A stretch of DNA of 64,000 bases, from contig DASZZF010000023.1 in the NCBI GenBank assembly GCA_035543375.1, positions 9,538 to 73,537 of the forward strand, in the 5' to 3' direction. This stretch comes from Candidatus Limnocylindria bacterium (lineage in GTDB: Bacteria; Chloroflexota; Limnocylindria; P2-11E). How positions within the stretch are numbered: position 1 is the stretch's first letter; every line of letters begins with the position of its first letter. Below, piece after piece: positions 1 through 64,000 of this stretch. The translations under genes and the position numbers were made by a program. The notes beneath the pieces are model-generated. The model did no database searches. It was not told the DNA's origin and worked only from the letters and a program-made list of their open reading frames with translations.

Positions 1-551
1 CGCCCGCGTACTCGTACCAGGCGTGCGTCGCCGAGGTGCGCGTGGACCTCGAGACGGGTGTATTGACCGTGGATCGCATGGTCACCGCGCACGACTGCGG
101 CCGCGCGCTGAACCCCGTCAACGTCGAGGGCCAGATAGAGGGCTCCATGTACATGGGTTATGGCGAGGTCATCGGTGAGGAGCAGGTCTTCCGTGGCGGG
201 CTACACAAAAAGCCCTCGCTCCTCGACTACAAGATCCCGACGTCGCTCGACACGCCGCGGCTCGAAGCGATCATCGTCGAGAGCGTCGATGCCGAGGGCC
301 CCTACGGCGGGAAGGAGGCAGGCGAAGGCCCGCTCAATCCGGCGATCCCGGCGATCGCGAACGCCGTCTACGATGCCATCGGGATCCGCTTCGATGAGAC
401 CCCGATCACGCCGGACAAGATCCTGGACGCCCTCGCGAAGAAGAAGGTCCGCGTCGGCCCGACGGGTCTCGACGATGATCACGATGCCAAGGCGTCGCTG
501 CGCCGGCTGAACGCGTCGACCGACGCGCGTGAGCGCAAGCGCGATGCTTAG
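1..551 (+). CDS. xanthine dehydrogenase/aldehyde oxidase-family molybdopterin-binding large subunit, C-terminal fragment (5' end outside window)
   Basis: Frame of ORF 36..551 is open to the window edge. Translation (HDCGRALNPVNVEGQIEGS...GGKEAGEGPLNPAIPAIANAVYDAIG) has the conserved C-terminal Moco-domain pattern of CoxL/XdhA-type subunits. FAD subunit, MocA and XdhC follow. Confidence 0.85.
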   Translation, partial: PAYSYQACVAEVRVDLETGVLTVDRMVTAHDCGRALNPVNVEGQIEGSMYMGYGEVIGEEQVFRGGLHKKPSLLDYKIPTSLDTPRLEAIIVESVDAEGPYGGKEAGEGPLNPAIPAIANAVYDAIGIRFDETPITPDKILDALAKKKVRVGPTGLDDDHDAKASLRRLNASTDARERKRDA

Positions 552-1560
552 GCTCCCCCGATTCACGCTCCTCACGCCGGCGACGGTGAGCGAGGCCGCG
601 GGCATGCTGACGGAACACCGGGCGATCGAAGAGGACGCGGCGAAGATCGGGACGCCCGGCCTCACCGTGATGCTCGTGGCCGGGGGCACGGACCTCTACC
701 CGAATATGAAGCGGCGGCAATTCACGCCGCAGACGCTCATCGCGCTCGGCCGAGCGCTCTCACGTGACATCCGCAATGGGAGCGGCCTGCGAATCGGCGC
801 GGGCGCGACGCTCACCAGCGTGGCGGGTGACCCACGGGTGCAGCGCGGCTACCGTGCGCTCGCCGAGGCGGCGATCTCGGTGTCGACGCCGCAGCTCCGG
901 AACATGGGCACAATCGGCGGCAACCTCTGCCTCGACACACGGTGCAACTGGTACGACCAGTCGCTGTTCTGGCGGACGGCCGAGGGCATGTGCATGAAAA
1001 CGGATCCGACCGTCGTCTGCCGCGTGGCCCCGTCGAGTCCGCGCTGCCTCGCGGTGGCGAGCGCGGACACGGTGCCGGCGCTGCTCGCGCTCGGGGCCAG
1101 CGTGCGCGTCGCGAACGCGACCGGCGAGCGCGTCATGCCGCTCGCCGAGCTCTATCGCGATGACGGCCTCCGCCCGCTGACCATCGGCCGCGACGACATC
1201 GTCACCGAGATCGTGCTCCCGCCCGCCGACGGCTGGCGCAGCACGTACCTGAAGCTGCGCGACCGCGGGTCGTTCGACTTCCCGATCGTCGGCCTTGCCG
1301 CCGCCGTCCGGCTGGAGGGCGGCATCGTGCGCGAGGCGCGCATCGCGCTCACCGCCGTCGGATCGCGGCCGGTGCTCGTCAATGCGGCGGCAGCGGCACT
1401 CGTGGGTACGAAGCTCGAGGACGCGGCGATTGCGGCGGCTGCGGACGCCGCGCACAAGGTCGCGCGGCCGATGGACAACACGAGCGGGACGATCGCCCAG
1501 CGCAAGAAAACGGTCCCGGTCTTCGCGACGCGCGCGCTCGCGGCGCTGCGCCCGAACTGA
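544..1560 (+). CDS. FAD-binding (medium) subunit of xanthine dehydrogenase/CO dehydrogenase family
   Basis: MLRLPRFTLLTPATVSEA...VAGGTDLYPNMK is a CoxM/XdhB-like FAD_binding_5 pattern. ATG at 544 chosen over the track start 529 because it gives the family-typical N-terminus. Overlaps the large-subunit stop. Confidence 0.85.
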   Translation: MLRLPRFTLLTPATVSEAAGMLTEHRAIEEDAAKIGTPGLTVMLVAGGTDLYPNMKRRQFTPQTLIALGRALSRDIRNGSGLRIGAGATLTSVAGDPRVQRGYRALAEAAISVSTPQLRNMGTIGGNLCLDTRCNWYDQSLFWRTAEGMCMKTDPTVVCRVAPSSPRCLAVASADTVPALLALGASVRVANATGERVMPLAELYRDDGLRPLTIGRDDIVTEIVLPPADGWRSTYLKLRDRGSFDFPIVGLAAAVRLEGGIVREARIALTAVGSRPVLVNAAAAALVGTKLEDAAIAAAADAAHKVARPMDNTSGTIAQRKKTVPVFATRALAALRPN

Positions 1561-2132
1561 TGCGCAGCGTCGCCGTCGTGCCGGCGGCCGGCAGCGCCGA
1601 GCGCTTCGGCGGACGGAAGCTCCTGACACCCATCGATGGCGAGCCGCTGCTGGATCGGACGATCTCCTCGCTCCTGAACGGCGGCGCGGACCAGGTCATC
1701 GTGGTGCTCGGTCCTGGGTCCGACGAGCTGACGCGAGACGTCAACGCGTTGTCCGATCCGCGCGTATGGTCCACCGTGAATCCGGATCCGGAGCGCGGGA
1801 TGTTCTCGTCGCTGCAGACCGGCATGGCGGAGGCCGAAGGAGACGCGCTGCTCGTGCTGCCCGGCGACATGCCGTTCGTCGAGAGCGCGACGGTCGCCAT
1901 CCTGCTGGCGGCCTACGCGAAGCGCGCGGCGATCGTCTCGCCCAGGTACCACGGCAAGCGCGGACATCCGGTCGTCCTGCCGCCGGCGCTGCGGGATGAG
2001 ATCCGCGCGGCCGATCCGGCGATGACGTTGCACGACATCCTGAAGCGTCACGCCGACCTGAGGATGGACGTCGATGTCAGCGACCGCGGGGTGGTGCGGG
2101 ACGTGGACCGGGTGGCAGACTTGACCGGATGA
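1560..2132 (+). CDS. mocA: MobA/MocA-like nucleotidyltransferase (molybdenum cofactor cytidylyltransferase-like)
   Basis: N-terminus VVPAAGSAERFGGRKLL..IDGEPLL is typical of MobA/MocA. TGATG 1-nt overlap with the upstream gene. Sits between the XDH FAD subunit and XdhC. Confidence 0.7.
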   Translation: MRSVAVVPAAGSAERFGGRKLLTPIDGEPLLDRTISSLLNGGADQVIVVLGPGSDELTRDVNALSDPRVWSTVNPDPERGMFSSLQTGMAEAEGDALLVLPGDMPFVESATVAILLAAYAKRAAIVSPRYHGKRGHPVVLPPALRDEIRAADPAMTLHDILKRHADLRMDVDVSDRGVVRDVDRVADLTG

Positions 2133-3244
2133 GAGAGGTGTACGCGCGGATGGCCGAGCTCGAGCGCGAGCGGCGCCGGTTCGCGGTAGCGACGGTCGTC
2201 CGCACGGTCGGCAGCACGCCACAGGTCGTCGGGGCGAAGATGCTCGTCGACGACCTTGGTCGCACGTTCGGTACCCTGGGCGGCGGCTGCGTCGAGGGCG
2301 ATGCGTTCGAGGAAGCGAAGCGCGTGCTCGGCGAAGGCGGCTCATCGCTCCGCGAGTACGAGCTCACCGAGGACCTCGCGTGGGATACCGGCCTTGTGTG
2401 CGGCGGAACGATGTGGATCCATATCGAGCCGGGCGACACGGCGCTCCACGTGGGCGGGCGGGATCTATTGGGCGACATGCTCGCCGCATCGTCGACCGGG
2501 CGACCCATCGGACTCGCCACCCTCCTGCGAAAGAACGGACGCGAGGTGACCCCCGCCGGGCGCATCTACGTCGAGCACGACGGGGCCACCGGCGGTTCGC
2601 TCGGCAACGGCAGCCTCGACAAACGCGCACGGGCGATCGCACTCGACGCGCTCCGCGCCGGGACGGCCCGCACGACCGCGCTCGACGACGAGACCGAGCT
2701 GCTCGTCGAGCCGGTCCTCGCGAAGCCGCATCTGGTCATCGCGGGCGGCGGGCACGTGGGGCTTGCCATCGCGAAGCTGGGCGTGCCCCTCGACTACGAG
2801 GTCACGGTCATCGACGATCGCCCGGAGTTCGCCGCGCGCGAGCGCTTCCCGGACGGTGTCGAGGTGGTGCGCGCCGACATGGCCCAGGCCCTTGGCACGC
2901 TGCCGATCGGTTGGAACTCGTTCATCGTCGTCGCGACGCGGGGTCACAAGCTCGACGCGCAGTGCGTCCGCGCGGCGCTCGGCACCCCCGCGCGGTACGT
3001 CGGGCTCCTCGGAAGCAAGCGCAAGACGATCCTCATCGAGCGGATGCTGCGCGAGGAAGGCACCGATGAGGAGCGGATCCGCGCGGTGCACGCTCCGATC
3101 GGACTTGACCTTGGGGGCCGGACGCCGGCCGAGATCGCGCTCTCCATCCTCGCCGAGCTGTCGCAGGAGCGCTACGGCGGCTCCGGCCGGCCGCTCCGGA
3201 TCGGCGATGATCTCTACGAGCGGGCGGTCCGCCGGCCGGCGTGA
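2129..3244 (+). CDS. xdhC: XdhC/CoxI-family Moco insertion accessory protein
   Basis: Two-domain pattern: N-terminal XdhC_CoxI (VVRTVGSTPQVVGAKMLV...GGGCVEG), and a C-terminal Rossmann part (HLVIAGGGHVGLAIAKL). ATGA overlap with mocA. Confidence 0.85.
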   Translation: MREVYARMAELERERRRFAVATVVRTVGSTPQVVGAKMLVDDLGRTFGTLGGGCVEGDAFEEAKRVLGEGGSSLREYELTEDLAWDTGLVCGGTMWIHIEPGDTALHVGGRDLLGDMLAASSTGRPIGLATLLRKNGREVTPAGRIYVEHDGATGGSLGNGSLDKRARAIALDALRAGTARTTALDDETELLVEPVLAKPHLVIAGGGHVGLAIAKLGVPLDYEVTVIDDRPEFAARERFPDGVEVVRADMAQALGTLPIGWNSFIVVATRGHKLDAQCVRAALGTPARYVGLLGSKRKTILIERMLREEGTDEERIRAVHAPIGLDLGGRTPAEIALSILAELSQERYGGSGRPLRIGDDLYERAVRRPA

Positions 3245-3582
3245 CGATCCCGCCACTGATGAAGGCGCGGGCCGACCGGCAGATGGCGCGGTTCTGCGCC
3301 ACGCACCTACCGGTGCGCGCACGCACGCAGGTGCGGCTGGAGCACGCGTGGCGCGGCAACGATGTGACGCTCATCGAGCGACGTGCACCGTGGGATAGCC
3401 GCGGCGACTGGACGAGTCAGCCGATCGCGCGGTTCCGCTACGACGCGACCCCGCCCGCTTGGCGCGTGTTCTGGCAGCGCGCGAATGGCCGATGGCTCGA
3501 GATCGAGGGGCTGGGCAGTGCAGATCTCGGCGTAGCGCTGGCTGCCGTGGGCCGTGACCACAGTGGCGTCTTCTGGGGCTGA
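3241..3582 (+). CDS. DUF3024-like hypothetical protein
   Basis: 113-aa ORF with GTGA overlap to the xdhC stop. The pattern RF..T.LP...R..VRLE...RGN.VTL.ERR.PW resembles DUF3024. Assignment is from memory of the family only. Confidence 0.55.
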   Translation: MTIPPLMKARADRQMARFCATHLPVRARTQVRLEHAWRGNDVTLIERRAPWDSRGDWTSQPIARFRYDATPPAWRVFWQRANGRWLEIEGLGSADLGVALAAVGRDHSGVFWG

Positions 3583-3721
3583 CCGCTAGAGATCGCGAGT
3601 GACGCGCACCTCTTCGCCACGCATGTCGGTGATTCTCGGCGCGACGAGACCATCCCGGATACGAGGCGGAGAGGCACGGCTTGCCGTCGAGCCCGTCCTG
3701 GACCGCGTCCGAGCGGAGCTC

Positions 3722-4807
3722 CTAGTGCGCCGCGCCCGCGAGCGCCCTGTAGCTGCGGGATCGGCCGCGGCCGACGATCGCGATCCGGCCGGCCCGCGCG
3801 AGCGCGTTCAGGTCGGCGAGCGCGGTGACCTGGGTGACGCCGCATCGCGTCGCCGCGGTCCGGCTCGTCCAGACCGTCCCGCGCTCGGCCTCCTGGAGCA
3901 AGAGCGACCGGCGGGCGGTCGCGTCGAGCATCCGCGGCCGGCCGCCGTAGGTTATGGGGATCTCACCGATCGCGCGCTCGTCCAGGAGCGGCAGCGCCCG
4001 CGGCGCGTCGATCCGCGCCGAGGCCGCCAGCCACCGATAGGCCCATTCCTCCGCGAGCTGCCGCGTCTCAGCGAACATCCACGACACCCGAGGGTGCTCG
4101 GCCTGAAGCGCCGCGAGCACGTTCAGCAGCCACCCCGGTCGCGTTCGCTCCCCGGCCTTCAGCACGTCGCTCAGCCGGCCCTCGACGACGAGCGCGGCAT
4201 GCCGCGTCTGGCCGAGCTCGGCGAGCGCAAGGCCGAGCTGCCCACCGATGGCGGCGGTGGCGAGATCGGCCGGCGTCTTGCGCTCGACCACCGCGACGAT
4301 CTCATCGTCGCGGACGAGCGCGTAGTCGCCCACCGGCAGCGACCGCCGCTCGGTCGTGACCTCGCGCCCGGCGAACCGCCACGGGTACTTCTCGGCCAGA
4401 TCCACGACGATCGAAAGCCGCTCGCCGAAGCCCCGCGCGAGCGGCACGCGGATGCCCGGCCGGGCACGACGCATCGACGCGTCGGACCGCCAGAACACGA
4501 GCGTCCGCTCACCCTTCTTCGTCCAGACGAACAGCGAGCGTCGATTCGCGCGGCGCCTGAGGACCAGATGGACCGCGGCGCCGACGCGCCAGCAGGCTTC
4601 GATCGGCACCTCATCGATCACGTCAGCCTCATCCGGCCAGCTGGGGAGCTGATAGCAGAAGACATCGGTTCCACGCGGCCAGGTCTCCCGAGCCGCGAGG
4701 AAGATCCGTCCCTCGCCCGAGACCGGCAGCCGCAACACGTACGGCAACCTGGTCCCAGCGCCCGGAAACCGGCCGATCCAGAACCTCGGCTCGTCGGGAT
4801 CCGCCAT
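3722..4807 (-). CDS. ERCC4 (XPF/Mus81-type) nuclease-domain protein with an unknown N-terminal domain and a C-terminal winged-helix-like tail
   Basis: Contains the GDY...ERK..DL nuclease signature (LPVGDYALVRDDEIVAVVERKTPADL). Start trimmed to ATG 4807 (MADPDEPRFW), because the upstream part of track ORF 3722..5551 overlaps the vapBC genes on the other strand. Confidence 0.7.
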   Translation of the reverse strand: MADPDEPRFWIGRFPGAGTRLPYVLRLPVSGEGRIFLAARETWPRGTDVFCYQLPSWPDEADVIDEVPIEACWRVGAAVHLVLRRRANRRSLFVWTKKGERTLVFWRSDASMRRARPGIRVPLARGFGERLSIVVDLAEKYPWRFAGREVTTERRSLPVGDYALVRDDEIVAVVERKTPADLATAAIGGQLGLALAELGQTRHAALVVEGRLSDVLKAGERTRPGWLLNVLAALQAEHPRVSWMFAETRQLAEEWAYRWLAASARIDAPRALPLLDERAIGEIPITYGGRPRMLDATARRSLLLQEAERGTVWTSRTAATRCGVTQVTALADLNALARAGRIAIVGRGRSRSYRALAGAAH

Positions 4808-4862
4808 CCCGGCAGGATGCCAGACCCTCGGAGCAGGCCCGTGGACCGCATGGCGGACCAAT

Positions 4863-4878
4863 GGATATCCGTATATCC
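4863..4878 (+). promoter_or_regulatory. AT-rich repeat GGATATCC-GTATATCC directly upstream of vapB (candidate operator and -10 region)
   Basis: GGATATCC is self-complementary and is followed by the near-repeat GTATATCC, 9 nt before the vapB ATG (4887). It is an AT-rich island in a GC-rich background. RHH antitoxins typically autoregulate through such repeats. Confidence 0.3.
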
Positions 4879-4886
4879 TCACGGCG

Positions 4887-5135
4887 ATGGCCAAGATCCT
4901 GGTGTCGATGGACGAGAGGCTCGTCGCGCGAGTCGACCGGGCCGCCCGCAGGCTCGGCGTCAGCCGAAGCGCATACCTTGCACGGCTCGCCGCGCGGGAT
5001 CTCGGGGCTGAGCACGGACCGGGACGTGATCCACAGGTACGCGAAGCCCTCGCCTCTCTGGACCGCCTGTTCGCCGAGAACCCGACATCGGGCGATGTGA
5101 CGGAGATCATTCGGGAGATGCGCGACTCCCGTTGA
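4887..5135 (+). CDS. vapB: ribbon-helix-helix (CopG/VapB-type) antitoxin
   Basis: MAKILVSMDERLVARVDRAARRLGVSRSAYLARLA is a classic RHH N-terminus. The stop overlaps the start of the downstream PIN gene. Confidence 0.75.
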   Translation: MAKILVSMDERLVARVDRAARRLGVSRSAYLARLAARDLGAEHGPGRDPQVREALASLDRLFAENPTSGDVTEIIREMRDSR

Positions 5136-5542
5136 TCGAACTCGCGCCGATGGAGCTCGTTCTGGACGCCTCGGTCATCGGGCGGTGGTTCGGACCCTCG
5201 CGCGATGCTCAGAGCGCTACAGTCCGGACTGATTTCGAAGCCGGACGGCTCGTCATCGTAGTGCCTCGTCTGCTGTTCCTCGAGCTCCTGAACGTCGCCG
5301 GGCGGCAGCGGCGCTGGGCGGAGACACAGTTGCTCGGGCTCGTCAGCCGATTGGTCGAAGCACGCTTCGAGGTGGTCGAACCGGACCTCCGCCGTGTCGC
5401 CGCATGGACAGCTCGCGGCCTCACCACCTATGACGCGACGTACGTCGCGCTCGCCGAGGAACGTGGGATCCCGCTCGTCACGAACGACCGCGAAATCCTC
5501 CGTATCGCCGGCGAGGTCGCGCGGCCAGTCAGCCCGCGGTAG
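5132..5542 (+). CDS. vapC: PIN-domain toxin (VapC family)
   Basis: LVLDASV...TYDATYVALAE...PLVTNDREI contains the conserved acidic PIN residues. TTGA overlap with vapB. An alternative ATG lies at 5150 (MELVLDASV). Confidence 0.8.
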   Translation: MIELAPMELVLDASVIGRWFGPSRDAQSATVRTDFEAGRLVIVVPRLLFLELLNVAGRQRRWAETQLLGLVSRLVEARFEVVEPDLRRVAAWTARGLTTYDATYVALAEERGIPLVTNDREILRIAGEVARPVSPR

Positions 5543-5583
5543 GCGGCTCACAGCGGGGAACTCGCCTCCGTTCTACTAAGCGA

Positions 5584-6051
5584 GTGCACGACGATCCGCT
5601 GACCTTCGGCCAGCTCCTCGAGCGCTACGAGCGCGAGCTGTTCGCGTACGCCATTCGCCTGTCCGGCCAGCGCGCCGACGCGGAGGACCTCTACCAGGAC
5701 ACGTTCCTCGCGGCGTTCCGGGCCTGGCCGCCACCGCGACGCGGCAACGAGCGGGCCTGGCTGTACAAGATCGCGACGAACCGGGCGATCGACCGCGAGC
5801 GGCGGGCGAAGCGGATCGTGGCGAACGTTGACGATCTCGCGATCGCGGCGCCCGAACGCGACGACGTGACGCTCGCTGATCTTGCCGGCGCGATCGAGCT
5901 GCTGCCGGCCGGGCAGCGCGCGGCGTTCGTCCTGCGTAAGGTGCAGGGCCTCGGCTACACGGAGATCGCGACCGCGCTCGACTGCACCGAGGTGGCGGCG
6001 CGGGCACGGGTGAGCGAAGCGTTGAAAAAGGTGAAGGCGGCGGTGGCCTAG
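5584..6051 (+). CDS. ECF-type RNA polymerase sigma-70 family factor
   Basis: Region 2 (DAEDLYQDTFLAAF...WLYKIATNRAID) and region 4 (LPAGQRAAFVLRKVQGLGYTEIATALDCTEVAARARVSEA) are both present. GTG start. Confidence 0.85.
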   Translation: MHDDPLTFGQLLERYERELFAYAIRLSGQRADAEDLYQDTFLAAFRAWPPPRRGNERAWLYKIATNRAIDRERRAKRIVANVDDLAIAAPERDDVTLADLAGAIELLPAGQRAAFVLRKVQGLGYTEIATALDCTEVAARARVSEALKKVKAAVA

Positions 6052-6669
6052 ATGGCAATCGACACGGTGGTGACGGAGGCGCGGGAGCGGCTGCTCGCGC
6101 GTGCGAAGAAGGAAGGGCTCACGACGGTCGGGTACGACCTGCTCGACTCGCCGCTCGGGCCGCTCTGGGTCGCGATCACGCCGAAGGGCGTTGCGACGAT
6201 CCATTACGGTGGCGAGCCGCCGGCCGTCGCGCTGCGGCGCCTCGTTCGCGTGTACGGGCCCGGCATCGTGCCGGACCACCGCCGGTCGAGCGCGCTGGCG
6301 CGTGAGCTCGACCAGTACTTCGCCGGTCGGCGCAGGGTCTTCGAGGTCGAAGCGGACCTGTCGGGCCTCACGCCGTTCCAGCGGCGCGTCCTCATGGCGA
6401 CCGCGAAGATCCCGTTCGGCGACGTCATGACCTATCGCACGATCGCGAAGCGCGCGGGCAACGAGAAGGCGTCGCGCGCGGCGGGTGGCGCGCTCGGCGC
6501 GAATCCGGTCCCGATCGTGGTGCCGTGCCACCGGGTCGTCGCGACCGACGGGTCACTGGGCGGATACGCGGGTGGCCTCGACGCGAAGCGGACACTGCTC
6601 GCGATCGAGCGCGGCCAGGATGTGCCGGCCGGAGGCTGGCCCCCGGCGCGGCGGAGGACTGCGCCCTAG
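6052..6669 (+). CDS. ogt: methylated-DNA--protein-cysteine S-methyltransferase (Ogt/MGMT)
   Basis: TPFQRRVL....IPFGDVMTYRTIA....ASRAAGGALGANPVPIVVPCHRVV carries the PCHR active site and has a full N-terminal domain. The ATG directly follows the sigma-factor TAG stop. Confidence 0.9.
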   Translation: MAIDTVVTEARERLLARAKKEGLTTVGYDLLDSPLGPLWVAITPKGVATIHYGGEPPAVALRRLVRVYGPGIVPDHRRSSALARELDQYFAGRRRVFEVEADLSGLTPFQRRVLMATAKIPFGDVMTYRTIAKRAGNEKASRAAGGALGANPVPIVVPCHRVVATDGSLGGYAGGLDAKRTLLAIERGQDVPAGGWPPARRRTAP

Positions 6670-7529
6670 CCGAGGGCCAGCGCGATCACTCCCGCGACCA
6701 TCGTCGCGGCGGCGAGCGAACGCCGCCTGACGTCACGCTCGGCGAGCGCCCGCGCCCCGATCACGGCGCCGATGAGGATCCCGATCTCTCGCGCCGGCGC
6801 GACGTAGCTCACCGGACTGATGGAGAGCGCGGTCAGCACGAGGATGTACGCGAGCGGCGAGAGGGCCGCGACCGCGACGACGGCGCGGCGGTAGGCGTGC
6901 CAGGCCGCGCGCACCTCGCTCCAGCGGCGCAGTGCGACCGGCGTGAGGATGAGCGCGCGGCCGACGTTCGCGGTTCACTCGTACAGCATCGGCGGGATGA
7001 GCAGCACGCTGACCCCGCGCTTGTCCCAGAGCGTGTAGGCCGCGATCGTCACGCCGGTGAGGAGCGCCCACCCGACGACCGCTCGCATGCCGCGCGCCTG
7101 CAGGCGGCGCGGATCGCCGGCGAGCATGAACACGCCGATCGCGATGGCGACCGCACCCGCGATCGCGATGGGCGTCGGTCGCTCGCCCAGGATCGCGATC
7201 GCCGCGACGATCGAGAGCACCGGCCCGGTACCGCGTGCGAGCGGATACACGACCGAGAGATCGCCCACGCGATAGCCGCGCTGGAGGAACACGAAATACG
7301 CGACGTTGAGGGCGGCGCTGCCGAACATCCAGAGGACATCGGTGAGCACGGGGCGGGTACCCGTGATAAGGAGGACCGCGACCGCAAGCGGCGCATACAG
7401 CGGAATGGCGAGCGTGAGGCTGAGCCACAGGAAGGGCGCGCCCGCAGTGGCCGCGCGCTTCGCGAACAGGTTCCAGGTGGCGTGCGCGACGGCGGACGCG
7501 AGCACGAGCGCGAGCGCAAGCCCGGTCAC
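6666..7529 (-). pseudogene. EamA/DMT-family transporter interrupted by a single in-frame TGA (6975-6977)
   Basis: Track ORFs 6975..7529 and 6666..6914 are in the same frame. Hand translation across the junction reads ...PPMLYE*TANVGRALILTPVALRRWSEVRAAWH..., which is continuous with a roughly 10-TM DMT protein of 287 codons. Confidence 0.7.
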
Positions 7530-8695
7530 CGGAGCGCGCGCAACGCCGAACCCAATCGCGGACCCAGCGCGGCGGGCCGCGCATCTGTGATCCTGACATC
7601 GTCGCAGCCGACCCAGGTCGCGGCCTCGACGAGCGCCCGCGCGATCCTGCCGGCCTGCGCGACGTCGCCGCTCACCCGCTTGGCGACCAGGGTCGTGCCG
7701 GCCCGGCCCGGATCGACGCGGCCGACGAGCCGGCCACCCGCGAGCACCGGCATCGTGAAATAGCCATGCACCCGATCGGGGGCGGGCGTGTACGCCTCGA
7801 GCTTGTGGGTAAAGCCGAAGATCCGCTCCACCCGCGAACGGTCCCAGATGAGCGAGTCGAATGGGGACAGCAGCGTCGTGCGATGCGCGCCACCGGTCGG
7901 CGCGTCGATCGCTCCGGGCGCAGCCCAGGCCTCGCGATCCCAGCCACGCACGCGCACCGGAACGAGCCGCGCGCGATCGATCGCCACGCGTGCCTCCGCC
8001 AATGTCATTCCACCGAAGTGACCGCGGAGATCCTCAAGCGTGCCGACGCCGATCCGGTCCGCCGTGAGTCGCACGAGACGCGCATGGCATACCTCATCGT
8101 TGAGCTCGCGCGCGCGGAGCCGGGCCGGGATCGCCCGCTCGGTCAGGTCGTACACGCGCCGCCATGCACGCCGTTCGACGCAGACGACCTCGCCGATGGC
8201 GAGCAGCCGCTCGAGCGCGATCTTCTCCGCCGACCAGTGCCACCACACGCTCTCCGGTCGCGGCGCCTTGCTGCGGGACCCGCCGAGCTCCGTCGCGGTG
8301 AGCGGACCGCGCGTCCGCAGCTCGGCGAGCACGGCGCGCATCGCGCGGGTGCCCGGCGGTCGTCGCGGGTGGACCCAGCGCGCGCTGCGCCGGCGGCGCG
8401 CGGCGAACAGCGGCCAGAGCTCGATCGCGATGATGCACATCGCGTGGGCGAGGCCTTCGAACGCTCGCACGGGCCGGCCCCAGTAGGCGCTCTCGACTGA
8501 AGTGCGGCCGACGGCGCCGAGACGCGCGTACGCGACGAGCTCGTGCGAACGCGCGAGGACCGAGATCGTGTCCAGCTGCACGGCGCCGAGCGCCCGCAAT
8601 AGCCCCGGCACGCCCGCGGCGCGATCGGTCGCCCCGATGAGACCCTGAGCGTGGAGCGCCAGACGTCGCGCCTCGGCGGCGGAGAGCTCGATCAC
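7526..8695 (-). CDS. ycaQ: YcaQ/AlkZ-family (HTH_42, DUF1006) winged-helix DNA glycosylase
   Basis: N-terminus LSAAEARRLALHAQGL...GAVQLDTISV has the family pattern and a Q40-L41-D42 (Q-phi-D) motif as in E. coli YcaQ. GTGA overlaps at both ends. Confidence 0.75.
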   Translation of the reverse strand: MIELSAAEARRLALHAQGLIGATDRAAGVPGLLRALGAVQLDTISVLARSHELVAYARLGAVGRTSVESAYWGRPVRAFEGLAHAMCIIAIELWPLFAARRRRSARWVHPRRPPGTRAMRAVLAELRTRGPLTATELGGSRSKAPRPESVWWHWSAEKIALERLLAIGEVVCVERRAWRRVYDLTERAIPARLRARELNDEVCHARLVRLTADRIGVGTLEDLRGHFGGMTLAEARVAIDRARLVPVRVRGWDREAWAAPGAIDAPTGGAHRTTLLSPFDSLIWDRSRVERIFGFTHKLEAYTPAPDRVHGYFTMPVLAGGRLVGRVDPGRAGTTLVAKRVSGDVAQAGRIARALVEAATWVGCDDVRITDARPAALGPRLGSALRALR

Positions 8696-9522
8696 CGCGT
8701 GAACACGCGCAGCGGCCCGACGTCCCGGAAGCCGGAGCGCCCAAGGTTGCGCGCGGACGTGCCGCCTGGCTCGGCCAGCGAGAGGAATGCCCGGCCACCG
8801 CGAGCGAGGCCCAGGCGGACCCGTTCGGCGATGAGCGCGCGCTGGATGCTCTGTCCGCGATGCGCCGGGAGCACGTTACCCGACCACAAGCTCCCGGCAC
8901 CGGCGGTCATGACGATGATCCCGCTGGCGGCGGGGTCGTCGCCGCGCGTCGCCCGCACGGCGATCGCGGTGCGCGGATGATCTCGGAGCATCGCGATGCG
9001 GGTCCGCGTGAAGTACTCCCCACGGGACCACGGCCGCCGAACCCGGCGTTCGCGAGCATCGCCAGGGGCGCGACGTCGCCTGTGCTGACCCGTTCGACGC
9101 GGACGCCGGCGGGCAGACTGCGACCGGGCGCGCGCGTCCCCGCTGGCACGAACACGTGATGTTCGGGGTCGATCTCGCGCAGACCGCGCCCGCGGAGGAG
9201 CCGGACCGCCGCCGCTGGGGTGAGCCGCCCAAGAACGGCAAGGCGCGGCGGAAGGCGAAGACCGGTGTAGTGCGCGAGCACGGCGTCGAGCGTTCGACCA
9301 TCGGCCGGCGTCAGGATGCCGAAGTCGATCGCGAGATCACCGAAACCGTGCTCCGGATCGGGGAACGAGCGCGCGGAGAAGCACCTGACGCCGGCCCGGG
9401 TCGCATGCCCGAGGCCGTAGCGATCCGCGAGGACGCGGTCGCTCCGGGTCCAGAGGATCTGCGCGGCGACGAGATTGCGCGTGATCGCGCGTGAGCGTGC
9501 GGGCGTGATGGCGCGGGGTCAC
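8692..9522 (-). pseudogene. GNAT-family acetyltransferase-like gene with at least two reading-frame disruptions
   Basis: The C-terminal part (8692..8991 frame) has the GNAT core (LPAHRGQSIQRALIAERV). The best upstream translation (..VRVERVSTGDVAPLAMLANAGFGG) is in another frame, with the junction near 9020-9030. That frame has no canonical start. A GTG at 9522 (GTGA-coupled) is in the C-terminal frame. Confidence 0.5.
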
Positions 9523-10487
9523 GCCAGACGGCGGAGCGTGCGGCGGACGAGCTCGCGGGCGAGCGGGACCTTGTAGCCGTTGTCCTTCAACGGCTCGGCG
9601 GCGTCGAGCGCGGCGTCCGCCGCGGCCTGACACGCCGCCTCGTCGAGCGCGCGCGATTCGAGCAGCTTCTCCGCCGCGCGCGCCCGCCAAGGGACCGCGG
9701 CGACGCCGCCGAGCACGATGCGCGCGTCGCGCGCGACGCCGCCGATGAGCTTCACCGACACGGCGACCGAGACGAGCGCGAAGCTCCAGGTCTTGCGTTC
9801 CATCGCTTTCTCGAACGCCCCGCGTCGCGCCAGCGCGTTCTCGGGAACGCGTACCTCGGTGATGAGCTCACCGGGAATGATGCCATGCATCCGGCGCGCG
9901 CGACCCTGGGGCACGCGGTAGAGATCGGACAGTGGCAGCGTGCGCGTCCCCCGCGCGCTCGCGAGGGTGACCGTCGCGTCGCAGGCGATCAGGGCCGGAG
10001 CGAGGTCCGACGGGGCGACCGCCACGCAGACATCGGCACCGAGCACGGCGTGGAGCCGGTTGTCGCCGTCGACGGCGAAGCAGCGAATGCCGCCCTTCAG
10101 CCAGCACGGGTAGGCCTCGTCACGGAAGTACCAGCAGCGATTCTCCTGCAGCAGGTTCCCGCCGACGGTGCCCATCATCCGCAGCTGCAGCGTGGCGGCC
10201 GGACGCAGCGCCTCGCCGACGATCGGCAGGAGCTTCGCGAGCTCCGGCGAAGCCTCGAGCTCGGCGAGCGTCTCGAGGGCGCCGATGCGGATGCCCTTGC
10301 CCTTCGCCCGGGTCCAGCCCCGCAGGGCCTCCACGTCGCGGAGGTCGACGATGCGCTCGGGTGACACGATGCCGTCCTTCATCAGGCCGAGCAGATCGGT
10401 CCCGCCGGCCATCGCGGTGGCGCCCGCCTGCGCCAGCCGCAGGGCATCGGTGAGGGCGCGCGGTCGCGCGTAGGCGAATGGCTTCAT
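9519..10487 (-). CDS. FAD-binding (medium) subunit of xanthine dehydrogenase family
   Basis: MKPFAYARPRALTDAL...MAGGTDLLGLMK is CoxM/PaoB-like. ATGA overlap with the large-subunit stop. Confidence 0.85.
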   Translation of the reverse strand: MKPFAYARPRALTDALRLAQAGATAMAGGTDLLGLMKDGIVSPERIVDLRDVEALRGWTRAKGKGIRIGALETLAELEASPELAKLLPIVGEALRPAATLQLRMMGTVGGNLLQENRCWYFRDEAYPCWLKGGIRCFAVDGDNRLHAVLGADVCVAVAPSDLAPALIACDATVTLASARGTRTLPLSDLYRVPQGRARRMHGIIPGELITEVRVPENALARRGAFEKAMERKTWSFALVSVAVSVKLIGGVARDARIVLGGVAAVPWRARAAEKLLESRALDEAACQAAADAALDAAEPLKDNGYKVPLARELVRRTLRRLA

Positions 10488-12766
10488 CGGCGGAGGGCCA
10501 GCGCTTCGAGCACGCGCGCACGGGTGATGGGGGCCGTGCGCACCCGGACCCCGATCGCGTTCGCGACCGCGTTCGCGACCGCGGCGGGCAGCGGGATGAT
10601 CGGCGGCTCGCCGAGGCCCTTCGCGCCCACGTTGTTCGCCTTCGTGTCGGGATCGTCGATGAAGCGCACCGTGATCTTCGGGACGTCGCGGACCGTTGGC
10701 ACCTTGTACCCCTCGAGGTTCCCGTTGACCACGCGCCCGGTCGGCCGATCGACGACCCGCTCTTCGCTGAGAACGAAGCCGAGCCCCTGGATGACGCCGC
10801 CCTCGACCTGCGACGCGGCGAGGAGCGGATTCACCACGCGCCCGATGTCGTGCACGGCGACCACGTGCTCGACGAAGACCTCGCCCGTCCGGACGTCGAC
10901 CTCGAGCTGCACGAAGTGCGCGCCGAACGTCTTGAGCGACACGTCCTCGGGATTCGGGAACCGCGAGCCCTTGCCGACGACCGTGTAGTTGTCGACCTGT
11001 TTCAGGATCTCACCGAGCGGCGTCCGGCGACCGTGGCTGATGACGGAGCCACCCTGGACGCGCAGCTCGCTCGCGCGCACCTCCAGCAGTCCGGCCGCGA
11101 CATCGAGCAGCTGCGAACGCGCGTCCGCCGCCGCGAGGCGCACGGCGGGCGTCAACGACGCCACCGTGAGCGAACCGGCGGAGATCGGGGCGTACTGGTC
11201 GTTCGTGTCACCGATCTCGACGCGGACGTCTTTCAGCGTGACGCCGAGCTCTTCGGCGACGACCTGGGCAAGCACGGTCCGGGTCCCGGTCCCGATGTCC
11301 TGCGTTCCAGAGCGGACCACGACCGTACCGTCAGGATTGAGATGCACGGTCGCGTACGCGGGAGGCAGGCCGCTCCCGCCCCAGAGCTGCGACGCCATCC
11401 CGTAACCGCGACGGCGATGCGGCGCGCTGCCGCGGAGGCCCTCCGGCCGGCGATGCTGCCAGCCGATCTCTGTCGCCCCGATGTCGTAGCACTGGGCAAG
11501 CCGCTTGAGCGAGTAGCGCTTTCCGGTCTGGGGGTCGGTCATCCGTCCGGCGTGCTTGCGCCGCAACTCGAGCGGGTCCAGGCCGATCCGCAGGGCGAGC
11601 TCGTCGATCGACTGGTCCAGCGCGAAGGTGCCCTCGACGTAGCCGGGCGCGCGGAACGAAGCGAGGAAGCCCATGTTCGTCACCACGCGATACGACCGCG
11701 TGCGCACGTTCGGGATGTCGTAGAGCCCGTTCGTCGGGCCCGGAGGGTTCGCCACCCACTTGCCCTGTCCGGAGTTCGACCACGAGAGGTGCTCGATCGC
11801 GACGATCCGCTTCCGCGCAGCGGCGATACGGATCTTCTGGACGGTGGCCGAGCGGTTCCCGGCGGCGACGTTCTCCTCGTCGCGCGTGAGGATGCAGCGC
11901 ACCGGTGCGCCGAGCTGCCGCGCGAAGAGCGCCGCGATGATCGTGTACTTACCTGCCCCGCCCTTCGATCCGAACCCTCCGCCCATGTAATCGCAGATCA
12001 CGCGGATGCTCGAGAACGGGATCTTGAGCGCATTCTGCAATCCGGCGCGAACGCCGAAGACGTGCTGCGTCGATTCGTGGACGACGAGCTCGTCGCCGTC
12101 CCACGTCGCGACCGCGCCGTGCGTCTCGAGGCTGTTGTGCAGCTGCGTGGATGTGCGGTACGTCTGCTCCACCACGGTATTCGCTGACGCGAACGCGCGA
12201 GTCACATCGCCGCGCTCGTACTTTCCCGACTCGCTGACGTTCCCGTTCGCCTCGATCCTCGGCGCGCCCTCGTCCATCGCCTCCTCGAGATCGACGACGA
12301 ACGGCAGGACCTCGTAGTCGACGTCGATCAGCCGGACCGCCTCCGCCGCGGTCTCCTCGCGATCGGCCGCGACCGCGGCGACCTCGTCGCCGACGAACCG
12401 CACCTCCTCGCGGAAGATGGTGTCCTCGCCGCGGAACGGGGCCTTCGGCGCGTTGAAGCGGTGGAGCACGGCACGTACTCCCGGCAGCGCGAGCGCCCGG
12501 CTCGCGTCGATACGCTGCACTTGGGCGCGTGGGTATGGGCTCCGCAGGAGACGAACGTGCAGCATCCCGGGTAGATAGAGATCCTGCGTGTACATCGCGC
12601 GACCGGTGACGCGCGCGATCCCGTCGATCCTCGGGTGACGCTTGCCCACGATGGAGAGATCGGCGGCGGCGCCCCAGGCCTTGAGATCCTTGCCCTGGAC
12701 GAGCGCGATCTCCTCGCTAATCTCGCCCTCGAACTCGGATTGGGTCTTCACGACCCGGATGCTCAT
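10484..12766 (-). CDS. molybdopterin-binding (large) subunit of xanthine dehydrogenase/aldehyde oxidase family
   Basis: 760 aa from MSIRVVKTQSEF.... Start trimmed from the track (12940) to the ATG whose ATGA overlaps the small-subunit stop. Family-typical blocks are present (GGGFGSKG, RAPGYVEG). Confidence 0.9.
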   Translation of the reverse strand: MSIRVVKTQSEFEGEISEEIALVQGKDLKAWGAAADLSIVGKRHPRIDGIARVTGRAMYTQDLYLPGMLHVRLLRSPYPRAQVQRIDASRALALPGVRAVLHRFNAPKAPFRGEDTIFREEVRFVGDEVAAVAADREETAAEAVRLIDVDYEVLPFVVDLEEAMDEGAPRIEANGNVSESGKYERGDVTRAFASANTVVEQTYRTSTQLHNSLETHGAVATWDGDELVVHESTQHVFGVRAGLQNALKIPFSSIRVICDYMGGGFGSKGGAGKYTIIAALFARQLGAPVRCILTRDEENVAAGNRSATVQKIRIAAARKRIVAIEHLSWSNSGQGKWVANPPGPTNGLYDIPNVRTRSYRVVTNMGFLASFRAPGYVEGTFALDQSIDELALRIGLDPLELRRKHAGRMTDPQTGKRYSLKRLAQCYDIGATEIGWQHRRPEGLRGSAPHRRRGYGMASQLWGGSGLPPAYATVHLNPDGTVVVRSGTQDIGTGTRTVLAQVVAEELGVTLKDVRVEIGDTNDQYAPISAGSLTVASLTPAVRLAAADARSQLLDVAAGLLEVRASELRVQGGSVISHGRRTPLGEILKQVDNYTVVGKGSRFPNPEDVSLKTFGAHFVQLEVDVRTGEVFVEHVVAVHDIGRVVNPLLAASQVEGGVIQGLGFVLSEERVVDRPTGRVVNGNLEGYKVPTVRDVPKITVRFIDDPDTKANNVGAKGLGEPPIIPLPAAVANAVANAIGVRVRTAPITRARVLEALALRR

Positions 12767-13266
12767 CGCTTGGTCCGCTTCTTGGCCGCGCCGAGGGCGG
12801 CGTTGACGATGTTGGGGTAGGCACCACACCGGCAGAGGTTGCCGCTCACTGCCCGCATGACGTCGTCGGCGGAGGGCGACGGATCGCGGCGGAGCAGCGC
12901 GACGCAGGACATGATCTGGCCGGGCGTGCAGAAGCCGCACTGGTACGCGTCGTGATCGATGAACGCGCGCTGCACTGGGTGGAGTTCACCGTTCGAAGCG
13001 AGACCCTCGACCGTCTCGATGACCTGGCCGGCGCAGGCGACGGCGAGGGTCATGCACGAGTACACGGGTGTGCCGTCCACGAGCACGGTGCACGCGCCGC
13101 AATTACCTTCGTCGCAGACGCGCTTCGCGCCGGTGAGGCCGAGCGTCTCGCGCAGCGTGTCCAGCAGCGTCCGGTGCGGCGGCACGTGAACGCGCACGCC
13201 ATCGCCGTTGACGGTGAACGACACGTCGAGCGCGCCGGGGCCGACGAAATCAGGGGCCTTGGCCAC
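12763..13266 (-). CDS. [2Fe-2S]-binding small subunit of xanthine dehydrogenase family
   Basis: CDEGNCGACTVLVDG...CGFCTPGQIMS...NLCRCGAY gives both Fe-S cluster motifs of CoxS/PaoA-type subunits. Confidence 0.9.
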   Translation of the reverse strand: MAKAPDFVGPGALDVSFTVNGDGVRVHVPPHRTLLDTLRETLGLTGAKRVCDEGNCGACTVLVDGTPVYSCMTLAVACAGQVIETVEGLASNGELHPVQRAFIDHDAYQCGFCTPGQIMSCVALLRRDPSPSADDVMRAVSGNLCRCGAYPNIVNAALGAAKKRTKR

Positions 13267-13330
13267 GAGCGCATCGTACCGAGGGCGTCCGTATCATGCG
13301 CGAGCGGGACGAAAGCAAGGGGAAAGCTCC

Positions 13331-14218
13331 ATGCCGATCAAACGCGTGGGCGTCGTTGGCTTCGGATTGATGGGCTCGGGGATCGCGCAGGTCTGCGCGC
13401 AGGCCGGTTACGAGACGATCGTGCGCGAAGTCGCCGAGGGACTCCTCGAGAAGGGCTTCGGCCGGGTCGACGGATCGCTCACGCGCCTCGTGAAGGGCCA
13501 GCGCCTCTCCGAGAACGACGCGAAGGCGGCGCGCGCGCGAATGACGGGCACGACGGCGCTCGCCGACCTCACGGACGTCGACCTCGTCATTGAGGCCGTC
13601 GTCGAACAGATCGAGGTCAAGAAGGACGTCTTCGGCGAGCTCGACCGGCTCTGCCCGGCGTCGACGATCTTCTGCTCGAACACCTCGAGCCTGACGATCA
13701 TCGAGATGGCCGCGACGACAAAACGTCAGGACCGTTTCGCGGGCCTGCACTTCTTCAATCCCGCCCCGGTGATGCCCCTCGTCGAGATCGTGCGATCGAT
13801 CACGACGAGCGACGCCACCATCGCGGCGTTGCGTGAGTTCGTCGCGTCGCTGGGCAAGACCGGCGTCGTTTGCAAGGACACGCCCGGGTTCATCGTGAAC
13901 CGGCTCCTCGTCCCCTACCTCCTGGGCGCGATCCGCGCGCTCGAGCAGGGCGTCGCGTCGGTCGAGGAGATCGACACTGCGGTGAAGCTGGGCCTGCGCT
14001 ATCCGATGGGGCCGTTCGAGCTGATCGACTACACCGGATTGGACATCAACCTCCACGTCGCCAATGTGTTCTTCGATGAGTTCAAGGACCCGAGCATGGC
14101 CCCGCCCGCGCTGCTGAAGCGCATGGTCCTTGCGGGCCAGCTCGGCGCGAAGAGCGGCAAAGGGTTCTACGAGTACGACGAGAAGGGTCAGAAGAAGTCC
14201 AGGACGCCCACGAAATAG
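13331..14218 (+). CDS. hbd: 3-hydroxybutyryl-CoA / 3-hydroxyacyl-CoA dehydrogenase
   Basis: MPIKRVGVVGFGLMGSGIAQV (NAD Rossmann fold) and ...GFIVNRLL.PY. AAGGGGA SD lies upstream of ATG 13331. The track start 13208 is rejected because it overlaps the divergent gene. Confidence 0.85.
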   Translation: MPIKRVGVVGFGLMGSGIAQVCAQAGYETIVREVAEGLLEKGFGRVDGSLTRLVKGQRLSENDAKAARARMTGTTALADLTDVDLVIEAVVEQIEVKKDVFGELDRLCPASTIFCSNTSSLTIIEMAATTKRQDRFAGLHFFNPAPVMPLVEIVRSITTSDATIAALREFVASLGKTGVVCKDTPGFIVNRLLVPYLLGAIRALEQGVASVEEIDTAVKLGLRYPMGPFELIDYTGLDINLHVANVFFDEFKDPSMAPPALLKRMVLAGQLGAKSGKGFYEYDEKGQKKSRTPTK

Positions 14219-14268
14219 CCGCGGCGCGCAAGGCCGCGCTCTGGGCGACGGTCGCCGGTACGGCGCAT

Positions 14269-14760
14269 TTGCTGATCGTCGGCTTCGGTGAGCAGGGCTA
14301 TCCGTACGTCTACGACTTCCTGACGGCGCTCGCCTACGGGTTCCTGCTCCCGGTCGTCGCGGTCATCCACGTACGGAACGTTCCCGTCCGCCAGAGCGGC
14401 GCGATCCTCGGGACGCTCGCCGGTGCCGCCGTCGCGACGGTGGGCCTCGCGGGCTCGGCGAACGTCGATGTACGGTCTGCGTCGCTCTTCGTCCTCGGGT
14501 TGTGGTGGTGGACGATCGGGAAGATTGCCGCCGAGACCGGCGTGCTCCCGCGTTCCTTTGGCGTCACCACCGCGGTGATGGGTGCGCTCGCGCTCCTCTT
14601 GGTGCCGCTCGAAGCGTTCTCCCCGGCACTCGCCGCGGTGATGCCCCGGTCGCTGGCGGACGCGCTCGCCCAGCCGTACTTCAGCGTGGCGCATGTCGCG
14701 ATGGCGGGATGGCTCTTCGCGATCGCCGGGGTCCTCGCGCGAGGGACGCGCGCGGCCTGA
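14269..14760 (+). CDS. hypothetical integral membrane protein
   Basis: 163-aa ORF (TTG start) with 4-5 hydrophobic segments. No family recognised. Confidence 0.45.
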   Translation: MLIVGFGEQGYPYVYDFLTALAYGFLLPVVAVIHVRNVPVRQSGAILGTLAGAAVATVGLAGSANVDVRSASLFVLGLWWWTIGKIAAETGVLPRSFGVTTAVMGALALLLVPLEAFSPALAAVMPRSLADALAQPYFSVAHVAMAGWLFAIAGVLARGTRAA

Positions 14761-15189
14761 TCAGCGGGCGGGCCCGTACTCCGCGTCCGCGATCTCCTGG
14801 ATCTCCGCCAGCGACAGCGCGTGGACTGGCGGCGAGAACAAGCGTTGCGCGACAGCGGTGGGCACGCTCGCCCGAGCGGATGACGACCCCGACGAGCACC
14901 GAGAACTGGGTCCTATCGATGATCGGCATACAGGTCGCGGCTGACGAACCCGAAGTCGGCCCGACCGAGATTACCAGCACGATGCCGTCTCCGCGCCAAT
15001 GTCCTCCAACCCGACATCGATGCCGGGGTGCAGCTCGCCCTACCGCGCGGTGAGGGCCTCGATCGCGCCGCCGCTGCCCGCGCCGGTGTATTGATCGGCG
15101 AGCGGATCTTTCGCCGGCCCTGCCGGCGCGCTGGAGCACGAGGCCACGATGAGCAGGCAGCACCCGAGCCACAGCGCGAGGCCCCTCAT
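14761..15189 (-). pseudogene. remnant of a lipoprotein, possibly M23/LytM-like peptidase (nonsense codon plus frameshifts)
   Basis: ATG 15189 gives MRGLALWLGCCLLIVASC (signal peptide with VASC lipobox), then an in-frame TAG at 15040-15042. The same frame continues GELHPGIDVG (HxGxD-like). Protein-like stretches then switch frames twice before a TGA at 14761. No single open frame spans the 430-nt gap. Confidence 0.3.
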
Positions 15190-15227
15190 CACGCTCAGTC
15201 GTGGGACATCGGGCCTACGCTTCGGGC

Positions 15228-15890
15228 ATGCGCGCGCTCGTTGTGCTCAACGGTGACCAACGCGGGTCGGATCGCTGGCTCGCGGCCGTCGCCGCCGCGA
15301 GCGATCTGATCGTCGCCGCCGACGGCGCGGCTGCGAAGCTCGACCGGGCGGGCGTGCGACCACACCTGGTCGTGGGCGATCTGGACTCGATCGCCGCCGA
15401 TCTGCGTGCCTCGCTCGAAACGGCCGGAGTCGCGATCGAACGGCATCCCACCGGCAAGGACAGGACCGACGCCGAGCTCGCGATCGCCGCGGCGGTCTGG
15501 CGCGGCGCTGACGTCGTGCGCGTCGTCGGCGCGTTCGGCGGGGACCGGATCGATCACGCGGTGGCCAATCTGCTGCTGCTCGCCCTTGCGGACTTCGCCG
15601 CTGTGGACCTCAGGCTCGACACCGAGCACGCCACGATCCGCAGGGTCGCGGGGCCCGGCGCGCTTGCGATCGACGGCGTGGCCGGCGACTACGTCACCCT
15701 GGAGCCGCTTTCAGAAGTCGCGTGCGGGGTGCGCAGCGATGGCCTGCGCTATCCGCTCCGCGGGGAGGACCTGGTCCGCGGGTCCTCTCGCGGCGTGAGC
15801 AATGAGCTGATTGGGCCTGACGCGAAGGTCGAGTTGCGGGACGGCCTGTTGCTCGTCGCGATCCAGCGACGCTCGGTACCATCGGGCTGA
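15228..15890 (+). CDS. thiN: thiamine pyrophosphokinase
   Basis: MRALVVLNGD...LIVAADGAA......P.LVVGDLDS......HP..KD.TD.ELA is the TPK catalytic-domain pattern. The stop overlaps the E1-alpha ATG by 1 nt (TGATG). Confidence 0.8.
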   Translation: MRALVVLNGDQRGSDRWLAAVAAASDLIVAADGAAAKLDRAGVRPHLVVGDLDSIAADLRASLETAGVAIERHPTGKDRTDAELAIAAAVWRGADVVRVVGAFGGDRIDHAVANLLLLALADFAAVDLRLDTEHATIRRVAGPGALAIDGVAGDYVTLEPLSEVACGVRSDGLRYPLRGEDLVRGSSRGVSNELIGPDAKVELRDGLLLVAIQRRSVPSG

Positions 15891-16921
15891 TGGCGGTCAA
15901 AACGGGACAGCAGGCCCGTCACCTGGCGCTCGGGCTGACGCTCGAGGACGCGAAGGGCATGTACCGCGCGATGCTCCTCACGCGCATGCTCGGCGAACGG
16001 ATGATGCAGATGAACCGCATGGGCCGCGCCGCGTTCGTCGGTGTCGCCGACGGGCACGAGGCCGCCGAGGTCGGTGCGGCCTGGGCGATCCGCCGCGGCC
16101 ATGACTGGTGCCACCCCTATTACCGCGATGTCGGCGTGGCGCTCGTGCTCGGACAGACGGCGAAGGATCAGTTCCTCGGCGTCTTCGCGAAGGCGACGGA
16201 CCCGAACTCGGGCGGCCGGCAGGTCGTGAATCAGTTCAGCGATCCCGAGGCAAAGATCGTGACCGGATCGGTCTGTATCGCGACCCAATTCCCGCAGGCC
16301 GCCGGCATCGCCCTCGCCGTGAAGATCCGCAAGGAGGACCGGGTGGTCTTCACGTTCGGCGGTGATGGCTCCACGAGCCCGGGCGATTTCCACGAGGCCG
16401 TCAACTTCGCGGCGATCCACAAGCTGCCGGTCGTCTTCATCATCGAGAACAACCTGTTCGCGATCTCGACGCCGACCTCGAAGCAGATGAGCGTGCCGAA
16501 CGTCGCCGATCGCGCCGCCGGCTACGGGATCCCGGGTCTGATCGCCGACGGCACCGACGTGCTCGACGTCTACGCCAAAACGAAAGAGGCTGCCGATCGC
16601 GCGCGCCGCGGCGACGGTCCAAGCATCGTCGAAGCGAAGTGCTACCGCTACCAACCGCATAGCTCCGACGACGACGACTCGCGCTACCGCTCCAAAGAGC
16701 TGCTGCGGGAGTGGCAGGCGAAAGATCCCGTGGACAAGGGACGCGCGTACCTGCTCGCGCAGGGCGTGACCGAGAGCGATCTCGACGCGATGCGCGCGGA
16801 GATCGCCGCGGAGATCGAGCGCTCGATCGACGAAGCGGAAGCCGATCCGGACCCACGGGCGGAGGACCTGCTCGAACACGTGTACGCAAAGGACGGCATC
16901 CCGAGCGGCACGCGCGGCTAG
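15890..16921 (+). CDS. TPP-dependent 2-oxoacid dehydrogenase E1 component, alpha subunit (no beta subunit adjacent)
   Basis: Family blocks YR.M.L.R..E.......G, and the TPP motif GDGSTSPGDFHEAVNFAAIHKLPVVFIIENN (GDG-x26-NN). Confidence 0.85.
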   Translation: MAVKTGQQARHLALGLTLEDAKGMYRAMLLTRMLGERMMQMNRMGRAAFVGVADGHEAAEVGAAWAIRRGHDWCHPYYRDVGVALVLGQTAKDQFLGVFAKATDPNSGGRQVVNQFSDPEAKIVTGSVCIATQFPQAAGIALAVKIRKEDRVVFTFGGDGSTSPGDFHEAVNFAAIHKLPVVFIIENNLFAISTPTSKQMSVPNVADRAAGYGIPGLIADGTDVLDVYAKTKEAADRARRGDGPSIVEAKCYRYQPHSSDDDDSRYRSKELLREWQAKDPVDKGRAYLLAQGVTESDLDAMRAEIAAEIERSIDEAEADPDPRAEDLLEHVYAKDGIPSGTRG

Positions 16922-16931
16922 CCGGCCGCTG

Positions 16932-18037
16932 ATGCGCGCCCTCGCGACCTGCCTCGTGCTGCTGCTGACCGCCGCGTGCGCGGCCGCGCCCCGCGTCGCC
17001 ATCCCGGTCCCGACCGCGTCGCCGACGCACGAGCCCGGCACGCTCGCGGTGACCGCGCTGCTCGACCTGTCGGGTACCCGTGCGCCGAAGGGCGAGGCGC
17101 AACGGACCGCGATGCAGGAGGGGGCCGGCCAGCAACGCGCCGGCGGTCCGCTGGTGCGCCTGAAGATCGTCGACGTCGCGGGAAGCGACGCCCGGCTCGT
17201 GCTCGAGCTTCGTCATGCCGCCGAGACGGCAGATGCCGATGCCATCGTCATCGGCACGCCGGCTGTGCTCGACGACGTGCTGGTGAGCGTCATCGGCCTC
17301 GTACGCCGCCCGGTGCTGTTCACCCTGCCATTGGTCGAACCGCCGGGTGTCGCCGCCGACGCCGAAGGCCGGCGCTGGGCTTTCGCCCTCGCTCCCTCCC
17401 TTGAGCAGGCCGCGCGGTCCGCCGTGAGCGCCCTGCCGTCGCGGGCGACGCCCACGCTCATCGTGACCGATGGCTCGCTCCAGGCCGGCCGAGAGCAGGT
17501 TGCCATCGAGGCCGAGCTCACGCGCGACGGCCGGGACCGTCCATTTGTGATGACGGCCGGTGTGGAGCAGCGCGACACGTTCGTCCAACGACTGCGGCCG
17601 ATCGTGTCGACGGGATCCGCGGTCTTCTTCGCCGGGCCGGCCGCCTCGTATCTATCACCCCAGCGACTCGTGCCGCCCGCGGATGCGACGACATCGGTCG
17701 CCACGTTCCTCTCGTACCTCACGGACCCTGCTGACGCGGCGCGTCTTGGCGACGCCGCGCCCGCGGCGCGCTGGCCCGGGCTCCGCGCGGCAGCCGCGAC
17801 AGCCGGGGGTACGCACGCCGCGACGGCGACCGATGCCGTCGCCATCCTCGCAGCCGCGTCGGGCACCGGCATCGAGCCCGAGCGGTTGCGGCAGCGGATC
17901 GAGGGAGGTACGTTCGCCGGTATCGCCACCACCTATGCCTTCGGTCCGTCGAAGCATGCCGGCGCGGATCCGCGCGACCTCGTGCTTCTCGCCTGGGAGG
18001 GCGGCCGCATCACCCTCGCCCGGCCGATCGCCGTCAG

Positions 18038-18041
<4 letters not shown>
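16932..18041 (+). CDS. secreted or lipid-anchored type-I periplasmic binding protein (Leu/Ile/Val-binding-protein-like fold)
   Basis: Signal peptide MRALATCLVLLLTAAC. Alternating beta-alpha pattern typical of PBP type I (VTALLDLSG...KIVDVAGS). Family assignment is weak. No ABC permease or ATPase genes are nearby. Confidence 0.55.
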
Positions 18042-20987
<2,946 letters not shown>

Positions 20988-21021
20988 CGCACGACGAGCG
21001 GCCGACGGGCGGCGCTCGTCG

Positions 21022-21063
21022 TCAGGTAAGAAGAAGCTCGGAAGTGAAGCGATGCAGGACCAC
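21022..21063 (-). CDS. leuA leader peptide (V)VLHRFTSELLLT with three consecutive CTT Leu codons
   Basis: GTG GTC CTG CAT CGC TTC ACT TCC GAG CTT CTT CTT ACC TGA. CTT is a rare-type codon for this GC-rich genome. The stop abuts a 10-bp perfect hairpin (20991-21022), which is followed by the terminator. Confidence 0.55.
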   Translation of the reverse strand: MVLHRFTSELLLT

Positions 21064-21069
21064 GCGGGG

Positions 21070-21075
21070 ATTGTA
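21070..21075 (-). promoter_or_regulatory. candidate -10 hexamer TACAAT for the leuA leader transcript
   Basis: TACAAT ends 6 nt upstream of the leader GTG, which would make the leader essentially leaderless. No convincing -35 element. Confidence 0.3.
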
Positions 21076-21101
21076 TCTCGCCGCCTAGACTGACCACCAG
21101 G

Positions 21102-23144
21102 GTGACCACCCATCGCATCGAGCCCGCACGACCGCTTCGGGGCCTGACCGTCGCGGACATCGAAGCCCGCGCGCCGCGCGTCGAGCGGGCCGAGGGTGCA
21201 GCCTTGATCCGCGGCCGGGCGCTCATCTTCTGGGACCGCTCGGGCCGTCGCCCGGGCAGGAAGCTCGACGCGATCGACACCGATCAGATCACGCCGGCGA
21301 AGGACTGCGTCTCCGAGAGCCTGGAGACGCTAGACGCGAAGTGGAAGGAAGGCGCCTTCCGCTACCTCATGCCCAACTTCCGCGCGCGTGTGCACGCCGG
21401 CGAGACGTTCGTCGTCGCCGGAGACCGCTTCGCGATCGGCAGCTCGCGCGAAATGAGCCCGGCCGGGCTCAAGGCGATCGCTGAAGAGGTCGATAGAGAG
21501 CTGGTCGTCGTCTGCGGCAACAACATGGGAGACATCTTCCGCCGCAACGCATTCAACCTCGGTCTGCAGGTGGTGCAATCGCCCGATGCGGTCGAGGACG
21601 CGCACGACGACGACGAGCTGAGCTTCGACCCCGTCACGCGCCGCCTGACGAACGAAACGCGGGCCAAGACCTACCAACCGCTGCCCCTGACGGCCAAAGA
21701 GGATGAGATCCGCCGGGCGGGCGGCATCTTCGCGATCGGGCGACGCGAGTTTGTCGATTCAGTGAGGCGCGCGCCGCACGTCGTCTGGCCCGACGACGAC
21801 ACGGCGTCCGGGATGACGACGACGGAACGGATCGTCTGGGCCCATCGGGTGGATGCGGATGTCGACGCGAAGCCGGGCGCGACACTCCGCGTATACGCCG
21901 ACCTGCTGCCCGCATCAGATGGCACCGCGCCGTTCTCGATCTTCACGTTCGACCAGATCACCGGTGGCGACACGATCCAGCCACGACAGGCCGCGGTCGC
22001 GAACGACCACTTCGTGTTCACCCGGAAGGCAGCCGACGACAAGCAGACCGCGATCGGCAAGGCCTTCGCCGAGCGCTACGGCATCGAGCGGCCGTACTAC
22101 GCGACGCCGGGCGACGGGATCTTCCATTTCTATTTCCCGGAGCAGGGCCTGATCTACCCGGGGCAGTTCATCGCCGGCGCGGACTCACACTCGCGCGCGT
22201 ACGGCGCGTACGGGGCGGTCGGCATCGGCGTCGGATCGACCACGCTCGGGTTCGGCTGGGCGACCGGCTACGTGTTCACGACGCTCGCGAAGGCGCGGCG
22301 CGTCGTCTTCACCGGCGCCTTGCAGCCCTGGGTGAGCGGTAAGGACATCGTGCTCAAGCTGCTCGAGCGCTGGGGCACGGCCCAGTCGCAGGCGATGTCC
22401 GTCGAGTTCGTGGACGCGGATCGGCAGCTGCCGATCGCGTACCGGAACACGATCGCGAACATGATGGCCGAGGCCGAAGCGCAGAATGGCATCTTCGCCG
22501 CCGACGAGCTCACCGCGGCGTGGTATCGCGAAAAGTCGATCGCGCTCCCCTACCCGCTGGTGACGCCCGGCCGCGACGCGCACTACGAGATCGACGAGAC
22601 GCTCGATCTCTCGGACGTGGTGCCGATGATCGCGAAGCCGTTCAGCCCCGGCAACGCGTTTGCCGCGGAGGCCGTCGCGACCGAGCACCTCACCTTCGAT
22701 AAGGCGTACATCGGCTCGTGCACGAACGGCAGCTACGCCGACCTGCTCCAGGCGGCGCTCGTCGTGCGTGACGCGCGCGACGGCGGCCACCGGCGGGCAG
22801 CGACCGACTTCGTCATCTTCCCCGGTTCGGGCGGCGTGAAGGACGCGATCGAGCAGCCGGAGCCGAGACTGGGGGGCGAGTCGATCGCGGACGTGCTCCG
22901 TTCGGTGGGCGCGGAGATCCGGATGAGCTGGTGCGGCCCGTGCTTCGGGCAGGGACCGGATGCCCTCGAGGCGGGCGAACGCGCGATCACATCCTTCAAC
23001 CGAAACTGGCAGAATCGGATGGGCGTCGGTGGCGAGGGCTACCTCGCGAGCCCGGCGGTCGTGGCGTCATCAGCACTGCTCGGCTACATGGCGCCGCCGA
23101 GCGAGCTGAAGCTCCGCTGGGATCCCGGACGCCATGGGCTCTAG
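21102..23144 (+). CDS. aconitase-family protein with N-terminal swivel (LeuD-like) domain fused to LeuC-like catalytic domains
   Basis: Residues ~50-215 are LeuD-like (IDTDQITPA, VVAGDRFAIGSSRE, MGDIFRRNAFNLGL). Residues ~235-680 are LeuC-like (GIFHFYFPEQG, GADSHS, IGSCTNG, WCGPCFG). The three Fe-S cysteines are present. Confidence 0.8.
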   Translation: MTTHRIEPARPLRGLTVADIEARAPRVERAEGAALIRGRALIFWDRSGRRPGRKLDAIDTDQITPAKDCVSESLETLDAKWKEGAFRYLMPNFRARVHAGETFVVAGDRFAIGSSREMSPAGLKAIAEEVDRELVVVCGNNMGDIFRRNAFNLGLQVVQSPDAVEDAHDDDELSFDPVTRRLTNETRAKTYQPLPLTAKEDEIRRAGGIFAIGRREFVDSVRRAPHVVWPDDDTASGMTTTERIVWAHRVDADVDAKPGATLRVYADLLPASDGTAPFSIFTFDQITGGDTIQPRQAAVANDHFVFTRKAADDKQTAIGKAFAERYGIERPYYATPGDGIFHFYFPEQGLIYPGQFIAGADSHSRAYGAYGAVGIGVGSTTLGFGWATGYVFTTLAKARRVVFTGALQPWVSGKDIVLKLLERWGTAQSQAMSVEFVDADRQLPIAYRNTIANMMAEAEAQNGIFAADELTAAWYREKSIALPYPLVTPGRDAHYEIDETLDLSDVVPMIAKPFSPGNAFAAEAVATEHLTFDKAYIGSCTNGSYADLLQAALVVRDARDGGHRRAATDFVIFPGSGGVKDAIEQPEPRLGGESIADVLRSVGAEIRMSWCGPCFGQGPDALEAGERAITSFNRNWQNRMGVGGEGYLASPAVVASSALLGYMAPPSELKLRWDPGRHGL

Positions 23145-23454
23145 GTTCGGCGACGGTGCGCCCGCGCCAGGCGCATCAGCCTCGTTCTCGCCGATACCGC
23201 GGATCATCGTCAACACCACGGTGCCGGCCGCGAGCGCGCCCGTTGCGACGACCCCGGCTCCGACCAACACCGCCGCGCCGGCCTCAACAGCGCCACCGCG
23301 GACGGCGGTGCGGACGCCGAGCCCGAGCCGTGAGGGTCCGAAGATCGGGCGAATTCTGCTAGAGCTTGCCCTGCGGGACGGTGTTGCTGACCATTTGTCG
23401 GCTGGACCGCGCGTGCGCTACGCGCACGGTCACCGAGCGAGGAGGTCGGCGTCA

Positions 23455-23892
23455 ATGGAGAGCGAGACGCAGAAGCTGATCCCGCTGCTCATCTACGAGG
23501 ACATCGCAGCAGTGCAACGATTCTTGGTGCGCGCGTTCGGCTTCGAGGAGGGCATCCTCCAGCGCGACCCCGAAGGGCGCATCGCCCACGGTGAGGTCTG
23601 GGCCGATGGAAGGGTCATCTGGCTTCACCGATCGACGGGCGAGCACGGCCTCACGTCGCCGAAGCGTCTGGCGGCCGTCAGCAGCGGCCTGGTCGTGCTC
23701 GTGCCGGACGTGGACGACCATTTCCGGCACGCCCGCGACGCGGGAGCAGCGATCGAGCGCGAGCCTGCTGACCAACCCTATGGGCAGCGCGAATACTCGG
23801 CCCGCGACCCCGAAGGCGGTCGGTGGTACTTCGCCACCCGCACGGGGCCGCTCCGCTCGGAAGCGGAGATGACGCGGCCGTCTGCGCCGTAA
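23455..23892 (+). CDS. VOC (glyoxalase/bleomycin-resistance) family protein
   Basis: 145 aa, LIPLLIYEDIAAVQRFLVRAFGF...HGEV......IWL...YGQREYSARDPEG..W.F. GAGGAGG SD lies upstream of ATG 23455. The Pro/Thr/Ala-rich extension in the track ORF is rejected. Confidence 0.8.
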   Translation: MESETQKLIPLLIYEDIAAVQRFLVRAFGFEEGILQRDPEGRIAHGEVWADGRVIWLHRSTGEHGLTSPKRLAAVSSGLVVLVPDVDDHFRHARDAGAAIEREPADQPYGQREYSARDPEGGRWYFATRTGPLRSEAEMTRPSAP

Positions 23893-23914
23893 GTTTCCGA
23901 GGGCCGCGCAAAGG

Positions 23915-24838
23915 CTAGAGCGCGCGCAGCTCCCGCGCGAGCGGCGCGAACGGCTCCATGACCTTCTCCGGGATGGCGTAGTACGTGATCCCGAGCCGAT
24001 CGCGTCGCGCAAGCAGCTGGCGGCGCAGGTCGCCGAGCGCGCCATAGAGGAAGTACGGCGAATCGACGACCTGCGTGATTGCGGCCTTCATCCGCGTCGC
24101 GGCGGCGTCGAGGAACGTACGCGGCTCGTCGGTCACGCCCGCGTCGAACACGATCGCGTTGAGCTCGAGCGCGGCGAATCGCGTTCCGGCGGCGGTCCGC
24201 AGACGCGCGATCTTTCGCTCGGTCGCACCGGTGGTCAGGTCCGCGACCTTCGGCTGGCCGTCCGCGTTGACCTGCGGCGCGAGGGCGACGATGTCCGCGT
24301 GCCGCGCCGCGAAGGCCAACATGCGCGGGCCGCCGCCCCCGATCATGACCGGCGGTCGCGGACGCTGGAGCGGCCGCGGTCGGAGCTTCGCGCCGCGCAC
24401 CGGGTAGTGAGCGCCGCCACTGTCCACGGTGTCCTCGGTGAACAGACGATCGATGAGACGGGCGGCCTCGATCAGACGATCGACACGCCTTGCCGGCGGG
24501 TCGTACGGGATGCCGAGCATCTCGTAGTCGCGCGTCGCCCAGCCGGCGCCGAGCCCGAACTCGACGCGTCCGCCGGACAGAACGTCGAGCGTGGCGATCT
24601 CCTTCGCCAGCATCACCGGATTGCGGTAGTCGTTCGCGAAGACGAAGCTTCCGGCCCGCAGCGTGGTCGTGGCGTCCAGCGCGGCCATGAGCGCCGGGAC
24701 CGGCGCCAGCTGCGGCGAGAGGTGGTCCGGCATGAGCAGCACCTGGTAGCCGAGCTCCTCGATCCGCCGGGCCTTCGCCCGCCACTCGGCTGCCGAGTCG
24801 GCGCGGGTCGCCATGACCGCGAAACGGAAGCTCCGCAC
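23915..24838 (-). CDS. LLM-class (luciferase-like) F420-dependent oxidoreductase
   Basis: RSFRFAVMA...LGYQVLLMPDHL...GRVEFGLGAGW...; start at GTG 24838 (ATG 24814 is an alternative). Confidence 0.8.
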   Translation of the reverse strand: MRSFRFAVMATRADSAAEWRAKARRIEELGYQVLLMPDHLSPQLAPVPALMAALDATTTLRAGSFVFANDYRNPVMLAKEIATLDVLSGGRVEFGLGAGWATRDYEMLGIPYDPPARRVDRLIEAARLIDRLFTEDTVDSGGAHYPVRGAKLRPRPLQRPRPPVMIGGGGPRMLAFAARHADIVALAPQVNADGQPKVADLTTGATERKIARLRTAAGTRFAALELNAIVFDAGVTDEPRTFLDAAATRMKAAITQVVDSPYFLYGALGDLRRQLLARRDRLGITYYAIPEKVMEPFAPLARELRAL

Positions 24839-24861
24839 GGATGGGACAATGCGCCCATCCG

Positions 24862-25755
24862 ATGAGGACTGCACGGGAGGCCGCGACGCGTCTCGGCCGG
24901 GTCGGGGTGTGGAGCTCCGCGCCCGAGCGGATGACCGCGCGCGACGCCGGTCGCTTCGCCGCCGAGCTTGAGTCGCTCGGCTATCCCGCGCTCTGGCTCC
25001 AGGAGTCACTCGGCAGCAAGGAGATCTTCGCGCACAGCGCGCTGCTGCTCGGCGCCACGAAGACGCTCGTCATCGCGACTGGCATCGCGAACATCTGGGC
25101 CCGCGATCCGGTGGCCATGGCGAACGGCGCGAAAACGCTCATCGAGGCGTATCCGGATCGCTTCTTGCTCGGGGTCGGCGTGAGCCACGCGCCGAGCGTG
25201 GCCGCGCGCGGCGGCATCTATCAGAAGCCGCTCGAGCACATGCGCACCTACCTCGAGGCGATGGACAAGGCGCCGTTCGTCGGTCCGAATCGCGACGCGC
25301 CGCCGGCGCCGCGCGTCCTGGCCGCCCTCGGCCCGCAGATGCTGAAGCTCTCCGCCGAGCGCGCGCTGGGCGCGCATCCCTACTTCGTCCCCGTCGAACA
25401 CACCCTTGTCGCCCGCACGGCCCTCGGGCCTGACGCGCTCCTCGCGGTGGAGCAGGCGGTCGTGGTCGAGTCCGATCCGGAGAAGGCCCGCACTGCCGGA
25501 CGCCGACACACGAAGTACTACCTGGCGCTCGACAACTACTCGAACAACCTGCGGCGCCTGGGGTGGAGCGACGCGGACCTCGCGAACGGCGGGAGCGACA
25601 AGCTCGTCGACGCCATCGTGGCGTGGGGCGAGCCGGCCGCCATCCGGGAGCGCGTCGCCGCGCATCACGCCGCCGGCGCCGATCACGTCTGCGTCCAGCC
25701 CGTTGGCGACGACCCGATCGGCCAACTGCGCGTGCTCGCGAAGGAGCTGCTCTAG
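24862..25755 (+). CDS. LLM-class F420-dependent oxidoreductase
   Basis: LGRVGVWS...ELESLGYPALWLQES...FLLGVGVSH. Start at ATG 24862 (MRTAREAATRLG). Confidence 0.8.
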   Translation: MRTAREAATRLGRVGVWSSAPERMTARDAGRFAAELESLGYPALWLQESLGSKEIFAHSALLLGATKTLVIATGIANIWARDPVAMANGAKTLIEAYPDRFLLGVGVSHAPSVAARGGIYQKPLEHMRTYLEAMDKAPFVGPNRDAPPAPRVLAALGPQMLKLSAERALGAHPYFVPVEHTLVARTALGPDALLAVEQAVVVESDPEKARTAGRRHTKYYLALDNYSNNLRRLGWSDADLANGGSDKLVDAIVAWGEPAAIRERVAAHHAAGADHVCVQPVGDDPIGQLRVLAKELL

Positions 25756-26351
25756 TCCGTCCGCAGGCGCGGGAGCCAGTCGGGGCGCGTCGCCTCGAAC
25801 GCGGCGATGCCGCCCTCGTGACGGAGGCTCACGCCGATCTCATCCAGTCCCTCGAGGTACCGCGTGCGTGAGGCGTCATCGAGCGGGAATGGGGCGCGAT
25901 AGCCGAGCGCCCCAACGCGGACCTCACGCGCCTCTACGTCGACGGTCAGCTCGACGGTCGCATCGGCCGCCACCGCCGTGAGGATCCGCGCGACGTCGGC
26001 CTCCGGCAGCTCCGCGGTCACGAGGCCGGTGGCCCGGCAGTTCGTGCGGAAGATGTCGGCGAAGCTCGGGGCGATGATCGCGCGGAACCCGTGATCCTCG
26101 AGCGCCCAGGCGGCGTGCTCGCGCGAGCTGCCACAGCCGAAGTTCGCACCGGCGACGAGGATCGACGCTCCCTTGAAGCGCGCGTCATTCAGCACGAACG
26201 CCGGGTCCGCGCGCCAGGCCTCGAACAGCCCGGCCCCGTACCCGGTGCGCTCGACGCGCTTCAACCAATCGCTCGAGATGATCTGGTCGGTGTCGACGTC
26301 GCGGCGATCGAGCGGGAGCGCGCGTCCGGTCACGCGGGTCACGGACTTCAT
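25752..26351 (-). CDS. leuD: 3-isopropylmalate dehydratase small subunit
   Basis: [14 protein letters not shown]...[21 protein letters not shown]...SFADIF..N. ATGA overlap with leuC. The track ORF (to 26996) is trimmed. Confidence 0.9.
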
Positions 26352-27763
26352 CGCGCGTCGGGGAGGTCGGCTGGCGCGGCGATGTGGCCAGCGACCGCGG
26401 TCGCGGCAGCGACCGCCGGCGACACAAGATGCGTCCGCGCGCCCGGACCCTGACGACCCTCGAAGTTCCGGTTGGAGGTCGAGGCGACCCGCACGCCCGG
26501 CCCAGCGACGTCGTCGTTCATGCCGAGACACATCGAGCAGCCGGCGCTCCGCCACTCGAAGCCGGCGTCCAAGAACACGCGATCGAGACCCTCCTCCTCG
26601 GCCTGGGCGCGCACGGCCATCGAGCCGGGCACCGCGAGCGCGCGGACGCCGCGGCGTACCTTGCGGCCGCGCAGCACCGTCGCCGCTGCCCGGAGGTCCT
26701 CGATCCGGCCGTTCGTGCACGAGCCGAGGAACACCGCGTCGACGGCGATGTCGCGCATCGCCATGCCGGCGCGGAGATCCATGTACGCGAGCGCGCGCCG
26801 GGCGCTCTCGCGCGCCGCGTCGTCGCCTAGGCCGTCGGGATCCGGGATGCGGTCGCCGATCCCCACGGCCTGCGCCGGGTTCGTTCCCCAGGTCACATAG
26901 GGCGTGAGCGTCGTCGCATCGATGCGCACCTCCCGGTCGAACCGCGCACCGGCGTCGGTTGGCAACGCGCGCCAGTGGTCGAGCGCCCGCCCCCACGCGG
27001 CGCCGGATGGCGCGTGTGGGCGGCCCTCGAGGTAGCTGAACGTCGTGTCGTCAGGCGCGATGAGGCCGGCGCGTGCGCCCGCCTCGATGGACATGTTGCA
27101 GACGGTCATGCGTCCTTCCATGGAGAGCGCGCGGATCGCGTCGCCACGGTATTCGACGACGCTCCCGATGCCGCCGCTCACGCCGATGCGGGCGATGATC
27201 CCGAGGATGAGATCCTTCGCGCTGACGTCCGCCCGCGGCGCCCCGTCGAGCGTGATGGCCATGGTCTTCGGCCGCGGCCGGGCGATCGTCTGAGTCGCGA
27301 GGACGTGCTCGACCTCGCTCGTACCGATGCCGAAGGCGATGGCCCCGAACGCGCCGTGTGTCGCGGTGTGGCTGTCACCGCAGACGATCACCATTCCCGG
27401 CGCGGTGAGGCCGAGCTGCGGCCCGATGACATGCACGATCCCCTGCCGCGCATCGCCGGTCGGGTAGAGGCGGATCCCGAACTCCGCGCAGTTCGTCCGG
27501 AGCGCCTCGACCTGCCTGGCGGAGACCGGATCGGAGATCGCCGCGCCCGCGATCGTCGGAATGTTGTGGTCCATCGTCGCCAGCGTGAGATCCGGCCGGC
27601 GTACCCGCCGACCGGCCAGGCGCAGGCCTTCGAACGCCTGCGGCGAGGTCACTTCGTGGACGAGGTGCATATCGACGTACAAGAGGTCGGGCTCGCCGTC
27701 ACCGCGGTGGACGACGTGCTGCTCCCAGACCTTCTCGGCGAGGGTGCTTGGCGCGGCGGTCAC
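26348..27763 (-). CDS. leuC: 3-isopropylmalate dehydratase large subunit
   Basis: [12 protein letters not shown]...[20 protein letters not shown]...CGDSHT...GSCTNGR...CSMCLGMN. Confidence 0.92.
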
Positions 27764-29001
27764 TGCGCCGGTCGAAGGTCGAGGATCTCTTCCGCCGGGA
27801 AGCCCGAGCGACGGACGAGCGCGAGCACGTCCTGCGCGTGCGCCGCATCGCGCGTGTCCACGATGACGTCGAGGCCGACGCGCCCGAGCGTCGTATATGG
27901 GCCAAGCCGGTGGATGCCGACATGCAAGATGTTGATGTGCTCGTCGCCGAGGATCCCGGTGAGGAGATGCAGCTGATTGGGCTTGTCGTCGAGCCAGGTC
28001 CGGAACGCGAGGTACCGGCCCGCGCTCGCCAGACCCTGCTGTACGACCTTGCCGAGCAGATTCGGGTCGATGTTCCCGCCGCTGACGATCACGCCGACCC
28101 GCTTGCCCGCGAGCGCTCCGTTGTCCTCGAGGAGCGCGGCGACGCCGGCGGCGCCCGCGGCCTCGGCGAGCAGCTTGTGCCGCTCCAGGAGCACGACGAT
28201 GGCGCGCGCGATGGCCTCGTCGGTGACCACTCGCATGCTCGCGCCACGCGCGCGGGAGATCGCGAGCGTGCGGACCGCAGGCTCGCGGACGGCGATGCCG
28301 TCAGCGATCGTCGCCGATCCGCCGGGTGCGATCGTGCCGGTCCGGATCGCGTCGGCAAATGCGCTCGCCCCGCTCGCCTGCACGCCGATCAGCTCCGCGC
28401 GCGAGCCCGCTTCCGCGAGGGCAAGCGCCGTCCCCGCGAGCAACCCGCCGCCCCCCACGGGTACGACGATCGCATCGAGGTCCGGCCGGTCCTCGAGCAT
28501 CTCGCGCGCGACGGTGCCCTGGCCCGCGATCACCGCGGGATCGTCGAACGCGTGAACGTACAGCGCACCGCGCCGGCCGCCGATCTCGAGCGCCGCCGCG
28601 TGCGCCGCGTCGTAGTCGGCACCGGTGATGACCACTTCCGCGCCGGTGCGCTGGATCGCCGTGAGTTTCGCGAGCGGCACACCGCGCGGCAGGACGATGC
28701 AGGCCGGGATCCCGAGCGCGCTCGCGGCGACCGCGACCCCCTGCCCATGATTGCCGGCCGACGCCGTGACGACCCCGCGCGCGCGCTCGTCCGCGTCGAG
28801 CGCGAGCAACCGGTTCAACGCGCCGCGGATCTTGAACGCGCCGGTCCGTTGCAGGTTCTCCAGCTTCAGGTGCACCTCGCAACCGGTGAGCGCCGAGAGC
28901 TCCGCCGACGCAAGGAGCGGTGTGCGTTCGACCCGGCCCGCGAGCGCCGCCGCGGCGCCGCGAACGGTCGTGTGGGCCGCGGCCGGCGGGGCGATCCTCA
29001 T
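27760..29001 (-). CDS. ilvA: threonine ammonia-lyase (threonine dehydratase) with C-terminal ACT-like domain
   Basis: [17 protein letters not shown] (PLP lysine), [19 protein letters not shown], and a C-terminal regulatory domain. ATGA and GTGA overlaps with both neighbours. Confidence 0.88.
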
Positions 29002-30209
29002 GACGCGAGCACCCGGTCGTACGCTCGGCGCAGCCGGCAGACGCCTTCGGCGATGCGCTCGGGCTGCGGCCAGCTGTACGAGAAGCGGAGGGCGCTCGAG
29101 TGGTCGCGCGTGACGGCGAACGCGTCGCCCGGCACAAATGCGACGCCCTCCTCGAGCGCCAGATCGAGCAGCCGCCGTGCGGATACGCCCTCCGGCAGCG
29201 TGACCCAGAGGTAGAAGCCGCCCTCGGGATCGTTCCAGTGGACGGCGGTCCCGTCGAACGCCCGAGCGAGCGCGCTGCGCGCCCGCGCCTGCTTCTCCGC
29301 GTAAAGGGCGCGCAACGCGTCCACATGCGTCTGGACCGGGTCGCGGTGGAACTCGACGGCAAGCCGCTGTGAGAACGTCGAGGTGCAGGAATCCATCGTC
29401 TGCTTCGCGGCGGCCATCCGGCTCACCGTCGCGCGATCGGCGATGGCCCAGCCGAGGCGCAGACCGGGCAAGAACGTTTTCGAGAACGTGCCCACGCTGA
29501 CGATGCCGGTGTTGACGGCGAGCGTCGCGAGATCCGGGATCGTCTCGCCGCGGAAGCGCAGCGCGCCGTACGGGTCATCATCGAGGACGAGCGCTCCGTA
29601 GCCGGCCGCGAGCGCCAGGAGCTGCTCGCGCCGCTCGTACGACAGCGTCGCGCCCGTCGGGTTCTGGAAGTTGGGCACGACGAAGAACAGCCGCGGTCGG
29701 GCTCCGGCGGCGCGAATGAGCCGCTCGGCTTCGCGGACGTCCAGGCCGTCGTCGTCGATCGGAACCTCGAGAATCCGCGCGCCGTGGTTCCGCAACGCGG
29801 ACAGGGCGTTCGCGAACGCCGGCGACTCGACGACGACGAGGTCGCCGGGCCGGATGAAGACCCGGCAGGCGAGATCGATCGCCTGCAGCGCGCCGGCCGT
29901 CACGATCACGTCCTCCGCGCTGACGCGCGCGCCGCGTGCCCGCGCGGACACCGCGATGATCTCGCGCAGCTCCCCATCGCCCTCGGTCACGCCGTAGCCG
30001 AGCGCGTGATGGCCGTCGCGAGCGAGCACGCGCTCGACGAGGCCGGCGATGCCGACGAGACCGAGCGCCTCGGGGGCTGGCGCGCCGACAGCGAACGAGA
30101 TGGTCGAGGCGGGAGCGTTCGCCAGGATGCCGATCGTCTCGTCGATGAACGAGCCATGCACCTCACGCGTGGTGATCCGGCCGAGCGCGGTCGGCTGCGC
30201 GACGATCAT
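28998..30209 (-). CDS. fold-type I (class I/II) PLP-dependent aminotransferase
   Basis: [10 protein letters not shown]...LDDDPYG...[14 protein letters not shown] (PLP Lys in the SxSK context). ATGA overlaps to ilvD and ilvA. The track ORF (to 31730) is trimmed. Confidence 0.85.
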
Positions 30210-31882
30210 GCGGTCGTCACGGCACCGCTCGACGCCGAGCCGACGAGCTTCGCGTACTTCGCGAGCGCACCGGTCCGATACCGGGGGGTGGGCGCCCGCC
30301 ATGTCGCGAGGCGGGCCGCGAGCTCCTTTGGATCGACGGCGAGGTCGATCCGACGCTTCGACACGTCGATCGTGATGCGATCGCCGTCGACGACGAGGGC
30401 GATCGGACCGCCGACCGCGGCCTCCGGCGCGACGTGCCCGACGGCTAGGCCATGCGTCGCGCCGCTGAACCGGCCATCGGTGACGAGGGCGACCTGTTCG
30501 CCGAGTCCCGCACCGACGAGCGCGCCGGTGACGGCGAGCATCTCGCGCATCCCGGGGCCACCCTTCGGTCCCTCGTACCGGATGACGAGGATGTCGCCTG
30601 CATGCACGGAGCGGCTCTCGATCGCGGCGAACGCGTCCTCTTCGCGGTCGAACACGCGCGCGCTGAAGGTGCGGGTCGGCGTGGCGTGGCCGGCGACCTT
30701 CGTAACCGCGCCGTCCGGTGCGAGCGTGCCCCTGAGGATCACCATTCCGCCGGTCGCCGCGAGCGCCCGCGCCAGCGGGCGGACCACTTCCTGGCCCGCT
30801 GTCTCGCGCGCCGCGCTCGCCTCGTCGCCGATCGTGCGACCAGTGACCGTCATGGGGTCGCGATGGAGCAGACCGGCTTGGAGCAGCCGCTGCAACACGA
30901 GCATGATGCCGCCGGCCTGGTCCATGTCCGGAGCGGTGAAGCGGCCCCACGGCTTCATGTCGGCGAGGAGGGGCGTCTTCGCGCTGATGCGATCGAAGTC
31001 GTCGAGGTCGATGCCGACGTTCGCCTCGACCGCGACGGCGAGCAGATGGAGGACGGCGTTCGTCGACCCGCCCGTTGCCATGACCGCGGAGATCGCGTTC
31101 TCGATCGACTCCTTCGTGATGATCCGTCTCGGCCGCACATCGTCCTTCAGCAGCCGCATCACGAGGCGGCCGGCCTCGCGCGAGACCGCCTCGCGCCGCG
31201 GATCGAGCGCCGGCACGCCGGCCGATCCCGCGGGCGAGATGCCCATCGCCTCGAATGCGGTGGCCATCGTGTTCGCGGTGAACTGGCCGCCGCACGCGCC
31301 CGCGCCGGGGCAGGCGTTCCGCTCGAGCTCGGCGAGCCCTTCGTCGGACAGCGTGCCGGCCGCGTGCGCGCCGACGCCCTCGAAGACGTCGCCGATCGTC
31401 ACGTCCCGGCCGGCGAAGCGGCCGGGCATGATCGACCCGCCGTAGAGCATGAGTCCCGGCAGGTCGAGTCGCGCGAGCGCCATGACGCTCGCCGGGATCG
31501 TCTTGTCGCAGCCTGAGATCGCCACGAGCGCATCGAGCTGATGGCCTCGCGTCACCAGCTCGATGCTGTCGGCAACGAGCTCCCGCGACACAAGCGATGC
31601 CTTCATCCCTTCGGTGCCCATCGCGATGCCGTCGGAGACCGCGATCGTGTTGCACTCGACGGGCGTCCCGCCGGCCTCGCGGATGCCCTCCTTCACCCAC
31701 TCCGCGACGCGGCGCAGATGGATCGTGCACGGCATGATCTCGATCCAGCTATGGGTCACGCCCACGAGCGGCCGCGTGAAGTCGACATCGGTGTAGCCGG
31801 CGCCGCGCATCATCGCGCGCGCGGGCGCGCGGCTCGGCCCGTCGATCATCACGCGGCTGTTCGCGCGGGGGTCGCTGGTCAC
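30206..31882 (-). CDS. ilvD: dihydroxy-acid dehydratase
   Basis: [15 protein letters not shown]...[10 protein letters not shown]...TDGRFSG.THG. 558 aa, GTG start. Confidence 0.92.
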
Positions 31883-31910
31883 GCGGGCTCGGCGACCGCT
31901 TCGCGGCGGG

Positions 31911-32105
31911 TCATATCCAGGCGGGCAGGTCGGCGTCGGGTTTGCCGTACGCCTCGACGCAGATCGTCATGAGCACGACGTCGCTGAGATCGTCGGGAAC
32001 GCACCCCCGCCGCGCGAGCAGATGCTCGGCGACGACAAGCTGCTCGTCGCCGAACCGGAAACCGAATCGATGCAGGCGCTCGGCGAGCCGCTCGCGGGCG
32101 GTCAT
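31911..32105 (-). CDS. 64-aa hypothetical protein, paralog A (unrecognised family)
   Basis: The ATG overlaps the ilvC stop (ATGA). About 86% G/C at third codon positions by hand count. Aligns without gaps to ORF 35232..35426 and shares the C-terminus [16 protein letters not shown]. Confidence 0.65.
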
Positions 32106-33148
32106 CGGCCGGATCCCGCGGCGACCGGCTCCCGCGGAGGAAGCGCATCCGTGCCGAACTCACGCTTCGGGAGCCACGGCATCATCTCGCGGAGCTTCCG
32201 GCCGACGCGCTCGATCTGCGAATCGCGCTCGCGCGCGCGCGTCGCGAGCAGCTCGGGTGACCCGCGGCGCGATTCTGCGATCCAGCGCTTGGCGAAGCTG
32301 CCGTCTTTGACCTCGGCGAGCACGTCCCGCATGGTCTGGCGCACGCGTGCGTCGATGATCCGCTTGCCGGAGACGTAGTCCCCGTACTCGGCGGTGTCGC
32401 TGACGGAGTAGCGCATGTAGCTGAGGCCGCCCTCGTACATGAGGTCGACGATGAGCTTCATCTCGTTCAGGCACTCGAAGTAGGCGATCTCCGGCTGGTA
32501 GCCGGCCTCCACGAGGGTCTCGAAGCCGGCCTTCACGAGCTCGGAGATGCCGCCGCAGAGAACGGCCTGCTCCCCGAAGAGATCGGTCTCGACCTCCTCC
32601 GCGAACGTCGTTTCGATCACGCCCGCGCGCGTCGAGCCAACGGCCTGGGCGTACGCGAGCGCGGTGCGCTTGGCCTTGCCGCTCGCGTCCTGGTGCACGG
32701 CGACGAGGGCCGGCACCCCGCGCCCTTCCGCGTAGAGCTCGCGCATCCGGTGGCCCGGCGCCTTCGGCGCGATGAGGACCACGTCGACATCCGCCGCGGC
32801 CTTGACCTCGCCGAAGTGCACCGAGAAGGCGTGTGCGACGACCAGCGTCTTGCCCCCCATGGACGGCGCGATCCGCTCGTACACCTCGCGGTGCTGCGGA
32901 TCGTGGACGAGCAGCACCACGATGTCCGCGCTCTTGGCCGCGTCGACGACCTCACGGACCGCGAAGCCGTCGCGCTCGGCGACCGCCCAGCTCTTGCTGC
33001 CTGCCCGCAGGCCGACGATCACGTCGCAGCCGCTGTCGCGAAGGTTCTGGGCGTGGGCGTGCCCCTGGCTGCCATAGCCGATCACCGCGATCGTCTTGCC
33101 CGCGATATCGCTTGGATCCGCGTCCTTGTCGTAGTAGATCGTTGCCAT
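32102..33148 (-). CDS. ilvC: ketol-acid reductoisomerase
   Basis: [11 protein letters not shown]...[30 protein letters not shown] lies upstream of ATG 33148. The track ORF start 33283 is rejected. Confidence 0.92.
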
Positions 33149-33159
33149 GTCTTGCCTCC

Positions 33160-33414
33160 TCAGCGTGTGGTCGCGTCGTCGTCGCGAAGGTGAGCCTGCC
33201 GTACATCGATGAGCGTCGTGAACTGCCTGAGCGCGAGAGCCGCTTCGTGCGGGATCGCCTGCGCGCGGATGAAGACGGTCCATCCACCATCGGCGCTCGT
33301 GTCTGCCCGGAAGGACTGCAGCCCGAGCCGTCGCCGGCGGACCACCGACAGCACGCGCTCGATCGCGCCGGGAGCGGCGTCGACTGAGAGCTCGAACACG
33401 TGCCGGTCGCTCAC
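33160..33414 (-). CDS. ilvN: acetolactate synthase small (regulatory) subunit, short single-ACT IlvM/IlvN-like form
   Basis: 84 aa. (M)[34 protein letters not shown]... parallels E. coli IlvM (..ETLERVLRVVRHRGFHVCSM). GTGA overlap with the ilvB stop. Confidence 0.7.
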
Positions 33415-35141
33415 CCGGCCGGCTCCTCGATGAGATCGGCGTTCGCGCCGCCGGGCGGCACGATCGGCCACACGTTCGCCTCGCGCTCGATGCGGACGTC
33501 GATGACCACCGGACCGGAGTGGCTGCGCGCCCGCTGCAACGTCGCCTCGAGATCGCGGCGCCGTTCGACGCAGAGACCGAGCACGCCGTAGGCCTCGGCC
33601 AGCTTTACATAGTCGGGGCTGCTGATGGGCGTCTGCGAGATGCGGCCGTCGTGGAACAGCTGCTGCCATTGGCGAACCATCCCGAGGTAGCCGTTGTTCA
33701 GGATCGCAAGCTTCACCGGCGCGCCCTCCTGGACGGCGGTGCCGAGCTCGTGGATAGTCATCTGCGATCCGCCGTCGCCGGCGATCGCCCAGACCTCCGA
33801 GGCCGGACGTCCGAGCTGCACGCCGATCGCCGCCGGCAGCGCGTAGCCCATCGCCCCGAGACCGCCCGACGTGATGAAGCGGTCGGGATGGGTCAGCCGG
33901 AGATGCTGCGCCGCCCACATCTGGTGCTGGCCAACGTCGGCGACGAAGTACGCGTCGTCGCTCGCGGTCTCGCGGATCGCGCGCACGACGAGCCGCGGCG
34001 GCAGCTCGATCCGGTCTTCGTTGTCGCTCAGTCGCGGCCGCGCGCGCTCGGCCGTCGCGCGCGCGCGCCACTCGGCTCGGGCTGTCCGCTCGAGACGCGC
34101 GGCGAGGGCGAACAGGACCGCCCCCGCGTCGGCGACGATCCCGACCGCCGTAGGCACGTTCTTGCCGATCTGCGTCGGGTCGATGTCCGCATGGATGATC
34201 TGCCCCCGCGGCGCGAACGCGCTGAGCTTGCCCGTGACGCGGTCGTCGAAGCGCAGACCGACGCCGAGAATGACGTCAGCGTCGTTGACGATCCGATTCG
34301 CGGTCGCGCTGCCGTGCATGCCGAGCATCCCGACCGCGAGCGGATGGCTCTCGTCGATCGCGCCGATCCCGAGCAGCGTCGTGACGACCGGCGCGTCAAT
34401 GCGCTCGGCGAGCGTGCGCAGCTCCGCGTGCGCGCGGGAGAGACGGATACCGTGCCCGGCGATGATCACCGGTCGGCTGGCCGAGGCGAGCAGCGCGACC
34501 GCGCGCTCGAGGTCGGCGACATCGGCGCCACCGAGCGCCGCGTCGGCGGCGCTGCCGCCGGTCTCCGGTGCAGCCGAGCGGAGCTGGACGTCCTTGGGGA
34601 TATCGACGACGACCGGGCCGGGCCGGCCGGAGCGTGCGATGGAGAACGCGCGCTGGATCGTCGGCTCGATGTCCTCGACGCGCTCGACGAGGAACGCGTG
34701 CTTCGTGATCGGACCGACCATGCCGATGACGTCGGTCTCCTGGAACGCGTCGCGACCCATCAGCGGCGACGACACCTGGCCAGTCACGGCGACGACCGGG
34801 ACGGAGTCCATGAACGCGCATGCCAAGCCGGTCACGAGATTCGTTGCGCCCGGTCCGGACGTCGCGGAGCAGACCCCGACACGCCCCGTGGCCCGCGCGT
34901 ACCCGTCGGCCATGTGGGCGGCGCCCTGCTCGTGCCGGACCAGGACGTGGTGGATGCCGGGGTGATCCGGCAGCGCGTCGTACATCGGAAGGGTCGCGCC
35001 GCCGGGATACCCGAAGACGTTCTCGACCCCGGCGCGCTCGAGCGCGCGCCAGATCAGGTCGGCGCCACGTTGAGCGACGACCGACGCGTCGATCGCCGGC
35101 CCAGGCTGGTGCACCTGGTGCGCTGCTGCGAATGCCGGCAT
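33411..35141 (-). CDS. ilvB: acetolactate synthase large subunit
   Basis: [29 protein letters not shown], and the TPP motif [15 protein letters not shown]...GDGGSQM...NN. GGAAGGGGAG SD lies upstream of ATG 35141. Confidence 0.92.
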
Positions 35142-35231
35142 TTGGTGCTCCCCTTCCGTCCGAGCCGTCGCCCTCACGAGGCGAGCTGCTCGACTGCGTT
35201 GTGACCGAGGACCGCGAGATAGGTCACTTCG

Positions 35232-35426
35232 TCAGATCCAGGCCGGCAGTTCGACGTCTGCCTTGCGGTATGCCTCGACGCAGATCGTCATGAGCACGAG
35301 GTCGGTGAGTGACGTGTGATGCGACGTGTGCGCGTGGACGATCCGCTCGGCGTGATCCAAGCGCTCGCCTTCGAAATGCATTCCCAGGCTCGCCAGACGC
35401 TTCGCTAGCTCACGTCGCGCTTCCAT
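35232..35426 (-). CDS. 64-aa hypothetical protein, paralog B (unrecognised family)
   Basis: ATG 35426 is preceded by a GGAAGGGGA SD. Lies between the attenuator terminator and ilvB. About 53% identical (hand alignment) to ORF 31911..32105. Confidence 0.6.
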   Translation of the reverse strand: MEARRELAKRLASLGMHFEGERLDHAERIVHAHTSHHTSLTDLVLMTICVEAYRKADVELPAWI

Positions 35427-35448
35427 GTCCGATCCCCTTCCGATAACG

Positions 35449-35477
35449 AAAAGACCTCCCGGTGTTCCGGGAGGTCT
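35449..35477 (-). terminator. intrinsic terminator of the ilvB-operon attenuator
   Basis: Perfect 11-bp stem AGACCUCCCGG-AACA-CCGGGAGGUCU followed by UUUCGUUAU on the minus-strand RNA. It sits between the leader ORF and the first structural ORF. Confidence 0.65.
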
Positions 35478-35499
35478 TTGATGGTTCCAGTGGTGTGAC

Positions 35500-35592
35500 T
35501 TACGCGGTCTCGGTGTTCCTCCCAGCGTCGTTCGGGCCCCCGATAACGATCGGGAGCTCAATGACGACGATGCCAAGGACGAGATCGTGCAT
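35500..35592 (-). CDS. ilv leader peptide MHDLVLGIVVIELPIVIGGPNDAGRNTETA
   Basis: 30 codons, with 10 Ile/Val/Leu among residues 4-17. Its 3' half contains CUGGGAGG, which is complementary to the 5' arm of the downstream terminator. Confidence 0.65.
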   Translation of the reverse strand: MHDLVLGIVVIELPIVIGGPNDAGRNTETA

Positions 35593-35601
35593 CTGCGACG
35601 A

Positions 35602-35610
35602 AGGGTAGCA
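35602..35610 (-). promoter_or_regulatory. candidate extended -10 (TGcTACCCT) for the ilv leader transcript
   Basis: Fits TGn-TAnnnT and ends 9 nt upstream of the leader ATG, implying a very short or absent 5' UTR. No clear -35 element. Confidence 0.3.
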
Positions 35611-35660
35611 TCGCCTAACCGGTCGAGCCAGTCCCAATCACCCGGTACTTAGGAGGCAAA

Positions 35661-36731
35661 GTGGCGGCGACGGCTTCGCGCGTAGTGAAAATAGGGGTCC
35701 TGGGCGGCGACGGTATCGGCCCGGAGGTGGTGGACGCCGCCCTATTGGTGCTCGACGCGGCAGAGGCCCGCTTCGGCTTTCGCACCGAGCGGACCACGTT
35801 CGACTGGTCCGGCGAGCAGTACTTGCGCGACGGCCGGCGGTTCGACGCCGCGGCCCTCGACCCGATCAGGAAGCTGGAAGCGGTCCTGCTCGGCGCAGTC
35901 GGTCACCCGGGCGTGCCCCGCGGGATGCTCGAGGCCGACATCATTTTCGGCTTTCGCCGCGGGCTCGACCTCTACATCAACCTGCGGCCGCTCATCCTGT
36001 ATGACGCGCGGCTCTGCCCGTTGAAGGACAAGACGGAGCGCGACATCCGCATCTGGGTGATGCGCGAAAACACCGAGGACGTGTACGGCCGGCAGGGCAC
36101 ACACACCGGGCAGGGAACGCTCGAGGAGCGAGTGTCGGTCGACATGATCTTCACCCGCCGCGGCATCGAGCGGATCGTCCGCTACTCGTTCGAGCGCGCG
36201 CGAGAGCTACCGAAGAAGCATGTGACGCTCGTCGACAAGTCGAACGCGATCCCGATCCAGGGCATCTGGCGCACAATCTTCGAGGAGATCGGCGAGGAGT
36301 TCCCCGACGTCGAGCGCGACGCGATGTACGTCGATGCGGCGTCGATGTGGCTCGTCCAGAAGCCGGAGCAGTTCAGCGTGATCGTCACGACGAACCTGTT
36401 CGGCGACATCATCACCGACCTCGGCGCCGCGATCTGCGGCGGCCTCGGGACCGGCGCGTCGGGCAACATCCATCCCGGGAAGGTCTCGATGTTCGAGCCG
36501 TTGCACGGGTCGGCGCCGAAGTACACCGGCCAGCGCGCGGCGAGTCCCATTGGCGCGATTGGCGCGCTCGCGCTGCTCCTCGATCACGTCGGTCTGCCGG
36601 AAGCGCGCGCGGCGATCAATGCCGCGATCTTCACCGCGTTCCGCACCTGGCGGATCGACGGCGTGGAGGCGAGGAAGGGTCGGACGTTCGAGGACGCCAA
36701 GGTCATCGCGGACCTGGTCGCCAATCCCTAG
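35661..36731 (+). CDS. leuB: isopropylmalate/isocitrate/tartrate dehydrogenase-family enzyme (probable 3-isopropylmalate dehydrogenase)
   Basis: KIGVLGGDGIGPEVV...LGAVG.P...NLRP...VMRENTED.Y...TTNLFGDIITDL...FEPLHGSAPK. AGGAGG SD, GTG start. The substrate-loop region deviates from canonical LeuB. Confidence 0.75.
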   Translation: MAATASRVVKIGVLGGDGIGPEVVDAALLVLDAAEARFGFRTERTTFDWSGEQYLRDGRRFDAAALDPIRKLEAVLLGAVGHPGVPRGMLEADIIFGFRRGLDLYINLRPLILYDARLCPLKDKTERDIRIWVMRENTEDVYGRQGTHTGQGTLEERVSVDMIFTRRGIERIVRYSFERARELPKKHVTLVDKSNAIPIQGIWRTIFEEIGEEFPDVERDAMYVDAASMWLVQKPEQFSVIVTTNLFGDIITDLGAAICGGLGTGASGNIHPGKVSMFEPLHGSAPKYTGQRAASPIGAIGALALLLDHVGLPEARAAINAAIFTAFRTWRIDGVEARKGRTFEDAKVIADLVANP

Positions 36732-36805
36732 CCGTCCCAGCCGCCCCAAAGACCGGACCGGGCAGGAGTAGAGTCCCCGTCCAGCGACCACGTTTGGAGG
36801 GGGAT

Positions 36806-37420
36806 ATGGCGACCACCACGACCAAACCGACCAAGCCCGGCACGATGTCGGACGACATGGGACTCATGCCCCAGAACCGCACCGTACGCACCGTCGTCGT
36901 GTCAGGCGTACTCGCGGCAATCCAGCTGGCGCTCGGCTTCACCGGCATCGGGTTCATCCCGCTGCCGACCGGCGTCAACGCGACCATCCTTCATATCCCG
37001 GCGATCCTCGCCGGCGTCATGGAAGGGCCGGTCGCCGGCGCGGCCGTCGGGTTCATCTTCGGACTGTTCAGCTTCCTACGCGCGACCACGCCCTTGTTCC
37101 AGAACCCGATCATCGCGTTCGGTCCACGGATCCTCATCGGCGTCGTCGCGTTCCTCGTGTACCGCGCCCTCCGGCCGGTGAACGAAGTCCTAGCGCTGCT
37201 CGCCGCCGGCGTGCTCGGCACGCTCACGAACACGGTCCTCGTGCTCAGCCTGGCGGTCCTGTTGACGGGCCCGAACGGCGCGCCGTACCTCGCCCCGAAT
37301 GTGGCGATGACCGTCGCGTTCACGAACGGCGTACCGGAAGCCATCGTCGGCGGCATCATCACGCTCGCCGTCGGCCTCGCACTCCGCGGCGCCGGCCGCG
37401 CCCGCAAGTCGACCGTCTAG
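36806..37420 (+). CDS. ECF transporter substrate-specific (S) component
   Basis: 204 aa, about 6 TM segments. IPLPTGVNATILHIPAILAGVMEGPVAGAAVG is typical of ECF S components. GGAGGGGGA SD. ecfA1A2T lie downstream. Confidence 0.8.
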   Translation: MATTTTKPTKPGTMSDDMGLMPQNRTVRTVVVSGVLAAIQLALGFTGIGFIPLPTGVNATILHIPAILAGVMEGPVAGAAVGFIFGLFSFLRATTPLFQNPIIAFGPRILIGVVAFLVYRALRPVNEVLALLAAGVLGTLTNTVLVLSLAVLLTGPNGAPYLAPNVAMTVAFTNGVPEAIVGGIITLAVGLALRGAGRARKSTV

Positions 37421-37451
37421 CCGTCGCGATCCAGGCGACGTGTCGGATCCG

Positions 37452-37568
37452 ATGCCCGGCGGAGATCAGGTCGATCTCCGCCGGGCCGCGTGCCGGTTCG
37501 GCCTGTTCGTGATCCTCGGGGTCGTCTTCTTCCTGGCGTACGGTCTTTTGGTGAAGGGCACCCCGTAG
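37452..37568 (+). CDS. possible 38-aa single-TM peptide MPGGDQVDLRRAACRFGLFVILGVVFFLAYGLLVKGTP
   Basis: 32 of 37 third positions are G/C. One clear hydrophobic helix. Its TAG overlaps the GTG of the SDR gene (TAGTG). No SD, and a 13-bp palindrome covers codons 2-12. Confidence 0.35.
   Translation: MPGGDQVDLRRAACRFGLFVILGVVFFLAYGLLVKGTP
37455..37485. repeat. perfect 13-bp inverted repeat CCCGGCGGAGATC-aggtc-GATCTCCGCCGGG
   Basis: Read directly from the sequence, 35 nt downstream of the S-component stop. No U-tract follows, so it could be an I-shaped terminator/attenuator or a protein-binding palindrome. Confidence 0.6.
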
Positions 37569-38350
37569 TGATCGATCACGCGAAGATGTTTCGGCTCGAT
37601 GATCGCCGCGCCCTCGTCGTGGGCAGCGGAAGCGGCATCGGCAAGACGAGCGCCGAAGCGCTCGCGGCATTCGGTGCGCATGTGACCTGCGCCGACATCG
37701 ATCTTTCGACCGCAGAGAAGACCGCCAAGGGCATCGTGGCGGCAGGTGGCAAGGCCGACGCTTTCCGCGTCGACGTGCGCGACACCGCGACCGTGGCGGC
37801 CGCCTTCGCTCGCGACCGCGCGATCGACGTCCTGGTAAGCACCCCCGGCATCAACGTCCGCAAGCCGATCCTCAAGATCACGGACGACGAGTTCGACCGG
37901 GTCATCGACGTGAATCTCAAGGGCACGTTCCGGCTCATCCGCGCCGCCGGCGAGTCCATGGCCGAGCGCGGTCGAGGCAGCATCATCGCGTTCGCGAGCA
38001 TCCGCGCGATGACGGTCGAGCCCGGACAGGGCGTGTACGCAGCGACGAAGGCCGGGATCGTTCAGATGCTGCGAGCGCTCGCGGCCGAGCTCGGGCCGCA
38101 GGGCGTGCGAGCGAACGCGATCGCTCCAGGCGTCGTCGACACGCCGCTCACCGCGCCGATCAAGCAGAACGCCGAGTGGTACGACGGCTACGCGAGGAAG
38201 AGCATCCTCGGCCGCTGGGCCCGACCGGACGAGCTCGCTGGCATGGTCGTGTATCTCGCGTCCGACGCGAGCTCGTACGTCACGGGCGCCTGCATGATGG
38301 TCGACGGAGGCTGGACCGCCCAGGATGGACGGTTCACGCCGCCGTTGTGA
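37568..38350 (+). CDS. SDR-family oxidoreductase
   Basis: ALVVGSGSGIGKTSA (TGxxxGIG-like), NLKG, and YAATKAG (YxxxK). GTG 37568 is preferred (GAAGGG SD 9 nt upstream). An ATG at 37586 is the alternative. Confidence 0.85.
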   Translation: MIDHAKMFRLDDRRALVVGSGSGIGKTSAEALAAFGAHVTCADIDLSTAEKTAKGIVAAGGKADAFRVDVRDTATVAAAFARDRAIDVLVSTPGINVRKPILKITDDEFDRVIDVNLKGTFRLIRAAGESMAERGRGSIIAFASIRAMTVEPGQGVYAATKAGIVQMLRALAAELGPQGVRANAIAPGVVDTPLTAPIKQNAEWYDGYARKSILGRWARPDELAGMVVYLASDASSYVTGACMMVDGGWTAQDGRFTPPL

Positions 38351-39207
38351 GCGCGGTCCCAGGTCCGCTCATCCGCGTCGATGCCGTGTCGGTCGCGTAC
38401 CCCGTGCCCGGCGGCGGGCGTGTCCAGGCGCTCAGCAACGTCACGCTCGACGTCCGGCGCGGCGAATGGCTCACGATCATCGGCCACAACGGCTCCGGGA
38501 AAAGCACGCTCGCGAAGCTGTTCAACGGACTCGTCATCCCCGGCCGCGGAGAGGTGACGGTCGATGGCCTCTCGACGCGCGACGACGAGCAACGCAAGCG
38601 CATCCGCCAGCTCGTCGGCATGGTCTTCCAGAATCCCGACAACCAGATCGTCGCAACCGTCGTGGAAGAGGATGTGGCCTTCGGTCCCGAGAACCTGGGC
38701 CTGCCCCGGGCGGAGATCGCGTCACGGGTCGCCGACGCGATGCGGCGACTCGAGATCGAGGACCTGCGCGATCGCGCGCCGCATCAGCTCTCCGGCGGCC
38801 AGAAGCAGCGCGTCGCGATCGCGGGTGTCCTCGCGATGCGGCCGTCGTGCCTGGTGCTGGACGAATCGACGGCGATGCTCGATCCCTCGGGGCGGGCCGA
38901 GGTCCTCGAGGCGGCGGAGACCCTGCACCGGGAGGGCGTCACGATCGTCGCCATCACCCACTTCATGAGCGAGGTGACGCGCGCCGACCGCGTCATCGTG
39001 CTGGCCGAAGGACGCGTCGCGCTCGAGGCCGACCCGCGCACGCTGTTCGCGCAACCCGCGCGCCTGCGTGAGCTCGAGCTCGACGTGCCGCAGGTGACCG
39101 AGATCGCCGCGCGGCTGCGGGCGCGAGGCGCGGATCTCGCCGTCCCGCTCACGGTGGCGGAGCTCGCGGACGCGTACGTCCGGCTCCCCCGCCCGGCAGC
39201 GACATGA
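38347..39207 (+). CDS. ecfA1: ECF transporter ATPase component A1
   Basis: Walker A GHNGSGKST, Q-loop, signature LSGGQKQRVAIAG, Walker B LVLDEST. GTGA overlap with the SDR stop. Confidence 0.88.
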   Translation: MSAVPGPLIRVDAVSVAYPVPGGGRVQALSNVTLDVRRGEWLTIIGHNGSGKSTLAKLFNGLVIPGRGEVTVDGLSTRDDEQRKRIRQLVGMVFQNPDNQIVATVVEEDVAFGPENLGLPRAEIASRVADAMRRLEIEDLRDRAPHQLSGGQKQRVAIAGVLAMRPSCLVLDESTAMLDPSGRAEVLEAAETLHREGVTIVAITHFMSEVTRADRVIVLAEGRVALEADPRTLFAQPARLRELELDVPQVTEIAARLRARGADLAVPLTVAELADAYVRLPRPAAT

Positions 39208-40073
39208 CCGAGCACGTCATCGAGGTCCGCGACCTCTGGCATTGGTACCTCCGCGGCACGCCGCTCCAATCCGTCGCGCTCCAGGGGGCGTCGTTCACGC
39301 TCGACGCGGGCGAGGTGGTCGGCATCATGGGCCACACGGGGTCCGGCAAATCCACGCTCGTCCAGCACTTCAACGGCCTGCTGCGCCCGCATCGCGGCAC
39401 GGTCCGCGTCTGCGGCAGCGACCTCGGCGATCCGAAGACGGACCCGCGACCGCTGCGCCGGCGCATCGGGCTCGTCTTCCAATTCCCTGAACAGCAGCTC
39501 TTCGATCCGACCGTCGCCGACGACATCGCGTTCGGGCCGCGGAAGCTCGGCTGCGATCACGCCGAGGTCCGCAGGCGCGTCCAAGGAGCGATGGCCTCCG
39601 TGGGCCTGCCGTTCGACGCGTTCAAGGATCGCTATACGTTCGGATTGAGCGGTGGCGAGCTTCGGAAGGTCGCGCTCGCCGGCGTGCTCGCCCTCGAGCC
39701 CGAGGTGCTCGTGCTCGACGAGCCGACCGCCGGCCTCGATCCGCGCGCGCGCCGCGATCTTTTGGGCGCGCTCCGGTCGCTGCACGCGGAGCGCGGCACC
39801 GCCCTCGTGTTCGTGTCGCACAATATGGACGAGGTCGCCGAGCTTGTCGAGCGCGTAGACGTGCTCGCCGAAGGGCGGAACGCGTTCTCCGGCCCGGTCC
39901 GCGAGGTGTTCCGCGAGGAGGCGCGGCTGCGCGAGCTCGGCCTCGGGATCCCGGCCGCGGCGGAGCTCGCCGGCGCGCTCCGCGCGCGTGGAGTCGCGCT
40001 GCAGGGCGATGTGCTCACGATCGATGACGCCGTGGAGGCGATGTGGACGAGTTTGAGTTCTCCCGCGGCATAA
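39204..40073 (+). CDS. ecfA2: ECF transporter ATPase component A2
   Basis: GHTGSGKST, LSGGELRKVALAG, LVLDEPTAGLD. ATGA overlap with ecfA1. Confidence 0.88.
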   Translation: MTEHVIEVRDLWHWYLRGTPLQSVALQGASFTLDAGEVVGIMGHTGSGKSTLVQHFNGLLRPHRGTVRVCGSDLGDPKTDPRPLRRRIGLVFQFPEQQLFDPTVADDIAFGPRKLGCDHAEVRRRVQGAMASVGLPFDAFKDRYTFGLSGGELRKVALAGVLALEPEVLVLDEPTAGLDPRARRDLLGALRSLHAERGTALVFVSHNMDEVAELVERVDVLAEGRNAFSGPVREVFREEARLRELGLGIPAAAELAGALRARGVALQGDVLTIDDAVEAMWTSLSSPAA

Positions 40074-40909
40074 CCATCGGGCAGTTCATCCCGGGCACAT
40101 CCCTGATCCACCGGATGGACGCGCGCACGAAGATCGTCGCGTTCATGATCCTGCTCGCGGGCGTCATCACGACGCCGTCGTATATCGGCAACGGCATCGC
40201 GTTCCTCATGGTCCTGGTGCTCGTCGCGATCAGCGGGCTGCCGCTCGGATATCTCGTCGGCGGCATCCGGCCGATCCTGCCGATCCTCGCCGTCTATACG
40301 CTCTTCAACTTCCTGTTCCTCGGGAACTACGACCCGACTGGCTCCGCCGTGCTCCTTCGCACGCCGGTCTCGATCGGCCCGTGGGAATTCGCGTTCACGG
40401 TGACGGACAACTCGATGCGCCAGACGGCACAGGGCGTGTTCCGCATCTTCGACCTGATCATGTTGTCAAGCCTCCTGACGCTCACGACATCGATCACAGC
40501 GTTGTCGAAGGCCATCGAGAGCCTGCTCGCACCATTTCGTGTCATCCGCGTCCCCGGCCACGAGATCGCGATGATCATCGCGATCGCCTACCGCTTCATG
40601 CCGACCGTCGCGGAAGAGCTCGAACGGCTGATGAAGGCGCAGGCATCGCGGGGCGCGGACTTCGGGCGGCCCGGTGGGTTGCGGTTCGTGCAGCGGACGC
40701 GGCAGCTCGTGCCGATCACGGTACCGCTCTTCGTTTCCGCATTCCGGCGGGCGGAGGACCTGATCCTCGCGATGGAGTCGCGCTGCTACGTCGGTGGGGC
40801 CGGCCGGAGTGCGGTGGCGCTCGACCGGCTGCGCCGACTGGACTGGTCCGCCCTTGCCGTCGCGCTCGTCTTCACACTCGCCCTCTGGCGGACACCTTTC
40901 CCGCTGTGA
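40043..40909 (+). CDS. ecfT: ECF transporter transmembrane (T) component
   Basis: IPGTSLIHRMDARTKIV is the CbiQ/EcfT N-terminal pattern. Contains the ARG coupling-helix motif (QASRGAD), and is multi-TM. Confidence 0.85.
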   Translation: MDEFEFSRGITIGQFIPGTSLIHRMDARTKIVAFMILLAGVITTPSYIGNGIAFLMVLVLVAISGLPLGYLVGGIRPILPILAVYTLFNFLFLGNYDPTGSAVLLRTPVSIGPWEFAFTVTDNSMRQTAQGVFRIFDLIMLSSLLTLTTSITALSKAIESLLAPFRVIRVPGHEIAMIIAIAYRFMPTVAEELERLMKAQASRGADFGRPGGLRFVQRTRQLVPITVPLFVSAFRRAEDLILAMESRCYVGGAGRSAVALDRLRRLDWSALAVALVFTLALWRTPFPL

Positions 40910-42156
40910 ACGCCGCCGAGCGGGTATGCGCGGCGGTCGACGAGCTGCGCGATGAGTGCGTCGCGTTCCTTGCCGGCATGACACGCATCGCCACGGTCAA
41001 TCCGCCGGGCGACCGCTACCAGGAGTGCGCCCGCTTCATCGGCGACCGGCTCGTATCGCTCGGCTACGCGGTCGAGTACGTGCATCCGCCCGAGGACCCT
41101 GTCCGGCTCAACGTCTTCGCGCGGCTCGCCGGCGCCGCGGACCATCCCACGCTCCACTTCAATGGCCACTTCGATGTCGTGCCCGTCGGCGACGCCGACG
41201 CGTGGACGCACGCGCCGTTCGGCGCGGAGATCGCTGCGGGCCGGCTGTGGGGAAGGGGCACCGGCGATCAGAAGGCCGGCATCGCAGCGTCGGTGTATGC
41301 CATCGAAGCGATCAGGCGCGCCGGCATCGCACTGCGCGGTAGCGTCGAGCAGAGCGCGACCGTCGATGAGGAGAGCGGAGGCTTCGCCGGCGTCGCGGAG
41401 CTGTGCGAGCAGGGCTTCATCCGCGCCGGGCGGACCGACCACGTGATCATCACCGAGCCCCTCGACGTCGACCGGGTCTGCCTCGGGCATCGCGGCGTGT
41501 ACTGGTTCGAGGTGACCGCCCGCGGCAGGGCGGCGCACGGGAGCATGCCGGAGCTGGGTCGGAACGCCGCGGATGCGATGGTCCGGTTGGTGGCGCGCAT
41601 CGACCGCGAGCTGAAGCCGCGGCTCGCACTACGGGTGACCGCGGTGCCGGTGGAGCCGCCCGCGGCGCGACGCCCGTCGATCAACCTGAACGCGCTCCAT
41701 GCCGGCCAGCCGATCGGCGTGGAGCAGACTCCGATGGTCCCCGACGTCTGCAGCGCGATCTTCGATCGGCGGTTCATCGCGGAAGAATCGAGCGGCGACG
41801 TCCGGCGCGAGATCGCCGACCTTGTCGCCGCGGAACGATCCGACGGCATCCGCTGGTCCGTGCGGGACCTCATGCTCGTCGAGCCCACCTCGACGCCGGC
41901 CGACGCCCCGGTCGCGCGCGCGGTGCGCGACGCGGTGCAGCACGTCCTCGGCCGGCCCGCGAAGCTCATCGCGAGCCCCGGCACGTACGACCAGAAGCAC
42001 GTCGTGCGGCACGGCGGGGTGACGGACTGCATCGCCTACGGCCCCGGTCGCCTCGAGACCGCGCACCGTCCGGACGAGTACGTGGATCTCGAGGATCTCG
42101 CGAACGCGACGAAGGTGATGGCTCTCGCGGCGCTTGCCCTACTCGGAACCCGTTGA
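40906..42156 (+). CDS. M20-family metallopeptidase (ArgE/DapE/dipeptidase-like)
   Basis: LHFNGHFDVVP...GRGTGDQKAG...VDEESGG is the M20 metal-binding signature. GTGA overlap with the ecfT stop. The track ORF start 40381 is rejected. Confidence 0.8.
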   Translation: MNAAERVCAAVDELRDECVAFLAGMTRIATVNPPGDRYQECARFIGDRLVSLGYAVEYVHPPEDPVRLNVFARLAGAADHPTLHFNGHFDVVPVGDADAWTHAPFGAEIAAGRLWGRGTGDQKAGIAASVYAIEAIRRAGIALRGSVEQSATVDEESGGFAGVAELCEQGFIRAGRTDHVIITEPLDVDRVCLGHRGVYWFEVTARGRAAHGSMPELGRNAADAMVRLVARIDRELKPRLALRVTAVPVEPPAARRPSINLNALHAGQPIGVEQTPMVPDVCSAIFDRRFIAEESSGDVRREIADLVAAERSDGIRWSVRDLMLVEPTSTPADAPVARAVRDAVQHVLGRPAKLIASPGTYDQKHVVRHGGVTDCIAYGPGRLETAHRPDEYVDLEDLANATKVMALAALALLGTR

Positions 42157-42172
42157 CGGAGCTCGTCCTTGG

Positions 42173-43840
42173 CTAGTCGACCCCGATCGCGGTCGAGATC
42201 TTCATCGCACCGACGCCAGCGCGACGCTCGGCGCCATCGACACGGATCGCGCTCGGGCGGGCGAAATGCGAGGACGCGAACGTCTCGTTGCGGACCGACA
42301 GGCGATGCCCCATGGCAGCGAGCTCGGCGCGGTCCGCCTCCGGCACGCGTGAGTCGACGAGCGTATCTGTGGACTCGCAGTGGATCCGTGGCGTGTTCAC
42401 AGCTTGCTGCGGTCCCATCCCCCAGTCCGCGACATTCGTGATCACGTGGAGCATGGCGCTGATGATCCGGCGGCCACCGGGCGCGCCGGCACAGAGGAAC
42501 GGCGCGCCGTCCTTAAGGAGCAGCATCGGCGCGATCGCCGGCAGGATCCTCCTGCCACCGGCGATCGAGTTCACCCGTCCCGGGCGCGGGTCGAACCAGG
42601 TCATGACGTTCCCGAGGATGATGCCAGTACCTTTCGCGACGACGCCAGAGCCGAAAGCGCCACCGAGCGTCGCCGTGAGCGCGACCATGCGTCCTTCGCG
42701 GTCGACCGCGTTCACGTGCGTCGTGCAGTCGGTCGAATGTGTGGCCGGCGTCGCCCCGGCATCTGGCGTCGCCTGCTTCGGGTCGATCGTCGCGCAAGCC
42801 TTCGCCGCATGCGCGGGCGACGCGAGCTCGTCGTAGATCGCCGCGCCGACGACCGCGGGATCGGCGAGATAGGTGAAGCGATCGGCGAACGCCCGCCGCT
42901 GCGCCTCGGCCAACAGATGCAGGGCCTCGGCTGACAGCGGACCGAGGCGGTCGAGCTCAAAGCCGGACAGGATGTTCAGCGCCTCGACGACCGTGATCGC
43001 ACCGGACGCCTCGGGCAGCGTCTGCAGCGCGAAGCCGCGATAGTCGATCACCAGCGGCTCGCGCTCGCGCACCTCGAATGACGCGAAGTCCTCCACCGAA
43101 AGGAGCCCGCCGTGGCGTTGGATGTCTTCGGCGACCGCGCGCCCAAGCTCGCCGTGGTACAGCGCGTCGGGTCCGTCAGCGGCGATCGTCCGCAGGCTTT
43201 GCGCCAGGTCGCGCTGCACGAGCATGTCTCCGGGCTCGAGGCCGGTAGGCGCGCGGCGCGGCGCGCCGTCGGGTCGGAGGAAGATCTCGCGCGAGGCATC
43301 GCACGTCGTGAGCCGGTCGTAGTACTGACCGAACGCGAGCGACAGCGGCCAATCGACCTCCCAGCCGCTGTCCGCGAGCGAAATCGCATCCCGCATCACG
43401 TCGGCGCGCTGCAGCGATCCGAACCGTTCGAGCGCGCGGCAGAGGCAGCCGACCGCGCCAGGCAGACCGATGGCCCGATAGCCGACGTTCTGGGCATTGT
43501 CCTTGGTCGCGGGCCAGCCGTACATTCCGGCGGCGCCCGATGTCTCAAGGTCGTACATGTCCACGGTCGCGCGAAACGGCGCCGCGCCAGACCCGTTGAT
43601 CGTCGTCACGCTGCCGTCGGGCTCGCGGATGACGCACCAGGCCACGCCGCCGATCCCGCTCGTGGTGGGCTCGACGACGCCCATCGCGAACGCGGCGCCC
43701 ACCGCCGCATCCACGGCGTTCCCACCCCTCGCGAGGATGCGCGCTCCGGCCTCGGCGGCGAGCGGATGCTCGGCGGTGATCATGCCACCGCCCGAGGCGG
43801 CCTCGGTCTTTTCGATCTTCGAGGCGCTCCGCGTTGCCAT
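42173..43840 (-). CDS. ggt: gamma-glutamyltransferase-family protein (no signal peptide)
   Basis: ITAEHPLAAEAGARILARGGNAVDAAV...SGIGG...DCTTHVNAVD (Thr nucleophile context)...GAPGG.RI. Confidence 0.85.
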   Translation of the reverse strand: MATRSASKIEKTEAASGGGMITAEHPLAAEAGARILARGGNAVDAAVGAAFAMGVVEPTTSGIGGVAWCVIREPDGSVTTINGSGAAPFRATVDMYDLETSGAAGMYGWPATKDNAQNVGYRAIGLPGAVGCLCRALERFGSLQRADVMRDAISLADSGWEVDWPLSLAFGQYYDRLTTCDASREIFLRPDGAPRRAPTGLEPGDMLVQRDLAQSLRTIAADGPDALYHGELGRAVAEDIQRHGGLLSVEDFASFEVREREPLVIDYRGFALQTLPEASGAITVVEALNILSGFELDRLGPLSAEALHLLAEAQRRAFADRFTYLADPAVVGAAIYDELASPAHAAKACATIDPKQATPDAGATPATHSTDCTTHVNAVDREGRMVALTATLGGAFGSGVVAKGTGIILGNVMTWFDPRPGRVNSIAGGRRILPAIAPMLLLKDGAPFLCAGAPGGRRIISAMLHVITNVADWGMGPQQAVNTPRIHCESTDTLVDSRVPEADRAELAAMGHRLSVRNETFASSHFARPSAIRVDGAERRAGVGAMKISTAIGVD

Positions 43841-43870
43841 CGGCAGGATGGTGGCAGACTCGCGGCACAG

Positions 43871-44734
43871 ATGACGCTGCCTCGTGGGTTCGCGGTCGGG
43901 CACTGGACCGATCCGGTCGCCATGACCGGCTGCACCGTGATCCTCTGCGAAGGAAGTGCCACCGCTGGGGTCGACGTCCGCGGTGGCGCGCCCGCGACCA
44001 TCCAGACCGACATCATCGGCCCGGCCTCGGCGACGGCGATCCTCCACGGCGTGCTCCTGACCGGCGGCAGCGCGTTCGGTCTTGCGGCATACGCGGGCGT
44101 CATGCGCTTCCTCGAAGAGAAGCGCGTGGGCTTCGCCGTTCGAGACTGGCGCGTCCCGCTCGTCGCCGGTGCGGCGATCTTCGACCTCATGATCGGGGAC
44201 GGGAAGGTGCGGCCCGGCCCCAACGCGGGCTATGCCGCGTGCCGGATGGCGAACGACGCTCCCGCGGAGGGCCTCGTCGGTGCGGGCACCGGCGCGACGG
44301 CGGCGAAGCTCGCCGGCGGGCACGCGCCGGGCGGGCTCGGCATCGCGTCGGTGAAGGCCGGCGACGCGACCGTGACCGCGATCATGGTCGTGAACGCGCT
44401 CGGCGACGTCTGGGACGCCGAGCGGAACGAGTGGGCCGCGAGATCCGCGCCCGCGACCACGCCGGCAAAGGGCGGGAACACGACGATCGGCGTCGTGATG
44501 ACCGATGCGCTCCTGGATCGCGATGCGACGCGGCGCGTCGCCATGACGGCCCAGGACGGCCTGGCGCGCGCGATCCGGCCGGCGCATACCGACCGGGACG
44601 GCGACACGATCTTCGCCATGGCCGCGGGCCCCGTGACCGCGGATGCGTCCGCCGTGCAATTCGCCGCCGCGGACGCGGTCGAGCGGGCCATCGTCCGGGC
44701 GGTGAGATCCGCGAGTGGGACAATGGAGCGATGA
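43871..44734 (+). CDS. P1/DmpA-family (peptidase S58) aminopeptidase
   Basis: GFAVGHWTD....TGCTVIL...GVDVRGGAP.T......GGNTTIGVVMTDA is the DmpA/BapA-like self-processing family pattern. Confidence 0.75.
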   Translation: MTLPRGFAVGHWTDPVAMTGCTVILCEGSATAGVDVRGGAPATIQTDIIGPASATAILHGVLLTGGSAFGLAAYAGVMRFLEEKRVGFAVRDWRVPLVAGAAIFDLMIGDGKVRPGPNAGYAACRMANDAPAEGLVGAGTGATAAKLAGGHAPGGLGIASVKAGDATVTAIMVVNALGDVWDAERNEWAARSAPATTPAKGGNTTIGVVMTDALLDRDATRRVAMTAQDGLARAIRPAHTDRDGDTIFAMAAGPVTADASAVQFAAADAVERAIVRAVRSASGTMER

Positions 44735-45909
44735 AGGACATCGTCATCCTGGGCGGCGCGCGCACCGCTTTCGGGACGTACGGCGGGGCGCTACGCGACA
44801 CGTCCGCCACGGACCTGGGAGTCATCGCGGCGAAAGGCGCGCTCGAGCGGTCCAAGGTCGAGCCGGGCAAGATCGACCACGTCATCCTCGGCAACGTCCT
44901 GCAGACGAGCGGCGACGCCGTGTACTTCGCGCGGCACGTCGGGCTCCGGGCGGGCATCCCGCAGGAGACCCCCGCCCTCACGATCAACCGGCTCTGCGGG
45001 TCCGGCCTGCAGGCGATCCTCCTCGGCATGCAGGAGATCCAGCTCGGCCAAGCGGACTTCGTCCTTGCCGGCGGCGCCGAGAACATGTCGATGGCGCCGC
45101 ACCTGATCCGTGGCGCGCGCTGGGGCCTGCCGCTCGGCGAGCAGAAGCTCGAGGACTACCTCTGGGTCGCGCTCGTCGACAGCTACAACGGCCTCGGCAT
45201 GGCGAACACGGCGGAGAACCTCGGCCGCAAGTACGGCATCAGCCGGCAGGCGGCCGACGAATTCGCGTACCGCAGCCACATGCTGGCGGCGAAGGCGCGT
45301 GAGTCGTGCCGATTCAGCGAGGAGATCGTGCCCGTCGAGGTGCAGACGAAGAAAGGCCCGATTGTGGTCGACAAGGACGAGCACATCCGCCCGGACACCA
45401 CGCTCGAAGCGCTCGCGAAGCTCACCGCGCGCTTCGAGAAGGACGGCACGGTCACCGCCGGTAATGCCAGCGGGATCAATGACGGCGCCGCGGCGCTCGT
45501 GGTCGCGTCGGCGGACGCCGCCGCGAAGGCCGGCCTGAAGCCGATCGCGCGCATCGTCTCCGGCGGTGTCTGCGGCGTGGATCCCGACATCATGGGCATC
45601 GGTCCGGCACCCTCAAGCCGCCAGGCGCTGAAGCGGGCCGGACTCAAGATCGAGCAGATGGACCTGGTCGAGATCAACGAGGCCTTCGCGACGCAGTACC
45701 TCGCCGTCGAGAAGGATCTCGAGCTCGACCGCGAGAAGGCGAATGTGAACGGCGGCGCGATCGCGCTCGGGCACCCGCTCGGCGCATCCGGCGCGCGCCT
45801 CGCGCTCACGCTCATCACCGAGCTCGGCAAGCGCAAGGGCCGCTACGGCCTCGCGTCGCTCTGCATCGGTGGCGGCCAGGGGGTCGCGGCGATCTTCGAG
45901 CGGCTCTAG
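44731..45909 (+). CDS. acetyl-CoA C-acetyltransferase (thiolase II)
   Basis: INRLCGSGLQA (active-site Cys), NGGAIALGHPLGASGAR, CIGGGQG. ATGA overlap with the upstream gene. Confidence 0.9.
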   Translation: MKDIVILGGARTAFGTYGGALRDTSATDLGVIAAKGALERSKVEPGKIDHVILGNVLQTSGDAVYFARHVGLRAGIPQETPALTINRLCGSGLQAILLGMQEIQLGQADFVLAGGAENMSMAPHLIRGARWGLPLGEQKLEDYLWVALVDSYNGLGMANTAENLGRKYGISRQAADEFAYRSHMLAAKARESCRFSEEIVPVEVQTKKGPIVVDKDEHIRPDTTLEALAKLTARFEKDGTVTAGNASGINDGAAALVVASADAAAKAGLKPIARIVSGGVCGVDPDIMGIGPAPSSRQALKRAGLKIEQMDLVEINEAFATQYLAVEKDLELDREKANVNGGAIALGHPLGASGARLALTLITELGKRKGRYGLASLCIGGGQGVAAIFERL

Positions 45910-45914
45910 CGGCC

Positions 45915-46307
45915 TTGGCGTCCGGCCCGCGCGTCGCGATCTCATTGCTTGAGGTGAGCGCTCGGGGCGCCCTCTGGCGCGTGCGCTGGCGGGTCGCGAA
46001 CGAAACAGGGGTCGAGCTGCGACTGACCGGTCTCGCCATCCCGCACGGCCGCTTCCGCGCCGCCGATCAGGATCTCGACATCGCGCTCAGGGCGAACGGG
46101 ACCGCCGAGCTTGCGGCCGACGTGTCCTTCACCGAGTCGCGAGGCACCGAGGTCGAGAATGCGTTCCTCATCCTGACCGCGCGATCGGACGGGCGCGACT
46201 GGCGGATACTGGCCCGGCTGCGGGTGCCTGCCGGCGAGGATGGCGCGCCGCGGCCGTTGACCGAGCGTATCGATGTGCAGGAGGTCGGGTTCAATGGACC
46301 GGGATGA
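45915..46307 (+). CDS. hypothetical protein
   Basis: 130-aa ORF (TTG start) 5 nt after the thiolase stop. Beta-rich translation that looks protein-like. No family recognised. Confidence 0.4.
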   Translation: MASGPRVAISLLEVSARGALWRVRWRVANETGVELRLTGLAIPHGRFRAADQDLDIALRANGTAELAADVSFTESRGTEVENAFLILTARSDGRDWRILARLRVPAGEDGAPRPLTERIDVQEVGFNGPG

Positions 46308-46377
46308 CCGCTACGTCCTTGAACGGATGCGCGGCTGACGCCGCAACTGAAGCCGAGGCTTCGAGGAGACCACGGGT

Positions 46378-46509
46378 ATGGTCTCCAGCGTGTTGGAGAT
46401 GGACGTTGTCGATCTGGTGCAACGGCTCAGGGAAATTCGCGCGCGCTGGAAGAACGACAACGGCTACCGGACGCTGCGGGAGGAGTTCCCCAAGACCTGG
46501 CCGATGTAG
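46378..46509 (+). CDS. possible 43-aa small protein MVSSVLEMDVVDLVQRLREIRARWKNDNGYRTLREEFPKTWPM
   Basis: GAGGAG SD 9 nt upstream of the ATG. Charged, helical, protein-like sequence. Too short to appear in the ORF track. Confidence 0.3.
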   Translation: MVSSVLEMDVVDLVQRLREIRARWKNDNGYRTLREEFPKTWPM

Positions 46510-46512
46510 GCC

Positions 46513-47283
46513 CTAGCTGAGCGGAGGCAGCGTGAATGTCGGCGTCTCCAGCTTGAGCGGCGCCTTGCCGCTCCAGTACTCCCGCTTGCCGGTCATCGCC
46601 TGGACGTGCCCGTCCCATTCGAAGTTGAAGGCGTTCAGGCCGAGCTTCACCGCCGCGCGGACCTGCGTCTGCGTCGCCTCGTCGCGGGCGAAGCGGCGGA
46701 TCGCGTCGATCTGCCGGTCGCCGTGCCCGGTGTCCTGCTCGGCGTGGAGCTCGTATGTCGCGGCGGCGCGCTTCGAGAACCCGTAGTGACCGGTGAGCGC
46801 CTCGAACATGCCGGCCGCGGCGCCACGTGGGCCGCCATGCATCGCCTCGACGAAGCTGAGCAGAGCGATCCCCTCGAGCGCGCTCCGCCGCTGGCAGCCG
46901 CCGACGATCATCTCGATGGCGGCGATCGTCCCTGGGGCGGGCTCGGCGCGGTCTGCGCTACCACGATCGAGACCGGCCTCTTCCAGCATCTGTAGCATCA
47001 CGTCGACATGGGTGCGCTCGCCGCCGAGCTCCTCCATGAAGTTCTCCATGACGATCGGCATGAGGTCGTAATTCGCCTCAGCGGTCACGTTCGTCACGAT
47101 GTAGCCGAAGAAGACCGGGTTTTGACGCACCCGCAGGTAGTGCTGGATCTCGCCGAGCACGATCTGCTCGCGCGTCCAGCGATGCTCGACGACACCTTTG
47201 AACCAGGGGTGCTCGCGCATCTCGAGCTCGCGCGCATAGCCCCACAGCTCGGCGACGAAGGCGTCGGGATCGAGTGCCGTCAC
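46513..47283 (-). CDS. PqqC/TenA-like heme-oxygenase-fold (iron-containing redox enzyme) family protein
   Basis: HPWFKGVVEHRWTREQIVLGEIQHYLRVR.....F...ENFMEELG...HVDVML is a PqqC-like pattern. GTG 47283 lies 4 nt after the upstream EamA stop. Confidence 0.6.
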   Translation of the reverse strand: MTALDPDAFVAELWGYARELEMREHPWFKGVVEHRWTREQIVLGEIQHYLRVRQNPVFFGYIVTNVTAEANYDLMPIVMENFMEELGGERTHVDVMLQMLEEAGLDRGSADRAEPAPGTIAAIEMIVGGCQRRSALEGIALLSFVEAMHGGPRGAAAGMFEALTGHYGFSKRAAATYELHAEQDTGHGDRQIDAIRRFARDEATQTQVRAAVKLGLNAFNFEWDGHVQAMTGKREYWSGKAPLKLETPTFTLPPLS

Positions 47284-47287
47284 CGGC

Positions 47288-48247
47288 TCAGTCTGCCTCG
47301 CTCGCGGAGAGCCCGCTCGCCGCTTGAGACCGCGCCGCGCGCTGGCGCGCGCCCTCGCGCTGCACGATGTACGCGACTGCGGCGATGATGATCGCCGCAC
47401 CGATGACGATCGAAGGCGTGATTGGCTCGGCAAGGATGAGGAAGCCGAGAAATACGGCGACCACCGGGTTCACGTATGCGTATGTGGCGACAAGCGACAC
47501 CGAGGTGTGCTGCAGCAGCCAGCCGTACGCGGTGAACGCGACGAGTGAGCCGAACACGACCAGGTACACGAGGGCGGCGATCGAGCGGGTCGAGAAGGTC
47601 GCCGGATCGATGTGGGCCGCCTCCCCGAAGACCACGCCCGCGACGAGCAGCGTGGCGCCAGCGGTCAGCGCCTGGATCCCGGTCGAGAGCAGGCCATCGC
47701 GCGGCAGGCCCAAGCGCGGCGAAAGGAACGTCCCGAGCGCCCACGACAGCGTGGCGAGGAGGACCGTCACAAGACCGCCGATGTCGGCACCGCTCGCGAT
47801 TTGCGGGATGACGAGGAACGCGACGCCGGCGAATCCGACGGCCACCCCAGCGGCGGTCGACAGGTGGATGCGGTCACCAGCGAGGTGACGGAGCAGCACG
47901 ATCCACAGCGGGACCGAGGCGACGATGAGCGCGGTGAGCCCCGACGGGACGGTGCGCTCGGCAAGGACAACGAGTCCATTGCCGCCCACGAGCAACAGGA
48001 GGCCGACGATCGCGGCGCCCCGGATCTCCGCCGGCCGCGGCCGCAGCAAGGTCGGGCCGCGCCGGAGGGCGATCCACCCGAGGAGCAGGAGCCCGGCGAC
48101 GAGGAACCGGAGACCCGCGGACAGCAACGGCGGCAGCGTCTGCAGGGTGATCGCGATGGCGAGATAGGTGGAGCCCCAGACGAGGTAGACCGTGCCGAGC
48201 GCGGTCCACAGGGCGAGCGGCGACGCGTCGCGCTGCTTCGGCATCAC
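47288..48247 (-). CDS. EamA/DMT-family transporter
   Basis: 319 aa, about 10 TM segments, two EamA repeats (LWGSTYLAI...; ...PVVAVFLGFLILAEP). Confidence 0.85.
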   Translation of the reverse strand: MMPKQRDASPLALWTALGTVYLVWGSTYLAIAITLQTLPPLLSAGLRFLVAGLLLLGWIALRRGPTLLRPRPAEIRGAAIVGLLLLVGGNGLVVLAERTVPSGLTALIVASVPLWIVLLRHLAGDRIHLSTAAGVAVGFAGVAFLVIPQIASGADIGGLVTVLLATLSWALGTFLSPRLGLPRDGLLSTGIQALTAGATLLVAGVVFGEAAHIDPATFSTRSIAALVYLVVFGSLVAFTAYGWLLQHTSVSLVATYAYVNPVVAVFLGFLILAEPITPSIVIGAAIIIAAVAYIVQREGARQRAARSQAASGLSASEAD

Positions 48248-48292
48248 GCGATGCTATCGGTCGCGACGTTCTTCGACCGTAAACTGCGACGC

Positions 48293-48745
48293 ATGTGGAC
48301 CAAAGACGGATTCAGCATCTCAACGGACGCGTCGCACCTCCACATCGAGACCATCTATCGATTCCTCCACGACAACGCGTACTGGTCGAAAGGCATTCCG
48401 CGCGAGATCGTCGAGCGCGCGATCGCGAGCTCGCTGAATTTCGGGCTCTTCGACGGCGATCCCGCTCGCGGAAGGGCGACGCAGGCCGGATTCGCGCGCG
48501 TCGTGACCGACGGAGCGACGTTCGCGTGGCTGTGCGATGTATTCGTGCTGCCGGCGTATCGCGGCCGCGGTCTTGGCGAGTGGCTCGTCGCGACGGTCGC
48601 CGCACACCCGGACCTGCAGGTCCAGCGCGCCTTCGTCCTCGCGACTCGCGATGCCCGCAGCCTCTATGAGAAGTTCGGCTGGGAGCCGGTCGAGGCCGGA
48701 CGCTTCATGCGGATCCATCGGCCGTACCAGGAGCCTGCGGGCTAG
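48293..48745 (+). CDS. GNAT-family N-acetyltransferase
   Basis: FSISTD...IYRFL...AYWS.G.P.E.....I..SL.FG.F........GFARVVTD.AT.AWL.DVFVLP.YRGRGLG..L. An alternative ATG lies at 48251. Confidence 0.8.
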   Translation: MWTKDGFSISTDASHLHIETIYRFLHDNAYWSKGIPREIVERAIASSLNFGLFDGDPARGRATQAGFARVVTDGATFAWLCDVFVLPAYRGRGLGEWLVATVAAHPDLQVQRAFVLATRDARSLYEKFGWEPVEAGRFMRIHRPYQEPAG

Positions 48746-48855
48746 AGCCGCCGAAGCCAGTCGTGGTCGAGCGCCCCCGCCGCGGGCCGGTTCGAGAGCG
48801 CAAGCGCAAGACCGATCGCGATGCCGATGACGAATGTCCCGATCTCCATGCCCAT
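48742..48855 (-). CDS. possible 37-aa small membrane peptide MGMEIGTFVIGIAIGLALALSNRPAAGALDHDWLRRL
   Basis: High GC3 and one hydrophobic helix. Lies in the 170-nt gap between the GNAT and acyl-CoA dehydrogenase genes. Weak SD. Confidence 0.2.
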   Translation of the reverse strand: MGMEIGTFVIGIAIGLALALSNRPAAGALDHDWLRRL

Positions 48856-48914
48856 AGAACGACCGTCGGGCCTCAGGCGTGAGGTCAAGGGGACGCGTCT
48901 TCCGTAGACTCGAC

Positions 48915-50072
48915 ATGATGGACTTCGACCTCACGCCCGAGCAGGAGCAGATCCGCAGGCTGGCGCGCGACTTCGCCGACGCGGAGATCGCACCGGGCGC
49001 GCGCGAGCGCGACCGGGCCGAGACATTCCCGGCCGACATCCTGAAGAAGATGGCGCCGCTCGGCTTCCTCGGCGGACCCCTGCCCGAGGAATACGGCGGC
49101 ATCGGCCTCGACTACATCTCCCACGCGCTCGCGATCGAGGAGTTCGGGCGCGTCGACTCGTCCGTCCGCACGACCCTCTCGGTCCAGATCTCCCTCGTCG
49201 AGCTCACCATCCTCCGCTGGGGCACCGACCTGCAGAAGCGCCGATTCCTACCCCCGCTCTGCACGGGCGAGATTATCGGCTGCTTCGGGCTCACCGAGCC
49301 CGAGGTCGGCAGCGACGCGACGAAGCTCCGCACGAGCGCGAAACGCGACGGGACCGATTGGATCCTGCGCGGCCGCAAGACCTGGATCAGCAACGGGAGC
49401 GTCAGCGGGCTCGCGCTCGTGTTCGCGCAGACGGACCCATCGCTCGGACACAAGGGCATCGCCGCGTTTCTGCTGGACCGGGCCAAGCAGCCGTACGGCA
49501 GCGCCCGTCTGCACGGGAAGCTCGGGCTGCGGTCGAGCGATTCGTCGGAGTTGATCCTCGACGACGTGCGCGTCCCCGACGCGAACCGCCTCGGCGAGGT
49601 CGGCCACGGCTTCAAGATCGCGATGAGCGCGCTGGATTCCGGCCGCTACTCCGTGGCGGCGGGGGCCGTGGGTGTCGCGCAAGCCTGCATCAACGCGTCG
49701 GTCGCGTACGCGACGCAGCGCCACACCTTTGGCAAGCCGATCGCGGGCCACCAGCTCATCCAAGAGCTGATCGCGGACATGGTGGTGGAGACCGAGGCGG
49801 CCCGGCTGCTCCTCTGGCGCGCCGGCGATCTCAAGAACAAGGGCCGCCCGAACACGCGCGAGACGAGCATCGCGAAGCTTTATGCCTCCGAGGCCGCGCA
49901 ACGCGCCGCGGACGGAGCGATCCAGATCCACGGCGGCTACGGCTTCTCCGACGAATTCCCGGTCGAGCGCTTCTGGCGTGACGCGCGGGTCAATCGTCTC
50001 TACGAGGGCACGACCCAGATCCAGAAGCTCATCATCGGCCGCTTCGCGACCGGCATCGACGCGATCGGGTGA
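48915..50072 (+). CDS. acyl-CoA dehydrogenase
   Basis: MMDFDLTPEQEQIR...GCFGLTEPEVGSDA...WISNG...QIHGGYGFSDEFPVERFWRDARV..LYEGT.QIQ. Confidence 0.9.
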   Translation: MMDFDLTPEQEQIRRLARDFADAEIAPGARERDRAETFPADILKKMAPLGFLGGPLPEEYGGIGLDYISHALAIEEFGRVDSSVRTTLSVQISLVELTILRWGTDLQKRRFLPPLCTGEIIGCFGLTEPEVGSDATKLRTSAKRDGTDWILRGRKTWISNGSVSGLALVFAQTDPSLGHKGIAAFLLDRAKQPYGSARLHGKLGLRSSDSSELILDDVRVPDANRLGEVGHGFKIAMSALDSGRYSVAAGAVGVAQACINASVAYATQRHTFGKPIAGHQLIQELIADMVVETEAARLLLWRAGDLKNKGRPNTRETSIAKLYASEAAQRAADGAIQIHGGYGFSDEFPVERFWRDARVNRLYEGTTQIQKLIIGRFATGIDAIG

Positions 50073-50413
50073 ACGAAGCCGATGGCACGATGTCGACGAT
50101 GCCCACGATGGAGTGGAGCGCCGGCGCCCAGCGCACGCTTCGCGCGCTCGTCGACATGGTCCCGGCCACGCTCCGCGAGCTCGCCGAGGCCGCTGCCCGC
50201 GACGAGAGCGAGGTCGTCGCGTCGGAGCGGAGCGCGGCCGAGGTCGCCGGGGACGATGTCGTTCGCGGCTGGATCCATACCACGCCGCCGGAGCAGCGCG
50301 ATGGCCTCGTCGCGGTGATCGATGAACTCGGCTACGAGGTCGAGCTGTTCGCCGACGACCTTCAGTCGGCCGAAGGCTGGTCCGACCAGGAGTCCGAACC
50401 CGACGCCAGGTGA
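50069..50413 (+). CDS. hypothetical acidic protein
   Basis: GTGA overlap with the acyl-CoA dehydrogenase stop. Weak resemblance to small PCP-reductase-like helical domains (W..GA...L...VP......A...E). Unverified. Confidence 0.4.
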   Translation: MNEADGTMSTMPTMEWSAGAQRTLRALVDMVPATLRELAEAAARDESEVVASERSAAEVAGDDVVRGWIHTTPPEQRDGLVAVIDELGYEVELFADDLQSAEGWSDQESEPDAR

Positions 50414-51267
50414 CTCCGCTCGCGTCGGGCGAGGGCCTCACCGATCGTCTCGGGCGCCCCGTCCATCGCGAGGGTGAAGGTGGCCCGCGCATCGTCCAGG
50501 GCGCCGAGCTCCCGCAACGCCACGCCGCCGAGGTAACCGAGGAACGCACGCTCATCGACGGCGAGCTGCGCGTGCCGTTCATCGGCTTCGCTGAGCAGCG
50601 TACGTACTGTCGCCGCGTCGTCACGATAGGCAGCCGCGACCGCGCGCAGGGTCGCGGTCATCGCGGCGCGAGCCGGCGTGTCGGCCGGCAGCGTGCTCGC
50701 GAGCCAGGCACCGCGTTCGCGATCGCCCCCCAGGGCGACAAGCTCGCTCCAGGCGAGTGCCAGACGAACGTCGGGATGGTCCGGCAGGAGTGCCGCAGCC
50801 CGGCGCGCGTCAGCGACCTTGTTGAGCGCCGCGTACGACGCGACCAGCGCGACGGCGGCCTCGGGCTGGCGCCGCCAGCGGAGCGACCGTTCAAGGAGCG
50901 CGGCGGCCGACAGCGGGTCGCCGCTCGCGTAGAGGATCCGGCCGGCAAGCTCCTGGACCGGCGGGAACGCCGGGTAGCGGTCCATGACCGGTGCAATGAG
51001 CGAGCGGGCGCGAGCGACGTCGCCGGCCACGAGTGCCTGCTCACCTGACTCGATGACCCGAAGGAACAACCGGTAGCGCACCGCATACGCGACGATGCCG
51101 CCGCTGAAGCCGGCGGCCGCCACGAGCGCCGCGCCTGGGGCCAGCGGCGACCGCGCCGCGTACAGCGCCGCGTCCGCCACGAGCAGCCAGAACGCGCCGA
51201 ACCAGAGGCCCCGAATGACGCGATGGCCGCCCGGGCTGGACGCTTTCAACACGGTGGGCTTTTCCAC
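50362..51267 (-). CDS. membrane-anchored TPR-like repeat protein
   Basis: Two N-terminal TM helices (LWFGAFWLLVADAALY; ALVAAAGFSGGIVAYAV), then Ala/Leu/Arg-rich helical repeats. GTG start at 51267. Confidence 0.55.
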   Translation of the reverse strand: MEKPTVLKASSPGGHRVIRGLWFGAFWLLVADAALYAARSPLAPGAALVAAAGFSGGIVAYAVRYRLFLRVIESGEQALVAGDVARARSLIAPVMDRYPAFPPVQELAGRILYASGDPLSAAALLERSLRWRRQPEAAVALVASYAALNKVADARRAAALLPDHPDVRLALAWSELVALGGDRERGAWLASTLPADTPARAAMTATLRAVAAAYRDDAATVRTLLSEADERHAQLAVDERAFLGYLGGVALRELGALDDARATFTLAMDGAPETIGEALARRERSHLASGSDSWSDQPSAD

Positions 51268-51330
51268 AGGAATGGCCTCATTCGGCCTCCAAAGGGGGCT
51301 TTATCCACCGAATTCAGGGGCTTATCCACA
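51260..51330 (+). promoter_or_regulatory. three direct DnaA-box-like 9-mers (TTTTCCACA, TTATCCACC, TTATCCACA)
   Basis: Each is preceded by GGG(G)C(T). Start positions are 51260, 51301 and 51322, a spacing of 41 and 21 nt. The last is an exact TTATCCACA. The region is relatively AT-rich and lies upstream of, and over, the TPR-gene start. Confidence 0.4.
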
Positions 51331-51376
51331 GTGGGACTCCGCCGGAACGGAAGATGGTGTTCGCCCATCGCCCACG

Positions 51377-52522
51377 CTAGGCGTCGGCGAGCAGGGCGCC
51401 CGCGATGACTATCCGCTGGATCTCGCTGGTGCCCTCGTAGATGCGATAGATCCGGGCATCCCGGTACGCGCGCTCGATCCAGAGCTCGCGCATGTAGCCC
51501 ATTCCGCCATGGATCTGGACCGCGGCATCAGCGACCCGGCCGAGGAGCTCGGTCGCGAAGAGCTTGGTCATGGCCGCCCGGTCGGTGACGCGCAGCCCCC
51601 GATCGGCCCGCCAGGCGGCGTCATGGACCATCAACCGCGCCGCATGGATCTCGGTGGCGGCGTCGGCGAGCATCCACTGGATCGCCTGGTGCACCGCGAT
51701 CGGCTCCCCGAACTGGATCCGCGACTTCGCGTACCCGACCGAAGCCTCAAGCAGCCGCTGCGCCGCGCCGACCGCGTGCGCGGCGAGCCCCAGACGGCCG
51801 AGATCGAGCGTGCGGAGCGCGATCTTGAAGCCATCCCCCTCCTCGCCGATCCGCTGGGCCAGCGGCACGCGCAGCTCGTGGAAGTAGAGCTGCGCAGTGG
51901 TCGATCCATGCAGTCCCATCTTCTCGTCGTTCGGTCCGATCTCGAGGCCGGCTGCCCCGCGCTCGACCACGAACGCCGTGATGCCCTTCGGGCCCCGCTC
52001 CCGGTCGACGGTCGCGAAGACCGCGAAGAGGTCCGCGATCGGCGCGTTCGTGATGAAGGTCTTCGCGCCATCGATGACATACGCGTCCTCATTACGCCGC
52101 GCGGTCGTCTGCAGCCCACCGGCATCGCTTCCCGCACCAGGCTCCGAGAGCGCGTACGCGCCGATCTGTTTCGCACCGAGGATGCCCGGCAGGTACCGCT
52201 GCCGGAGCTCGTCGGAGCCGCCGATGTCGATCGCCGTCCCGCAGAGACCAGCCGACCCGCCGATGACGTTCCATAGCGAGGCGTTCGCGCGCGCGAGCTG
52301 TTCCACCGCGACGCAGTAGCCGAGCTTGCCGAACCCCTGACCGCCGATTTCTTCGCGGAAGCCGATCCCGAAGAGGCCCATCGCGGCCATCGCGTCGATG
52401 ACCTCGCGCGGGATGCGGTCCTCCCGCTCGATCGTCTCGGCGTGCGGCAGCAGCTGCTCGTCGACGAATGCGCGGACACTACGTTGCAGCAACAGCAGAT
52501 CGTCGGGAAGCGTCGTATCCAT
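51377..52522 (-). CDS. acyl-CoA dehydrogenase
   Basis: GAYALSEPGAGSDA...FITNA...QIHGGMGYMRE..IERAYRDARI.RIYEGTSEIQ. The ATG overlaps the thioesterase stop (ATGA). Confidence 0.9.
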   Translation of the reverse strand: MDTTLPDDLLLLQRSVRAFVDEQLLPHAETIEREDRIPREVIDAMAAMGLFGIGFREEIGGQGFGKLGYCVAVEQLARANASLWNVIGGSAGLCGTAIDIGGSDELRQRYLPGILGAKQIGAYALSEPGAGSDAGGLQTTARRNEDAYVIDGAKTFITNAPIADLFAVFATVDRERGPKGITAFVVERGAAGLEIGPNDEKMGLHGSTTAQLYFHELRVPLAQRIGEEGDGFKIALRTLDLGRLGLAAHAVGAAQRLLEASVGYAKSRIQFGEPIAVHQAIQWMLADAATEIHAARLMVHDAAWRADRGLRVTDRAAMTKLFATELLGRVADAAVQIHGGMGYMRELWIERAYRDARIYRIYEGTSEIQRIVIAGALLADA

Positions 52523-52938
52523 CAAGCCGGCCTTGTCCGTTCGAGCACCTCGCGCAGCTCCGTCGGGATCCGGGTGGGCCGGCCGGACGAACGGTCGAGC
52601 AGCACCTGGATCGTCATACCCGTCGCGCAGCGCAGTCCATCCACGCGGTCGAACGCGTACTCGAAGACCCACGACGAGTGGCGAATCTCGCCCACGCGCA
52701 CGCGGATGTCGAACTCGTCGTCGAAGCGGAGCGGCTTCTGATACCGGACGCTCGCCTCACTAATCGTGAAATCGAGCCCGTGCGCGAGCAGGTCGCGCCG
52801 ATAATCGACGCCGATCTCGCGCAGATACGCCATGCGGCCGACCTCGGCGAAGAGGAGGTAGTTCGCGTAGTAGACGACGGCCTGAAGATCGGTCTCGCCG
52901 AAGCGCACCCGCTGGCGGTGCGCGAACGGGTAGTCCAC
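52522..52938 (-). CDS. acyl-CoA thioesterase (4HBT/YbgC hotdog family)
   Basis: H...VRFGETDLQAVVYYANYL.F.E.....YLR..G has the catalytic Asp context of YbgC-type thioesterases. Confidence 0.85.
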   Translation of the reverse strand: MDYPFAHRQRVRFGETDLQAVVYYANYLLFAEVGRMAYLREIGVDYRRDLLAHGLDFTISEASVRYQKPLRFDDEFDIRVRVGEIRHSSWVFEYAFDRVDGLRCATGMTIQVLLDRSSGRPTRIPTELREVLERTRPA

Positions 52939-52991
52939 GCGGGGAGGCTAGCCGCTTGGCATGCCGTCTGCTCAGCGCGCAGGGCACGAAC

Positions 52992-53420
52992 ATGACGCCA
53001 GGATCCAACGTCGAACACGAGACTGAAGTTATCGAGCGACCGCACGTCGACCGCGTCGAGCGCGTGACCGAGCCGTCCGTCGCCGCTCCCGCGGGCCAGG
53101 TGAATGTCAACGTCAACCCGTCCGGCCCGGTGTGGACCGTGACGCGGGTCGTGACGCTGCTGTTCACCGTCCTTGAGGTGCTCCTGCTCGCGCGCTTCGC
53201 GCTGAAGCTCCTGGGCGCGAACGCCGGACAGCCGCTCGTGGCGACCCTGTACGGCGTCACCGAGCCGCTCGTCCGCCCGTTCCAGGGCATCTTCCCCCAG
53301 GCGAACGGTCCGGTCGTCATCGACCTGCCGGCGCTGCTCGCGATCGTGTTCCTGTTCCTCGTCGCGGCACTCATCGTCGCGCTCGTGCGGGCGATCGAGG
53401 GTCGGTCGGCCGCCGTCTAG
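52992..53420 (+). CDS. YggT-family membrane protein with N-terminal extension
   Basis: The C-terminal ~90 aa (LLFTVLEVLLLARFALKLLGAN....L...T.PLV.PF..I.P......DL..L.A) match the YggT pattern. Confidence 0.6.
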   Translation: MTPGSNVEHETEVIERPHVDRVERVTEPSVAAPAGQVNVNVNPSGPVWTVTRVVTLLFTVLEVLLLARFALKLLGANAGQPLVATLYGVTEPLVRPFQGIFPQANGPVVIDLPALLAIVFLFLVAALIVALVRAIEGRSAAV

Positions 53421-55354
53421 CGCGTCGCCGCGGCGCGGATCTCGTCGAGGGACCGCGGATCCTCGAGTGAGGACATGTCGCCGAGATCCGTCTTGCCGAG
53501 GTACGCGCCGCGGATGAGCCGCCGCAGGATCTTGCCGTTCCGCGTCTTCGGCAGCTGACCGACGAACTGCACCGACTTCGGCCGGAGGGGCTTCCCGAGC
53601 TGCTCGGCGATCGTGTCGGCCACCGCCCGTTGGAGCTCGGCGCTCGGCGTGACATTCGGCCGGGCCACCGCGAATACGACGATGGCCTCACCCTTCAGCT
53701 CGTCCGGCACGCCGATGGCGGCCGCCTCGCCGACCGCCGGGTGGGCGACCGCCGCCGATTCGACCTCCGCCGGCCCGACGCGCTTGCCGGCGATCTTCAA
53801 GGTGTCGTCACTGCGACCTTCGATGTACCAGAAGCCTTCCTCGTCGACACGCGCCCAATCGCCATGCACCCACACGTCGGTGAAGCGCGACCAGTAGGTC
53901 TCGAGATAGCGCTCGCGATCGTTCCAGAAGCCGCGCGTCATGCCCGGCCAGGGTGCCCGGATCACGAGCTCCCCGACCGCGCCGCGCACGGACCGTCCGG
54001 CCTCGTCCACGACGTCCGCCGCGATGCCCGGCACAGGACCGCGGAACGAGCCCGGCTGGATGTCCGTCCAGGTCGTGCAGCCGAGGATCCCCCCACCGAT
54101 CTCGGTGCCGCCCGAGTAGTTGATGATCGGACAACGCTCCTCGCCGACGGCGCGGAAGTACCACCACCACGGATCGGGGTTCCACGGCTCACCGGTGCTG
54201 CCCAGGACGAAGAGGCTCGAGCGGTCATGCTTCTTCACCGGCGCCTCGCCCGCGCGCATGAGGCCGCGGATCGCGGTCGGGGAGATGCCCAGCTGGGTGA
54301 CCCGATGGCGTTCGACCATCGACCAGATCCGTGACTCGTCCGGGAAGTCCGGCGTCCCGTCGTAGAGGACGATGGTGGCGCCGAGCATGAGACCGCCTGC
54401 GATGAGCCAGGGGCCCATCATCCAGCCGATGTCGCTGAACCAGAACACGACGTCTCCGGCCTGGACGTCGAAGCAGTGCGCGAGGTCCTGCGCCGCTTTC
54501 ACCGGGAAGCCGCCGTGCACGTGGACCGCACCCTTCGGGCGACCCGACGTTCCCGACGTGAAGATGATCATGAACGGGTCTTCGGCACTCGTGTCGTCCC
54601 AGGTGATCGGCGCGTCGCCGCGGCGCATGACCTCGGCCCAGGTCACGTCGCGGTCGCGCTTCGGATACGCGCGGCCGAGGCGCTCGGCGACGACGACCGT
54701 CTGCACCGATGGCGCGCCATCCGCCGCGATGTCGGCGGTCTCCTTCATCGGAACGACGCTCCCGCGCCGGTGGAAGCCGTCCGCGCAGATGAGGACGGAC
54801 GCCCCGCAGTCGCGGAGCCGGCCGGCGATCGCCTCTGCGCCGTAGCCGGAGAAGATCGGCATGTAGATCGCGCCGAGCGCGCCGGCGGCGAGCACCGCCA
54901 CGACGCATTCGATGCCCATCGGCAGGAAGATCCCGACGCGATCTCCCTTGCGTACCCCGAGGGACCGGAGGCCCGCCGCGCATCGCGCCACGTCCGAGCG
55001 GAGCTCGGCGAATGTCCGCTGCTCCACGGTACCGTCCTCTCGCTCGGCGATGAGCGCGAGCCGCGCCTCGCGGCCGTCTGCCTGAAGCGCCGTCGCGACG
55101 TAGTTCATGCGGCCGCCGGTCCACCAAGTGGTCCACTCGATGCCCTGCGAGCGATCCATCGCGCGCACGTACGGCTTCGCCCACGCGAGGCCGAGGTCAG
55201 TGTCGACGGCGCGCCAGAAGCGCTCGAGGTCATCGGTCGCCCAGCGCAACAGCGCGTCGTAGTCACGGATGCCATTGGCTTCGGCGAAGCGGCGAAGCCG
55301 GCTCCGCTCGAGATAGCGATCGCTCGGGGTCCACGCCGCCGACACGCGGGTCAC
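53417..55354 (-). CDS. AMP-forming acyl-CoA synthetase (acetate/acetoacetate-CoA ligase family)
   Basis: FTSGTSGRPKG (AMP-binding motif), GGTEIGG, TLKIAGKR.G, PKTRNGKILRR. The N-terminus W.PS.......L.RF...........Y..L..W...D...FW resembles acetoacetyl-CoA synthetases. GTG 55354. Confidence 0.85.
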   Translation of the reverse strand: MTRVSAAWTPSDRYLERSRLRRFAEANGIRDYDALLRWATDDLERFWRAVDTDLGLAWAKPYVRAMDRSQGIEWTTWWTGGRMNYVATALQADGREARLALIAEREDGTVEQRTFAELRSDVARCAAGLRSLGVRKGDRVGIFLPMGIECVVAVLAAGALGAIYMPIFSGYGAEAIAGRLRDCGASVLICADGFHRRGSVVPMKETADIAADGAPSVQTVVVAERLGRAYPKRDRDVTWAEVMRRGDAPITWDDTSAEDPFMIIFTSGTSGRPKGAVHVHGGFPVKAAQDLAHCFDVQAGDVVFWFSDIGWMMGPWLIAGGLMLGATIVLYDGTPDFPDESRIWSMVERHRVTQLGISPTAIRGLMRAGEAPVKKHDRSSLFVLGSTGEPWNPDPWWWYFRAVGEERCPIINYSGGTEIGGGILGCTTWTDIQPGSFRGPVPGIAADVVDEAGRSVRGAVGELVIRAPWPGMTRGFWNDRERYLETYWSRFTDVWVHGDWARVDEEGFWYIEGRSDDTLKIAGKRVGPAEVESAAVAHPAVGEAAAIGVPDELKGEAIVVFAVARPNVTPSAELQRAVADTIAEQLGKPLRPKSVQFVGQLPKTRNGKILRRLIRGAYLGKTDLGDMSSLEDPRSLDEIRAAATR

Positions 55355-55376
55355 TCTAGCGACGTATCGTCTCCGC

Positions 55377-56387
55377 GTGCCTGCGACGAAGGTCACCGCA
55401 ACGGCGAGCGCGGCTGAGAAAAAGAGCGTCCGCAAGACGACCCGCAAGCGCGGCCCCGCCGGGCCGCGCGGGCCCGAGGCGGTCGAGAGCGCGATCGCAC
55501 TCACCGACCCGGGCGTCGCGGAGCTCGTGGCGCGGATCACCAAGGCCGGCGGCGCCGCGCTCGGGGCGTATCGCGATCCGTACGCGGGATCGCCCCTGGT
55601 CCTCGCGAGCCTGCCCCTACGCGCGATCGAGGCGACCGCCTTCCAACGAGACCTCTCGCGCGTGCACGCCGACCGGCTGTCGGTCGCGATCGACGCGGTC
55701 GGCGTTTTCCTCGATCCGGTTATCGCGGTCGCGGCGAAGGACGGCTTCAGCTCGCCGAACGGCCGCCATCGTCTCGCGGCCGCGAAGAAGCTGGGCCTTC
55801 GCGCGGTGACCGCCCTGGTCGTCGCCGATCCGCAGATCGCGTATCGCATCCTCCCACTCAACACGGAGAAAGCGCACAACCTCCGCGACCGGAGCCTCGA
55901 GGTCATCCGCATGGCGCGCTCGCTCGCGAAGGAGCAGCCGCGGTCGCGGGAGATCGACCATACCGTCGCGTTCGAGTCGCCACTCTTCCTGACGCTCGGC
56001 ACGGCCTACGAGGAGCGGTCGCGCTTCGCCGGCTCGTCGTACCAGTCGATGCTGCGCCGTGTCGATATCTTCCTGGACGGGACGCTGCCTGCGGCGCTCC
56101 GCCAGCGCGATCAGTGGGGCCGCCGGCTGCTCGACATCGACGATCGCGTCGCCGTGCACATCAAGACGCTGCAGGACATGGGCTTCAAGAGCCCCTACCT
56201 GCGCGCGATCGTCGTCGCCCGCTGCAACCCGGTGCGCTGGATCCCGCAGAAGAAGGGCGCGCCGCCGCCGCTCACGATGGCCGAGGCGCTGGGCAAGATG
56301 GCCGCCAGCGTCCGGAAGTTCGATCCGAAGTCGGTACGCGCCGGCGACCTCGCGCTCGTGGCGGCCGTGTCCTCAGAGGAGGGGTAG
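55377..56387 (+). CDS. ParB/Sulfiredoxin-fold (ParB N-terminal domain-like) protein with a basic N-terminal tail
   Basis: LPLRAIEATAFQRD........L..AI...G.FLDP....A..DG...PNGRHRLAAAKKLG is a ParB/Srx GxxR-type motif. The Lys/Arg-rich first 35 aa form the tail. Confidence 0.65.
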   Translation: MPATKVTATASAAEKKSVRKTTRKRGPAGPRGPEAVESAIALTDPGVAELVARITKAGGAALGAYRDPYAGSPLVLASLPLRAIEATAFQRDLSRVHADRLSVAIDAVGVFLDPVIAVAAKDGFSSPNGRHRLAAAKKLGLRAVTALVVADPQIAYRILPLNTEKAHNLRDRSLEVIRMARSLAKEQPRSREIDHTVAFESPLFLTLGTAYEERSRFAGSSYQSMLRRVDIFLDGTLPAALRQRDQWGRRLLDIDDRVAVHIKTLQDMGFKSPYLRAIVVARCNPVRWIPQKKGAPPPLTMAEALGKMAASVRKFDPKSVRAGDLALVAAVSSEEG

Positions 56388-56409
56388 TCCGATAAAGCAT
56401 CGACCTGCC

Positions 56410-57069
56410 GTGACCGATGCAGCCGCGGCGTGGTCGGGTCTCGAACCACCTTGGCGGACGGCCTTCCAGCTCGCGTGGGAGTCGCTGTGCGCGGGCAGCG
56501 TGCCGGTCGGCGCGGTCGTCGTCGACTCGGCGGGATCGGTCGTCGCGTCCGGGCGATCGCGAGCTATGGAGCCCGCACCGGTCCCAGGCCAGCTCGCACA
56601 CACGACGGTGGCCCACGCCGAGATCAACGCCCTTGCGCGCCTGCCGCCTGGCCCGCACCCGGACTACACGGTCTACACGACGCTTGAGCCCTGCCTCATG
56701 TGCGCGGGGGCGCTCGTCGTCTCGCGGATCGGCGCGGTCCACTTCGCGGGCACCGATCCGCTGTGGGCCGGCATCGCGCGGCTCCCTGAGCTCAACCCGT
56801 TCGTGGCGGCCCGTTGGCCGAAGCGATCGGGGCCATTCTCCGATCCGTTCGGCGCCCTCGCGACGCTGCTGCCGCTGCTCTTTTATCTCGAGCGATACCC
56901 CGACGGGGGGAGCGCGGCGATCCATCGGATGGCGCTGCCGAACATCCGTCGGCTCGGCGACGAGCTGGTCGCCGCCGGCGATCCCCGACGGTGGCGCGAC
57001 CGGACGCTCGCGGTTGTCTTGGACGAGATCTGGCCGCGTCTCGACCGCGCCGCGCGGAGTGAACCTTGA
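56410..57069 (+). CDS. CMP/dCMP-type zinc deaminase (TadA/guanine-deaminase-like) with a ~85-aa C-terminal extension
   Basis: VPVGAVVVD..G.VVA.G.......HAEINAL.......TLEPCLMCAGAL contains HAE and PCxxC zinc ligands. GTG start 22 nt after the ParB-like stop. Confidence 0.8.
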   Translation: MTDAAAAWSGLEPPWRTAFQLAWESLCAGSVPVGAVVVDSAGSVVASGRSRAMEPAPVPGQLAHTTVAHAEINALARLPPGPHPDYTVYTTLEPCLMCAGALVVSRIGAVHFAGTDPLWAGIARLPELNPFVAARWPKRSGPFSDPFGALATLLPLLFYLERYPDGGSAAIHRMALPNIRRLGDELVAAGDPRRWRDRTLAVVLDEIWPRLDRAARSEP

Positions 57070-57756
57070 TCAGAGCCCCGGCACGTAGTCGAGCAGAACG
57101 GCGGCGACGAGGATCGCCACGGCAGCGATCACGATGAGGGCGAGTGGCACCACGTAGAACACGACGATCGCGACGAGCAGCACCACTAAGGCGCGTCGCG
57201 GCGGTATCGCGTAATGCGCCTCGATCGCGCGCCAAGCGATGACCGCGAGCCAGATGAGGCCCGCACTCCCGATCAGCTGCGCGACCTGCGGTCCGAGACC
57301 GCGGCCGTTCCCAAGGAGCGCCGCGGCCGCGTCCGCGGGAATGCGGGTTAGGGCCGTCGCGTAGGCGAAGAGCACCACCATCGGCAGATAGCGGGCGCGC
57401 TTCCCATCGAGTCGCGCGGCGGAATGGACGGCGCTCGATCCGAGGATCCAGAGCAGCATTGGGGAGAACGCGGTGACGACCACGACCGCGGTCCACGACT
57501 GCTCGATGAGGTACGCGACGACGGCGGTGCGATCGCGGCCGAGCGCATCGAGCAGCGCGCCGACCGCCGGACTGCGTTCGGGTCCGTAGAGGATGCTGCT
57601 CACGGGGACGTCGCCGATGAAGCGCGCCGCATTCACCGCGGCGACGGCCGTCGCGACGACGATGAGCGCCGCCGCGTTGACCAGGCGGCCGCGCGTGAGC
57701 ACCGCAGCGGCACCGAGCGACGGCGAGCGAGCCAGCATGACCAGCAGAGGGGTCAT
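57070..57756 (-). CDS. Yip1-like multi-pass membrane protein
   Basis: 228 aa with 5 hydrophobic segments. The ATG overlaps the upstream HDAC stop (ATGA). Family call is from topology and pattern only. Confidence 0.5.
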   Translation of the reverse strand: MTPLLVMLARSPSLGAAAVLTRGRLVNAAALIVVATAVAAVNAARFIGDVPVSSILYGPERSPAVGALLDALGRDRTAVVAYLIEQSWTAVVVVTAFSPMLLWILGSSAVHSAARLDGKRARYLPMVVLFAYATALTRIPADAAAALLGNGRGLGPQVAQLIGSAGLIWLAVIAWRAIEAHYAIPPRRALVVLLVAIVVFYVVPLALIVIAAVAILVAAVLLDYVPGL

Positions 57757-58865
57757 GCGAACGCGGCCGCCAGCGCAAGGCTGGCCGCAGCGTCGGTCGC
57801 GTGGTCGATCGAGCGCCGTTGATCTCCGGTCAGCACCGGCGGTTCGGCATCGTGCAGCTCTGCGGGGACCGGTGCGTCGAGCATGACGAGGAACTCGATC
57901 GACCAGCCGCGGCGCACGGCGTCGAGGTCGTACCCGCCACCGCCCATCGCGACCCACGGCAGGCCGAACGACCGGAACGCGCGCACACAGTGCTCGCGCG
58001 CGTGCGTCGACAGCTGGAGGTGCGTGAGCGGATCGGTGAAGTGCGAGTCGATGCCCTGCTGCGTCACGAGGACGTCCGGGCAGTAGCGCGCGATGAGCGG
58101 CGGAACGATCGCGTCGAACGCCCGGATATAGGCCGGGTCGTCGGTGAATGGCGGCAGCGCGACGTTCACGCTGTACCCGGCGCCGGGGCCGGTGCCGCGC
58201 TCCGCGGCGAACCCGGTGCCCGGGAAGAGCGATCGGCCGGTCTCGTGGAGCGAGATCGTGAGCACCTGATCGGTGTCGTAGAACGCCGCTTGCACGCCGT
58301 CGCCGTGGTGGGCGTCGATGTCCACGTACGCGACGCGCAGACCGCGATCCGCCAGCACGGCGCAGGCGATGGCCGGGTCGTTATAGATACAGAAGCCCGA
58401 GGCGCGATCGCGCATCGCGTGGTGCAGGCCGCCGGCGCCGTTGAAGGCGACGCGAAGCTGTCCGGACACGACCTCCTCGAGCCCGCGCAACGTCCCGCCA
58501 GTCGTGAGGAGCGAGGCTTCGTGCATGCCCGCGAACGGCGGCGTGTCGCCCCGCCGGGACATTCCCCACCGCGTGTAGTCGCGGTCCGGATCGGCGGAGG
58601 CAGCTCTGACCGCAGCGACGTATTCCGGCGAGTGGACGCGCTCGAGCTCGTCGAGGGTCGCATCGCGCGGCCGCAGGACGACCGCGTTCGGACGGTCGAA
58701 CGCGCCCAGCGCCCGTAACGTGTCGTACACACCGAGAAGCCGGCGCGGCTGCAGCGGATGGTCGTCGCGATAGACGTGCGACGCGAGCCGCGGGTCCCAG
58801 AGGAATGCCGCGCGGTCCGTCGCGCTGGTGCTCAGCGCTCGAGCGTCTCCATGAGCTCTCGCCAC
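57753..58865 (-). CDS. histone deacetylase/acetoin-utilisation (AcuC)-family deacetylase
   Basis: HP..P.R........L....HSPEY...GGLHHA......GFC.YND.A.A...L......[17 protein letters not shown]...D.VLT.S.H is the class I/II HDAC active-site pattern. Start set at GTG 58865 (uncertain), which overlaps the thyX 3' end. Confidence 0.8.
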
Positions 58866-59680
58866 TCGCCGGCCGACATTCCGCTCGACTCGCGATCGAC
58901 CTGCTCGCCGCGGACGAGTCGCTTCACGACGGCGAGCCCCTTCGCCGACAGCTCGAAGGCGCCCATCCGGTGCTCCATGAATGCCGCATAGGTCAGGGGG
59001 ACCCACCGCTTCACGATGTCGAGCATCACATCGGCATAGACGCGGATCTCGTACTGCGCGTGCGCATCGGCCCGCAGCTTGAGGAAGTTCAGCAGGTTGT
59101 GCAGGTCGATCTTCCAGTACCACTGCGTGTAGAAGTTCACCGAGAGGTTCATCCGGGCCAGCTCGCGGGCGAGGCCCGACCGCGCCGGATCGATGGTCGC
59201 ACCCGATGCCGTTTCATTGAGCATTTCTTCGTAATGGTCGTAGGAGCGCTCGGCATCTTCGCGCAACAGCTGCATGACGCGGCGCGCTTCCTCGCCGGCG
59301 AGCACGTCCCCGCGGCCCTGGCGGTTCGATGTCGCCTGGGTACCGAGCTGATCGGGCTCGGGCACGTAGAACTCGCGATCGAGGATCGAATATCTCGCTG
59401 AATACTCGTTCACGGCGGCGGTGCGGGTACGGATCTGCTGCCGCGCAACGAAGATCGGCAGCTTCATGTGGAGCTTGACCTCGCACATCTCGAACGGTGA
59501 GGTGTGCCGGTGACGCATGAGGTAGCTGATCAGCCCCGCGTCCTCGCGGACCTTCTTCGTGCCGGCCCCGTAGGAAACCCGGGCCGCCTGCACGATCGCC
59601 GCGTCGTCGCCCATGTAATCGATGACCCGGACAAAGCCGTGGTCGAGCACGGGGATCGGCTCGTAGAGCGTCGCCTCCAT
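58832..59680 (-). CDS. thyX: FAD-dependent thymidylate synthase
   Basis: [25 protein letters not shown]...[12 protein letters not shown] (RHRxxS ThyX motif)...[20 protein letters not shown]. Start at ATG 59680. An alternative GTG lies at 59785. Confidence 0.88.
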
Positions 59681-59816
59681 CGCCGGCACGGTCGCGCGCC
59701 GGGTCTCGCGGATGGCCTCTCGCTGGGCCTCGATCTCCGCCCGTTGCGTCGCGTTGACCGTCGCCGCGCGTTCGAGCGTGTCCACCTGCGGCGAGTCTAG
59801 GACCGGGCAGTGTCGG

Positions 59817-61229
59817 CTAGCGCGTCGTCCCGAAGATCGCGAGACAGCCAAGCTTGAAGCTGACCCGCTGGGCGCTGAGCGGGAACGACACGGCGAGGGC
59901 GTCGAGCCGCGTCTGGATCTGCGAGCTGATCTGGCTCACCGCTGCGTCGGGGAGGATGCCCGCGTTCAGCTCGGCGATGCGCAGCAGCAGCTCGCCGTCC
60001 CGGGCACCCGCGGTCAGCCGTGCGGTCGCCGTGACCGGAAGCGGCCCGGCCGCGGCGTTCGCCGATGCCCTGATCCCGGAGCCGTCGATCGAGACCCGCA
60101 CATCATTCACGGTCACCGGACCGCTCACGCTCGCGACGCTGTTCGAGGCCATCGTCGTCAGCTGATCCGCCGTGAGGACGACCGCGACGGTCTGCCCGTG
60201 ATTTGCGGTCCCGAACGTCTGGGCCGCGTTCATCGTTTCGCTGGCCGTACCGCCGGAGAAGATCCGGCCGGCCGACTCCGCGCCGCACAGGCTCGCGAGC
60301 TTCACCAGCGGCGTGAACGGACCCGCGCTGGCCAACGGGCCGGATATCGTGACCGGCAGCGTGCTGCGCGCGAGGTCGCCGACAGCGAGCGTGCCGCTCA
60401 ACGTCGATCCACCGGCGGTGACCAGCGCTCCGTTCGCGGCACCGGCCGCGCTCAGCGTGACCGCGTACTGGCCGCTCGGCGGGTCGACGATCGTGACCGT
60501 GCCGCGATCGGTCGTGCATCCCGGGATCTGACGGATCGCGCCGCCACAGTTGAATCCGCGCGGATCGGTGACGGTGTAGCCCACACCCGCCGCGCCCGGC
60601 GTGAAGCGGAGCGTCGGCGTCGGCGGCTGGTGCGACGGCCCGTTCGGCGCCGGCGCGTTCTGTGGAACATCCACTTGGGTGCCGGGCGTCACGCTGACCG
60701 AACCACCGGCATTGGCCGTGACCAGCACGGCGCCCTCGTTGCCCTTCACGGTCGTCGTCACCACACCGTTCACGACCGCGACGACCGTCTCGAACGCGGT
60801 GCCGCGCACGGCCGCCGTCGAGGTCGGGGTCTTGATCTGGAACTGGGAGCCCGGAGCGAGCTTCTGCACCGAAGCCCAGGTCCGGCCGATCGTCTGTTCG
60901 ATGGTCACGTTGATCCCGTCAGCGCCGACGCGCGACAGGTTCGTGACGGTGACCTGCGACCCAGGCTCGACGGTGAGCGTGCTGCCTTCGAAGAAGGTCA
61001 GAACGGCGAGGCCTTGGGTGTTGGCGCGCACGATGTCGCCGTCGCTGACCACCTGCCCGTCGAGCGCCGGCACGAAGGCTCCGCCGGCGTGCATCAAGTC
61101 GACATCCCCCCGCACCACGGCCACCGTCGCGGCGTTCGCCGCACTCGCGACCGATCCACTGCGCGGGAAGTAGAGGAACCCGACGATCAGGACGACGAGC
61201 ACAAGGAGAACGATCCCCACCCGCCTCAC
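59817..61229 (-). CDS. membrane-anchored FecR-domain protein with a long Gly/Thr/Ala/Val-rich extracytoplasmic region
   Basis: TM helix [16 protein letters not shown], then VVRGDVDL....G.FVPA..GQ.V..GD.V.....G.AVL.F.EGS.L.V.P.S.V.V (FecR pattern). Start is uncertain (GTG 61229 or TTG 61304). Confidence 0.6.
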
Positions 61230-61279
61230 AGCGAGCAGGTTAGCAGCCGGACGCCCGGGTGGCCGGTCACAGCGGGGTC

Positions 61280-61822
61280 TCAGCCGCGCCGCGCGCGCTC
61301 CCAATCGGCACGAAGCACCTCGGCGAGCCAGTGATCATGCCACCGCCCGTCGCGGAAGAAGTGCTCGCGCTCGACGCCGATCTCGCGATAGCCCGCTGTC
61401 CGGAGGCCGCGCTTGCTCGGCTCGTTCTCCATGAACGCGCTGGTCGTCAGCTTGTGGAGATTGAGCTCGCGGAATGCGTACTCCGTTCGGATGAGCATCG
61501 CTTCGGAGCCATAGCCCTTGCGCCACGCGCTCTTGTCCCCAATGAGCGTGCCGGTGTGGCCGTGCGAGTTCAGCCAATCGATCCCGAAGATGCCGGTGGA
61601 CCCGATTGTTCGGCCACCCGCCTCGATGACCCAGTGCACGGCATCCTTCGACTCGCCGGCGGTCTTGAACCATTCCTCTTCCTCGAACAGCGCGCGGCCC
61701 ATCGCGCTGACGAGATAGCGGGTGACGTCCATGTCGGACAGCCACTCGACGAATCGCGCGGGATCGGAATCATCGGGCGGGCGGAGGGTGACCAAGGTAC
61801 CGGTGAGCACTGGACCGAACAT
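61280..61822 (-). CDS. GNAT-family N-acetyltransferase (RimJ/RimL-like)
   Basis: L.TLRP....D......W..D..V..YL........EEEEWF......W.IE....IG..G.......H....G..IG....W.KGYG.EA......YAF.EL.LHK. Confidence 0.85.
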   Translation of the reverse strand: MFGPVLTGTLVTLRPPDDSDPARFVEWLSDMDVTRYLVSAMGRALFEEEEWFKTAGESKDAVHWVIEAGGRTIGSTGIFGIDWLNSHGHTGTLIGDKSAWRKGYGSEAMLIRTEYAFRELNLHKLTTSAFMENEPSKRGLRTAGYREIGVEREHFFRDGRWHDHWLAEVLRADWERARRG

Positions 61823-61857
61823 CTGCGCGAGGCATCGTATCGCGGCATCATGGGTGG

Positions 61858-63351
61858 ATGCGGCTCCATTTCCTCGGCGCGACGCGCACGGTGACCGGCT
61901 CCCAATACCTGCTCGAGACCGACCGCGCGAAAGTGGTCATCGATTGCGGAATGTTCCAGGGAAGCCCACACGATGTCGCCCGCAATCGGGTGCCCATCGC
62001 GTATGACCCGGCGACCATCGATGCCCTGCTCCTGACGCACGCGCATCTCGACCACTGCGGACTGATCCCCCATGTCGCCGCCGGTGGCCTGCGCGCACCG
62101 GTGTACGCGGTGAAGGGGACGGTCGACCTCGCGCGCCTGGTGTTGCTCGATTCGGCGAAGCTCCAGGAGGAATTCGCGAATCGTCACGAACGCTTCGCGA
62201 CGCGTCACCCGGACCGTGCTGCCGCCGAGGACGAGGAGACCGCCGCCGCGCTCGCCGTCGCCGTCAAGGAGGACCCGGAGTCCGCTGCCCGCAACACGCC
62301 GCCGGCGGCGGTCACCTCGGTGCGGGCGCCGCTCTACACCACGGCGGACGCGATGAGCGCGCTCGCGCAATTCCGCGGCATCGAATACGACCGCGAGCTC
62401 GAGGTCGCACCGGGCATCACCGCGACGTACCTCGATGCCGGCCACATCCTCGGCTCGGCGATCATCCGCGTGCGCGTCCGCGAGGCGGATCGCGAGCGGA
62501 TCATCGTGTTCAGCGGCGACCTCGGCCGGCCGGGCACGCCGATCATCCGCGACCCGACCGCCGTGAGCTCGGCCGACTACCTGCTCATCGAGTCGACCTA
62601 TGGCGGCCGCACGCACGAGCCCGAAGACGAAGCGATCCGGATGCTCGGCGAGGCCGTGAAGGCGGCGAGCGACGCGAAAGGTGTGCTGCTCGTGCCCTCG
62701 TTCGCGATCGGCCGGACGCAAGAGATCGTCTACGAGCTCGACCGGCTCCTGTCGAGCGGCACGATCCCCCACCTGCCGCTCTACCTCGACTCGCCGATGG
62801 CCCAGAAGGCCAGCGACGTCTATCGCGCCTACGCGGGCTATTTCGACGCGGAGACGCAGGCGCTCCTCGCGGAGCACGATGCGCCGCTCGACTATCCGGG
62901 CGCCGTCATGACGAACAGCGGGAAGGACTCGCTCGCGATCGAGCAGGCGGCGCGGCCGTACATGGTCGTCGCATCCAACGGAATGATCACGGGCGGCCGC
63001 ATCGTGCAGCACGTGAAGGCGCTCGTCGGCGATCCCGGCATGACACTGCTGTTCGTCGGTTATCAAGGCGATGGCACGATCGGGGCGGCGCTGCAGCAGG
63101 GCGCGCAGCGCGTGCGCATCGACGGCGCCGACCTCGACGTGCGCTGTCAGGTGCGGTCGATCAGCGGCTTCTCGGCGCACGCCGACGAGCCCGAGCTTCT
63201 CGGCTGGCTTGGGAATTTCACCCGGCGGCCCAAGACCACGTTCATCGTGCACGGCGATCCCGCGGCGCAGGCCGCGTTCGAACCGAAGGTCCGCTCACTC
63301 GGATTCGCGACGCGGATCCCTGTCTGGCGCGAGGCCGTCGAGCTCGACTAA
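61858..63351 (+). CDS. MBL-fold beta-CASP family hydrolase (RNA-metabolising type)
   Basis: FLGATRTVTGS.YLLE......IDCGMFQG...LLTHAHLDHCG.IP, followed by beta-CASP and C-terminal motifs (ESTYG, GF..SAHAD, VHGD). Confidence 0.85.
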   Translation: MRLHFLGATRTVTGSQYLLETDRAKVVIDCGMFQGSPHDVARNRVPIAYDPATIDALLLTHAHLDHCGLIPHVAAGGLRAPVYAVKGTVDLARLVLLDSAKLQEEFANRHERFATRHPDRAAAEDEETAAALAVAVKEDPESAARNTPPAAVTSVRAPLYTTADAMSALAQFRGIEYDRELEVAPGITATYLDAGHILGSAIIRVRVREADRERIIVFSGDLGRPGTPIIRDPTAVSSADYLLIESTYGGRTHEPEDEAIRMLGEAVKAASDAKGVLLVPSFAIGRTQEIVYELDRLLSSGTIPHLPLYLDSPMAQKASDVYRAYAGYFDAETQALLAEHDAPLDYPGAVMTNSGKDSLAIEQAARPYMVVASNGMITGGRIVQHVKALVGDPGMTLLFVGYQGDGTIGAALQQGAQRVRIDGADLDVRCQVRSISGFSAHADEPELLGWLGNFTRRPKTTFIVHGDPAAQAAFEPKVRSLGFATRIPVWREAVELD

Positions 63352-63383
63352 GTTCTTCCCAGGTCGTTCGCCGCAGCCGCCGG

Positions 63384-63851
63384 TTAGCTCGGCGGGAAGC
63401 TCGGCTGCAGCTCCCGCACATGTTCGCGCGAATGCTTCGCCTGATAGGCGCCGAGCCAGCCCGCGGTGACGTCACCGCGTTCGGCATGCCGCCCGATGCG
63501 GGCGACCGCGCCGGGCTGCTGGAGCAGCCGGACGATCTGGCCGTGGGCGGTCTGGATCCGCTTCGAGAGCGCCATCGGATCGGCGTCATTGTTCTTGCGC
63601 TCGAGCGCGACGGCGTCCTGATCGAACGCAGGAAGGGGGGGCCGATCCTGCTCGACGCAGAGGCGCACGCGCTCGGCGAAGATCTCCGCGGTATCGGCCA
63701 GGTGGCCGATGACCTCTTTTGCGGTCCACTCCGCCAGCCGCACCGCGCGGAGGCGCTCGTCCGGTGTACGGCGGACGATCGCGGCGATCGTCGCCGCATC
63801 GTCCGCAAGCGTGAACGCGGTCTCCTCGTCGTAGCTCAGTTCGTCGCTCAT
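63384..63851 (-). CDS. DinB-family (DinB_2 / mycothiol-maleylpyruvate-isomerase-like N-terminal domain) protein
   Basis: W.AKEV.GHL.D....F..R.......D.P......QD is a four-helix DinB pattern with conserved His residues (GHL...H...EH). Confidence 0.75.
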   Translation of the reverse strand: MSDELSYDEETAFTLADDAATIAAIVRRTPDERLRAVRLAEWTAKEVIGHLADTAEIFAERVRLCVEQDRPPLPAFDQDAVALERKNNDADPMALSKRIQTAHGQIVRLLQQPGAVARIGRHAERGDVTAGWLGAYQAKHSREHVRELQPSFPPS

Positions 63852-63852
63852 C

Positions 63853-64000
63853 TCACCACCGCCCGTACATCGGGTGACCCGGTTTCACCGCGACAAAGGT
63901 ACCTCGGCAGGAGACGCAGTCCTTGCCGCCCGCGGTCAGGGTCGCCTCGACCGTCGCCCGGTCGTCACCAGACTCGACGACCCGCGCCTCGAGCGTGATC
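63853..64000 (-). CDS. hotdog-fold (PaaI-like) thioesterase, C-terminal fragment (5' end outside window)
   Basis: Hand translation reads ..ITLEARVVESGDDRATVEATLTAGGKDCVSCRGTFVAVKPGHPMYGRW*. This is the typical C-terminal beta-strand pattern of PaaI/4HBT proteins. The stop lies 1 nt before the DinB ATG. Confidence 0.45.
   Translation of the reverse strand, partial: ITLEARVVESGDDRATVEATLTAGGKDCVSCRGTFVAVKPGHPMYGRW

Follow-up and report, generated by a model that had tools for sequence, protein, structure and literature searches.

In the branched-chain amino-acid (BCAA) operon of an uncultured Chloroflexota bacterium from soil, the two 64-aa ORFs, ORF-A and ORF-B, are, with little doubt, conserved coding genes whose products resemble subdomain II of 2-isopropylmalate synthase (LeuA); the small protein is a predicted three-helix bundle homologous to this accessory subdomain of type-1 LeuA. 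One of the two genes, ORF-B, is very probably controlled by an attenuator. The relevant features of the window, i.e. the whole stretch of 64,000 nucleotides that was analysed, are as follows:

19221-20924, minus strand: leuA, type-2 full-length 2-isopropylmalate synthase (BLASTP 74 % to the LeuA of L003; HMGL-like, IPMS_D2 and LeuA_dimer; NF002991, 840 bits)
30206-31882, minus strand: ilvD, dihydroxy-acid dehydratase (ORF list; orthologs with ILVD_EDD domains)
31911-32105, minus strand: ORF-A, A-type paralog, 64 aa (translation, orthologs after ilvC, dN/dS, codon-position counts)
32102-33148, minus strand: ilvC, ketol-acid reductoisomerase (ORF list; orthologs with KARI_N and KARI_C)
33160-33414, minus strand: ilvN, 84-aa ACT-only small subunit (translation; orthologs with ACT_5)
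33411-35141, minus strand: ilvB, acetolactate synthase large subunit, start ATG 35141 or GTG 35177 (ORF list; ortholog with TPP_enzyme_N/M/C)
35232-35426, minus strand: ORF-B, B-type paralog, 64 aa, first cistron past the attenuator (translation, ortholog clusters, dN/dS, codon-position counts)
35433-35441, minus strand: Shine-Dalgarno-like GGAAGGGGA of ORF-B (sequence)
35445-35479, minus strand: attenuator terminator, a hairpin of 13 bp (AGACCTCCCGG-AACA-CCGGGAGGTCT) with a T-run behind it, whose end lies about 20 nt 5' of the ORF-B start (RNA fold)
35500-35592, minus strand: BCAA leader peptide ORF, MHDLVLGIVVIELPIVIGGPNDAGRNTETA-stop (translation; alignment)
35518-35526, minus strand: GCTGGGAGG, putative antiterminator arm, a copy of the terminator 3' arm (invariant in a 10-locus alignment; pairing role predicted)

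Coding status and family extent

Re-translation returned exactly the two protein sequences quoted in the earlier note, and the paralogy and gap-free alignment described there hold (BLASTP E 6e-20), with an identity of 32/64 instead of about 34/64. GC3 is indeed high (0.859 in ORF-A and 0.781 in ORF-B; 0.83-0.92 in ilvB, ilvN, ilvC and ilvD). As described before, the ATG of ORF-A overlaps the ilvC stop (ATGA, 32102-32105) and ORF-B is preceded by a Shine-Dalgarno motif, i.e. GGAAGGGGA at 35441-35433, 6 bases 5' of its ATG; the same motif is also found 5' of the ilvB ATG at 35141. The neighbours are those named earlier, i.e. ilvD (30206-31882) after ORF-A and ilvB (33411-35141 or 35177) after ORF-B.

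Based on dN/dS and codon-position periodicity, both ORFs are genuine, conserved and translated-looking genes, as the earlier note had proposed. The dN/dS ratio across orthologs, which it had suggested as a check, is about 0.2 and indicates purifying selection on both, i.e. 0.22-0.25 for the A-type (19 sequences) and 0.16-0.22 for the B-type (25 sequences), at a dS of about 0.53 in either set. Compared with the sister contig L046, substitutions at the first, second and third codon positions number 5/2/24 in ORF-A and 2/0/14 in ORF-B, a third-position excess matching that of ilvC, ilvN and ilvD.

Spurious ORFs are many in high-GC DNA, the A-type ORFs are seldom called by gene callers (three clusters only) and a 28-nt block is identical between the paralogs, which would suit a reading of the ORFs as dead leuA-fragment relics, as chance ORFs, or as an RNA or DNA element conserved in place of a protein. 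This reading is already largely refuted and we regard it as extremely improbable: dN/dS is about 0.2 with a 3-nt periodicity of substitutions, length and frame are kept across a bacterial class, monocistronic loci with a dedicated attenuator exist, Rfam gives no match, and the conserved block itself varies synonymously. The block, TCGTGCTCATGACGATCTGCGTCGAGGC, is present at both sites reported (31951-31978 and 35272-35299), but it is not the special DNA-level feature it was taken for, since the same codons vary synonymously across the 25 ORF-B orthologs (CTC/CTG, GTC/GTG, ACG/ACC, GCC/GCG/GCA and TAC/TAT). Gene conversion or an RNA element as its cause was rejected for the same reason. Estimated from ortholog codon frequencies, the chance of identical codons for nine identical residues is about 0.1, and the dS between ORF-A and ORF-B of the window (0.40 in the C-terminal and 0.81 in the N-terminal part) agrees with codon bias where the residues are identical.

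Searched against 1.84 billion cluster representatives (50 % identity), the family profile gave 23 matches at E <= 0.001, two of which, the long repeat proteins P0052 and P0071, were judged to be repeat-driven artefacts. All named members are assigned to Candidatus Limnocylindria, an abundant, uncultured class of soil and freshwater, or more broadly to Chloroflexota, and all named homologs are annotated as 'hypothetical protein'; the orthologs of ORF-B alone make up 46 clusters at 76-97 % identity. ORF-A and ORF-B thus lie outside any described family, as had been supposed: scans of both and of 29 family members with Pfam (even at E <= 10) and NCBIfam gave no match, and literature searches found no description of these small proteins.

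The earlier note was also right in setting the ORFs apart from IlvN, ALS_ss_C and leader peptides. The locus has a separate ilvN (33160-33414) and a separate leader peptide (35500-35592); the small proteins match neither ACT nor ALS_ss_C in Pfam or NCBIfam and their predicted fold is all-helical; and at 64 aa, under protein-level selection and 3' of the terminator, neither ORF can be read as a leader peptide. In contrast, the weight placed on cysteine was misplaced, since the cysteine of LMTICVEAY is invariant only in the clade of the window and is replaced by Ala, Ser, Thr or Val in the wider family, which also weakens a role as Fe-S or metal chaperone. The small proteins carry a conserved C-terminal tail of their own, R-x-P-[DE]-x-D-L-P-x-W-[VI].

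Homology to the accessory subdomain II of LeuA

The family had been described as unrecognised, but profile-profile comparison shows that it is homologous to the accessory subdomain II of LeuA-type synthases. Aligned by hhalign with subdomain II of about 70 unrelated metagenomic type-1 LeuA proteins, it gave a Prob of 95 % and a P of 2.5e-8 over 55 gap-free columns, end to end. In addition, the family HMM matches the last ~55 residues of two truncated type-1 LeuA proteins encoded immediately 3' of family members (L034, 30.9 bits; L042, 37.4 bits), and these residues are part of what Pfam HCS_D2 matches and of what NCBIfam aligns as 2-isopropylmalate synthase, and they align colinearly with the solved LeuA-family synthase structures 3rmj, 6e1j and 6ktq. 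Run over 6283 ORFs, the same HMM matched nothing but members of the family and, in more than 15 LeuA proteins, the position of subdomain II.

Several other comparisons were not significant. The curated Pfam models HCS_D2 (PF22617) and IPMS_D2 (PF22615) match neither ORF-A or ORF-B nor any of the 29 members, and hhalign against subdomain II of type-2 LeuA, the type encoded beside the A-type genes, did not reach significance. In the PDB, a single small protein retrieved only a ribosomal protein (E 1.2), the profile retrieved designed repeat proteins and RbfA (artefacts) with 6e1j at E 1.8 only, and subdomain II of L034 alone is too short for significance (3rmj, E 0.26). The L034 LeuA fragment also gave a weak match to an acyl carrier protein (E 0.65) which, together with an S-L-T-D-L motif, brought up this class as a candidate; it was rejected, since the residue before the invariant D42 is T, S, H, P or R and the one after it hydrophobic, and a conserved serine for phosphopantetheine attachment, as in the D-S-L at the start of helix II of carrier proteins, is missing.

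The AF2 model of the small protein consists of three helices (pLDDT 82, pTM 0.66). Foldseek searches with two models gave no match at E < 0.4; 6e1j and 6ktq appeared in both lists (TM 0.55-0.64, rmsd 2.1-4, E ~2), where many unrelated three-helix bundles scored equally.

In LeuA, subdomain II caps the active site of the partner and relays leucine feedback. In the Neisseria enzyme it is needed for catalysis, and leucine allostery acts via Glu353-Arg470 and Asp375-Arg32 (PMC9860122). E21 of the small proteins aligns with Glu353, and the invariant D42 with the conserved Asp of helix 3. The small proteins are not joined to an HMGL-like TIM barrel: in all loci the 64-aa ORF stands by itself, with a start and a stop codon of its own.

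Probable attenuator control and gene neighbourhoods

Upstream of ORF-B, the region 35440-35600 folds with -70.1 kcal/mol (z -4.5), and neither the antiterminator nor the terminator arm shows any change across the alignment of 10 loci. Every B-type gene examined in the clade of the window is preceded by a Leu/Val/Ile-rich leader and a terminator, the hairpin being found in 25 of 25 distinct cases and, in all but one, 22-36 nt from the start. A simple promoter and terminator scan made no calls, despite the obvious hairpin in the RNA fold, and Rfam gave no match in this region of the window or in four related loci. In nine loci the B-type gene is the sole cistron behind the attenuator, with a convergent gene about 10 nt past its stop, and a third subfamily, whose gene neighbourhood is unrelated, is likewise preceded by an ILV leader of its own. 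Considering its place behind a Leu/Val/Ile leader-peptide attenuator, the B-type protein is probably made when BCAAs run short.

The small genes are tightly tied to BCAA genes, as the earlier note had it, but its stress on a large cofactor-dependent enzyme downstream fails across genomes, since only the window and its sister contigs have the small gene 5' of ilvD. A-type genes directly follow ilvC in all 19 distinct loci (gaps of -1 to 38 nt) and lie between ilvC and leuA in 18 of them; the exception is the window with its sister contigs, where ilvD comes next and leuA is displaced from its usual place after ORF-A to a site 11 kb away. A second HMGL-like protein is encoded in the window at 18038-19300. 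Deeper lineages carry the A-type gene between ilvC and a truncated type-1 leuA, and in a divergent subfamily the preceding gene encodes a 201-aa protein that consists of the reductoisomerase N-terminal domain and nothing else. The B-type gene adjoins ilvB or a PucR-type regulator more often than leuA.

This arrangement bears on two other choices of partner. The constant place of the A-type gene behind ilvC, with a stop/start overlap in the window, the divergent subfamily behind the lone reductoisomerase domain, the B-type gene before ilvB both in the clade of the window and in a distant contig of ~57 % GC, and an IlvN reduced here to a minimal 84-aa ACT domain would all fit accessory subunits of IlvC (ketol-acid reductoisomerase) or of IlvB/IlvN (acetolactate synthase) rather than of LeuA. 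We nevertheless consider such subunits unlikely, as the gene order may be historical if the gene was born of a leuA duplication between ilvC and leuA, the B-type is often unlinked from both ilvB and ilvC, and there is no homology to known subunits of either enzyme.

Alternatively, at least the B-type protein could be a partner or co-factor of a short PucR/CdaR-type HTH_30 regulator, which would control ilvBNC via a GTGCA-N3-TGCAC operator and whose activity would be switched by starvation-induced B. In about 10 loci, a gene for an HTH_30 protein of ~200 aa, lacking the usual N-terminal sensor domain, follows B by no more than ~13 nt and shares its attenuator; the stretch from the regulator to ilvB contains a conserved palindrome, a TTGACG box and a further attenuator, and the regulator of L027 and L032 is itself preceded by a leader of this type. 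On the other hand, in the window and six other loci B is the direct 5' neighbour of ilvB, and neither an HTH_30 gene nor the palindrome lies close by, B stands alone in the nine monocistronic loci, A-type copies never adjoin the regulator, and the fold derives from an enzyme subdomain and not from a regulator domain (the HTH_30 match belongs to the neighbouring gene and is absent from the small proteins). A partnership with the regulator seems rather doubtful.

Possible mode of action and known counterparts

The idea of the earlier note that the small proteins are putative accessory or regulatory subunits of BCAA biosynthesis is plausible. As a whole, we tentatively favour the explanation that they are Limnocylindria small-protein paralogs which, as trans-acting mimics of LeuA subdomain II, tune a pathway enzyme. 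The family was probably born by partial duplication of leuA beside ilvC; the A-type copy would have stayed after ilvC, translationally coupled to it, and the B-type copy would have become the first, at times the only, cistron behind the Leu/Val/Ile leader-peptide attenuator. The free subdomain would then dock in trans on a BCAA enzyme, most likely a LeuA-family synthase, at the surface of the catalytic barrel or regulatory domain normally touched by the enzyme's own subdomain II, and might tune catalysis or loosen end-product feedback.

That LeuA itself is modulated in trans is conceivable, with more doubt than confidence on our side. The points against the LeuA reading are the missing HCS_D2/IPMS_D2 match, the non-significant Foldseek result and a likeness to type-2 LeuA that is undetectable, as well as the distance of leuA in the window and the company that B-type genes keep. 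LeuA has nothing that corresponds to the conserved tail or to the LMT-x-x-VEAY helix face, and the binding partner could therefore be something else. A more specific version, which we rate as rather improbable, is a starvation-induced decoy: shortage of Leu, Val or Ile would relieve attenuation, and the free copy of subdomain II then made would compete with the built-in one for the regulatory or catalytic domain and uncouple end-product inhibition, with the second copy stoichiometric with IlvC.

Small proteins often escape annotation or stay labelled 'hypothetical'. In this case a family of 64 aa leads back to a specific functional module of an allosteric enzyme that has been studied in depth, and one of its copies sits behind an attenuator of its own that senses amino acids, which hints at a so far undescribed mode of BCAA pathway control. 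Should the proteins work in trans on LeuA or on a different enzyme of the pathway, this would show that subdomains of enzymes can be released to serve as independent modulators under separate regulation, a principle of interest for amino-acid production strains, where feedback is to be relieved; BCAA synthesis in Limnocylindria would also gain a further level of regulation. A subdomain decoy would, if true, represent a novel type of enzyme regulator among small proteins, a 'subdomain mimic'. Whatever the function, the analysis defines a conserved attenuator unmatched by any Rfam model, and related genomes point to a two-tier cascade of attenuator and PucR-type regulator.

Among known systems, subdomain II of the LeuA family (2-isopropylmalate, citramalate and homocitrate synthases), which Pfam HCS_D2 covers in part, shares with the small proteins the length, the three-helix layout predicted for them, the pathway, the gene neighbourhood and a common motif, i.e. 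R-L-x-x-L-G-x-x-[LF]-x-x-x-x-L ... D-x-x-L. In LeuA it connects the catalytic barrel with the regulatory domain, while the small proteins are free-standing and have their own helix-3 face, P-x-W-[VI] tail and attenuator control. IlvN, IlvH and IlvM are likewise small, encoded in ilv operons and modulate a BCAA enzyme, which resembles how the new proteins may work, but theirs is an alpha/beta ACT (+ALS_ss_C) architecture, with no sequence or profile similarity to the all-helical family.

Leader-peptide attenuators are known for ilv and leu operons, such as ilvGMEDA, ilvBN and leu of E. coli. The element of ORF-B has the same classical parts, i.e. a short ORF rich in ILV codons, arms for alternative pairing and a terminator, whereas its first cargo, and in nine loci its only one, is a 64-aa protein instead of an enzyme. 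Finally, LeuA-family isoforms without the regulatory domain escape feedback, as in the splice isoforms of banana IPMS (PMC12994207) and likewise the plant methylthioalkylmalate synthase 6e1j. The likeness lies in the rearrangement of the accessory and regulatory modules of LeuA, through which feedback control is known to change; there the synthase polypeptide is shortened, whereas here an extra copy of the accessory module is produced on its own.

Two small genes in the ilv operon

The two paralogous small ORFs lie on the minus strand in an operon with the order leader peptide, terminator, ORF-B, ilvB, ilvN, ilvC, ORF-A, ilvD, aminotransferase, ilvA and leuC, comprising the following features:

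31911-32105 (-): ORF-A, 64 aa
35232-35426 (-): ORF-B, 64 aa
35500-35592 (-): leader peptide MHDLVLGIVVIELPIVIGGPNDAGRNTETA, a 30-aa Leu/Val/Ile-rich (ILV-rich) ORF upstream of ORF-B
35445-35592 (-): whole attenuator upstream of ORF-B (leader ORF, putative antiterminator arm, 13-bp terminator)

Upon translation, the coordinates and 64-aa sequences given in the earlier note proved exact, and the paralogy it proposed is borne out by a gap-free alignment with 32/64 identical residues (BLASTP E 6e-20). Its GC3 values (0.86 for ORF-A, 0.78 for ORF-B) were likewise reproduced, with 0.83-0.92 in the flanking enzyme genes and a GC content of 70 % in the window. The ATG of ORF-A indeed overlaps the ilvC stop codon (ATGA), an arrangement suited to translational coupling of the two genes, and a Shine-Dalgarno-like motif, GGAAGGGGA, is found six bases 5' of the ORF-B ATG. 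In NCBIfam the operon's aminotransferase (28998-30209, -) scores best, though always below cut-off, against aminotransferase-like domains of MocR-type regulators and not against IlvE; it may be an unusual branched-chain amino acid (BCAA) aminotransferase.

Both ORFs are genuine genes. Orthologs of ORF-B form 46 clusters (76-97 % identity), all unnamed and nearly all of 64 aa, ranging from 49 to 76 aa where start calls differ. ORF-A is seldom predicted by gene callers (3 clusters); six-frame HMM and tblastn searches located an A-type copy directly 3' of ilvC in 19 distinct loci. Purifying selection is evident from dN/dS (Nei-Gojobori on the last 57 codons) of 0.22-0.25 for A-type (n=19) and 0.16-0.22 for B-type genes (n=25), both at a dS of ~0.53. 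Relative to L046, a sister contig sharing the gene order of the window, substitutions by codon position were 5/2/24 in ORF-A and 2/0/14 in ORF-B, a pattern also seen in ilvC (14/10/100). The 28-nt run identical in both ORFs (31951-31978 and 35272-35299) is real, but not special at the DNA level: since orthologs vary synonymously inside it and codon bias is strong, no DNA-level cause is needed, and the chance of identical codons arising from conserved residues and this bias was estimated at ~0.1. Taken together, dN/dS of 0.16-0.25, third-position-dominated substitutions, this synonymous variation and the attenuator-driven loci effectively exclude that the ORFs are a relic or an RNA element.

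Attenuation and gene neighbourhoods

ORF-B lies behind a BCAA leader-peptide attenuator of classical type, and an ILV-rich leader peptide precedes every B-type gene examined. The leader is followed by the hairpin GACCTCCC-loop-GGGAGGTC-TTTT in 25/25 distinct loci of the window's clade, with 22-36 nt between hairpin end and B-type start codon in 24 of the 25 and 99 nt in the remaining one. The leader RNA of the window folds at -70.1 kcal/mol (z -4.5). Within the leader, GCTGGGAGG is a copy of the terminator 3' arm and invariant in the alignment; we infer that it is an antiterminator arm of classical type forming a pairing switch. No Rfam family matches the attenuator upstream of ORF-B.

In a first architecture, which the window shares with six other loci, the attenuator and B are followed by ilvBNC, A and onward. 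In a second, a ~200-aa PucR/CdaR-type HTH_30 gene starts ~13 nt after B; downstream of it come a conserved GTGCA-N3-TGCAC palindrome, a TTGACG box, another leader, MQRLVVVVLIGIVLIEGDGRRLGG, with terminator, ilvBNC, A and leuA. In the third (nine loci), B is the sole gene behind the attenuator and a convergent gene lies ~10 nt past its stop; at least three MAGs carry the remaining operon genes on a different contig. The intergenic region of the second architecture was recorded in these compared loci:

L001 8206-9120, L005, L006, L013, L018, L024-L029, L032, L034: HTH_30-ilvB intergenic region with palindrome, TTGACG box and second leader

The second ILV leader differs from the B-type leader and has its own terminator; the palindrome is also found 5' of ilvC in L041. 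HTH_30 gene, palindrome and second attenuator look like a two-tier regulatory cascade, of which neither regulator nor palindrome is found in the window. Strong adjacency to B-type genes would fit a small protein that partners the HTH_30 regulator; however, many loci, including the window, have no adjacent regulator gene. In a third subfamily, too, the gene is monocistronic and has an ILV leader of its own, in a neighbourhood unrelated to those above.

A-type genes are always directly 3' of ilvC. Their position 5' of ilvD, as seen in the window, is not the general context, since leuA is the next gene in 18/19 distinct loci, the exception being the window and its sister contigs; the leuA of the window (19221-20924) is 11 kb from ORF-A. 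Deeper lineages show the order ilvC, small gene and truncated type-1 leuA, while another subfamily is located before an aminotransferase and after a 201-aa protein of the reductoisomerase (KARI) N-terminal domain only (model positions 1-191 of 337):

L036 494-1296: KARI N-terminal-domain-only protein locus
L037 4646-5448: KARI N-terminal-domain-only protein locus
L043 5429-6225: KARI N-terminal-domain-only protein locus

In all three, the divergent small-family gene overlaps the end of the 201-aa protein, which is possibly a truncated paralog that has been conserved, or else the product of a recent deletion.

Homology to LeuA accessory subdomain II

The family, unrecognised in the earlier note, can be placed by profile homology: the small proteins are, as judged from sequence profiles, free-standing homologs of accessory subdomain II of 2-isopropylmalate synthase (LeuA). 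AlphaFold2 predicted a three-helix bundle (helices 3-13, 20-33 and 42-53, low-confidence tail; pLDDT 82, pTM 0.66), for which Foldseek returned no significant match; the LeuA-family enzymes 6e1j (methylthioalkylmalate synthase) and 6ktq (homocitrate synthase) appeared in both Foldseek lists, not significantly. The family HMM matched the C-terminal ~50 residues of an HMGL-like protein in L034 (30.9 bits) and, independently, 54 gap-free columns in L042 (37.4 bits). Both proteins are encoded directly after a small-family gene:

L034 7195-8349: truncated type-1 2-isopropylmalate synthase
L042 550-1740: truncated type-1 2-isopropylmalate synthase

They end directly behind accessory subdomain II, covering positions 4-389 of 516 in NCBIfam NF002086, and lack the leucine-binding LeuA_dimer domain; the matched stretch is colinear with the G-K-x-S-G-R...L-G segment of 3rmj, 6e1j and 6ktq. 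In L034, a 139-aa ORF without Pfam match lies 3' of the synthase. A lineage-specific fusion behind these matches was ruled out by hhalign against subdomain II cut from ~70 unrelated metagenomic LeuA proteins (Prob 95 %, P 2.5e-8, 55 gap-free columns, residues 4-58). Over 6283 ORFs of those loci, the family HMM matched nothing besides true members and >15 LeuA proteins, the latter at the position of subdomain II. Against subdomain II of type-2 LeuA, the form that actually neighbours these genes in the window's clade, hhalign gave no detectable similarity. The window also encodes a second divergent HMGL-like synthase (18038-19300, +; NCBIfam scores all far below cut-offs) with its own subdomain-II-like C-terminus, converging on leuA (-) with a 3' overlap of ~80 nt.

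Catalysis by isopropylmalate synthase depends on the accessory domain, which caps the active site of the partner chain. Leucine allostery in the Neisseria enzyme runs through subdomain II, via Glu353-Arg470 with the regulatory domain and Asp375-Arg32 with the catalytic domain, and R470Q and R32Q largely abolish inhibition (PMC9860122). E21 of the small proteins aligns with Glu353 if 3rmj indices are shifted by 6 to native numbering, a shift deduced from two acidic residues that match, and the invariant D42 falls on the conserved Asp in the V-x-D-x-D-L helix (hhalign). It is tempting to speculate that a free subdomain, made in larger amounts under BCAA limitation, could occupy surfaces used by the enzyme's own subdomain and thereby alter catalysis or feedback; such an action in trans is our preferred hypothesis, held with low confidence, and partnership with IlvC or IlvB is a rival reading. 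If the family arose from a partially duplicated leuA gene adjoining ilvC, the A-type position would be explained.

Family breadth and relation to known systems

The family is very narrow: its profile matched 23 of 1.84 billion representatives of 50 %-identity clusters, and two of these, long repeat proteins, were rejected as repeat-driven artefacts. Among 185,579 species genomes scanned, 29 loci were located, all from Candidatus Limnocylindria or unclassified Chloroflexota MAGs save one Saccharimonadales-binned contig with the same synteny. This contig (L011, DATJHW010000147.1) shows leuB, leader and B-type gene in the order, and with near-identical sequences, of Limnocylindria MAGs and is probably misbinned. 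A few divergent members are on contigs of 54-57 % GC. One of them, in L044 (3695-5069, 54 % GC), has no P-x-W-V tail, and a citrate-synthase-like gene is found 176 nt downstream; citrate synthase, too, condenses acetyl-CoA.

Residues D42 and V50 are the same in all sequences of the widest alignment, and R10, L11, L23, L45, P61 and W63 in nearly all; the cysteine of ORF-A, singled out earlier, is not conserved. The His cluster H-x-H-x-x-H-H of ORF-B (residues 31-38; 35313-35336, -) in the helix 2-helix 3 loop is kept as IVH-x-H-x-P-HH in B-type proteins of the window's clade, absent from A-type proteins and the wider family, and possibly a metal site.

Our literature searches brought up no account of LeuA accessory subdomain II as a separate protein. 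The small proteins represent a real, previously undescribed family, a variant of a known module, with a putative function. Its regulatory context is notable; its taxonomic range is narrow. The closest known entity is the LeuA/HCS accessory subdomain II, with which the small proteins share profile homology, but they match no Pfam or NCBIfam model and differ in domain context. Although unrelated to small regulatory subunits such as IlvN, they may resemble them functionally.
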